The notes: generated by a model not told the origin, from the letters alone. DNA of 64,000 bases from Yuukianura sp. NJ FZ-2021 (GCA_046563655.1 CM102284.1:7316001-7380000); one strand, 5' to 3'; shown: positions 1 to 64,000, counted from the stretch's first letter. Numbers and translations: made by a program.

Positions 1-56
1 AGTGTGCCAATACTTTCACAAGCATCATTATGTTAAACTTTAGTTATGAAGTTAAC

Positions 57-1954
57 CTTCTTGATCTTCTTCTGCTCCTTCAACTTGCGACGTTGTTCTT
101 GCTTGTGCTGCTTCACCATTTCTGTCAAGTTTCCAATGTACTCGTCAGTTTGTGACAGCAAGAAGGCAAGACGCTTGTCTTTCTTCTGATCAATCAACTT
201 CCGGTAGCCCTCTTCATCTTCAGCCATAAGACGACGCATACGTTCCTTCTCAATTCGTTCCTGTTCTTTCTTCTGCTCTCGTTCAGCATTTGCATGATGA
301 AGAAGAATAGCTTTGTTGAGTCGGACAACCTTAAGTTGTTTCTCCTTATGATACTCCTTCAATTCTTTTCCATGTTGCATCACCGAAGACAGGAATTCCT
401 GGAATTAAAAAGTATACATGTGTATAATTGTGAATACTTGCGAACTATTAGTTATTACACGAACTTACTTGATGCTTTTGCCTCTGTTTACGTTCGGCTT
501 CCAGTTTTTGTTGTTTCTCCAACTTCTCTGTAGAACGAGCATCTCGCAATCCTTGTCTCTTGGTTCTCTTGTAAGCTTTGATGTTCACTGACGACTCCAA
601 AGAGGAATCACGTCTCATGCAGGAAACAACTTCTTGACGAAGCATTCGCTGAAAATTGAGAAGTCTCAATGCACGCAGTTCAATCTGTGCTTTCAGTCGA
701 AGATCCTCTGGCATCGACGTCGGAAGTGAACTTAATTCCAAGAGTCGCGAAGTAATTCTGGCTGCCAATCTGGAAAACAGAAAACAAAGTTTAAGTAAAC
801 GGACGCATTAATTTATTATTACAGTGTTACCTGTTTTCTTTTTCGTTCAAAAGTACAACCGGGTCGATTCCTGCAGGCTTCTCAATTGGTGTGAGTCTGT
901 TTTGTTTCTGTCCAGTAGTGGCTTGTGGAGCTGGAGGTTGACCTGTTTTAGCAACAGTAGTAATTGGCGGCTGTGCTGGTGCTGTTCCAGTTGCAGAGCT
1001 TGATGCTGGAGTTGGACTCACTGCTGGCGGTTGTGTGGTTCCTTGAGAAACAGGACCACCAGGTTGTGGAACTGGAGCCCCAGTTGGCTGCGGTGGAATT
1101 TGACCCGGCGGAGTTGATCCAGGACCTACGTATGAAAAACGTTTCTCAATTACACGGTCAAGCGCACAAGTTTGCGATTTGAATTGGTACCTGGTGGCGG
1201 GCCTGTTGGTGGAAGTGGACCGGGAGGAAACGTTGAACCTTCTGGACGTTTTCCGTGAATAGCTGCTGTAATTTGGGGCGGAATTGGTTGACTACGAGCC
1301 ACCATCCTGTACGCCATAATTTGAGCCTTCAACTGTTGAAGTTGCGGTGAAGATAGAAACGATGGTCTCGATGGATCCGGTTGTGGCCCTCCGTTGAAAG
1401 GCTACAAAGTTCAAACTTAATTAACATCTAAGAAATCGTTTATCATTTTCGATAAACCTTCTTACAGGCCTAGCATTAGGATCTTGTCCCGGTGGTGGCA
1501 TATTGGGTGCTCCATTCGGACCTAATTTTGCTTTCATTGCCATAAGTTGGCCGTACCGCGGATCTTCCTGCATTCCCTTCTCTTCCATCGTGTTTATGGC
1601 TCTGTGCAGCGCCTTGATGCTATCAGGAGGCTGAAAAGACAAATCAAACGTTATACTGTTGTCCATTCCACCATTACATAAGGTATATTCTACGCTTACT
1701 GGTCCTTGAGGATCCTGTGGGTGTTGTTGCGGTAAGTGATGTGTCGGAGGGCCTTGATGATGGGGCTGTTGCGGAGGCATTCCTTGGTGGAATTGCGGAG
1801 GCCCTTGCGGATGACCAACTTGCGGTTGTCCCATATTCGGTTGTTGTCCGTGATGCGGAGGGGGTGGACCTTGATGTGGCTGATGACCCGGAGGGCCCAT
1901 TGGCAAGGATTGTTGCTGTTGTGGGGGAGCGACACCGGAACCACTTTGCGACAT
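57..1954 (-). CDS. brm: Brahma/SMARCA2-SMARCA4 SWI/SNF ATPase, 5' part (gene continues beyond position 1)
   Basis: Phase-consistent GT-AG exons 1954-1700, 1630-1466, 1401-1191, 1125-831, 769-469, 398-57. Pro/Gln-rich N-terminus, QLQ domain ([17 protein letters not shown]), [16 protein letters not shown] domain ([44 protein letters not shown]). Confidence 0.95.
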
Positions 1955-4900
1955 TTTAATAAATTCTGACAAGCCTAAACCCTTGACAGATGACTCAGCT
2001 ACGGCTCACACCGATGTCACCGAACTAAAATGACGTAATAAATGAATGTTAAATTGAAATATCAATCCAGTAAACACTCTTAATTCAATTCATCCTTCTC
2101 CTTCCTTCCGCTGAAGCTGAAGGATACTCAGAGTCAGAGGCAAATTACAATAACAATTCCAATGTTTTTGTAAAGAATTTTCCAAATCACAAAGCAAATC
2201 CTGTAACTTTTATCAATCTCGAAAATTCTCACTTTCGCTTTTTTTTGTTCAAAAATCAATGTAAAGTTGAGCTGAGTTGTGTGCCACTACTGGGGTCTTT
2301 GCTTTGATTTCGCAATTTACGAAATAGTTAATAGACTAGTATAAAATATTAATCATGAAGTTAATTTAACTATTAATAACTTGACATATCAATGTTCATT
2401 ATGTTACCATCAATTAATTAATCTCAATATCATGTTGTAAATGGTTGAATTTTATTTTAGTTTGATTTTTCACATTTCCCTGCCATACAAAAAACTCAAT
2501 AATTTACCGTTCAAAAATTCCTACTAAAATTTTGAATTCCTTTGATTTCTCGACAGTAGATGGCAGCATTAATAGCACGCTCAAACATTTGTGCAACTTT
2601 ATATCATTCTTATTATTATTATAAAACTAATTCCGGGGTTGAATTACACAGTAACTCATTTAAATTTGTAGTTCAGAATTATGCATAAAGTAGGTTATAC
2701 AATTAAATATTACTCTAATTTCATAACACCGTTAAGAAAAGAAGAGCAACTAATTAAACTGCAACTTCAATGTCAACTGAGAGGACGAAAATATACAAGA
2801 AGATTCAAACGGAATAGAAATCTGTAGGTTTTAAAATTCCTGATCAGGAAAATCAGGAAAAAATTCCTGATCATTTTATAAAGTTGTTTGAAAAACCTAA
2901 CCTGCTTGAATTATTTGTGAATAAAATTAATTCTACGAACATTCAGTTCCCTCAAATGCAAAACTTACACTTGTAGTACTAGTGAAAGTTAGAGTAACGA
3001 AGTTAGTGTATTAAATGGCGAGGAAAGTTGTTTTGTTCTTGTGGTCATTTCTTCCGTTCAATTGCCCCTGGAAGGGACTTTGGAATAATCAAAGTGCTCA
3101 AAATGGAACTTAATCGCTTATTGGATACATTTGAACCCCTTCATAGCCTAGCTTCGTAGTTGGAAGTATTAAGTTAACGTTGTAAGTTGTACAGTTCTAA
3201 TGGTATTAATGGAATAATAAAGGCTTTAGTTTTGTCCTAATGAATAAATATGTGAAGATGGGAATGATGTGGGATTTGGCTTTAATTCCACTTTCTCCTG
3301 CTCCCCTTCTACTTCCGTTTATTACCAAGGAAAGCCCTTGTGGAGCCTCTAATTCACGAATATCCAGAACTCAGCAGGATTCAAAATGAGTGTAAATGAT
3401 TCAATTAATCATTAATTCCAGGGTGGGGTTCCTCCTCTATTCCACATTCACAACAACATAACGCAGAAATCATCACAAAATCATCTTTTTAGTTGATAAT
3501 CAAAATAATAACAAGAACTAGCATGTTTACAATTCGAAATTTCGAAATCCGAAAAACTCAAACCTAAAATTTCAATGATTCGTCAAGTTTTTCTTGCAAT
3601 CTGCAGCTTGAACTGCGCAAATATAATAGAAATTAACAAAAGTTAAAATAGCATTCTCCAACCATTTACACCGAAAAACCGCAACTTTAGCTTTAGAACA
3701 GAGGAGATCACTCACGTCAAATATTTTGAGCGGAATGTAACTAATGTACTTTCTTCTGATTTTGAATTGGTGAAAGTAGCGCATCCAAAGATTATTAACG
3801 TGAAAGTTTTGAAGCATAAGTAGGAAGTTGGATATCAAGCATTATGAGAAACAATGGAGATGAAACGGAAACTACTAGATGATGGTTGGTGTAATAGGAT
3901 TTTATGAGCAGAGTGAAAAGGAAGATGCTGCTGGATTCCGCAGTTATCCAAAATTTCAACGACTCCTGTTGTGAAGATTAATATGAATGTGAACAACTAC
4001 AACGACTAAAGTGGAGTCCTAATCCAATTTACATTTTCCCTATTCCATACATGTACTATGTACATAACACAATGACCAAAGAATTACACTTGGAATTACA
4101 AAGTTGAACATACGAAAAGTTGAAACTTTCCCGCAAACAAAATTACATCAACAAAACTACAAAGTTCTGGTGACCATTAAATATTACGATTCCAAACCAC
4201 CAATTCGCAAAACAACGAACTTTGACTATCAAAATGGAAAGTTCTGGAGAAAGCACAAGTCGATTATAATCTTTTTCCCATAAAATTTTTTGTGCCGGAT
4301 GAACCAACGAAAATTCAAAAGTTCATAATCTCCCTACCCAACGCCTATATTTGGTTATGGTGACATTTTGATTTTGTTTGTGGTGAAAGAAAAAGAAAAA
4401 CCATGTAGGAGAAAATTTGTTGTGTGGTTTCACACTTGAAATTTATTGCTCAAATTTTATGCTTAAAAGAGAAACTGAGGAGAAAACAATTGAAATTCTC
4501 AGAAACTGGAAGATTCTAGAGAGAGAAAAAAATTGAAAACACTACGGAGTTTTTTTTTGTGAAGCACATAAATAAAATTAATCTGCTGCTTTCTTTTGTA
4601 ACTTGATTTCCCTAAACTATTTCCTCCTTGCTTTCTCCTTGTAACTGAATTTACTTTTGGTTAACTTTTTTTTTGTATTACAGAGAAGAGGATTCGAAGA
4701 CGTTCCCGCTTGACTTTCACTTTCGGGAGAAAGCGGGAGAGAAATGATGTGCGAAATTGTGTCAATTTGGTGTCCCTTACCAACGAATTATGACTTCCAT
4801 TAAAAACATATCCAACTTTCACTTTTAAAAATCATGAAAGTTATTTTATTTTTTTCAAAAACTTTCACTTTGGAGTTATTAAGTTAAAGTTAGGTTATGT

Positions 4901-7442
4901 TGTGGGTGACACTTTTGTTGCAGTTACTTTTGTAAGCTTGTTTAGTAAAGTTGTGTGATTTGTCTTGTTGTTCTGTCTAGTTGGGAACAATCAATCAGCC
5001 TAACTGAAAACCTATTACTTACAACCTCTGTCCCCTTGAGTCTCTTCTGTAAGAGGACTTAGACCAGGTAATTACATTAGGAGGCTGGAATTGAATAAAA
5101 CCCATTCCACTGAACATCTTGTCACGAATTGAACACATCCATAACCTTTGAACTCTAACTTAACCTAAAACAAAAGAAAGCAGAGGAACTCTGAGATTCG
5201 CATCTTGCCAAAACAGGAAACAAGGAGAACCTGATTTATTAAATTGCATCAAATCAACTTCAGAGCAAACAATCACTTTCTCCATTGTCTCTTTTCTGCT
5301 TTCTTTTGTGACAAACTAGGACACAAATCCATCCAGAGATCAATCAAACGCTAAACGTTAGGGTTCATGACTTGGCTAATTACAAAATATATGAATTTTG
5401 AAGCTGAAACAAAAAATTGTTTGCTTGTTCATTTTTTTTTATAGTGGAGAAACCAGTTGAAGTAAAACCGGTTTAACTTTTACGCTAACTCACAAAACTT
5501 CGAATTTGAAACTTGAAATGCAACAAAAGTTGTATTTTTGGTCTTACTTTTTCGAATGCTTAAAAAGTTGTGTTCCGAATCCTGAAAAAGAAAGTTACCG
5601 TTGGCAATTTGCTTTCTCCACAGTCGTTTTCCCAGTCTGGAAGTTTAGTTGACTCAAGTGATTACCGTAACAAACCTAATTGAATAACATTTTCATCCTA
5701 CATTGAACAATTTCAATTTTCCATCCTTGCTTTCTCCTCGCTCAAAATCCCAGAGTTAAAAAAGTAAGAAAAAAAAATGCGATAAAAACTTTTAGCTCTG
5801 CTTTCCACTTTTAGTAAGTTTTAAGTAAAACTACATGTTAAAACGAAACGTGCATCAAAAGGAATGTCTTAAACACAACAAGAATTCAATTAACCTAATA
5901 ATTTAAATTTATAATTGTTAATTCTAATAAGAATTAATATTTATGAACGTATAAAAAAATAATAATGATAGTAATAATAATAATAAATAATAATATAATA
6001 TAATTTTATAATATGCTGCAACTAATATTCATAAATTTCTCCATTTCTTTTTTTTTGAGGGTTTTGAATTCTGTTTTTTTGTACTGGAAAATTCTGCTTA
6101 TTTTTGAAACTGATTTTTTTTGAATCCTATTTGATTTTAGAACAGAGTTTTTATTGAGTAGAATTTGAAGAGTAAATCTGGTTTCTTTTTTTGAGAGGCC
6201 CTTATTCAATTTGCCTAACTCTATTGAATTAGGTTGAGAGACAGAGGGAATGTTATGGAAAAATCTTTTGTTTTACTTCGTAATTTCCAACTTGTTTCAA
6301 CAATCTTCTGGAAGGGTAGACTCGTCAGTAAGGGAAATTGAATTAGTTTAATTTGTTCGTTTGAAGTAGCGCTTTTAGGTTTAGTCACAAAATTGTACGA
6401 GTAAAGACTAGAGCAAGGGAGAAATCAGTGAGTCAGTCAACGGTATAAAATTATCAACTATTTAACTCAATCTTCCTTTCCTTCTTTTGTGTACTTTGGA
6501 AATCAAGGATTTAGCTACGTTAAGTCTAGTGGCACTTATTCAATAACTTCCCATCCTAAGCTAAGGCAGTTTAGGAGGAACTAAAATTTTAAATTTTGGA
6601 AAAAAGCTTTTTTGAAAACTTAAAATTCGGAGCATGTTTCTTGGTAGGAGAGAGCAGGGGAAATAAGTTGATTTGTGAAGGCAATTGAGAGTGTCTTGCG
6701 AAGTAGTAGTGCTGGTTGGGTTAAGCTTAGAGTGAGGTGGGGGTCAGTGGTCAAGGAAATGGACATTGGAGAAAATTAAGTTCAATTTGTTTCAACGTAA
6801 AGTAGGACGTAAATGGTACTAGAGAAAGTCGTTTTTCAACTTGAATTTTTAGAAAAGTAGAAAGTGTAAAATGAAGTAAAAGTGGCTGGTCCAGTAACGA
6901 AACCGAAATAAGTTACTTTCTAAGCACCAATTTCATAAGCAAATTTTTTGAGAAATATGAAATTTCAGTTTCGTTTGTCGTGTTTAGGAAATTGACGCTG
7001 ATGAAATTGCTTTATGCTTAACGCATACTGTCCAGTTTAATAAAGGGAGAAAGGGGTGAAAAATGGTACTAACCAAAATTGTTCCCAAAAGGCCTACGAT
7101 ACTGGACGAGCTAAAATTTGAAAACGGAAAGTTCAAAATCTTGAAGTTGAAAGTAACTAAAACTTTTACAAATTCTAAAATAACTTTATTTTCAAATCTG
7201 AGCTGCTTAAGCGTTAGCTTTTCGTTGGATTTTCAGTTCTTTCTACCCCAATACAAGCGCTATGCTTTCTCCTGGGAAAGTTGTGTGGGGAAAGAGAACG
7301 ACTTTGGCCTGTTGGAAGTTGAATTCATTTGGAGAGCGAAAGGGGTCGAGATCAGTTGGAACTTCATTCACCTTCCTCAAACTGTTCAAAATTTTGAAAC
7401 GTCTCATCGTTTCAATTTCCAAATTTTGAAAAAACCACTAAA

Positions 7443-12630
<5,188 letters not shown>

Positions 12631-15600
12631 AACTTACAGAAAGTTAAGATTTTAATAGCAAGAATTTTAAAATTAAATAAATTTAGAAAATCCTAACCAT
12701 TATGTGTAAGCTAAATTCCGAGAAGTAAAATTTTAGTGTTGAATTTTGGAAAAGTTTTGCTGAAATTGAATGCCGAACAAAAAGTTACTGAAATCTGCAA
12801 TAGAGTTTAAATTTTATTTTTCTAGAGATATTTTATACTTCTTTTTAGGCGGCGTTTTAGTTGTAACAATTTTGTGGAATGGAATTTTTTTTCTTGATTT
12901 CTTTTAATTTTCTTTTTCTGAAATCGACTTCATATGAAAAGGCCAAATTTGTGTCTAATATTTTTCTGGAGAGATGATGCTTATACTCGTGTTGATCCTG
13001 GAATTCATCTGGACAGCATAAGGGCTAATTGAATTGCTGCGTCCAAAAGCATTTAGAACAACTTTTCCCTCTTTCGCTCTTGATTCGACTGATCAGTTCC
13101 AGTTAAACATGAAAGTAACAAATATTCTGTAGGATATTCCATGGAAAAAGATTCCTTGGAAGAAAGCATGATTCAATTTACTTGTCACATTTGATTCTTC
13201 CCCCTCCGCCTTAATTCCTTCTGCCAAACTAATGAATTTGGCTGCTCTTGGCCTAATTTGACTCGTGAGAATTGGTTAGCTTCGTCCACAGCAAAATTTA
13301 GGCAGGCAAGAGAAAGTTTTCATAAAAAAAATGTAAATGTCGCACATTTACTGTGGGAAATTTGGAATTTTTTGTAGGAAGTATTTTTCAAGTTGTGTTA
13401 ACGTTTGTATAAATTTAGAAAAACAGGGTAGAAACAATTGCTTTCGGGGTGGAGGAGGGGATGAAAGGGTTGAATTTGGTTTGGTTTGTTTGAAGCTGAC
13501 TGTAGGAGGGTAAGTAATTGAATTAGAGGCCAATGGGGTCCAACAGAGGCGGTTTCACAATGACTCCAGCTCAACATAATTGGATCTGACATGGGGAAAG
13601 TAGAAAGCAGGGAAGGAACAGCCCAGAACAACTGGACATGCGTCGCCACTTTCGCGCAGCAACTCAAAACAATAGCAGTAGCACAGGGAAAGTCTGAGAG
13701 AAAGCAATTGGAGTTCAAAACTTTGAAAAACCTCCAAAAACTTTTTTAAATTTTTTAAAATTACAATGCGATTTTTAATCTCAAGAATAACAAGGAAAGA
13801 TTGTTGACATTCAGTTTTGCAGTTGGAAGAACAAAAAATCAGAAAATTACGACTTTCAGCGTACTTTCACCGGTGGAAAAAAATCTGTTGATGAAAATAT
13901 TGAAAATCGAGGGCGTTTTCGAATCAGGTCAAAAACGGGGTCAATTTTGAGATTTTTTTTCTAGATTTTGAACAAAGGCTAGTTTGAAATTTGGAGGTTG
14001 AGGTTGACTGTAAGTGTGACCGTGACTGGAGCTGGTGTGACACGTCGTGTTGAGAGAGTCGTTAGTCGTTAGGGTGTCCGAGAGAAAGTGGGTAGTGAAA
14101 GAAGTTTGAGTGATTTAGGGTAATGGTGATTTCGGTGGGACAAGAGTCCAGTTCCTGCAAGTTTAGTTTCAACTTTTCCCTAATCTAATTGCCTTCCTAT
14201 CGAATATGACATTATATATTAGCACTTTAGCTGCCCTCCACACCAGAAAAACTTAGAACCGAGAAAAAGTTGGGCCACTCTTTTTCTGGAAGAGTCGGGC
14301 ATTTCGTGGACACTGGCTCCTTCCAGAGAATTCGAGAATGGATGGAGTGAGAGGGCTCAAATGGGCATCACCGTATTGCACTTTCTCCTCTGCCAACTTT
14401 ACTTTCACTGCCCTCCCGTCTCACTTACTTTGTCTCAAACTTTGGGAAAGTGACCTGTGTCCAGAACTGTCCAGGATCACAGGACACATAACCAAGATTT
14501 ACAGTCACCTTCCCAATGAACACTCCTCTTTTGCACATCTCCGTGACACCGGTGACCTCTGACCTTTCGCTCACAAGACTCCACACAATAAAATTCCAAT
14601 TCCGGTACAGTGTATAAATGTATAAAAAGTTCACCAGTCTTCCAGTAACCAATTTCTCACCGTACTGAATCACTTCTCTACACAAAATCATTGAAAATAA
14701 CTTAAATGTAAAGCTAATCAGTTGAACTATGAGTGTTAATCTAGTTAATCGACCAATCTAATTAACTAAAACGCTGTTACAAAACTAGCTAAATTCAGCT
14801 GTATGCTGTATTACGCGCTGTACCGCTTGGTACCGCAGCAGCATCTACCGGCTGGAAAAGGAATTTTGAAGATGTCAATTTTAGTATAGCGGTTTAAAAT
14901 TGCGAATATACAGCGTATCCTATAAGGGCAATCCCCTAAGTTCACTCAACTTTTACTTTCTTCCAGAAGAGTCCTGCTCTAGATACATTCTTGCCCTTGT
15001 TCTTTTACAATTGGAACAACGGGACTTTATCTGATTAACGGTTGATTTAATTCAATCATCGTTAAATTAGTTACAATTAACAATTGGAAGTTTAAGTAAG
15101 GTTAGGTGTGAAAGTACTGTGTGTTTTTCAGTAACTTTAGAGTGTGGGTTGGGTGACGACGGGGTGCTGCTGCATAAAGTGGAACCAAAGAAAAAACAGT
15201 TAAGAAAGTGGGCCGTTCATTCTTCTGCGAGATCCACTTTACCATGTCATCCTAGAGTTTCGAACTTGTTTGTTTTCATTAATCGAAATCACTAAACTGG
15301 GCTGGAGGACGAAGGGTTGAGTGGGTAATTGGCTTCTGTGGAGAGGAGTAATCAGTGATTACTGTTATTCCGTAGTAAAAGCTGTAACTGTGTGTGGAAT
15401 TCCACATTGGAGAGGACGTCTTTCTCTTTAGTGTTTTCTTGGAAGTGGTCCATCCGTCATCTGGGTCTTCCTGAGTAAGTTACTGTTTTTGGTCCATTAG
15501 ATGATAAGAGAATTCCGTTATAAAGTTGGGGAGTTCTAGATGTATTTACGTCAATGAAGGATAAGGAGTTTAGTTTGATCTGTGATTTCTAATGAATTGT

Positions 15601-15636
15601 TGATTTTGTTATGTTCACAGGAGATATTGACAAAGG

Positions 15637-17542
15637 ATGGTCGTTTTCCCGACGATTGGTCTGTTCAAGGAGGCTGCCCAACATCTGTCGAATCTTTGTC
15701 AAGTACGAGTAGCCTGGTTCCATTGTCACCGAGCCTCCATTACGCGAATTCATCGTCTCAAGTACCTCCGTGCCTATCCAACGCTCTTGGTCAATCCGGA
15801 CGGCTCAACGATCACTATTCGATACCACGAACCGCGAGCTATCATTCGGGTAAAGCAATTATAATGTTGTTATTCTAGAAATCATAGATCTGAACTAATC
15901 TTAGACGTCGTGATGATGCAAATTCCGGACTAGTTTATATCTGCAATCCTCACCTGCCAGTATCATTCTCAGTGCTGTTGCGATTAGGAATTTAACTGCA
16001 TTTAACCGTAATTACATAAGTAACTCCATCATTCCATTTCTAACGATTCATTCTATTTTGAACTGCTTATTCTAAGCCTATCATGTCCCGTTTTTCAAAC
16101 TTTTCCTGCATAAGTGTACCGGCGACTTGTTTTTCTCAAGTGTCTTTTATGATAACCTCTATTCGCTCATTCCCGAAGATTAAGATTCGTGTTAAATTTG
16201 GAGACGCAAATTCTAAGTTAACGATAATTAACTTGGTAGTAGTATAATAAGTTGTTTCCGTGGTCGATAGGTGTAAAAAGGCACGTAAACCTTGAAATTG
16301 AATCATGCTCTGTCTCTCATGTGATACTTCAATGATATTTTCTTCTACCAGTTTACCAGTTATGACTTATTAAGGGGATGAGTAGATTGACGTTGCGTTA
16401 TACAATAGCAATTCCGTTTTTTGTGTCCGTGTGCCATTCCAAGTTTTATTATACAAACGATTTTCGTCACACCTTCAGTCATGTACTAAGCAAACAAGGC
16501 AATTACTCAAGTTACGCATACTAGAATCATCAAGATTTTCCGTCAGGACGTGTCATTTGCTTTCAAAAGTCCAGAAAAGAAGTATTTCCAGTTCTTATTT
16601 TTATTAGTTTGACTTTGAGGTATTTCAGTAGTTCAGTAGTTGAAGCTAAACAAGGTTATCGATAGCTCGAAGTAGATTTTTGAGGAAGTTGCCTATTTGG
16701 AATCAATAGTTGCATCCGGTTTGTCATTTGGAAAAGCGGAAAACGGATTTTAGAAGAAGCGCAAGTGGGTTAACTTCTGAGAAATTGTCATAGTAGATCG
16801 AACTCCAAGAAGTCGTTAATCATTTCCGGATGAAATTGGCACACAATAGTTTAACTTTAACGAGCTTAACAAATTAAGTTCTCTACTACGTCTACAATAA
16901 CAAAGTTTTGTTGTTTACTCGTGTTTTCAACAGTTTTTTTTAGAAACTGGTTTAAAATTCGGCTGCAACGATTATATTGAGTTGACCTTATCGAACAATG
17001 TGCAAAACCTGCTGAATTTTGTGTGTAATTTTATTTACTCACGATATCGATTATTAGAAAACTGGCATGTGTTGTGTAACAAAAGGGAACGAGGCCAAAA
17101 ATCCATTGAAAAGTAAAAGTGTACACACAAGAAACAGTAAAATTGTGAAGGTTTTAAACATAACAGTAGTGGAAAAGTCTCAGGAACAGTTCTTAATACA
17201 TAAATCATTTAAGTTGCTAGCCTACTAAATTATTTAATTGAGGAGGAGCTGCTCTTGCCTTTGAGAAACTACTGGGAGTGTGTCAGAGTTATCAAAGTGT
17301 GTACGAAGTTATATAAAAGGCTAGTCATAAAATGCGATCAATTTTAGCATGGAAACTAATTGATTCTTTTTGGTTTCTTTTTATAGCTCCCTTACGACAT
17401 TACGAATTTGAGCGATTCGGAAAAGAAAATACACTTGGAGAGACGAAAACCACGAACACGGATTGCAGTCGACGCAGAAGATACTCTCAGTGTGGCCAGT
17501 TTTGATAGTCGAAAGTACATCAATCTAGTGAAGAAGAAGTAG
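15637..17542 (+). CDS. mRpL55: Mitochondrial ribosomal protein L55 (bL31m), 122 aa
   Basis: Coding exons 15637-15849 and 17387-17542 (phase 0): ...[62 protein letters not shown]... Acceptor at 15620 and donor GTAAGT at 15475 suggest an upstream UTR exon. Confidence 0.92.
16657..16664. promoter_or_regulatory. DRE-type motif TATCGATA inside the long mRpL55 intron (possible internal promoter for RAD54L2)
   Basis: Perfect TATCGATA palindrome, with a near-match TATCGATT at ~17045. DRE is an insect housekeeping core-promoter element. Function here is inferred only. Confidence 0.3.
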
Positions 17543-17697
17543 AATTGTAATTTACAAGTTCAAAGCAGTAGTTTTCAAGTTACTTTTTAGTCAAGTTTAG
17601 CAAGTAATCGGAACCCTAGATCCAGTTTCTACCCACTCACTGTCAGAAGTTCCAATTCCAGCGGGAATTCTGTTCTAAAGGAATTGGTATGTAACTG

Positions 17698-17703
17698 AAT
17701 AAA
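17698..17703 (+). terminator. AATAAA poly(A) signal for mRpL55
   Basis: First AATAAA after the stop at 17542, followed by a T/GT-rich tract (ttctgttctgttgct). Confidence 0.6.
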
Positions 17704-17856
17704 ACTTTGAATTATGTAGTACTCCTTACTTCTGTTCTGTTGCTCAACATTTATTTCAGCTTGTTTTTGTGCTCATTAATTTTCGTACTTTGTTTTTCAA
17801 TGCAGTGTGTGTTCCTCCAAAACATCATCAACCTTCGTCGTTCGCACAAACTAAGT

Positions 17857-20800
17857 ATGGAGGATCCTCCACCAATCGTTCCTTTGAAACGCTCCCGCTC
17901 CCCGTCTCCCGTGGAACTCCCTACGCCATATAAAAGAAGCAAAGTTGAAAAAGTTCCAGAAACTGAAACTGAAAAATCGTCAACCAGCCCCTTGTTTCAC
18001 TGGAGTGACAATCAAAATGATTCAAACAGCTCCAGCACCAGCGATTCCAATTCAGGTCACAGCAATGCTGAGACGGAAGAGAATACTAGAGGCCCTTCAC
18101 CAGTAAATGTTGTAGCAGTTGATTTTGATTCAGTAATCGCTGCTAGTGTGGATTCAGAAGAAGAAGATGAGGAAGTTGAAGCTGTAGATTTGAATGCAAC
18201 GATTGAATTGTCAGAAGAGTCGGAGTCTCAATCAGAATCTTCAGCTGAAGAAGAAATAGAAGTAATCAAGCAGAAAGAGAAGCCTAAACCAGAATCCAAG
18301 CGAAATCGTCGTAAAGGTGTCAACCAACGGCGCAATATCAAAGAACTCATTGGACAAGACAGTTTGGATGTTGCTACTTTGGCAGCACAAAAAGAAGAAT
18401 GGGCGAGACGAGAGCGAATGGCTGCAAAACAGAAAAGTCTTGGCATGTCCAGTCTTCCGCTGTCGATGGAACAAATCATGGAACGATTCTCCAGCGCTTC
18501 CTCGGTTGTGAGTTTAACCCACGTTGGCGGTAGTTCTGATGGAGACAAAAAGAAAACTGCGGCATCTTCATCTTCTTCTCGTGTTCAACAGCCAAAGTCC
18601 CCTGTGGAGGATGAAGTTGTGGTTCTTTCTTCGGATGAGGAAGATATTATTCCATGTTATGAATCAAAATCTACTAGTCAAAGTCAACAGATGAAGAGTA
18701 CCAAAGAAGGAGGCCCACCAGCACTTCTCCCGCTGTCGAAACTGTTTGCAACTTATGGCTCTGACTCTACTTCCAATCGATCTCGCTACAGCGGAGGAAC
18801 GATGATTATCAATCACCAAGGGGCTGATGTGAAGTTTGACGAAGACGAAATAGACGAGAGTTTGAAAAGCACAGAGGAATTGCAAGATGAGGACAGTGAC
18901 GATGACTGTATCGTGCTCAGTCCGCCACCACCGGATGCTGCTGATGAAGCAGAGAAAGACGAAGATGCTTTCAATGGTAATTGTTAAACCGAAAACTTTT
19001 AGTTTCAAAAACTTTTAGTTGAAATTTTTTATTATAGTTGGGACAATTTTTGATGCGTATAGTTCCAGATGAATTGGGCAGAGTACTGGTGAATGTTGGA
19101 CATCCAGCGGATGAGCCGGACATTTTTCTGTCACCCCAAATCGCTCGAGCTGTCAAACCACATCAGGTCAGTTTCGCGTTAAGTTTGGTACTGAATCAAT
19201 CGTTATTTGTAATACTAATGACGATTTGTTTTAGATTGGAGGGATTCGGTTCATGTACGACAATGTCGTGGAGTCGATTGAGAGATACAATAATTCTCCC
19301 GGATTTGGTTGTATTTTGGCACACTCGATGGGTCTTGGCAAAACTATTCAGGTAGTAATCAGTTCAGGAATGAAAGCGCGTTAATTTTGGTGTGAGAATC
19401 TAAACGTTTTGTTGGATCCACAGGCGGCTGCATTCTGCGACATTTTCCTAAATCATACTGGAGCAAATAAAGTACTTGTGATTGTCCCAATCAATACAAT
19501 CCAAAATTGGTTGAATGAGTTCAACTACTGGCTTCCTGGGGCAAAAGTGTGTTCAGAACCTGCAGAACCAACTCGTGCCGGAAAGAAACGCGGAAGGAAG
19601 GTCAAAACGGAAGCGGCAGTGGAAAAACTTGAAGTTGACGAATCCAGTTCACAACCGCCAGTATCACCAGCTGAAACTTCTCACTCAAGTGCTGATGACG
19701 GTGATGATGAGGCATCAAAATCAGCTCTGAAACCGGAAGAGACCTATTCAAGAAACTTTGAAATTTTTGTTCTCAATGAAACTGTGAAGAATTTGGCAGG
19801 TTCGTTAAGACTCAAACAAAGTTTTTTTGAAAAAACTTTTTTTAAGGAAAAATTGAAAATTGTTTGGAACTGTTGATTTTCGTTTGAATTTACAGCTAGA
19901 GGCAAAATAATTTCCGAGTGGTCAGAACGAAGAGGGGTTCTGCTGATTGGGTACGAAATGTATCGGATGCTGGCTCTCAAGAAACTTCGAAAGACTGGAA
20001 AACGGAAGAAGTCTTTTATTGATCTCCAACAAGAGGACAAGACTGCACTGGAGGAAGAGACAACACTGGACAAAATTTACAGCTGTCTCGTCGATCCTGG
20101 CCCAGATTTGGTCATTTGTGACGAGGGACACAAAATCAAAAACAGCGGAGCCAGTATTTCACAAGCATTGAAAGCAATTCGTACCAGACGTCGAATTGTT
20201 CTAACTGGTATGTTGCAATTTCTCATTTTTCAGTAGCCGTGTGCTAAAATCACAATCAATTCATGTTTTTGCCTTTTTTCAGGTTATCCACTTCAAAACA
20301 ACTTGATGGAGTATCATTGCATGTGTGATTTTATACGACCGAACTATTTAGGTACAACGTCTTTGATGTTTTTGAAATATTTTTTTTGAATAATTTTTTT
20401 GAAAATTGTGTCTCATGTGTTTGCAGGAACCAAAGCTGAATTTGGAAATATGTTTGAACGACCAATCATCAATGGTCAGTGTATCGACTCCACAGTGCAA
20501 GACAAACGACTCATGCAGTTTCGTTCTCACGTTTTGCATTCACTCGTCGAAGGCTTCGTGCAGCGTCGGTCTCACCTTGTTCTCCAGAGAGCTCTTCCAA
20601 GAAAAGAAGAGTGGGTGTTCCTGGTCAAGATGAGTCCAATTCAAACCCGCCTTTACAAGGAATTCATCTTGTTCATTCGACACCAAGCAGACTTGGGCAA
20701 CTCACCACCGAATCCAATCAAAGCCTTTGCCATTTGCTGCAAGATTTGGAATCACCCGGATGTCCTGTACAACGTTGTGGCTAAGAAGGAGAAAGTGAAT

Positions 20801-23800
20801 GAACAAGCAGTGCTGGAAGATCTGGAGGATTTGGCAGAAGAAGTTCAGAGTTTGAATTTGAAAAAGAAGAGAGGCGGAGGAGGTCGGAAGAGAAGCGATT
20901 TGTCCAGTAACAGCTCTGTAGCTGATGGTGTCCAGCAGGATGATGATTGGGAAGCATCAGCGCCATTACGCGGAATTGGAAAGGAGAAAGATATCAGCGA
21001 ATCAGCGCTGAGTTTTGATTGGAGCCTGGAAGCTTTCAAGGGATATGTTCCGAATGTGCTTGAAAATGGAACGAAGTTTGAACTACTGTTTACAATTATT
21101 GAAGAAACGGTGAAAGTTGGAGACAAGTTGCTGATTTTTAGTCAAAGTTTGTTGACTCTCAACTTGATGGAGATCTTTATTGGAATGAAGCTGGGATGGA
21201 TGAAGGGCAAAGAATACTTCCGATTGGACGGAAGTACGACGGGGCTGGAACGAGAACGTCTGATCAAAGAATTCAATAAGACGCCTGAAATTCATGTCTT
21301 CCTTGTGTCAACGCGTGCTGGAAGTTTGGGAATCAACTTGATTGGAGCTAATCGTGTTGTCGTTTTTGATGCTTCCTGGAATCCGTGCCATGATTGCCAA
21401 GCAGTTTGTAGGATTTATAGGTGAGAACCTTGATTTAAACTTCTACTACACATACATTTTGTATTGATGTTGCAGCATATTTGATCCGATTCTTTCGTTA
21501 TCTAGGTATGGACAAAAGAAACGCTGTCAAATTTATCGCTTCGTCACGGATTGTAGCTTGGAAAAGAAGATTTATGATCGTCAAATTACGAAACGTGGAA
21601 TGGCAAATCGGGTTGTTGACGAAATGAATCCGGATGCACACATAAGTACAAAAGATTTGAGTGGATCGCTTTTGCTGGAATTGGATGATTTGATGGCATT
21701 ACAAGATCTTAAAGTTGATCATGATGCAACTGAATTCGACGATCCGGTTGTACAACGTCTTCTTACTGTCGGCGGAGACAAGATAACAAAGGTAACGCTG
21801 AAATGTTCAAACTTAAAAAAAAGTTACCTTTTTCATTTTTTTTTGGTTTCCAGGCGCCATTTGAGCATGAATCTCTTCTGATTGATCGAAAGGAGAAGAA
21901 ATTGTCTAAAGCTGAGCGAAGACTTGCGCTAAGGAACTACGAATTGGAGAAGAAATCAACTTTGAATCAAACACTGACTCCGACTGGGCGTGTCAGTCAC
22001 GCAGCATATATGCAAAATAACTATGCAAGAACGGAATACGACGCACAAGTTAATGTTAGGACGATTGCTCCTGCTACACTGAGGCCAAGATGTAATGGTA
22101 CTACGCTGAAGGCTGGATTTAAGTCTGGATTTGCTGGAAGTCCAATATTCAGAAACGATGCTAATCTGATGAACGGAAAACAATCAGCGCAGCGATTTCC
22201 GAGACCAATGAATTCAGTATTTGGAAGAAATGATCCATTCGCAACACTTCAGCTTAAGAAAAATGGAATTTCAGCCCAAGTTATTGTGTTGAGAAAAGAT
22301 TCGTTTTTGCCTGATCCAAGTAAGAATTGACAATTCAAAAGTGAAAAATAATTTTAAACGAAACTTTTTAAAACTTCGAGTTGCTCAATTACTAATTGAT
22401 TTTAACTTGTAGGTGGAACGGCGCCGGATATTTACTTGAGGTCAGGTCAAAAAGTTTGTCTAATTCGAACCACTCGAGGAGCCTATCTGAAGTTGGACAA
22501 TGGAAAAATGGTGGCAGTACGAGATCGACTCCGCGGAGCGGCTCAAACAATACTGGACACAGTACCATCTTCGCAAGATTTGACAAAAGATCAAGCTTCG
22601 ATTATCATTCATTCCATTCTGCGGCCAAGAATTTCTTCAATTATTTCTGCCCAGCCACCGATTCCTCAGCCCAAGAGACAACTTACACGGAACAGAGTAT
22701 TTCCACAGACATTGGCACAAAAGAGCAATACAAAACCCACTGCGAAATCGTCACAGGCCGCGGCAGCACCGTCTTCAGTCGAGAAGATTCCTCCTCCGGC
22801 TGCTGCTTCATCCGCAGTATCTAAATCAGTTTCGCCAAGTTTCACTTACAATGATTTCCAGAATCAGAATCAACACAACTTGCAAATTACAAATCATCGG
22901 AACAGTTCTGGAGGAGATGTTACCATTTGGAGAAAAGACAATGCTGCCAGTAGTTCCAGTACATCAACCAGATCAGAGTCAATTTCTGGAGGATCAACAA
23001 CGGAAGAAGGTGTGCCGGATATTGAACTTATCAAGATCAATCCAAATGGAGAAAATCAAAGAATTGAACCAACACAACTGGAATCTGAACTTATGGGTAA
23101 TGCTAATACCCAGCAACCACAAGTCGATTCTGAGGTGCATGATCGTCCGCAACTTTCGCAACTTGATCCTGAGATTCACCGGAATACCCAACTCGTACAA
23201 TCGCAAATTGATCCAGAGATTCACCGGAGTACCCAACTCGTACAACTTGATTCAGAACTACAGCAGCAGCATAGGAATCCAATTCCCAACCCGCATGGGC
23301 CACTTGATTCTGATCTGCTGCGAAACCAGCAAGTACATCTTGGATCTGAATACTATCGAAACCATCACCAAGAACAACCAGACTATTACAGTTCATATCC
23401 ACCGTACATGGGAAGTGGACTGGACTCGTCACCAGCAATGTATCCGCCAGTCAACGATGTGAGTACCCTAATGGATGCTTTAGGAAGGAGTCCAATGAAT
23501 TCATCAAAATACAAAGATCAATACTATCCACCTCCACCACCACTTCCGCCAATGCCTACTCAATCATACAACTCCCTGCGTCCAAACAATTCTCAACATT
23601 ATAGGAACACTGACAGTCCGCTGGATCATCTCCGAAATACTGTTTCCCAAATACCACCAAGTTACAAGTATTCAGACGACCTTGCCATGGACTACTCGGC
23701 GTATCCTCCAGTACATTCACATTACTCGCCCAATCATCCTCAGCAGCAACCAAGAAACTCCATTCCAGAATCCTTGTACTCGAAACTCCTGCAGTCACAA

Positions 23801-24094
23801 GAGGCAATGTCAATGGTTCCACCTCCACCGTACAATCCACATCATCCAATGAGAAGCCCGGAATCGTCGATGTACGCTCCACCTTCACCATACTATGGCA
23901 GTCACAGTCACAACTTCTATGACTCTTCAGCATCGATGTATTCTAAACAGGGTTACGGTGGAATGAGCCAAGGCAACAGTTATCCATACTTCACAAACGG
24001 AGGAAGCGTCAGTGTGAATGAAAAACCGGCAAAGTCTATCTTTACTCCAGTCGAACAAGAAATACTGGATAGACATCGCAGAGAACTGCTCTGA
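17857..24094 (+). CDS. RAD54L2: Helicase ARIP4 / RAD54-like 2 (SNF2 family, ATRX-related)
   Basis: Exons 17857-18976, 19063-19166, 19235-19351, 19424-19799, 19896-20207, 20283-20351, 20427-21420, 21506-21791, 21854-22319, 22413-24094. Motifs [99 protein letters not shown]. Confidence 0.93.
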
Positions 24095-24394
24095 AGAGGA
24101 GCAACAAATGCTGGCGCAGCATCGTAAGGAGCCACGAAGGTAAATCTATTTATAAAAAAAACAGGAAGGTTGTTAGGTTGTATCCAAGGTTTAAATATTT
24201 TACGTGTCAATTAGTTAATTACAAGCAAATAAATAAGTTATAAGCATGTAGTAGTAACTTACGTAAATTGCAGTCAGAAGTCTTGTTTAGGCTTAAAAAC
24301 CGGTAGAAGCACAACATCTCCTCATCATGAACCCCAGTATTTCTAAACATAATGATGTAATAATAAAAAACGATTCTTTTTATTGTTTTACTCT

Positions 24395-26001
24395 TTAACA
24401 TTTTGAGTGTTGCGATTTGGAGTGAGTTGCGTTGATGTGTTCAGTCAAATTGGCTTGACGCATGAAACGTTTTCCGCACTGGGAGCACAAAAAACGTTTT
24501 TCGCCTGCGTGGGATTTAGATTTGAGGTGACGATTGAGGTCTCCTTTGGTTACAAATTGCCAGTTACATTCTGGACAAACTTTGGTTTTGGCTCCTGCTC
24601 CTGAAATTACACATTACATGAAATCTTGATAAAAAGTAAAAAACTGCAATGCTCTCTGGTGTGACTCAATTTGCGAAAGTTACTTTTTACCTTTGTGGAT
24701 GTAAGAAGTATGCCGAATTAGATGTGCTTTTTGTTTGAAAGACTTTGGACATGAGGGACAAGGAAACTTCTTTTCATCAGTGTGGACTCGGATGTGATTT
24801 TGAAGAACATTGTTCTGCGCAAATGTTTTTGGGCAATGCGGACACCTACAGAAATCAAAAACGAGTTGAGTTCTGGAAGATGAAGGTTTTAGTTGAAGAA
24901 TTTCAATCTTACGAGTAGGGGCGTTCACCAGAATGTATTCTTGAGTGAATGATGAGAGATCGTTTTTCAGTGAAACAGGAGTGGCATACGGAACATCTGA
25001 AATAAAAAACATCATTAGCTTGCTTGGGGAGAGAATCAGAAACATTGCTTGATTGCTTACCGATAGGGTTTCAAGCCTTGATGTGAAAGTACATGACGAC
25101 GAAGATTGGAAGATGTAGCAAATCGTGACGTGCATTTGGTGCACTCGAATTTCCTTTCCCCATTATGACTATTTGACCTTAAATGAACTGAAAACATTAT
25201 TGGTTAGGTTAAGGACAAGATCATTTTAGTGTCGAGTCGATGATTAGCTTTACCGTTGAGATTCCCCCTTGTTGAAAAGGAAGAAGGGCATTGATCGCAT
25301 TTAAAAGCCTTGTTTTTATGATTTTCCTTCATGTGTAGCTTTTGGGCCTTCTCTGTATCGAAAACAGACGAACACGAAGAACACTGCCATATTTTGTTTG
25401 GCTGATGTTGTACTGGAGCCACGATATCGCTCTCCTTTTCTTGTGGCTGTGCAGCGATTGTCGAATACTGTTGATCCAGCGAAGGGGCTTCGGCAAGGTC
25501 ATGGTTATTAGGTTTTATTTCGGACAAGAATTCCGTTTCAATCTCCAGACGAATCACATCATCAAGTACTTTGTCAATCACGACATCTTCATCTTCGGCA
25601 GCTTGGCCTTGCGTGCATCCTTTGGAATCTTGAAATGAGTTACCCACTTCCAGGACTTGTTCTTGAACATGGACATCGTAAGCAGCTTGACCACTGCTAG
25701 CTCCAGGAACCGTAGCGGAGCCTTCGTCTTCAGCTGTATTTCCGGTTGGCTGACGCTGAGCGTTCCTAATAGTGACGATATTTGATTGAATCTTGACTGC
25801 AAACGTGTTCCATAGGTCAGCGGCAGGAACTTTGTCTTCATCGGACAGTTGACAAAACAATTCCCAGGCTACGTCAAGCTAAAAATTAGGAAAGCAAACG
25901 ATCAAAATTAAAGTCCAATTTAACATACTGGCAATGAATTGGTGATCAACCTGATGTCGGAAGTCACTAAATGTTGCTGTTGACAAGATGACTTGATCCA
26001 T
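24395..26001 (-). CDS. C2H2 zinc-finger protein with 8 fingers and a non-finger N-terminal region
   Basis: Exons 26001-25951, 25878-25254, 25187-25061, 24996-24913, 24845-24691, 24600-24395 join in frame. Eight CxxC...H...H fingers with linkers such as HSGERPYS, HTDEKKFP and HAGEKRFL. Confidence 0.88.
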
Positions 26002-26576
26002 ATTTCCGGAACCGCCAGCAGAAGCGGAGCATAAACACCTCAGTAATCAATTAACCAACTAATTAGTTAATCCAGCATTTTATTAACATTTTTATCATTG
26101 TTATCAGCTGTCAATTTGTAAACAAAACAATACTTTTGGTACATCTGAGCGACACTCATACTACTTACTTATACCCTCCATGAAGGGCGTTCTAAATTTA
26201 AACGCATAAACAATATCGTGTTAATTAGTTGAGAAAGTGTGACAACAATAATTCAATTAAACTTTATAATATTCTATATTTAACCAAATTACCAAACTGC
26301 AATTTAACTAATAGTCACGATAATTCATACAGTTTAGAAATTGTATGCCCATATATGGCTAGTGTGATTTGGATGCAATAAGGCCCCGTTAGAAGAACCG
26401 CAAAAATTATTTTTGAATTTTTTCCCCGCTTTAAAATTTTTCATTTTCAAACGTTCGGCCTACGTTCAACGGTCAAGTTAGTCGTTTCTTTGTTAATTAA
26501 CTTTAGTTTCGTTAATTAATTACTAAAGTTTAGGTGAAACTACAGCGCTCCAGCATATAGAGAACCAGCGTACAAC

Positions 26577-28324
26577 ATGGAACCAGTTCTGATCGTACAT
26601 GGAGGTGCTGGAGACATCATTGATGAACGTATTCCAGGCAAGTTTGATGGAATGAAAACGGCCGTACGAATTGGGTATAAAATATTGAAAGATGTCGATG
26701 ACCCAGTGACAGCCGTGGAGAGAGCAGTCAATGTCATGGAAAATTTGCCTGCATTTAATGCCGGTAAGCACCTACAGTAAGCAAGCATATTTTGGATTAT
26801 GTCAAGTTAATCCAGGCAATAAGGTTAATTTTCAATTGAAAATTATTTTTTCATTTGAGGCTATGGCAGCGTTTTGACGGAGACTGGAGAAGTGGAAATG
26901 GATGCGCTGATTATCAAGGGAACTGACCTTAGTGCTGGTGAGCCCGATTGCTTCCATTAACCAATGAATTTGGTAACTTTTGGTGAATGTCAGGGTTTAC
27001 ATGAGTCTTGAACTTGCGGACTTGGTAACTGTTATTTCAATAACAATTGCAGGAGCTGTGGGAGCTGTTCGTCACATCGCAAATCCAATTTCGTTAGCAA
27101 GACTTGTAATGGAGAAGACAAGGCATGTGTTCATTGCCGGTTCGCCTGCGGAAAAGTTTGCAGTGGATAATGGCGTGCAATTAATTCCAACCCGTTGTCT
27201 CATTCCACCGCAAAAAGCAGGGTTACCATCCAACTTGACGGAATTTACTCCACCGAAAGTGTAAGCATAAACGTCGAATTCTTTCCTGTTTACCAGTGTT
27301 TTCTGCCAGTGCCCTTCGGCTCACAGCCGTTACGCATGGTTTAATAAGTGTTACCGTTACCGCGGGCGGAGTAAGGCAGAGTCGGCGTGTGTTAAGCGCC
27401 CATATCTCATCCCATATCCCATCCAATTGTTGTTGTTCCAATGTTGCCCGATTTGGCTACGCTTGGACAGAACTTAACCAAACCTAACTTGCAACAATGC
27501 AACATCAACTATTGGATGGAATACGGGATGGGATATGAACGCTTAACACACGCCGACTCTGCCTTACTCCTGCCGTTACCGCTAACGATAACCGGTTAAC
27601 GATATTACACTGGGTTTCATATACACTCGGTCCAGTGTGACACTGGGTTTGACATCAGTATTTGTCTGCGTAGAACGACGGAAACGTATTTCGATGTGGG
27701 CACCGTTGGGGCTGTGGCAATCAACTCCAAAGGTCAAATTGCAGCAGCTACTTCAACAGGTCAGAAAAACATCAGTTCTAATCGCTTGTGTTTCAAAGTT
27801 TACTAAACTAGTTTATTCCTATGATAGGTGGTTTATCTAAGAAAATGGACGGACGAGTCGGTGACACTCCTGTGTTGGGCGCAGGAACATACGCTGACGA
27901 CCACATCGCTGGCATGTCAGCAACAGGAATAGGCGAAGCTATCGTTCGTGCCAACTTGTGTTCAAGAGTAGCACACTTGATGCAAATGGGTTGAAATTCT
28001 CGAAATTAATGTTACATTAGTCTTAAATTTTTAAATCTTTATCATGAATTTTATTTCATAGGTAAGAGCGCTACTCAGGCTGGCCTGGAAGCCGTTGAGT
28101 TCATGAGTTCCAGAATTCCTGGAAGTGCTGCAGGGGTAATCATTTTGACCCCTACCGGCGAAATCGCTTATCCTCACAATTCAAACAGAATGGCATGGGC
28201 ATGGACCAAGGGAGAAACGTTACATTTCGGAATCAACCAAACTCAAGATTTCCAGGAGCCTTTAGGCGCTGATCCAGTGCCGTTCCCTCCTCCACCCAAA
28301 CCGGATTGCGCCAATTTCAGTTAA
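26577..28324 (+). CDS. ASRGL1: Isoaspartyl peptidase / L-asparaginase (Ntn hydrolase, ASRGL1 type)
   Basis: Exons 26577-26763, 26860-26937, 27053-27260, 27674-27759, 27828-27989, 28062-28324. Motifs VHGGAG, FNAGYGSVL, EMDA, NPISLAR, autocleavage site G|TVGAVA, TSTGG, GRVGDTP. Confidence 0.93.
27374..27564. mobile_element. Fold-back MITE (191 bp) in ASRGL1 intron 3, flanked by TA
   Basis: 27368-27398 is the exact reverse complement of 27540-27570 (31 bp), and the pairing extends imperfectly to ~80 bp. TA at 27372-73 and 27565-66 flanks AGGCAG...CTGCCT termini. Confidence 0.75.
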
Positions 28325-30554
28325 TCCTGCCCAACGCAATAATTGAAAGACATTAAAAACAAGATATGGGTAAGTGGGCCAACAAAAATGGAACTGATAC
28401 TAGGCTATGAAGAGTCATGCCTCTCTTGGTGATCAAAATACGGCGTAATTTGCACACAGAATGGCGTTTTCTGTAGATTTAATAGGATTTTAGTGCGTTT
28501 TGCACGTGCGAATTCGACCTTGGGAGAACCTGAAGGTTTTCTAGGGGTCGAATGACTGAAAAGTTATAACGGGTCGCTTTTTTTGCAACACAAAAGCATA
28601 AGGTTTTGACACAACTTCAAGATAGAACTAGAGGCGCCTAGAATCTACTTTAAGGCTGTGCGACGTTTAGGTTTGACTTGGGGGGAGGAGAAGGAGGTTT
28701 CAAAAATTTCGCAAACGGGGGAAAGTGACGTGGGGGTTTCTAGAGGATAAGTTTTTTTTGTCGTGCGCGTAAAAGAGAAGGAGACAGATCAAAGGGGAAT
28801 CAGATGTGAAGTTGTCTGTTCACTACTATTGACTCCAAGATTTTTCTTAATTGGTTTTATAAATCGTGTTAATTACTAAACATATTAACGGTTCACGGCG
28901 GTCGTTGAGGTCAACATTATCGTTCGACTCGTGGATCTCTTCGTGGTCTTGCATTTAGTTAACAGTTAATCCAGCAGCTGCCCTTGTCAAAGGCAATTGA
29001 CGAGAAAATCCAGGTCCTGGAACTCGGGCTCCGAATTAAGTATCGTCTGTCGTGTTCGACTACTGGGAGCAGAATCTTTTTAACCTAAAAGTAGGCCACT
29101 CTCTCAATCAATTAATTCAACTGTCTCGTAATACTACTTAATTATTTGTGTCATAATAGCAGTTAGTTCCTGTGTTGTGTAGACAGGGATTAGTACGTAT
29201 GGTTTATTGATCATTTCCGTAATTTCGTATCTTTTAATGACACTGTTTTGTTCTGTTCCAGATTTATCAATTGCTTCAAGTCAACGTTCGTAACTGGTTG
29301 GAACAACAGATCACACATTCCGAAGGCCACATCGCTGTCGCTGAGATACGATCTCCAAGGCCACTATCATTGGTGAATCGATCAGGAACGAAATTGTCAA
29401 CGTAAAACTATTGCATACGTAAGTCAAATGATTCATAAAGCTGGTAAAGCGATGCATTAGTTAGCGGCATGATTAAGAAGCATGACAGTTATAGTTAACG
29501 TGAATCGGAGATACGGTACTTGATACACTGCGCAGTTCTCAAGTGCAAGCTACCACCGTCCCAATTCCCTTGCTAAATTTTTGAGTTGTGGCCATGATAA
29601 CAGCTTGATACAGCTATGTAGCATCGATTGATTAAAACTTAGCACTCGGCCAACACTTGATAGCATGTCCGGTCCGAAACCGCACTTCATTATTCATCAA
29701 CCTAACCTGCTAATACACTGCTCGAGACGTGCAATTATTCCATTGAAGTGACTTTATCTGTGCTATCACGCGTTGTTAAAGTCTAGTACAACGGTCAAAG
29801 GTTAATCGATTAGTTCATTTAAGTTTGGTGTTGTAATTTCACCCAACTTTATGTGCAATCAAGCTCATAGTTTGACTTTCATCTTTGATCCTGAAATGAG
29901 AAAACAAGTTTTTTAGCCTTTACTCAAACTTTTCGACGTAAATCTGACAGTTGAAGATTTCAAAAGATCAATGTTAAGTTCATTGCGACACTTGGAAGGT
30001 GTGGGACTTATCGCGCAATAGTTTTCGTGTTTTCATTGTTTTGAACATAATCTTGCGTACAGTGCTAAAACGGATTCAAGGACAAAGGGTCCTACAATTA
30101 ACAATTTACAATCAAAAAACAGCAATTTCGTTGCACGCATCCAACTTTTTGTTAACGTCGTACCGTTGTACCGCTGTTGTTGTCATCCATGGCTGCCCTT
30201 AGGATTTAATCGTTGCCTTTCTGAGGCAGACTCTGTTAGTTGTCTTTCTTTCTTTGAGCAAAGAAGTTCATTGGCCGCAGATTGACGTGTGTCTTATACT
30301 TTGTACATGTGGATCTGTGCATACCACAATTAAAAGTCGCAAATTGAAAAGCATTTAGAATACGACTTTAGTTGAACTCCTAAGCATTTCATGCTTGACC
30401 TGTCGAAGTTCAGGTTTTTCAAATATTACTATAAAATACTTAGGAAAACATGACTCGCTGACCAAACTTGTTTCATCACAACTTCTTTTGTACATTTTTG
30501 CAGAGTACCCGGATCGATCCAGGATTAAAGCTTGAGGCTTCTTTTACCTTCAGA

Positions 30555-33500
30555 ATGGACGGATACTTGGAATCAGAGGAGAATGGAACTCGACGAAGAC
30601 ATAAATTGATTGTCAAGACGAAAAATCTTCTTGGAAATGGAACTGAAGAAGAATTGGAAGAACTGGCTCCATCAAAACGGTATGAACTAAGCCTATTTAA
30701 AGTTGAAGGTCAATTTCATTTGTGATTTGTTCGATCCGAGCAATCATATTCAAGCAGTCAATATAAGTTGACCTTCTACTTCAATGGTCTACAAATCAAA
30801 ATACAACGTTATCTACTAGTACACCAAGAGCTAGGACAATCGATACTGAATTGAGAATGACGTTGTTGTTCTGTTTCAGTATTATAAATAGGTGCGGAAA
30901 ATTTATATGTTATTGTGTTCCATGCAACAACAAAGTTGTTTTGTAGTTTATTTGGCTCTTGTACGATTTCTACAAATATGAACTAAAATGACTATTTGGA
31001 GGGACACAAGAAGGAAAAGTACGAGACCTTCAAAAACTGTTGGTTTTCCAGGGATAAGTCCTCGTTTTCCTCTGTTTTGTTCACGAACTTTCTCTATTTC
31101 AAGGTCCGCTCTCATTTCCAATTGATTTTGGTAAACTCGTTGAATCTGAGGATGAACTCGGGAGAACAGAATCTCTGGGGAAGTGTCCAAATAGTCACAG
31201 GGGATTTTGCAATAGCCAATTAGAAGGACGGGTTTAGATTCTAAGATTTCGATAGTCTCAGGGTCAACGTCAGGATGTAAAAGGAGGAACAGGTTACAGG
31301 AGAGGCCTTGCTTGTAAAGTTGAAGAGCTTTGTAAGAAAGTTCATCTGCGTTGGATTCTAATGGCTAGGTTTAGATGAAATGCTATTTAGAAAAGTCATT
31401 AACATTGGATTGGAGCTAGAATTGGTAGAAATTGAGAACTTAAGGGTACTTGAGGTGAAGTAATTAGTTGGTCTAAGTACCTCTACGAAACAATAGCCCA
31501 GTCGATATCTTTTGCCAACGTGCTCACCACATTGGTTGCAATGTGACCACGGTTCCCACGCGGTAGAAATTTTCATTTGAGGTAAATTTGTTGAATGTGC
31601 TTTCCAGTGACGCGGTTTGAGCTTTTGTGGGAAAATATTTAGAGTTAATTGGAGCAAATTAATCATGGGAAAGTACTAAAATGCTTTTAAAAAACTTGCA
31701 AATATGAGCGGGTATTAAAATAGATAGGGGCTTACAATGTCAAAGTACTTGAAGGGCTCTACTTCAACAGACCAAATGTTGGCCACGAATCCGTTGACGG
31801 TGCAGAAGTATGTTCCAAAATCTGAAGGTTTTGGTTTTTTGAAAACTAGGGTGTCATCATTTCCAATTTGAAGCTCTTCATTAGCAATTAATCGGATCAC
31901 TTCATTTTCAAAACTTAGTTTGGTCCATGTCACGTTGGCTTGAGTAGAGTAGCGACATGGAGAGCAAGGAAGACTTTAAAAACAAAGTTATTTTTGGATT
32001 TGTAGATTTTTGATGAACCAGGAAGCGAAAAAGTTGAAAACTGGGGTTGCTTACCTTGTAGGAGTAAACTCGATTGCAAATTTATAAAACGGGCCAAAGA
32101 TTTCATCTTTTGGTGTCTGTTTCAAGAGAGTCCTAATGCAAAAATCATATTCTTCATCTCTTACTTCAACTGTGTTGGAATCTCCAAAATTGTGGCGGAG
32201 TGTTAGGGAAGCGATGGAGTTTATGTTAGAATGAGGAGAAGAAGCGGTTTGTACGATAGGCAAAATAAATAATAGCAGCGATAGAAAGTAGAACACGTCC
32301 ATCACGAAATGAAAAACGCTGCAGCGTTTGTGAGGGAAAGGCACGTCTGTGTGGTGGGTGTGATGAAATGTTCTTCTGCTGTTTTTTGATGTTTGGAGCG
32401 TATAAATGCGAATATTGATTTGGTTTTGTTTACTATGTTTCCAGGGATGCTGAAGATGATAAAGATGCTCGATTTCGATTGGACGATTTCGGACATTTTG
32501 AATTTCCAAATCTACCATCGTTTTTTGAAGATCCGAGTGATGATGAAGAGGCACTTGGACTTACGTTCCCTGCAACGCCATTAGATTCTGAAAGTGACAC
32601 GGAGGTAAGCTGGAACAGAAAATTCAAAATTTTGATAAATTGATTTTGAAGGAATGATTAATATTGGTTTTGTGCCATTTTTTGACAGGTTGACCCAAAT
32701 TTGGTTAACAGAGAAGACACTTCTGATGACTTTGACTTTGGATGTTTCCCACAAATGCAGCAAGCGGCCGAGCAAGCTGAGGAATTTGCTCGTAAAGTAC
32801 TTGCAGCAGGCTGGAACTGTTGCCACTTTAAGCATTTGCCGCATTGGCTCCAGGATAATCACTTTATACTGCGGGGTCATCGGTGAGATGGCGTTACTTA
32901 ACTACAAAGTTATAGTTTTTGCTTTTAATTAATGTATGAATAATTTTAAATGGATCAATATTTGTGATTTTTGTCATTCCAGCCCACCTTTGCATAGCAG
33001 TTACGAATGTTTCAAGTCAATTTTCCGAATTCACAATGAAACGGGTAACATTTGGTCTCATCTTCTTGGATGCGTTGCTTTTATTGGTCTCGCAGTTTAC
33101 TTCTGGACTCGTCCTTCAATGGAGATTCAACTACAGGTAGAATTACTAAAATCTAACTTTAGTGAAGCAGTTTTTTAATAATTTGTAGTAAATATGACTT
33201 TTGTTTTGTTTGTAGGAGAAGCTGGTCTTTGCTGCTTTCTTTGCTGGTGCTATTCTTTGTCTAGGTCTAAGCTTCGCCTTTCACACCTTACACTGCCACT
33301 CGAAATTCGTTGGGAAACTATTTAGCAAGTGAGGAAAACAACAGTTTTTAAAATCTTTTGTTGCAAAGAAATTCAAACCTTGTCCAAAGTACTTATAATT
33401 TTGATGTGGTTTTTAGATTGGACTATTGCGGAATAGCTATGCTAATCATGGGATCATTTTTTCCTTGGTTGTACTACGGTTTCTACTGTGAAACAACACC

Positions 33501-36500
33501 GAAAATGATTTACCTCACCGTTTCCTGTGTCCTAGGCTTCATTTGTATCGTCGTTTCCCTCTGGGAACGATTTGGAGAACCACAATTTCGGCCACTTCGT
33601 GCAGGTAAGATCATTTTTTTAAAACACTTTTTCGTAATTGCCAACTTTTGAAGCGTACTCCTTGGCAGCCTTCTGAAGATTTTTAAAGAGTGAGTGACAG
33701 TATAATCATAATAGACACGCGCAGGAACTGGAAGCGTTCGATTTTTCGGGGAAGTTATAATGAAAATGGCAAACACTTCTTGGCTTGTTGACGTTCAACT
33801 TGAAAGTGGAGGGTGCGAATGTGTGTGTTATTAGACGATTCTATCCTGCAAAGTGCTCTTTGTTGTCATCATCAACTTTTCCAGTTTTTTTTGAAACTAG
33901 TGTTAGTGTTGGCTAGTATTTGAGAAAGTTGGGTTTGGTGTCCTGGAGAGACGGTTTCTAAATCCTTTCATTCCTTTCTCCTTATGTTGTTTGTCATTTT
34001 CGTTTCTGGTGTCATTTTGAAAGAAATCTTTTAAGAGAGGGAGAAAGTAACGTGAAATTGGTAGGATGATGATGATGAAATGTGAAAGGGATGAGGACAA
34101 ACTCATCTTGAGCAGAATCTGAACCCCGATTTCCAGTTAAGTTGGCAGACTTCATGTGGGAAGTGAGTTGACTTTTAGTCTCCGAGGGAAATGTGGCTCT
34201 CTTGGACTCGTTTTTTATTTTGACACTGAATGAAACTGATCTGGAGTTTGATGAACTGCGGATGTCGTTCCAATTTTGTTTATAATCTGTAAGGAGTTAG
34301 ATTTTTAGGACCGGGAAGATCACGATGTGATTTAATGCAAACGGGGATTATTCTATCAAAAAATTTTTGGTGAAATCGATTGGGCATGGCATACAACGTC
34401 GGAAAAAGTGGAAAGGGGGGAAAAATCCAAAAAATTTCACCAAAAAATTTTTTTATGGGTTCCGATAAATTTTGGGTCCAGTTTGAAATTTTAAACACAT
34501 TTTTTTGAAAATTTCAAAAGAATTTTTTATTTGGGCTAATTTCACTTTTGATAGTGTGAGAATGAGTTTTAAGTGGGTTTTAAGTTTGTAATTTACGTTG
34601 TGGTTTTGCTTGCACTTTTTTTAAATTCGAACGTTTTGGAAAGTAATGTGTTAGAAAACTGGAAAAGTTTCAAGGTCAGAGAATTCCAAGTGCCGTTTTT
34701 AAACAGTTTGTGAGTTCCGCCTTACGGAAATAAATTGGGTTTAATCTAAACTTTTTCCAAGCCATTTAAATCAAGGAATAAATCTATCTTGGTACTTTCT
34801 CCTGCACGCTAATACTGCTCAGCTTTCACAAAGCACTGGCAACGAAATCAAATTGGATTTTGATTTTGTGTTCTAAAATGTAAGCAACTAAGGGAGTTGT
34901 TGATGTTATTTTCAACAGGCTTAAGCCAGCCTAACTTGAAATAAGGTTAAGTTAGGAACCTAAAATAAGTTTGGCAACCTAACGTAACCGAGAACTCCAC
35001 CGGAGATTGATTACTCCAGCATCTTGACAGCGACTTTTTTTTATTCTGGTTTTGATGGACACAGAGGTTCTGGGTATGACTGCCCAACAAAAGAAATCGA
35101 CCTCATGGGAAGTGTAGTTGAGGTGGCTTGTACTTTGTTTCGGTGGGGCCGATTGGTGGGATTTTGGATGAAATATTGTGGTGGGGTGGTGAGATGTGTT
35201 CAAGTAGATTTGATTTAGAGAGCTCAGTGGGGCAATGAGAGCGTGATGTAGCTAAAGGATTCAGTTTCCGTTATTGATTGCTTTCTGACCTAAACCTTTC
35301 CCCAGCGTTATTTGCCACTACTTTTGTCCATGATATCACTAGTACTATGTTCGGCTCAGATTAAGTTTCGGAAAGCGGACAAAAAATTTCCAACAGTGAA
35401 GGACTTTTTTCTTTTCTTTTTTGGAACACTGAAATTGGATCGTCTTTCTTTTTTCTCCAGATTTTGTGAAAAGAAATGCTTTTTTTTGTGAATCACAAGG
35501 TTTTTTTTTGTAAGAACGAGCAACGAGCTTCAAAAAGACTTTTTCTCGGAGGCGACTCTTTTTTTGTGAAAAGTTTGAGCTTTTGAGGAGAAAGTAATAC
35601 GGAATGTCGTCAAAAGCGAATGGAAAACCGAAGAAGACGAGAGTTTGATTGAAACAAAGGGATAATAGTATTAAATATTAAAAACGGTTTTTGAAACACG
35701 AACTTTCCAAGTTCTTTGAAAAAGTCAAAGGATTAAATTCCAATAACCCAAAGCGATGGGCTTTTTTTAGAACGTAAAGTCCCTCGTTGTTCGGAAAATG
35801 GAAATTTTTTTGAAATGTTTCGGATCTTGATTTTGATTTTTGTTTTTTGAATTTTTTCAGGACTCTTTGCTGGCTTTGGACTATCCGGAATTGTGCCCGT
35901 ATTCCATTACGCTTTTGCCAAGGGGTGGATCCATGCCATTTCAAAAGCAAGTCTCGGTTGGTTGGCTCTGATGGGAAGTTTGTACATTCTCGGTGCCCTT
36001 GGTAAGGAAACATGATAACTATGATGGTTACTGTGATAGTTACGGTGGTTACTTGGTTACCACGATGGTTACTTAACTATGACTAACTCATTACTGGAGT
36101 TCCATACTGATGATTTTAGTAAGTAGATTAATTGGTTTTATTGATTTTCCAGTGTACGCTTCAAGGATTCCAGAGAGATGGTTCCCTGGCAAATGTGATA
36201 TTTGGGTAAGCTACCAATATTTTGTATTTCTTTAATTAAGATGCTTGGAGGAAGCATTTTTTAACTGCCGGTAGTTGTTGTAAATAACTTCCGGTTGGAG
36301 AGAGAAAGTTTGTTGAGAGGAGCTTTGTTTCCCCGTTTGCTTTCTCCCGGGTTTTCTGTGTGCTAGAAACCAAAATGCTTCATTTTGAACAGAAAATGGT
36401 TCGTTTTTTCCTGGAAGTTATTTACGTATCCGTTCAGCCGGAAAAAGTGAAAGCAGAGCTGGGGGTTCGAAACCTCCTGCCTGCTTTCACCGAAAAAAAA

Positions 36501-37104
36501 GAGAAAACTGACGGATAGATTTTCTTTTCCATTGATAGAATGTTTGACTGCCGCCGGTTCTGAATGCATGGAAGCTTTTTGTTTTCGATTTTGGTTTTTG
36601 CTTTTTGTGGTGGTTTTGTCTTTTGTGTTCTGTTTTTGTTTTGTGGTTGAATTTTTGAATTTGTTTCTGTGTTTTGCGTTGGTTTTTCGGGTATCTGGTG
36701 CCCGCAATTTTTTTTTTTGGGTTGTTTCGGTTTTTGTGTTTGTGCTTTTTTTTTCTGAAATTTTTTGAACTCTTTTCCCGGTATTTTTTTAACCTTCTGT
36801 CCGACCAAGTCCCAGTATGAGAGGATAATGATTTTTAGCATTGTTCCTCCCTAAGGTGTCCTGGTGTTTTTCCTTTCGTGCAGCATGATGTGAATAACCT
36901 TGTTAACGTTAGGCTATTGGAGATGATAATAGTGGTTGGAAATTAATTTCCGGTTTCTTTTTGCAGTTTCACTCGCATCAGCTCTTTCATTTACTGGTCA
37001 TTGCTGCAGCATTTGTTCACTATCACGGAATCTGTGAAATGGCCATGGCAAGACTAGCTCATGGTGAATGTGAAGATCATCCATATGCTGCAGAAGTTTT
37101 CTAA
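30555..37104 (+). CDS. AdipoR: Adiponectin receptor (PAQR family)
   Basis: Exons 30555-30679, 32445-32604, 32689-32882, 32983-33136, 33216-33328, 33417-33604, 35861-36001, 36153-36205, 36967-37104. Motifs LPHWLQDN, HNETGNIWSH, SFAFHTLHCHS, LDYCGI, RIPERWFPGKCDIW, FHSHQLFH (Zn-binding His residues intact). Confidence 0.93.
30948..32302 (-). CDS. FAM187-like Ig-domain type I membrane protein, nested antisense in an AdipoR intron
   Basis: Exons 32302-32055, 31973-31736, 31675-31481, 31364-30948 join in frame. Signal peptide MDVFYFLSLLLFILPIVQTA; Ig domain (LPC...VTW...SDFGTYFC); WEPWSHCNQCG...RYRLGYCFVE...C...CKIPC; C-terminal TM helix LVLFLLVSLQIVILVHIC. Confidence 0.8.
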
Positions 37105-37815
37105 GGAGCTGCTGACACATCACAAATTCCATGGAAGAAATGAAATTATTAGAAGTTGTGCAAATACTTGTGTAGGATTCAATTTTGGAAGGAGAAAGGA
37201 ATTGAAATTAGGGACGACTTTTCTTGACAGAGACGAATTCGTTTTTGTGGAAGGGGACGAAGATGTATCATCAATCAATCACTAAAATTCTAAATTCTAA
37301 GTTACGCTAAATTTCTTGTGTAAAAAGGAAAATGGAAATTGCACTGTGGAAAAAAGTGGATGTCGTTTTTTGGTTCTTTTTAGATTCCTTGCTGATAGAG
37401 CTTAGCATTTTCTTAATGTACTTTCTCCGTGTTCGTAGTAATTTCCGTTCCTAAGTTGCGTATTGCCCCAATTTCGGGTGTATAAAGTTAGTAGCACTTG
37501 AGTTGAGTTGGTATTATCCTCTAAAGTTAATTAAGTATGATTAATTAACTAATTAAATTGAATATTAAACAGTGTAGGCGTGAATAGGAGACGTTCTCGG
37601 TCATTGTAGAGAATAAAACAAAAATTGATTAAACTTATTTACGAACCCGTAATTTTGAAGAAACGTGAAGGAAATGAACTCTATGGAGGGATTTTCGAGG
37701 AAATAGGTATAAAACTCTACTTTTAATATAATTTTTTTTTATATTTATATTTTGTATTTTTTTATATCATGGATTTTTTTAGTTTTGCTTAATTATTTTT
37801 GGAGCAATTTGTCAC

Positions 37816-40800
37816 TTACGAAGTACTAGGATGAGTAGCACTCTTGCGTGCAGCCAGAAACGCCTTTGCAGACATCAATGCGGGAAACGTTTTTCTTTTC
37901 CCCTTTCCTAAAGCAACGGATGATTTTCTTTTCCCTTTTCCTGACGAAATGGATAATTTTCTGTCCTTTTTCTCTGATAATTTTCTTTCTGCATCCTCTG
38001 CACTTTTGAGTATCTGTTGTGACATAAAAAAAACGAAATTTTGAAGTTGAATTTTTAAAATGGAAGCCTTTTGCATTTGGCGTAACGAGGTTCACGTTTT
38101 TACTCACTCCAGTTGGTTTGGGTTGTTGTTTTTTATCCTTAGTTGATTTGTTGGATGGCTTATTTACCACCGGTGTGTGTCGATTCTACAAAAATTGATC
38201 CAAATTCATGTAAACTTGTTTCACTTTTCAAAATTTTGAAAAAAAAAGTAGAACCTTTGTTCCTCCTTTGCTCTTCACTGTTTCTACTAGAATTCGTTCG
38301 TAGAGAGATGGTTGTGAAAGTGATTCTGTTCCTGCGACGTTTTCAAACTCGTCTTGAGCTATGTACATCAGCACTGGATTTACTGGGTTGTCCACCTAGC
38401 AAATTTGAAAAGATTTGAAAATTTTCGAAATTTTGAAAATTTTTAGATGTGTTCAATATTGACTTTTTTGATCTGGATGCAGCTTCCAGGGAGGAGACAT
38501 GGAGCTGTAAAGACTTCCTCACTGTGGTAATCTTTGACTTTTCCTTGAAGTAGAATCACATCAGCGATGTAGCTAGGAAAAGTGTGCTCCAGGAAGTTGT
38601 CGTCCAGTGCGACAGTTGACTTTTCCAGATGATTTCGAATTTTTTCTAGATGGTAAGCCTAAAAAATACAAAAGTGGAATTAGGTGAAGCATAAGAAGAA
38701 AATCAGTGACATTTTAAATGGAAATGTCACTAACCTGATGGAGCGGCTGGATTGGTAGGATGTACCTTCCAAGTTTCAAACCGACTGCACGCCACATTCT
38801 GGACTCCAGGGAAGAATGGCTTTCTACAAAAGTAGCGAGGGCGTGCCTCATAGCTTCAATGGAAATGAAGTAAGCTACGACAGAAGTTTCGCAAGTGGCG
38901 GTGTACGTCTTGTTCGTTCCATTCAAAACTCCGAGTTCTCCTATGACTGCACCAGGAAGTAAAAAGTCGCTCATTTCTGACTCGAAGGTCATGTCAGAAA
39001 AAATTTCTACATTCGGGAGACGTCCATGTTGCGTCAGGTCTAGGATATACGATGCGTTAGGTACGAAGCGGATTTTAACCATTCCAGAAACGAGGATATA
39101 GATTCCATTGGGTTTGTCTCCTTCTGCGGATATTTGTTCTTCATAACCAAAACTGAGCTGGACAGCATTCTCCCTCATGTACTTGAGCAGTGTGTTGTCG
39201 CCAGTGATCCAGGGAACGTTTCCGAAAAGCTGCAAGGGGTCCGACGGAGGGATGCTGGAAGGTGAAGTCCATAGACGTTTCATGTTTTGTTCCAAGATTT
39301 GGTTCAGAAGCTCATACTCTTTTTCATCTACAAGTCCATCTTCTTTTAGTTCGAACAGAGCTTGTTGCATTTGATTCAAAATGGCTCTACTGGCATGACG
39401 TGTTTTGACGGCAATGACGGTTCCAGGATGTTCCTTCTGGAGTAGCCCCATTTCACGAACTGTGGCCAGTCGTTCCTTTTCTAGATTCGTTTGAAGCTTC
39501 TCCAGGATTTTGGGATGATTAACCATTTGTGGCAGGATCTTCTGGACATCCATGACAGCATTGATGAAACCGAGGCCAATGTCGTATCCGAGGAAAAGTT
39601 TGTTGTTGACCTTGCCAAGAACGTACTGCTGACTGATTGGTATCAAGTATCTTGGAATTCTAATCATCCGAAGAATTCTGGCCAACCGAAGAGAGGTAAG
39701 GGTTGTCCGAACAATCTCGCTTTTAGTTTCGTTCGTATCGCTCATTCGAACTCCAACTTCTGCGACGCTGATGAGGAGAACGAATAGGTCAATCCAGTTC
39801 CAAACACTTTTGAAGTAGTGTTGACGATGACCAAGGACTTTGACGATGAACTCTACCAAGTATATGACGGCGAAGCAAATATTGATGGAGAAGAAGGCGT
39901 CTTCTTGAGCTGGTGAGAGATCCCCCTTTTGTCCAATGTACAGCTCCAGAACGATTATAATCATGTTGGCCAGATTGATCAGCAGAATGATCCAGTCGAA
40001 CCATGTGCGGTGAACAACCTTCCAGAATCGCCGCAAGAACCTAAACGAATAATACAAATCATATATGAGAATTAGGAAATAGGGAATATCCAACAAATCT
40101 AATCAAACCCGCCTGATCCTTGGTGGTGGCGTTTTGGTCTGGACGATTTTGGTTTTCCGAACAAAAATGGACTTCATAAGTTTCAGAACACCCCGGATTT
40201 GCCAGAAGATACGGATGTCCTCATGGTGTACCATGGTCAACTTCTTATCAGCAGCAGTTTCCGCTACAGCAACTAGCATTTGAACGGCCACTTCTGACAA
40301 AACTCCGTGTTCAAATTGGTGCCAAAACGAAACCTTGAGTGCGCGAATCACTCGGAGTCTAGCTTCTTCCGTCATGTCAACGATTTGCTGCACTGTAGGT
40401 TCATTCTTGACCAGCGTGTGGCATACATGACATTCCGTGGTGTTATCCATCCCGTCATGTCGTAGCGACAAAATGCTAGGAACTGTCTCGACCACTGGCT
40501 TCACATTTCTCTTGACATAGGGGTCATGGATGATCGTGTACTGGTCAACAATTCTCCAATTTGCGTCTGCCAAAAATCGGTCGTGTTTGAGCATTCCAAC
40601 AGCCCTTAGCTTCGACCGGTGTAGCTGCTTGATGGCATTTTGCATGTCCTGTAGTCGATCGGAAGAGACGTCTGCGAGATGGAGTATACGTAAGAGTGCT
40701 TCGGTCGTACTTCCATTGACAACGAGCGTTAAAATAACGATTCCAGCTGTTTGAACCAGGAATTTCGGACCAATATCTACATAGGATGGGCAGAGTTCTC

Positions 40801-43243
40801 CACTGTAGACTTCGAGGGTTAAACAGAGGCCGACTGCCCCACGGAGACCGCCCCACATCATGACGATCATGTTTTCCCATCGCATTCCATAGCCGATCCG
40901 AGCCAGAAGTGGGTAGAGTACCATCAGCATTATCAATCGGATTATGTTGAGTCCAACGTAGAGGAATCCGAGGTAGTACAAGTCCGTCCAGTCAGCTGAT
41001 GTGAACGCAGTTTCCTGGAGAAAACAGTATACGTTTCAAAACGTTTTGGTATCGACATAGAAAACGGTTGATTTTCGGTTTAAAACGAAGAGCGGGAACG
41101 GAAAGTGATTTCGTTTTCGTATCCAAATGATTTTATTTAAGTACGTTTTCGAATCCAAGTGGTTTTTATGAGTCTTTTTTTTTTTAAAAAAACGTTTCCA
41201 TATTGAAGTATGATCAATTCAATTCATAACTTACGGCGATAATTATTCCGACAAAGACGAACAGGACAGTATTCGCCAGGTAGCCAAGCATTTCCCAGAA
41301 GTTGTGTAAGATGGACTCCACTTCCGGACTAATGGACGTTCGTTCCCAACTTATGGTGAGCCCCAGAGCTAAAATTGGCGCGAAAAGAAAAGGCGGGAAG
41401 ATGAGAATTTGAAAAATATCAGCTGAGGATTTTCGTTTTCATTCTTTTCTTACAAACGACGGCCATGACACCAGACACTTCCAGAACTTGTTCACCTAAA
41501 GGTCAGTTTCATTAGATCTGATTGTTATTTCTGATAATTAAGTTGACCAGTTACTTTAATTAGTTTTTAACCTATGAAGTAGGTGAGATAAGCGGAGGCT
41601 AGAGTCAGAGTCACTTCTATCCCAGCGTCATTGAAGATACGGGACAACCAGAAGATCGTGATTTTCGCGATAACCCAGCCGAACAAGGGTCCTGCCAAAA
41701 CCGTTTCAAATTAGAATTCAATATTCGTTTCAGGATTCGGACTCTCAAGTTAAGGCATACCACCAATGGCGATACGAAAGAACATCCTTCCAATTTCGAA
41801 CATAACCTTCCAAACTGGGAATTCTTCGGTATTGATGTCACACACCATGATTCCTGATGGGGGACAGTAATCGTGAGTGATAATTAACACTCATAAACCT
41901 TAACTTAATGTAACACGAATGTTAACAAACTTTCAAAAACTTGATAGAGCAAGATGGCCACTCCGTCATTCAGAAGCGACTCCCCTTCGATATTGACGGT
42001 CAACATTTCAGACGTTCCTGTTTGAACAGACTTCAATGGATTAATCAGTACTCATCCTCCACTCCACGGTATAAGATTTGGATTTACCCAGTTCACGCAG
42101 GATGGCCACAACAGCAACTGGAATTTAGAATCAAACGAAGTATACGTCGACCGCAGCATTTTGGTAAGTTGATTTTATGATTTTTCTCTTTGCTTACCTG
42201 GATCTGTGGCGCTTACTGCAACAAAGCGGTTAAATTAGATTGAACTAAGGTGTGAATAGGATTAATTTAATTAGGAGATTACTGATGGATCCAAAGAGAC
42301 TTGCAGTCTTTAGGTCCCATTCGTATTCCCTCAGAAACAGCATTGCTATCCCCGCAGTTGCAAATGTGGAAATTATCATTCCTACGTTAAAAAGTAATCA
42401 ATCATTCTAACTTGTTTGATTTTCGTTTTGGCAATCTTAAACAAAGTGTACCTGGAAAGGCGGTGATCAGGATCTGTAAAACAAAACGTCAAATTCTACA
42501 AGTCCTTTGGTTCTTTAGGTGTGTTGAAACTTATTTAGTTTGAAATTTTTGAACAAAGTTACCTGGCTCAAACTTCTTATGAAAGTATGTACTGGGATTG
42601 AAAATGCTGATTCAAAAATTAGAATTGGCAGAAACGTGAAGAGAATCACTTTGGGCGGTGACCTAGCAATGGCTGTGTAGCCTTCCAATAGTTCGCAGTT
42701 GTTTTTAGACAGGAAGCCAAAACCGAGTCCAGACAGCATCAGAACGACCTGTCAACAAAATTGACAAGGTCAGTGACAGGGTAGGGTCAAAATTCAGTTG
42801 GATTTGTCAGGGTTACGGTGTAGGGGAACGGAAGTCCAAAGGTTTTGAGGATTGTGCGCACAACGGCTCCATAACCGATTGTAATGAACAACATCAGGAA
42901 GTACTTGACTGGGCTGTTATGGGGCGAGACCTTGGAGACCATTTCAGCGCTAGAACAATTCCGTTCTGGAAACAAAATCATTAGGTCAAGTTTGTAATGT
43001 CAAAGGTCATGGTCGGTTGACTAATGAATCTTGTAATTTCTTACTTCCTTCTCTCCAAACTTTAAATTGATTGGTACACCATTCATCTCCGTAAACTGGA
43101 CTTGTTTTAGGAGCAAGTGATTCGTGAGTTTTCTTTTCTGCAATAATGACTGCACATGATTTGGCATCTCTCGCGCCAACTTCGGAGAAGGTCAGCGCAG
43201 AGGTCAGAGAAAAGATCAGCAGCATCTTTCCAAACATACCCAT
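37816..43243 (-). CDS. SLC9C1: SLC9C (sperm-type sNHE) Na+/H+ exchanger with voltage-sensor and cyclic-nucleotide-binding domains
   Basis: 18 exons: 43243-43045, 42965-42817, 42748-42563, 42473-42452, 42381-42283, 42215-42198, 42117-42088, 42017-41931, 41853-41761, 41691-41572, 41495-41454, 41368-41235, 41014-40113, 40040-38735, 38658-38464, 38395-38255, 38185-38108, 38013-37816. NHE motifs FLPILIFESA, SATDPVAVVA, EGESLLNDG, WGGLRGAVG; S4 segment LRLARILRMIRIPR; CNBD GIYILVSGMV...IGELGVL. Confidence 0.92.
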
Positions 43244-43482
43244 TTTTTCAAAAAATCTTAGAAACTTCAGAACTTGTCACAACGTTCCTGACTTTTTTTT
43301 CCCAAAACAAATGAATAGGCACAGGATACAGGAAGATAATTTCGTAGTTTGAAAAATTCAATTTGTAAAATTCGAAATCGGATTCAACAATTATGCGGCT
43401 GGGACGTAGAAGGGCGACTTTCGTGTTTACTCCAATATTTTTCCGTCGCCTTAGCGATTTTTAGAAAAATTCAGCACTTTAA

Positions 43483-44772
43483 GGCCTGTTCACACCTTGC
43501 CTTTGTGTACTCCGATTTTTCGTCGCCGGGTTTTGTTTTTATTTTTTTTCTTTAATGTGCGTACTGAATTTTAACGCGCATTCTTTGCGATATCGGAAGA
43601 AGCAAAATTTCGCGGATAGATATGCGGATACCTAATAACGCGTGACAACCTCCCTCCAGCGGATAGCGTAATCACACGTGAAAATCTCCTTCCCGAAACC
43701 GCCCCACGACAGAAAGCGCAGATATGATTCACGTGTAAAAATTACAACAGAATCACACACGAATCTCGCAGTTGGTAATGCACAAAAGAAAAAACTCAGC
43801 TGCAACTAGAGTACGTGGAAAAAAACTCCCATCAGCGAGCATCGCAGTTGCACGCAAAAAAGTTGGCCATAGAGGCGAGTATTCGAGTATAAAATTCTCA
43901 TGCGCAGTTGCCGCCTTGCTAAGTGAAAACAAAATGACAATATAAAATCGCATATTACGTGGACGCAAGCACACAGCTGACACTTTCCGCGTACGATTGC
44001 AATATTTGGCGCTGCATATTTTTCAAGTTGAATTTCTGCTGCGAGTTAGTCGTGCGTCAGTCACCTAATTATAGGTGACTGCTCCCAATAAACATATAAC
44101 ATAGTCGTGCGCTGCTTCATTGAGTTTCTAGCTGCGATATTTACATGCGGTTTCAGCTGCGATTTTGATATGCGGTTATCAGCTTCAATTTTGACGTGCG
44201 CTGTTTAGCTCCGATTTCAGCTGTGAGGCTTAGTAGCGATATTCACGTGCGATTTCAGCTTCAATTTTTACTTGTGATTACAGTTGAGACGTCTATGTGG
44301 CATTTCAGCAACGATTGAACTGTACCACATTATACTACCATTGCATTGTAATTCGTGGGACAAACCAATCCAATTTTGCGCTCGCAGCGAAAGTCGACAG
44401 AAATTAAAAATTTTGACTTATTATTTCAAGATTCCTAGACTTCAAAGAGTAGTAACTTTTCTACATTATTTGATTGAGATAATAATATTAAGCCAATTTT
44501 TTTCAATACGTCTTTAAATACCTCAACCTGCCTCTGGCAGGTGTAAGTTTTTTTAGTTCTGTGTTAAATGAAAATAAACTAACTTAATCTTAAAAAAAAA
44601 AAATATTAAGCCAATAATGGTTTAGATTATATTATTGGTACATTAAGATTATTATCATTATTATTAATCTATTATTATGACATATAATATGATGAACCAA
44701 TTCGCGTGCGCCATCTGCGGTGAATATTATTAGCGCTGAATTGCGCTCATGAGTTTACTGTGTGCACCACCC
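43483..44772. mobile_element. Possible degenerate non-autonomous DNA transposon (or composite) bounded by TTAA
   Basis: TTAA|GGCCTGTTCACAC ... GTGTGCACCACCC|TTAA (9/13 terminal match). CpG-rich interior with degenerate TTTCAGCTGCGA subrepeats at ~44130-44310. Confidence 0.35.
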
Positions 44773-44799
44773 TTAATATTTTGAAATTTTGTCGAAAAT

Positions 44800-47700
44800 C
44801 GCCACGGAAAATCGAAAAAAAGATGTAAACACGAAACTCGCCCTTCTACGTCCCAACTGCACAATTTTTGAAAACAACTGCATTCCGATGTCATGGTAAC
44901 AAAAGTGGAAATCTACAAACTTGAATGTGAATTGCTTTTTCGTAGTTTTCATACCTACTTCTTTTTTTTCGAACGGCGTACAAACTTGTTTGAATCCAAT
45001 TTTGGCAGACAAATTAATTTGCACACAAACTTTAAGTAATTTGTGTGATAATTTCAATAATTTATGAGAAGTTTGTGACAGTATTATTAATTGGGGCTGT
45101 GCTGGAAGTATGCTGGGTAATCATCAGAAATTAAACTGAATTCATTGCAATTAATGAGCGACGTGTTTGAGCATAATTAATTAGAACTAATTTTTCAACT
45201 TTTCACACCTCCGCAATGGACAAGTATAAGCAACGCCTAACTTGGCTGGATTCCTTGGGATAGCTTTGTTAACTTAGGAATTCGCTAGGTTAGGTTTGCA
45301 TTTCGCCCAACTTGGACAGTATTTGCAGAGAAAGTCGTGAAAGCGTGCGAAGTTGACGAGGAAATTGAGTAAAATTGAGTAAATAAAATAATGTTAGAGA
45401 GAGAAAGGCGTCGTGGCTTAACGCGAGAGAGGAGGCTATAAATCAGGAGGAATTAATCAACGTCTTCCACGTCTTTAAGCTCCGGGATGATAAGCTCATT
45501 TGGAGGCTAGGTGAAAGTGTGGTGCTGGATGTTAGGTTATTTTAGGTTAGGTTTCTGTTTTGGCGGCTGATGGTGATGGCAGGAGTTAGTGGAGAGAAAG
45601 CAAAGTCTTTTTCTCCTCAACTTTCGAATCTGTTGGGAATGAAGTGAGCAGAAGAAAGTGTTGTGGTCGTGGTTTCTTAATTCTAATCTTTCCCTGTGTA
45701 TAGGGAAAGGCATTCTTTTTTTCCTTCTCTCCTTGAGCTTCTTCTTTAAAGCCTCCATTTTGAATTCTGGTGGTGAACCCAAATTCAATTCAAGCCGCCA
45801 ATCCTGTAAGGGAAAGCAGCAGATCAAGGCAGGTTTATAAGGAGAAAGTTTTTTGCGAAAAAAAAGTTGGTCGGGTGAAAACAAATTGTGTTTTTACGCT
45901 GTTTTACGTCTAATTTTCACTTGGGGGTTTCTTTTTTTTAACCAATTCGGTTTTTTAAACATATTTCGGACTTACTTTTTAGTTAACACTTGCATTTGAA
46001 GTTATTAATTTTCGAATTGGGTTAACAATGATAAAGTTTTGGGTTTTTCTAGTGATTTAGCATTCTGAAAGGTGAAAGTTCGGAGATGAACGAGCGAATG
46101 AATTGTAGTGAGAGAAAGTGCTAATGGGAAATGGAGAATATCAGAATATATATTTTGAAGTTCCTGGTTTTGTTAGGCTAGGTTTTGGTGTCACTTATTT
46201 TCGGAAAATGGAGATGTGGAAGTTTCCTATTATTTTAGTTTCCTCTGTCTGTCTAATTCCAAATGGATTTGGGTTTCTCTCTCCTGTCACGTTATCCATT
46301 AAACCAGCAGGCTTCGTCGGAGTTCGCATTGAGTTACGTTAAATTTGAGTAGAGTGAGGTGCTGGGTTGTCCTAATTTTGTGCTGGGAAAGTGTAAGTTT
46401 TGTTTGACTTTCCCCGTGGTTATTATTGTTGTGAAATGGAGACGGGAGAGAGACGGAGAGAGTGCGGCGAGATGACAATGGAGAGGCACTTAGCCCCACT
46501 TTCTCAAAGGACATGATCTAAGGCAACAATAAGAAACTCATTAAGACCTTTCCCTTGGTTGAATCTAGAACTTTTAGGCTCCCCCCATCACTTCCAGCTG
46601 TAGTTACTTCCCTCGACTATACTAGGTTAGTCTAAACCTAAGGTTAGTCCAAGGAAAACAAAGGACACAGTTTTTGTAAGAACGGAGGAAAGAAATGTTT
46701 TCATTTGGAGAAAGTAGGCTCCTTGTCTTCGGCTGCTGCTGAATCATAATGGGCTCAATTTGGAACTTACTCTAATGGAAAAGTATATAAGGACTATCCA
46801 TTACGGCAGAAAGAGAAAGCATTACCATCAAAAATATTTCTATTGTTTTTGTATGCTGTAATAACGCAAGATATCTTTTTAGTGTAAGTGGTCAGACCAC
46901 TTTTTCTGCTTTTTGCTTTTTCAATGTTGAAAATTTTGTGAAAAACAAACAGAAAAAAAAACTGTGTGCATGTTTTTTTTTGAAAAAGTTCAAAAAGAGA
47001 AAACCGAGCTGCAAAAGTGACAAGTGAAAGTTGAATTGGCGAATGCAAACTTTTTGAGAAAAATCTTCAGCAGAAAGAAAAGAGAATGCGTGCCAAGTTG
47101 GAGATTTTTTTTTGGTAAATTTTGGCAGTTTTTTTTTTGAAAATTTTCTTGTAATATGTTTTAAATAGAGAACTTATTTTCTCTTTTTGGGTCGCCCCGA
47201 AACTTTAATTTGACCTGGTAAGGCGAACGTTGAAATATTGAACTTTTTTTCCTTTTTAGTATTTTTTTCTCTCCCATCTTTGCTAAACTTTCTCTCTCTT
47301 TTACGATCTCATTCAATAAGTTTAGTCTGGGACGACGAAATTCAAGCTGTTATGTGCTTTTTAGAGTTCCAGTTTCTGTGTCCACAGAAACTGAAATTTT
47401 GGGCATCTTGTTTCTTCAGACGCTGGCAACGTCGTGCCTTGGTTGTAGAGGTTCCAACTCAACTTGTTCAACTGCTAGAAAGTAGTTTCACTCGGAGTGA
47501 GAAGTGGCTCTTGGAAAGTTCCCATAGGCCAAATGCTGTCACCAGTCAAACACCATCAACAACCTTGGAAATTAATTGAATCCAGGCAAGAATGAACCAA
47601 CTACTTAGCCTTTCCCGTTTTATTGAGATGTTCAAATTGAATTTGAAATTGGAAACGCTGAATTCGCTGGAGAAAGTGAGAAATTTCGATCCTCCAAAAT

Positions 47701-50700
47701 ATAGAGTGTCCACGATGACGAGGTCTGATTATCATGTTTTAGGATTGAAGGATTTTGGTTTGAGTTTTTGGGAGTTATTTCAAAATTTTGAAACATGGAA
47801 ATCAAATTTGAGTTTGTTTAAATTTGAAGAAGAGCGGATTATTATAGCGTGGGCAGAGGAAATGCGTGTGATATGAGTCCATGTGTTATGAAAGTTTGAT
47901 AGGCCGCGGGTTATAGTTGGCTCGTCGTGCGACTGCTGCGCCCCGACCTTTCCAAATTTCTCAACGAAAATCGATCATTCTCGCCACCCAGCTCTCCGTA
48001 CAATTCCCAGGCACAAAGAGAAAGAACTTTCTCCACTTATTTTCCATGCTCTTAAGTTCCTGTGTTGAACTAGAATTCTAATGCCGAATTATTAAAAATT
48101 TTAAAATTTATAACGAAACTTTTGTCTTTTTTTCTCAGTTATTCTATGTGGGCAATATGAGAAAAATCAGTTTTGAATAGGATTCACGTCGACAAATTTT
48201 TAAAAAATCAAGATTGCAATGTATAGTTTTGTGTACGTAGTTACAAAAGTGTTTTGGCGTACTGGCCGTACATGAATAAGCAGGGTGTGTTGGTTTTTGG
48301 GTTTTTTTGAAAAAAATCTAAAACCATTGGTTTTTGGTTTAAATCATGGTTTTTTTGGTTTAAACCAAATTCGAAAAATGATGCGGAATTTATGTACAAC
48401 TTAGATCAAAAACAAGAAAACGAAGTTGTCTAACCAAAAATAATTTTAGATAATTTGAAAAACATAAGAATCAGTACTGATTATAGCAAAACACGATAAA
48501 AATGCATTCTTCGTCGTATTCTTTTGTCCGAGTAGGGTAGTACGTTAACCCTATATGGTGTTCTAAGCCGAAACTTCTTCCATCTGAGTCGTTTTCCGTC
48601 GAAATTTCGTCAATCTGAGTCGTTTTCCGCCATTTAATACCATGTGAATTTAAACCGGGTTTTTATTTGAAAAAACCGTTCGGTTTAAATCAGGTTTAAA
48701 CCATGGTTTAAATTATTTGATTTAAACCAAACACACCCTGTGAATAAGTTATTGGTTTATTTTATTTTATTTTATTTTGAAAATTTAAAAAAAATTTCAA
48801 TTTCTCTTCTCTTTGTTGTTGTGCAAGAATTTGAATTGCGAAAAGTTTTACGCCGAAAATTCGTTTCGGAAATGAACTGGGGCTTGGCAGGTTCCGGTTT
48901 AAATGAAGTTGAGTTTCCCTCCGATGCTGGTTTCTTTTTAACATTCGATTTCTATCGAATCTTCGATTGCTTTGTGAAAGTTTGATTACTTTGTAATGTT
49001 CGATTTCTTCCAAATCTTCGGTTACTTTGTTATGATCCATTTCTTTTTAAATGTTCGATTTCTTTGTAGAATTCGACTACTTTGTTAAAGTCGTTTCGGT
49101 TGAAGGTGGTAGTTGATGTTGAAAATCCATTGTTTCGTACAAGGCTCAACTTCCTGGAGAGAGACATCAATTAATTGTTGTTTTTAAATCTGTTGAACTG
49201 TGTAAGGGCTTTGGAGTAGTGATTGTGAATTGAGAGTCACAGTTTGAGGTCTGTAGGAAATGTAAGAGTCCTTGGAGAGAGTGAGCAGAGTCAGATGATA
49301 ATCGACTCGTTGGTGGCTATATGGTGGTGGGTTGGTGGGGCCTAGATGTGGCTCCAAGTGGATCCACCCACCTACTCCTTTCTATACAAAGAACTTATAA
49401 GTAAGGCCTATAGTTCAGACTCCGACAGACTTTCTTTCGGTGTGCCCAACCCAGACGGCCCACTTTCTCCCGCAACTTTCTCTTGCGAGCTTGAAACCCT
49501 TCAGTTCTGCTCCGAGAAGCAGTCGAGTCACAACGCTGCCTTCCGCTGCTACAATTTTGGACTTTGAAGCTTGAACATTCTGCAAAAGTGAACTTTGACA
49601 TAAGACTAAAAATTTGAGTTTGGAATTGTTTACTAAGTGTCTACTTGGAGGAATAAGTGAAAGTGACCAATTTCTTTTGACAGAATTATAATGTAGAAGC
49701 TGTCTTCTCTCCTTGTTATGTACTTTCACTGGCCCTTACGGCTCGTGAATAAGTTATACTCACTTTCCTTTGTGTCCACTTTCAATGTGACAACATGAAT
49801 TCAAGCGAATGATTCTAGCGACGTGCTCTTAGCACGAAGTGCGCAACTTTCAAACATTTCTGTAAGAAAACACACTATTTCTAGTCGTACTATCAAAAAA
49901 ATCGAAGGAGTTGCTATTTTTAGAAAAGAGAAAGTGACAGGAACCAGGTGAGTTTGTTTTTCGAAATTTTCGAGTTGAGCTCCTCAGTGATGTCTTGGAA
50001 TGTTTTCATTGGTTTGATGAAAGTGGCAGTTTTGAATAGGTTTTGAGCTGAATTGCTTTGAATGTGGTTAGGCTAAGTTATTTAAATAAGTTATGTTGTA
50101 ACTCTGTCTAATGTTAGGCTTTTGGTTAGGTTAGGTTTAATTGTGGTTTGAAATGAGATGGTTTTGGATCCAGAAAACCAAGTTTTATTGATCAATTGAG
50201 GATTACTTGTGTTATTTAGATCCTTGTGACTGAACAGTAGTAGTGGTTGGTTAGGCTGAAAATAAAAACAAGGTTGGGAGAGGGACAATGGTGAAAGTGC
50301 TTTCCCTTTGTTACCTTTTGCAGCAACGTCTCCATAAAAATAACCGTAAATCCAAATCACAATCCACTTTCACCAGAAAATTCAATTCGTGTCATAGCAC
50401 TTTCTTTTGCGTTCTCCCGCTCAAGAAAGGCCGTTGACAGGAAGGAATTTCTTTGCTGGCGTTATTTTTTTTGTCGTGCTTGAAGTCTTCTCACTTCTCA
50501 CTTCTTTTTTCACATAAAGATATTCTTCTCTGTCCATAAATTGAAGTCTGTTTAGGAGGGAAAGGATTCAAATCTGGGAGTTTTTGAATTCTTTTTGTAC
50601 AACAAGGAATATACTTAACAGTGTAAGGGAATCCTTGAGTTTAGAGGATTGGAAGGAAACAAATATTTTGTAAGCATTTGAAAGGAAAGGAAACCGCATA

Positions 50701-53700
50701 GAGATTCCCCGGGGACCTTGACACGGGGCCACGACCTCCACTTCTAACCAAAATCCCTTCTTTGATGCTAAGCGAGCATGTAAAGAGTTAGGTAAACTTA
50801 ACCTAACTGGTTAAGGTGTTGGGGACATGTGGTTTAGTGGGTGTGGTTGAGGTTAGGCTAAATAAGGTGAAAGAAAGTCTGAAGACAGGCTGGGTTTTCG
50901 CCTTAACCTAATCAAAAATTAATTTTAGGTTTGGTAGGAAGAGAATTGAACTGGAAACAATTATTAAGGTTGTGGGAGGAGGTAATTTGGCGATTATAAA
51001 AGGTTCCTCGGCTGGGGAAATTATTAAATATAACTTTTTCTCTCTACGGGAGAGAGGTTAGGTTATGTTAGCCTAACGTTTTAGTAAAGCTATTGAAATT
51101 ATGAGGCTTACAAAGTAGGAAAAGAGAAAACTTGAGAAAGTTACTTGCAACTTACCTTAACTTTGTCTTGTGTGTGTGCTCAAATTGTTGTTTTAAGAAG
51201 GAAAGCCGGGGTTATGTTGTGCTAAAGTTATGTTTCTTGGGGAAATGGGATTTAAATTGAGAATAAGCTACTCTAACACAATGGAAATTGAACTGAAAAA
51301 CTACCTTAACGTTAACCTTGAAACTTCAAAACTTAAGCATAACAGAAATTGAAAACGTAATTTTATAACGTTTTTTCTTAAAATTTGGAAAAACACGGGA
51401 GAGTGCATCCAACGAGAAAAACGTAACTTTGCATGAAAATTTATTTTGTAAATTTCATAAAAACTAAATTTTAAACGACGTTTTAACTATTCTAAGATTT
51501 TATTGAAACCCAACGGCCCGAAGTTGCTCGAAAATTGTAATTTTCATAATTTTATGATGTTTTGTATCCAATTTTTGTTTTTCGTTTTTTTGTAAAGAGT
51601 GAGTCACAGTCAGTGAAGGGTGTAAATAATTCATAGTGAACCGCGTCGGACGGTACGGTTGGGACTTTTTAACCTAAAAGCTTTTCACATTCAAAACGAA
51701 ACATAATTGAGCAACTCCCCATCAAATAAATTTTTCAAAAAACTTTTTTTCTGGCTTTCTTTTCCAGTAAAAGTTTTCTTGAGGACTGGCAGTTTCTTTT
51801 TAGATTTTGAGATATTTGTAAAGAGGTAGGCGAACCTTGAAGTTAGGCCTAATCTAACCCAGTTTTTAAATAAACTTGTAATTCTAAAGGGACACGCCCA
51901 AAAACCTTGCAACTTTTAAGCCGCGAAGTTTCCTGGAGTGCTGCAGAATAATCTTATGGGGATTTATTTTTAAATTCAAACTAAAGTTTTCACTAGAAAC
52001 TGAATTCTTGGAAACTGTAAATTTCCACAAACTGTTTTTTCTTCGTCTCTTTGCTTTCGAATGTATTTACAATTCAATTGAATTTCCACTGGTAAGCACA
52101 TTCTGAAAAGTCTTAACAAACTGGCGCTCTCTCTCCGCTCCTACTAGGAATGACAGGATTACCCACTTTAGCCACTTTCTCTTTCTGTAGAGCAGAACTT
52201 GGGTGGAGTCGGTGTTACGAGTTCGAATCCTATTAGAGTTATAGACAAAAAAAAGTTACTACAAAACGAATTCATTTAGGAAATGGAACTTTACGTTTTA
52301 TACTCCTTGACAACTTTCACTTGGATATCGAGTTTCTTCGATTATGTTTATCACAGATCTCCTTTGTTAGGATAACTTTTTGCTTAATTCGTAGTACTTT
52401 TTTATAGTCTAGGACTAAAAGCCTATGGGTTGTCTAAAAGTTATATAGGTTGTGTAAATCTATACGTACTAGTTTATGTTAAAGTTATGCAGGTTAGGTT
52501 TATGTACTAAAAGTCACAGCACAACTTTTTTTTTTGGAAATTGGGTTTCTACTGTTACATAAAAGAGCGAAGCTTTCACTTTAGACGGTGCGCGGTAGAA
52601 AATTTGGGCGGTGATGTTTGAAAAGACGGTGAGATTTGTAGGAATGAGGGACGTTTTTAGCCGTCTCTGTGGGTGAAAGTGATAAAGGAAAGCACGAGAC
52701 AAATGATGTGTGAGCCTGAGTGCTAAAAGGGGGATCATGACAGGGAGCCCTCGGAGACGAAACAAATGGTAATGAGCAGGTTAGGTTATGTTTTGTACTC
52801 GCAGTTTGTATAGAAGCACTTTTATGACCTCTGTGACCTTATTTGACCTCGTTTAGTCGACCTATGTGTCTCGAATGGTGACATTTTACAAAGAGACTAT
52901 AAGAATTGCATGACCTGTTAATTCATTTTTCTCAGCGGGGACCATTTATCTTGTAGAATTAAAGGATTTAAATTATGCAGGAGAAAGGAAGCGTCCACAC
53001 GGTTCCCGCCTTTTGGTTCTCAGGGAATTTTTTAAAAAAGCAACGGGAGTTTTTGAAAAAGTAAAACAAAAAAAGCAATTCCCGGGAGTATAGGTTTCTA
53101 GCCTGACAAGCCGAATTTGAAAAGGTTTGAAATTGATTAGATCTGATTCAATTTTTTGAAAAATAGGAGAAAAAAAAATCATAACGTGGAGATTAATTTC
53201 ATTTGACAGGGAGGGAGCAAAAGGAAGACGAAAGTTGGGAGTAAGGCGTTTGCAAAACTTTTTTCTTGTCAAAATTTTCTGCTCCAAGCACTTTTTTCAA
53301 TTTTTCAAAAAAGGATTTTTTTTTGTGCTGAATGCTGAATAGGAAATCAGTGTCTCGAAGAACCTTTGCCATCTTTCCAGCACCTCCTCCATTTTGTCCA
53401 GCACATCCAGCACTATAGGCTATTACTTTACTATTCATTTTCTACGCCTCATTAGATCCGAATCTAAAACTGAAACGGCTAGAAATGGCCCCGTAGAAAT
53501 CCAAAACCACGGACAATTCTCAATCTCATTTTCTGCTCTGTCGTCTTCGCCTGAGTTCTTAAGGGGGTTGGAGTAGGAGAAAACTTGTTAGGAATTGGAA
53601 ATGTCTAACACGAATGTACGAGATGTGAGAAGAAGAAGATTCGATCTTTGGAATCTCCCTTCCAGAACATCCGTCCTCGTCCTATAGTACAAGAAGGCTG

Positions 53701-56700
53701 TGGGATTGGAAGGCTAACCTCGTGAAAGTTGAGGAAAGTGCGAGAAGTGAGAGCTTTTGCCTAGGGAAAATCAATAAGTTTGAGCCAAAGAGTCCAAAGC
53801 CCGTTTGGTGCTGCAAAGTTTCTATCCCGTGCTTAGGTAAGGCTTGGAATTTTGTCAGGTTGAAACAGAGCTGCCGAGGAACGTGAAAACGACAAAGTTT
53901 TGCTCTCCTGTCTCTCGTCTGTCTGTCCAAAAATTCAAAAGTTAGGAATTGAATTTTATTTGAGTCTCACTCTCAAACTTTGGACTTTCTCTTTTGTCTT
54001 TCTCTTTTTACCTGCTTTAGTTCCAAAGTTCTTGAGGTTTTGGCTTTATTTCGAAGTGACACGACAAACTTTGTGACCCCCTCCTTGTTAGAAATTATGC
54101 TGAGAGTTGAAGTTTTCCAGGAGGAAAATTTGAAAATTCAAACCTGCTTGATATAAGTTTCTGGGCGTGTCGTGTCAGTTTTTGATCAAGTTTGAACTAA
54201 AGGTGTTGTAAAAAAAATGAAAAAGGTCGTTGGTGGTATAACTTGTTTTGTCTAAATTCAATTTCTTATTCCTTACTTCGTTCTGCACTTTAGTGACAAC
54301 TTCATTATTCTTACTTTCACTTTCAATTCCACTTTCCTTGTCACTCTTCTTGTAAGAACTTTTTTGTGACTGGAAAACCAAAATTTCGATTTGATTCGAC
54401 GGGGAACATGGGGAAAATTTTCTTGTTTTTGGACAGAAAAAACTGTCTTGTTTTTACATTTTCCTTTTTGACGAAATAGAATTGGACTTCCATGAAATTG
54501 TAAAAACTGTTTTTGGGACACATTGTGGTGGAGGAGAAAGTTGTTCTTTTTGTTGGCTTTGATTTGACTGGATTTTTGTGGCCAGAAGGCGCGGAAGATT
54601 AAATTTTTAAGAAAAAAAAATTCAACTCTCGGTTGGTTAACTTTCACTTTCAATTCTTTTTCTCGTTTTTTTTTTGACATTTTTCGGCGAGGCCTTTGTT
54701 TCATTATGATAATCGGAAGGCGGAGAGGCCTCAGAGCGAAAACTGATTTTGTTTAAATCAAATCATCAAAGCCAGTGCTACGCTAGCCTTTCTTTTCTTT
54801 TATTTGAATTCCTTTCTCCACAATTTTTTTTAAGACAAGTAGAAGCGTAGTTTCAGTTTTCTGAAAAAAAGATAAAAGCACTACTTTTTTTCAGATGGAA
54901 ATTTCGGATCTTTACTTAAAGTTTAAAGTCAAAGTTGGGGATTTTGGATTCGTCTTTTTTGGTTGACTTTCTCTGAAAAGTCTCCGTGTCTTGAGTCAAG
55001 TTATTTCGGTCTAAAGTGGCTTTGGAGCAATATGGAACCGATTTGCATTTCCATAATCTTCTTGGATGAGAGAGAGGAAGCGGAGAAAGTAAAAAAGTGA
55101 AAGTCGGTTCTAAATCATCATCTCGATGAAATCTTGTCAGGTATCACTTTAAGCCAGTCCAAAAAGGAAGTGGGGAGCTAAAAAAAATTATAAAAATTTG
55201 AAAAAAGAAAAAAAAAGCTAAATTTTGAATTCTAAGCGACATGAACGATAGCGACGTGCGCTGCAAAAAAAAATCCGAGTTTCGATTAATGTGTTCGTGA
55301 TTTGACCAATTTTTGTTTGAAAGTGAAAGGATTTGGTAAGAAACCGTGATTTTTTTTCTTTGAAAAGCGAGATTTCTTGGGTTTTTGATTTCGAAAGAAG
55401 TGATTTTTTCTGGATTTGATTTTGACAAATTGAACCGAGATGGACATTTATCCAAAAGTGGATCTCATCACTTTTATTTCAGAAAAAAATGAAATCTTTT
55501 GTTATAAATTCTCATCGAGAGAAGCTTCTTCTTCTTCTTTTTAAGTACAAAAAACTTCTTTCTCATCAAAAGACTTTCTCTGCGCCTCCATCTTTATTTT
55601 CGCTTTGTTCTTCTTTGGAAGTTTTGAGTTTCAGGGAAATTCAATGCCTGAGCGAGTAGCTGGAAACCGACGGTGTGGTTTTTTGTTTAAATCAAATGCT
55701 TCGTCTCTAATGCTTTTCAACACAAGAGAAAGTAGAAGGCTTGTTCCACTGGGGGGAACAAAGTTCTTTCTTTTTCAAAATCTGAAAAATTTCCATAATA
55801 AAAATTCAGAGCACTTCTTCTTCCTTTTGTGTGGAGCCACAAGGAAACTCCACGAGTTGTCTCATTTTCTTGAAATGAGACCAAAATGTCTCTGGAGATG
55901 CGAAAAAAGGAAGATTCGCCACACACTAGTCCCACTTCTGCGACGACAACGAAGCATTATTACTTTTTTTTAAATTAAAACAAGTCAAGGTAGGTCACGG
56001 TCTTGGTGGCGGTAGACAGTGCTTGTAATTCAAATTACTTTTTGGAAATTGAGAGAAAAAAAAGAGAAACACTTTGAAGAAAATGAGATGAATTCTTTAA
56101 AGTTAGAGTTGCAAAAAAGTTGTCTTGCAAAAAAAAAGTGCTGACAGTAACTTTTTATGCTTTGGTGAAATAGTGGCTTGTATATTAGTGTGGATTTTAA
56201 TGAAAATGTGTTGCACGTTGCTCAATTGATGGCTCTGCGGCGGCAGTATGAGGATATTTTTTGTAGATGTCAAAGGTCACGGGGGTTGAAGGTCAGCTTT
56301 TGGAACAAAATAGACTAACTGCTTCATTTCGTTATCTGGAGGGTTCAATGTTCAATGGCTGTTGGAGTAAAACCGATTCAAGTCATGTAGTGTCTTGTGA
56401 GATTAGTGGAGGAAAGTAGGAAATGAAAAAAATTGTGTCACGGTGCCATTTGATTTGTGCTGACGTAATCTCGCACCCACTTGTCTCAAGTGGTTTCTCA
56501 AGTGGACACCTCTCTCTTTTTGCGTAATTCACTAAATCCAAGGTGAGATTTACTAATCAGCACATTCTCAAGATTTCCCTCTCTTTTTCGAAAAAAAAAT
56601 ATAGTAGTAAAACTGATTTTTGACAAACATAGGAAGAGAAAACCTAGGGAAACTCAAAAACTTTCACGCCAAGATTTGTTTTGGTTTTCTTTAATAGGTT

Positions 56701-59700
56701 GAGGAATGCCTCGTGTTTTTTTCGATTTTGCAAAAAAAGATTGCCTTTCATTTCATGGAATCGAAGTCATAATACAGCCGAATTTTTTAAATTTTACACG
56801 AATTGATACCAATTTTTGTTTTGTTTTTTTCATTTTTTTTGTCAACAAGCGAAGTAGTACTCAATCTGTTAGAGAAAATTAATTTTTCCTTGTCAAGTAA
56901 CCTTATTTCATTTTCACGCTTTTCAATGAAGCTGAAAAGCTGCTTATAGAAACCGTGGATCCGGAAGAATTCACCGGAAAATCAAACGTTGATTAGGTTT
57001 TCAATTTTTGTAACTCTGACCTTTGAAAGTGGTGAAATGTTGCAAAGTTTGAACGCTAGGAATTAACGTTGGTTGTGGAATGATCTTAGTTTGATATTTC
57101 CCAAACACTTTGAAACTTTGTGAAATTAGAGCTTTTGGAAGTGGGAAGAGACAGAAGAGAATCCTGTAAATAAAATAGAGCCCATTTTGAAAGGTGAAGC
57201 AATTAGGAAAGTGGGTGTCTCCTATGGTACTGCCAGTACTTGGATAGTGGGCGTTTGATGTAGCGAAAAGAGGCCTTGAACTGAAGCGTCATAAATTGAC
57301 AATCGGAAGCCTTTAGACTATAATCCGAGCACTCGGACAAAGTTTCTCCATGTATGTCAGCCCTCCAATTTCCTTCTACTTTTACTCTGAAACAGGGTTT
57401 TTTCTTGGTAGTTGGAGAAAAAGAGGCGGTGAAAGTTTGAGCACGACTCCAGCAGTTCTTGTTTGTTGTCTGTCAGAAATGTAAGGACTATGCGCAGAGG
57501 AGACACTAGACTTGTGTCTGCATTGCTTTAAATGGCAAAGGTTAGGGCCTACGGTTTTCGGCTTGTTAAAAACGGCTGGGGAAAGTGAAAGTCTTTCGTG
57601 CTTTCGAGCCGTGAAGAATGACATTTTCCAACAACATTCCAATGGGGCTGAGCCTTTGGTTCTTGTGACTCTGCAAACTGAAATTGAATTAATTCAAACT
57701 ACTATGGGTTGTGCTGCTGATGCTCTTTTCGCTACTTTTGAAATTCTTAAACAAATTGTAAAATTCTTAGAAAGAATTTGAAAGTTTCGGGAAAACTCGT
57801 TTCTATTACATAGCTGGAAGTTTGATAATGACGATGGTGAAAGTAGGAGCTAGATTCCAACTTTCACTGGGGTTTAGACTCTTACTATAGAAACATTCCA
57901 GACGTAGGCTAACGGGAGAGTCACGTGGAATCACGAGGTCTAGCCGTCACATGGCACTTGAGAGTTGTTTTTTTGGCATTTTGGCAAAAGTGGAGTCAAG
58001 AATGTTGAGGAGCGCAGGAAAATGTGTGCGCACGGTTTCATCATCTTCATCAAGGGAAAGAGGCATATGATCTGCGTCTAGAGGAGTCAGGCGGTCGGAA
58101 AACCTTGGATTCTTATAGTTTTTTCTCTAGTGCCAAAATGTACTAGTAGAATTCTAGAATCTAGCGGGAGTGTAGCATACAGGCTGTTTCTAACTCTCTA
58201 GACTCCAATTTATGGGCTCCTTTTATATCCATTGACTTTAGGTATTTCATTTCTATGAAGGACATTAGGAAGATGATTTGGAAGCTCCAAAGTGCTCTAG
58301 TGGCAGAGACAAAGGGGAAAGCACGTGCCTCTAATGCTAAAATCGCTAAATGTGACTTCCACTTTTACGAGGTATAACGGGCGGGAATGGATAAGGAAGA
58401 GCAGAAAAATTCTGGAATTGACCGCTTCTAGCATTATTCACAGAAGCGTCATTGAGACGGAATGGAATTTATTTTGAATTTCAAAATTTTTGACGTCAAA
58501 GAAAAAGCAAAAAGTGAATTGCGGCAGTGGCTTAATTTTTAGGGTCAACAAAAAAATGTATGAGGGGAAAAAGTTTGCAAAAAAAAGTTCAGATCTGCTT
58601 GTGTTTCTCAAATTACGCAATGCAGATGGAGATTTTTAAAGGGTTAATAGGGTTTCCGTGTGTGTTTGGATAACAATAGGAAAAGTGCAGAGTCAAAGGT
58701 TTCCAGTTTTGATTAACATTTACTATTTTTCACACGTTTTTAAAATGTAGGCTTGTTTTATGTACATGCGGGAGTGATGGTAGTCTGCGAGGATTCTGTG
58801 GAGTTTAGTCAGTCATAATTTTGTGAAGTGGTGAATTATAATTTGGCTTCTTTTGAACAATTGTCTGATGAGTACAGCAGAGGGTTTCGCCTAGAGTAGT
58901 CAAAAGTGCTAATGAATACTGCTGCGGATTGGGCATTGAAAGTAGTGCGTCCAGAATAGTAACTGGAACGTCGTGTACGAACACTTATGGACGGCTGATG
59001 TTTGTTGAGGTTTATGGGCAATTTGTTGGACGTAACTTAACATGGACCTTACGGAAAAAATGAAACTGAGGAAAGTACATTTTCCCGTCCTTAGAATTCC
59101 GTCCATGAGTTACCGCTCATTGAGTTGGTGGACAAGACTATGAAATATGGACGGAATTTTTTTTATGGACAGGTATTTGTCTGCGAGGTAAATAGATTGG
59201 TTAGGTCATGGTGATTTGTTGGACTCCGTCCATGAATATAGTGCTGTGCGGGAGTTTCCGTTCGAGATCATCCTGGACAGTGTCCAGAATGACAAAAGAA
59301 GAGAGTCCATGTCAATTATGTGCTCGAACGTTTTTAGACTATTCATGTTGACAGAGATTTATAATTCATGAGGGGTTGAATGGATAGGACGAGCCCTTCG
59401 TTCGAAGCCGTTTTAGCACCAGTTTCAATTATTGTTCTTTTTGGCTTTAGGTTTGCGTGTGGAGGTCGCTTTGGAACTAAAACGCTATAATTATTCCTCT
59501 TTCAGGAAATGAACTGTTTTTCCTGAATTTTCGTTATTTCCAAAACCAAAATGCAGAGTTTAGAATTTTTTGGTATTTAAAAATGGATTCAGGTGGATAA
59601 AGTAATTAAGCTATTATTAGATCGGGGCCTTAAAAGTAATTAAGGCTTTTTACTCCACCTCGGTTCAGCTGTCCTGCTATTGCTGTTGAAATTGAGAAAT

Positions 59701-62700
59701 GTTTTTTTCGGAGTTGTTTTATTTGGTTTTGCATTTACAACTCCAAATATTGATTTGTACTCGAATTTCAATTTATTTCTCTTGCTGAAAGCTATTGTTC
59801 GAGAGAGTAAATTCAAAATTTATAGTTTTCAAAATTACCCTGAATGGTTTACGTTGCTTTTTTAAAAAAAATGGTTCAATATTTCTAAAGCTTTTTGCTT
59901 GTATTAATTTACAAGTTTTTAGTAACGCAGAGTACACTTATTAGAGTGAAGAGTGCAAGTTTGCAATTGTTAAACTAGAAAAATCCAGAATTGCTGTTGT
60001 GCTCTAATTGCACTTGTTCATTAGTTTCGCTGCCGAACATAAATTTTTGGTCACCCTGTACACAAGTAAAAGGAGTTACACAAAGTTTAATGGTTTCTGT
60101 TATGACTTTTAGCAACAATGTCATACTTTCCCTTCCAGTTGGACTTTTATACCTCTTGACTATAATTTTCGTTATAGTTTTTTAAAACTTTTTTGAAATT
60201 TAGAACAAGGTTGCAAGTTTTAAAAGATAGTACTTGTAACTTGCAAGTTCTAAAATTCAAGCCTCAAGTGGATCGCTTCAAGTTGAAACTGAATTGTTAA
60301 CGTGAGAGTAAACGGCGGAACATTTATGACAATTGTTCAATGGAGCGGAACTTGCACAGAAGCATAAAGAATAAGTTTATGTTCATTGACAGTTTGTGAA
60401 CAGAGTTAAGTATGTTGTCGTGTTGGGGCATAAATTGAAAAATTGATTAAGTTTAGTTGAAATTTCTAGTTTTACCTTAGCAGTGATAAGTTATTCTGCT
60501 ACTCATCTTACTACTACTTTTATTGTCTACCTTCCACAAAACTACTTATTTTTGTGGGTTATTTTAATTCAATTTAGACAGGCAAGGACAAACTCTTCAG
60601 TTTTGAGTAGGAAACAGAAAAAGTTCAGCCAAAAAATGTACAGGAGTTTTGATAACTTTATGTTACATGATTCTTCCTTGCTTGCTGCTTTACTTGCCTT
60701 GTTCAATTTGATTTCTCTTGTTCAATTGTTGTAAATTGGGCAGTTTAGATCACAAGTTTCACATGTTAGCTAAGTTAGATTACGATTTACCTTTGTTAAA
60801 GTACTAAAAACGAGTAGTTGTTCGGTTTGATTTCATTTGAAAGTAGGAGCTGTTGAAAGGATGCTAGACGCTTCTAGGCAACGCATGAAACGCTAGGATT
60901 CTAGATTCTGGCTTATTAGCTCGCATCTCCTCATCTGTAAATCAGGAGCAAAGGGTTTCTTCTGTGTTACTGAAGTTGGCAGTTACAAACTAGTAGCGTT
61001 ACGGTAGGAAGATAGAAAAACGAAGGGTTGGATGTGGCTAGACTATCTCTTGAATTTTCTAACAACTTTAGTCTGATTTCAATCCTCAGTCCAACCACAT
61101 CTCAGCACCACGAAAGCACTACTACAGCCGAATTTTTCATTCAGCCTCCTAAAAAGTTCTTTGAAGCACTTTAACTTTGAGTTTGTTGTTGCAATTCCGG
61201 ATTTTCTGGAATTTGAAAGATTACGATTTTCGAACAAGAAAACAAGAGATTGTTTGGGGAGAGAGAACTCCAAAGTGACTTGTTTTTATAAAAAGACCGG
61301 TTTTTTGAGAAAACATTTTCATTTTGGTTTAGAAGTGAGTTGGTGAGTGACCAGTTGGGTTTTAGAGGAGCGTTTTTGCATTAAAAACCACGTGGAGAGC
61401 GTTGCGCAACTTTGTTATTCACATACGCACTTTTTTCTTCTGAATCTTGGACAATCTTGAAAAAAAAAGTTGTTGATTTTGTGGCGAGTTGAAAGGGTTT
61501 TGACAAAGTCCAAAGATTGGAAAAAAGTTTTTCGGGATTTGCGAACGGACGGCGATAAGAAGTTGTTTTAACCGGGAGATTTTGGAAGTAAAATCGGAGG
61601 ATTTAGAAGAGCAGAGACAGGAAACTTCGGTACGTTTTTTTTCGGTTTTTGAAAACTTTTTGGAGTTTTCTCTTTCTTTTTTTTTGGAAAAAGAAAGTTA
61701 CGTCGATTTTTGCGATTCGAAAATAAGATTATTCAATTCTCACATTTGAAATGCAGCTTGAAAGGACGAAAGGAGATGAATACTCCACTGCAAAGTTAAA
61801 ACCCGGGTTTCTTTTTTAAAACCCGGGTTTTTTCTTGGCTAAACCGAAGTTTAAAAAAAATAAGTTGCGTCCTACAGAAGGGTTATGTTGGGGAAGAAGA
61901 AGTCAAAGCCATGAGATGTCATAAAGATAAAGTGTGTAAAAACGAAGCTAAAGACGCTAGGGAAAACATTCCTCGAGGATTTTTTCTAAAAACCTAATGC
62001 TATATGTTCAAGAATCGTGAGATTTTAGCATTTTTTGAACAGTATAACAGAAATAGCATTTTCCTTTTTCTCAATGTCTTTTTTTAAAAAGACCAAAAAA
62101 ATCTCCACTTCTCTTCTGTTGTCTTTGACTTTTCTAATTTTGAAAAGTGGAATGTTAATTTCACCGGGGAGAAAATTACTCGGGTTCGGAGTTTTTTAAA
62201 GAAAAATGATAAAAGCGAAACTAATTTAAATATTTTATGGTTGGGAAATAGTTATTTGAAATAGTTTTGCAAGTATTATGGGCACAAAAACGACAAAATT
62301 TATTGTTGAGTTCTTTTCTAAAGGAGATGATTTCATTGTAATTTTAGTTTTTCGAAATTTTATTTTCCTACTTGCTACTTTCCTGTTGTCTCTTTTTTCT
62401 TTTTTTACAAGAAAACAACGCGGGTGAAAGTGTCCCAAATCTGTTCCACTTTTACTACAGTAGTAGCAGTAAAAACTTTTTTTTGCACTCTTTTTGTGTC
62501 TTGCAGTCCAGAAAATCTTGACTTTAGAAAACTTTTCTTTGAAAAATACTTTTTCTTTTTTACTTTTTTTTTGCTTGTAAGTAGTAAGTATAGTAACTGC
62601 TGCATCCAGGATGTGGGACTTAAAAAAACGGAGTAAAAAAATTTGTGTATTTCTTTTTACAAATCCCACGTTTTCAAAAAGTTGAATTAAAAAAGTATTT

Positions 62701-64000
62701 GCAAGAAAGAGAACTTTACTCTAAATTGTTTTGCATGTGGAGATAGTTACTCCCACTTGCTTTTCACAAGAACAGAGCTTTACAAAAGCTTTTGGGTTAA
62801 AAATACACGCAAGGTGTGCCAAAAATACACGGCTATGTATTCGTGTATCAATAGAATTTTTAGCAAATCATTTCGGCACTTTTTACAGCGCTACAACAAC
62901 TTAAAAGAAACGGAAACGAAAAAACTGGGCTCAAGGTTTGGCGGGCAGAAGCGAAAACTGCTCTGTTTTTTGTTGTAAATCACTTTTTTAGAAACACGAC
63001 GAAGTGATTTTATGACTTGCACTGTCTTAGGTCTGGAAATGCATCATTTCATTCATGTTTTAAGCAAAAAGCTTTGTTCTACTAAAACATGATCTTACTG
63101 TTGTTTTTAGAACAAAGTGGAATAAGACTATTTTCCGGTTGAAGTGAGTAGAGTGAGTTAAAAGTTCAAAGGTCAGAGTGAGTCTAATGAATGCACTTTG
63201 GAGCATAAATAATAGGATTTCCTCTGACGCTGTGTCATTATACGGAAATAATACTTTCCAATTCACTTTTTTTATTCAATTTTTCACTTACTCGCAAATT
63301 AAGTTAAAAGCTTTCAAAAAACGAAAAGAGCGACAAGTGCTTTTAAGGCGTGGGAAAATTCGTAATTGTGTGAAAAATTAGAAGTGTATTTTTCCGAAAA
63401 AAAAAACGAAATGTCAATTTATACTTAACGGTTTCTACATTTAACGAAAAAAAATGTTGTTTTTTTAACCAATTTTTGAAAAATGAGTTTCTGTACTAGG
63501 GAAAAATGGATTGTGAAGGAAGTAAAATTGATGACTTTTGAAAAATTGGAAAAATTGGAACGATTCTTTGGATTCTTTGAAAAAGTGATATTTTCGGTTT
63601 GCAGTTTGCTTTCTGTTCCTTTTGTGGTATATTTCGTTTTGTTTGAATTTTTTTTGAAACAAACATGTACATCATACAAAGATGATTTTTTTTGAATTTT
63701 GAAAAAGTTGAAATTGAGCCTTTTAAGTGGTAACCACTTTTTTGAAACGAAAGAATCCTGTTTCATTTCCTGTTTGAATGTTGAAGCTCATTCCCCTCCT
63801 CTCTCTGAAAATCGTCTTTCAAAATTTGTTCTGAACTTGTGAAAATGACTTACAAAGTCATCTCTCTGCACTACAAATTTTCCAAAGTTGTTTTTTAAGT
63901 AGCAAGTAAAAAAGATGAAGAAGATTCAGTATAATTTAACTGTTAAAGTGTTCCTCCTCGAGGCTAATTTGCTTTCAAATTAGCCCTCTTTATTTAAAAT
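44800..64000. other. Coding-free region, probably 5' regulatory or intronic territory of a gene outside the window
   Basis: ORFs here are short, K/F-rich and lack recognisable domains. Orphan strong + strand donors at 47218, 49948 and 52092; clustered transcription-factor-like motifs. Confidence 0.55.
48281..48740. mobile_element. hAT-type MITE, 460 bp, with perfect 8-bp target-site duplication
   Basis: TIR CAGGGTGTGTT(T)GGTTT at both ends; TSD TGAATAAG at 48273-48280 and 48741-48748; subterminal GGTTTAAACC/AAACCATGGTTT repeats; no transposase ORF. Confidence 0.92.

Follow-up and report, generated by a model that had tools for sequence, protein, structure and literature searches.

A tightly linked mRpL55-ARIP4 gene pair in springtails and a candidate splice-versus-polyadenylation choice between its members

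Two protein genes lie close together on the + strand of the 64,000-nt stretch of Yuukianura sp. NJ FZ-2021 DNA analysed here (the window; GCA_046563655.1 CM102284.1:7316001-7380000). The upstream gene is identified as mRpL55 by its Pfam domain and homologues, of which there are 255 at E<=1e-3. Its first coding exon (15637..15849; 71 codons) starts with the ATG read at 15637, ends in phase 0 ahead of GTAAAG, and matches Mitoc_L55 (PF09776) over profile positions 18-66 (E 2.9e-18). The final coding segment (17387..17542, with TAG at 17540-17542) matches the same profile colinearly over positions 69-115 (E 0.0049) and also matches the Allacma fusca gene model in tblastn. The coding intron between them, as read from the sequence, is 1537 nt long (15850..17386); it holds the window's sole TATCGATA (at 16657) and an ATCGAT (at 17046). 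A non-coding first exon (15247..15474, the 5' limit not being fixed) is proposed further upstream, closed by the donor TGA/GTAAGT (G at 15475) and followed by a putative 5'-UTR intron (15475..15619) whose acceptor, ...ttcacag/, ends at 15619. This exon and intron are suggested by splice consensus, by the layout of a relative described below and by the distribution of ATGs, rather than by homology: 15245-15474 is free of ATG and the next 145 nt hold five (15501-15611).

The downstream gene carries the Pfam domains SNF2-rel_dom and Helicase_C, and nearly all of its named matches, among the 120 matches listed, are ARIP4/RAD54L2 at 41-61% identity; from these domains and best named matches it is taken to be ARIP4/RAD54L2. 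The coding span of this SNF2-family helicase (17857..24094, with several short introns) was followed by Pfam and by a tblastn chain to the Allacma protein. Its first coding exon (17857..18976), also recovered by tblastn, opens with the ATG at 17857, 314 nt past the mRpL55 stop, and closes at the donor ATG/GTAATT (18977). Between the genes lie the mRpL55 3' UTR as far as a candidate donor (17543..17686, ATG-free), a candidate 119-nt intron (17687..17805; donor TTG/GTATGT with G at 17687, acceptor ...caatgcag/), and a 51-nt leader (17806..17856) that is ATG-free and open in the ARIP4 frame; a second acceptor-like site ends at 17759. The mRpL55 poly(A) signal, AATAAA at 17698..17703, falls within the candidate intron and is the sole match in 17500-17900 to any of the 14 poly(A)-signal hexamers scanned. 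All three ATGs within 17349-17857 are likewise inside the candidate intron, and none opens a competing ORF: those at 17689 and 17714 are each followed immediately by a stop and that at 17800 is in the frame of the helicase ORF. On re-reading of the window sequence every coordinate given by the first-pass annotation was correct, and its naming of the genes as mRpL55 and RAD54L2 agrees with the Pfam domains and best named matches.

Two metagenome contigs, L002 and L003, likewise have ARIP4 directly 3' of mRpL55 and in the same orientation, out of 15 metagenome loci extending at least 1 kb past mRpL55 (35 loci were fetched overall). These two are the closest relatives of the window among the fetched mRpL55 loci, at 70% identity, and the distance from stop to ATG is 314, 397, and 277 nt in the window, L002, and L003. 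A 1960-aa protein of Allacma fusca has Mitoc_L55 at residues 51-115 ahead of its SNF2 domain and is thus a fused mRpL55 and ARIP4 gene model; it is the only protein with this combination among the 120 ARIP4 matches listed. A quick tree groups the window with L003, Allacma, Orchesella, and two JGI proteins, to the exclusion of insects (SH-aLRT 100), and the carriers of the pair, L002, L003, and Allacma, all fall in a springtail clade. Alignment between loci survives in coding DNA only. The position of the mRpL55 coding intron is common to the relatives, and the window, L002, and L003 have in common an ARIP4 start motif (M-E, acidic residues, PP-x-K-K/R-x-K). The 5' layout of L002 is that of the window, with CAG/GTGAGT, a short intron, and an acceptor 27 nt ahead of the ATG; the first exon of L003 includes the mRpL55 ATG and 11 codons. 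Gene order and strand are kept in L002, L003, and the Allacma fused model, and short spacing in the two contigs; by these comparisons mRpL55 and ARIP4 are a tightly linked, co-oriented pair kept within the springtail (Collembola) clade.

In L003 the synteny also takes in a SHOX-like homeobox gene upstream of the pair, so adjacency by itself need not mean shared transcripts. The two genes could simply be independent neighbours, with ARIP4 transcription starting in the roughly 110-150 nt that separate its ATG from the mRpL55 poly(A) site, a short unspliced leader, and the splice-like signals and ATG-free path being due to chance or to poly(A) or promoter sequence. For tandem genes this close that explanation has the highest prior. 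In genomic regulatory blocks the regulatory landscape of a developmental gene keeps its neighbours in place, and the joint synteny of the SHOX-like gene, mRpL55, and ARIP4 as a whole block would be expected here if the landscape of the SHOX-like gene holds its neighbours. The CAG/T at the candidate acceptor resembles an arthropod initiator core.

The signals between the genes were scored with a donor matrix trained on 13 further donors from the window, L002, and L003 loci (training scores 6.1-10.1). The candidate donor is the best GT between the mRpL55 stop and the ARIP4 ATG in all three loci (6.7, 5.6, and 7.0), donor-like GTs of equal score occurring 0.9-2 times per kb, and it stands 11, 32, and 40 nt upstream of the sole AATAAA in the window, L002, and L003. 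In 3/3 ARIP4-adjacent loci, but in 1/11 distinct non-adjacent mRpL55 3' ends that served as controls, the first poly(A) signal has a donor-like site of score 5.6 or more within the 45 nt before it (Fisher exact 0.011; 0.038 with the window left out), an association that speaks against independent neighbours. One non-adjacent taxon (L013-L017) also has GTATGT 9 nt before AATAAA and no nearby gene downstream, so the motif could be an element that goes with poly(A) sites, which favours independence. A strict acceptor (Y-AG with at least 12 of the 17 preceding positions being pyrimidines) is found 15-51 nt upstream of the ARIP4 ATG in all three loci, the window candidate included. Local shuffles yield such an acceptor in 24-39% of trials per locus, a rate that suits independent neighbours, but the joint chance of about 0.035 speaks against them. 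Under a position-specific matrix the candidate acceptors did not stand out, sites of equal score occurring 6-12 times per kb, and that the acceptor obliges the first ARIP4 coding exon to have an upstream exon, as the first-pass annotation held, is something we infer rather than observe. The order of donor, AATAAA, T-rich stretch, acceptor, and ARIP4 ATG is repeated in all three DNA loci, with 107, 133, and 139 nt of T-rich sequence from AATAAA to acceptor in the window, L002, and L003. The proposed layout of a donor ahead of the poly(A) signal and an acceptor ahead of ARIP4 thus recurs in both relatives, and at sequence level the mark of a composite terminal exon, a 5' splice site close upstream of a poly(A) signal, is present.

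The spliced path between both start codons (561-564 nt) has no ATG in the window, as had been reported; the density on the + strand (0.0147/nt) predicts about 8.2 on 561 nt, near the earlier figure of about 9. Contiguous ATG-free runs of at least 337 nt number 16 per strand of the window, and runs of at least 561 nt number one on the + strand and two on the - strand. A random 561-nt stretch of the window is ATG-free with a frequency of 0.0025 (+) or 0.0015 (-), and stretches of 210, 300, and 51 nt with frequencies of 0.072, 0.031, and 0.49. With the protein fixed, permuting the synonymous codons of mRpL55 itself leaves no ATG in 5.7% of trials, and drawing codons from the usage of the helicase gene does so in 0.6%. 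In view of these run counts and frequencies the depletion is real yet moderately unusual, at roughly 1e-3 to 1e-2 for one locus, and this is the chance that independent neighbours would have to accept.

The relatives do not repeat it. The same path holds 4 ATGs in 612 nt in L002 and 3 in 454 nt in L003, close to what protein sequence and codon usage predict: the mRpL55 CDS has 2 in each (2.9-3.8 expected), and the UTR and leader have 2 in L002 (2.8 expected) and 1 in L003 (1.9 expected). Each opens a short ORF of 2-28 codons that closes upstream of the ARIP4 ATG. Across the conserved 290 nt or so of mRpL55, non-adjacent orthologues have 1-4 ATGs, compared with 0, 2, and 2 in the window, L002, and L003. 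With the path ATG-free in one of these three loci, conserved AUG depletion of ORF 1 and spacer is absent among them, a result that independent neighbours would predict. The first-pass annotation had itself named AUGs in orthologous mRpL55 regions next to ARIP4 as evidence against its view, and they occur there at about the expected rate, essentially the outcome that it said would refute it; depletion as a signature of the unit is not supported. Translation of ARIP4 by leaky scanning fares no better: position -3 of the mRpL55 ATG is A in 3/3 loci and, in the window, +4 is G, a good context rather than a weak one by the Kozak rule, although the springtail consensus may differ. Leaky scanning is unlikely as a conserved design. 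Weighed together, independence of the two genes is doubtful, and ranks after the explanation considered next.

ARIP4 may have a promoter of its own within the last exon or 3' UTR of mRpL55, from which a non-coding exon ending at 17686 would be spliced to 17806; both mRNAs would then be monocistronic and the genes would overlap. Such a promoter accounts for the conserved donor and acceptor as well as a joint mRNA does, with no translation of a second cistron, and it tolerates the ATGs in the mRpL55 CDS and proximal 3' UTR of the relatives because the start site could be downstream of them. mRpL55 itself has a short putative 5'-UTR intron in the window and L002. FlyBase regards overlap between a 3' UTR and a downstream 5' UTR as too ordinary a rule-bender for special treatment or comments (PMC4528330), which again favours a separate promoter. 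Set against this, neither a promoter motif nor a conserved block was found in the mRpL55 3' UTR (inter-locus local alignments P 0.07-0.56), and the absence of ATG from the mRpL55 CDS of the window must be chance (about 0.02-0.06). A separate promoter is the foremost competitor to a joint mRNA, while still on the unlikely side. By the signals at hand, the mRpL55 and ARIP4 transcripts probably overlap.

Two further arrangements would use the acceptor without the candidate donor. ARIP4 mRNA could run from the mRpL55 non-coding first exon straight to 17806, skipping the coding exons, so that the genes would share a promoter with no bicistronic translation. The acceptor just ahead of the ARIP4 ATG in 3/3 loci and the ATG-free putative first exon agree with this, but the donor beside the poly(A) signal is left without explanation and, since the L003 first exon includes the mRpL55 ATG and 11 codons, this route would yield an N-terminal fusion in that locus. 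Fusion from mRpL55 coding exon 1 would be in frame through the leaders of the window (51 nt) and L003 (15 nt), but not through that of L002 (32 nt, out of frame). A shared promoter is accordingly quite improbable. The Su(var)3-9/eIF2gamma joined unit of holometabolous insects (reportedly described by Krauss and Reuter in 2000) also couples a chromatin gene to a translation-machinery gene, there via shared 5' exons; unlike the springtail pair, it has shared coding exons and fusion N-termini. A shared coding exon of this type was rejected here because an in-frame fusion is possible in 2/3 loci only.

A nematode-style operon, with a polycistronic precursor cleaved at the mRpL55 poly(A) site and a spliced leader trans-spliced onto the ARIP4 mRNA at the acceptor, would fit the geometry, the T-rich poly(A)-to-acceptor distances of 107, 133, and 139 nt being comparable to the intercistronic spacing of about 100 nt in C. 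elegans operons. However, hexapods are not known to have spliced-leader trans-splicing, no springtail operon, polycistron, or trans-splicing is named among the literature matches listed, Rfam (SL RNAs included) gives zero matches across the 79.8 kb of the window, L002, and L003, where an SL RNA gene would not have to be, and the conserved cis donor would have no role. This is the least probable of the explanations, and very improbable in itself.

The reading that leads, narrowly, and to which we give a probability of about 0.35, is a bicistronic read-through mRNA. The final mRpL55 exon would be a composite exon: cleavage at AATAAA (17698) would give a monocistronic mRpL55 mRNA, and use of the weak 5' splice site at 17687 would remove the 119-nt intron together with the poly(A) signal, the splice to 17806 joining the body of the mRpL55 mRNA to the ARIP4 first coding exon. 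Composite terminal exons and intronic polyadenylation are familiar from immunoglobulin mu and calcitonin/CGRP, where splicing competes with polyadenylation. There, too, a 5' splice site is just upstream of a poly(A) signal in one exon, and an RNA is either cleaved or spliced, not both; in those genes the choice alters the C-terminus of one protein, whereas in springtails it would add a complete second ORF. In the window species a ribosome scanning past the mRpL55 AUG would find its next AUG at ARIP4, and in the relatives it would meet the ORFs of 2-28 codons first. Given this AUG layout, ARIP4 translation from the joint mRNA would be inefficient, relying partly on leaky scanning and partly on reinitiation, which is generally poor past an ORF of about 120 codons. 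The mRpL55 stop is 82-199 nt upstream of the proposed junction, with more than 6 kb of RNA downstream, and a stop so placed makes the joint mRNA a likely target of nonsense-mediated decay. Splicing at the site, read-through from the mRpL55 promoter, and ARIP4 translation off the joint mRNA are all steps that we infer. The dicistron first proposed for this locus keeps its conserved gene pair and its splice and poly(A) layout; conserved AUG depletion and a weak ORF 1 start context, the marks of leaky scanning, are not seen in the three loci. A stronger form, in which springtail ARIP4 lacks a promoter of its own and has, since the deep splits of Collembola, been made only from the bicistronic mRNA when the weak splice removes the poly(A) site, is improbable, less so than a shared promoter but more so than independent neighbours.

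In mammals, SNURF-SNRPN and MIEF1 similarly have a small conserved protein, mitochondrial in the case of MIEF1, encoded upstream of a larger ORF; there, one transcription unit carries the upstream ORF in its 5' leader, and no poly(A) site separates the two ORFs. The dicistronic pairs of Drosophila (e.g., stoned, Adh-Adhr) are closer in being two unrelated tandem protein genes on one strand. FlyBase annotates 159 dicistronic pairs in D. melanogaster release 6.04, many of which also yield monocistronic transcripts as alternatives (PMC4528330). Translation of the second cistron has reportedly been ascribed to resumed scanning if the first cistron is without AUGs (Wall et al. 2005, cited in PMC4528330), and the FlyBase authors state that most fly pairs fail this requirement. 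Mono- and dicistronic isoforms can coexist in Drosophila; the joint springtail transcript is a candidate, and the AUG-free path is present in one of three springtail loci. Green-algal bicistronic loci are translated by leaky scanning (PMC11892635; see also PMC7896298). There ORF 1 starts in a weak context, and both the 5' UTR and the inter-ORF spacer are short, one native inter-ORF being 14 nt (PMC11892635). They resemble the springtail pair in having a small ORF 1 upstream of ORF 2, the two algal ORFs sharing one mRNA, and in being long conserved; AUGs are under-represented upstream of the algal ORF 2, while the springtail depletion is seen in the window and is not conserved, and the springtail ORF 1 has A at -3 and a spacer of 277-397 nt with a poly(A) signal.

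In the literature searched, no paper was found that treats mRpL55 and ARIP4 together, and the sole paper found with both mRpL55 and dicistronic uses the terms in unrelated places. If the joint transcript is absent, the pair would be routine abutting genes and a warning that small protein families already poor in ATG can produce ATG-free paths of 560 nt. If it is real, springtails would offer a conserved unit, bicistronic or overlapping, outside insects proper, linking mitochondrial translation capacity to a nuclear chromatin remodeller, and a natural example of a 5' splice site that, from its place beside a poly(A) signal, determines whether an mRNA carries one gene or two. Should ARIP4 also prove to have no promoter of its own, a splice-versus-cleavage choice and inefficient initiation at the downstream ORF would couple the output of a nuclear chromatin remodeller to the transcription of a mitoribosomal gene.

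The mRpL55 gene has its start ATG at 15637, its first coding exon runs to 15849, and a coding intron of 1537 nt separates this exon from a second coding segment (17387-17542) that ends in TAG. Further along the same (+) strand lie a candidate donor, TTG/GTATGT (G at 17687), an AATAAA at 17698-17703, acceptor-like sites ending at 17759 and 17805, and the large ARIP4 open reading frame, which starts at 17857. All of these positions were read from the sequence, and re-reading confirmed every coordinate of the first-pass annotation. The two gene names also held: both mRpL55 exons match Pfam Mitoc_L55 colinearly, and the downstream gene, proposed to be RAD54L2, has SNF2 and Helicase_C domains (Pfam) and most closely resembles database proteins named helicase ARIP4 or RAD54-like 2. 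A search with mRpL55 exon 1 among longer proteins returned four distant L55 proteins, and the N-terminal exon of ARIP4 had no match among proteins of 654-2000 aa. Long transcript contigs were sought among the clusters of mRpL55 homologues, which held only genome records or short contigs. In Drosophila melanogaster mRpL55 maps to 3R:91F1. Polypedilum vanderplanki has two mRpL55 genes, P0126 and P0275, which cluster together at 90% identity; their locus tags, on a single chromosome-scale record, are six apart. Protein P0127 (670 aa) matches the exon-1 query in nine stretches, with repeated copies that include a degenerate L55 core motif, and resembles a pseudogene-like array that some genome has amplified in tandem.

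The prediction that this gene order is conserved in relatives was borne out. An mRpL55 alignment used to scan metagenome contigs picked out 35 loci; among the 15 with at least 1 kb after mRpL55, two (L002 and L003) have ARIP4 downstream on the same strand, and these two are the closest relatives. One of the 120 ARIP4 matches listed, a 1960-aa protein from Allacma fusca, has Mitoc_L55 at residues 51-115 ahead of SNF2, and this fused gene model implies the same order and strand in that genome; the odd N-terminus of this model looks more like an ab initio artefact than like a product of transcript data. In a quick ARIP4 tree, where the window row includes read-through pieces, the window and L003 fall together with two springtails, Allacma and Orchesella, in a group separate from insects (SH-aLRT 100). 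Only coding sequence can be aligned between the window, L002, and L003, so these are old relatives; for the spacer, MAFFT and blastn found no nucleotide conservation among the three, and local alignments compared with shuffles gave P values of 0.07-0.56. No Rfam family matched in the window or in either relative. In the window as in L003, mRpL55 has a SHOX-like homeobox gene upstream, making a syntenic block of three genes. This homeobox gene is paired-type with an OAR-like C-terminus (window 10784-12630, L003 2571-6064, both +), and we take its homeodomain to resemble that of SHOX. A long open repetitive frame at 12014-12515, K/V-rich on the minus strand or L/T/F-rich on the plus strand, points to a tandem repeat in this region of the homeobox gene. 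Downstream of ARIP4, ORF translation gives a C2H2 zinc-finger-like gene (24395-25878, -) tail to tail with ARIP4 and about 300 nt from its end, and exons resembling an asparaginase/taspase-type hydrolase at 26538-28324 (+).

The same succession of signals recurs in the three loci. From stop to donor there are 144 nt in the window, 199 in L002, and 82 in L003; from donor to AATAAA 11, 32, and 40 nt; and from AATAAA to acceptor 107, 133, and 139 nt. The ARIP4 leader is 51, 32, and 15 nt, respectively, and ATG2, the codon that follows it, is the true ARIP4 start, since the ARIP4 N-termini have a start motif in common. Scored with a matrix from 13 other donors, most having protein-homology support and those in 5' UTRs being inferred, the candidate donor ranks top among all GTs from stop to ATG2 in each locus, sites scoring that well occurring 0.9-2 times per kb. 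The first poly(A) signal has a donor-like site no more than 45 nt ahead of it in 3/3 ARIP4-adjacent loci versus 1/11 distinct non-adjacent mRpL55 3' ends (Fisher exact by hand, 0.011; 0.038 without the window), a control that omits three loci lacking a poly(A) hexamer and includes four in which the first hexamer lies over 440 nt past the stop and is perhaps not the one used. The only control with such a site is the L013-L017 group, a taxon with no gene close behind mRpL55, where GTATGT precedes AATAAA by 9 nt. Its poly(A) site (e.g., L017 1417-1431) reads GTATGT-CTGAATAAA, close to GTATGT-AA-CTGAATAAA in the window; the likeness may be coincidental or may point to an upstream poly(A) element common to both. 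Since GTATGT contains UGUA, the binding site of CFIm, it could itself be related to polyadenylation. In 3/3 loci a strict acceptor occurs no more than 55 nt from ATG2, and local shuffles yield one in 24-39% of trials at each; a position-specific acceptor matrix was over-fitted and did not discriminate the candidates. Donor and acceptor evidence together favor the reality of an intron across the mRpL55 poly(A) site, with a probability of about 0.6-0.7. An independent ARIP4 start downstream of that site, with which such chance acceptors are compatible, is rather unlikely.

Translation by leaky scanning past an ATG-depleted mRpL55 had been proposed for the downstream frame. The 561-nt spliced path indeed holds no ATG, with 8.2 expected from window density. 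The three ATGs inside the candidate intron comprise two directly followed by a stop and a third in frame with ARIP4, so even unspliced read-through RNA would offer no competing ORF. ATG-free runs in the window are over-dispersed (16 per strand of at least 337 nt, one or two of at least 561 nt), and a random 561-nt stretch is ATG-free in 0.15-0.25% of cases. With the protein fixed, zero ATG arose in 5.7% of trials when the gene's own synonymous codons were permuted and in 0.6% when codons were drawn from ARIP4 usage; the codon ends in C at all four at-risk codon pairs. The absence of internal Met was rejected as a peculiarity of the window, being common in the family and seen in several orthologues, and in mRpL55 orthologues not adjoining ARIP4 the conserved ~290 nt contain just 1-4 ATGs. 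The depletion, though real, is not extreme. The refuting condition set beforehand, that orthologous regions beside ARIP4 carry AUGs freely, came true: the equivalent path has four ATGs in L002 and three in L003, near expectation both in the coding sequence (2 and 2 versus 2.9-3.8) and in UTR plus leader (2 versus 2.8 and 1 versus 1.9). Each of these ATGs opens an ORF of 2-28 codons whose stop precedes ATG2. At position -3 of the mRpL55 ATG all three loci have A, unlike algal leaky-scanning loci, which have weak start contexts (PMC11892635). With relatives carrying ATGs freely and this start context, a conserved design based on leaky scanning is unsupported, and the clean path of the window reflects either chance or tuning peculiar to its lineage.

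In-frame fusion of mRpL55 exon 1 to ARIP4 was ruled out by the 32-nt leader of L002. A FlyBase account describes 130 genes with a promoter and 5' non-coding exons in common (PMC4528330); a first exon shared by mRpL55 and ARIP4 is highly improbable here. The 1.5-kb mRpL55 intron contains the only TATCGATA of the window (16657) plus ATCGAT (17046), while ATCGATA occurs in the mRpL55 intron of L002 (about 1211) and ~165 nt upstream of the mRpL55 ATG in L003 (about 9630), where the corresponding intron is only 86 nt. These may be DRE-type motifs, which have promoter or insulator roles in Drosophila, and the single TATCGATA prompts the idea that an internal promoter might lie in the intron.

No paper treating mRpL55 together with ARIP4 was found in the literature searched, where mRpL55 and "dicistronic" co-occur only in unrelated places of one text; the best-matching papers for mRpL55 with bicistronic or polycistronic terms made no mention of mRpL55, and in a separate search the best matches named no springtail polycistron. 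A spliced-leader operon is scarcely credible. The tandem or dicistronic kind of arrangement is already well known in flies: the same FlyBase account counts 159 dicistronic pairs, most falling short of scanning requirements, and regards overlap of a 3' UTR with a downstream 5' UTR as a rule-bender too commonplace to be singled out or commented on (PMC4528330). A bicistronic mRpL55-ARIP4 read-through mRNA is the leading reading by a small margin, if on balance doubtful, and an ARIP4 promoter inside the mRpL55 3' UTR is unlikely. The DNA sequence fits either source for the upstream exon of the favored intron: the complete mRpL55 mRNA, or a short first exon of ARIP4 whose transcription starts within the 3' UTR.
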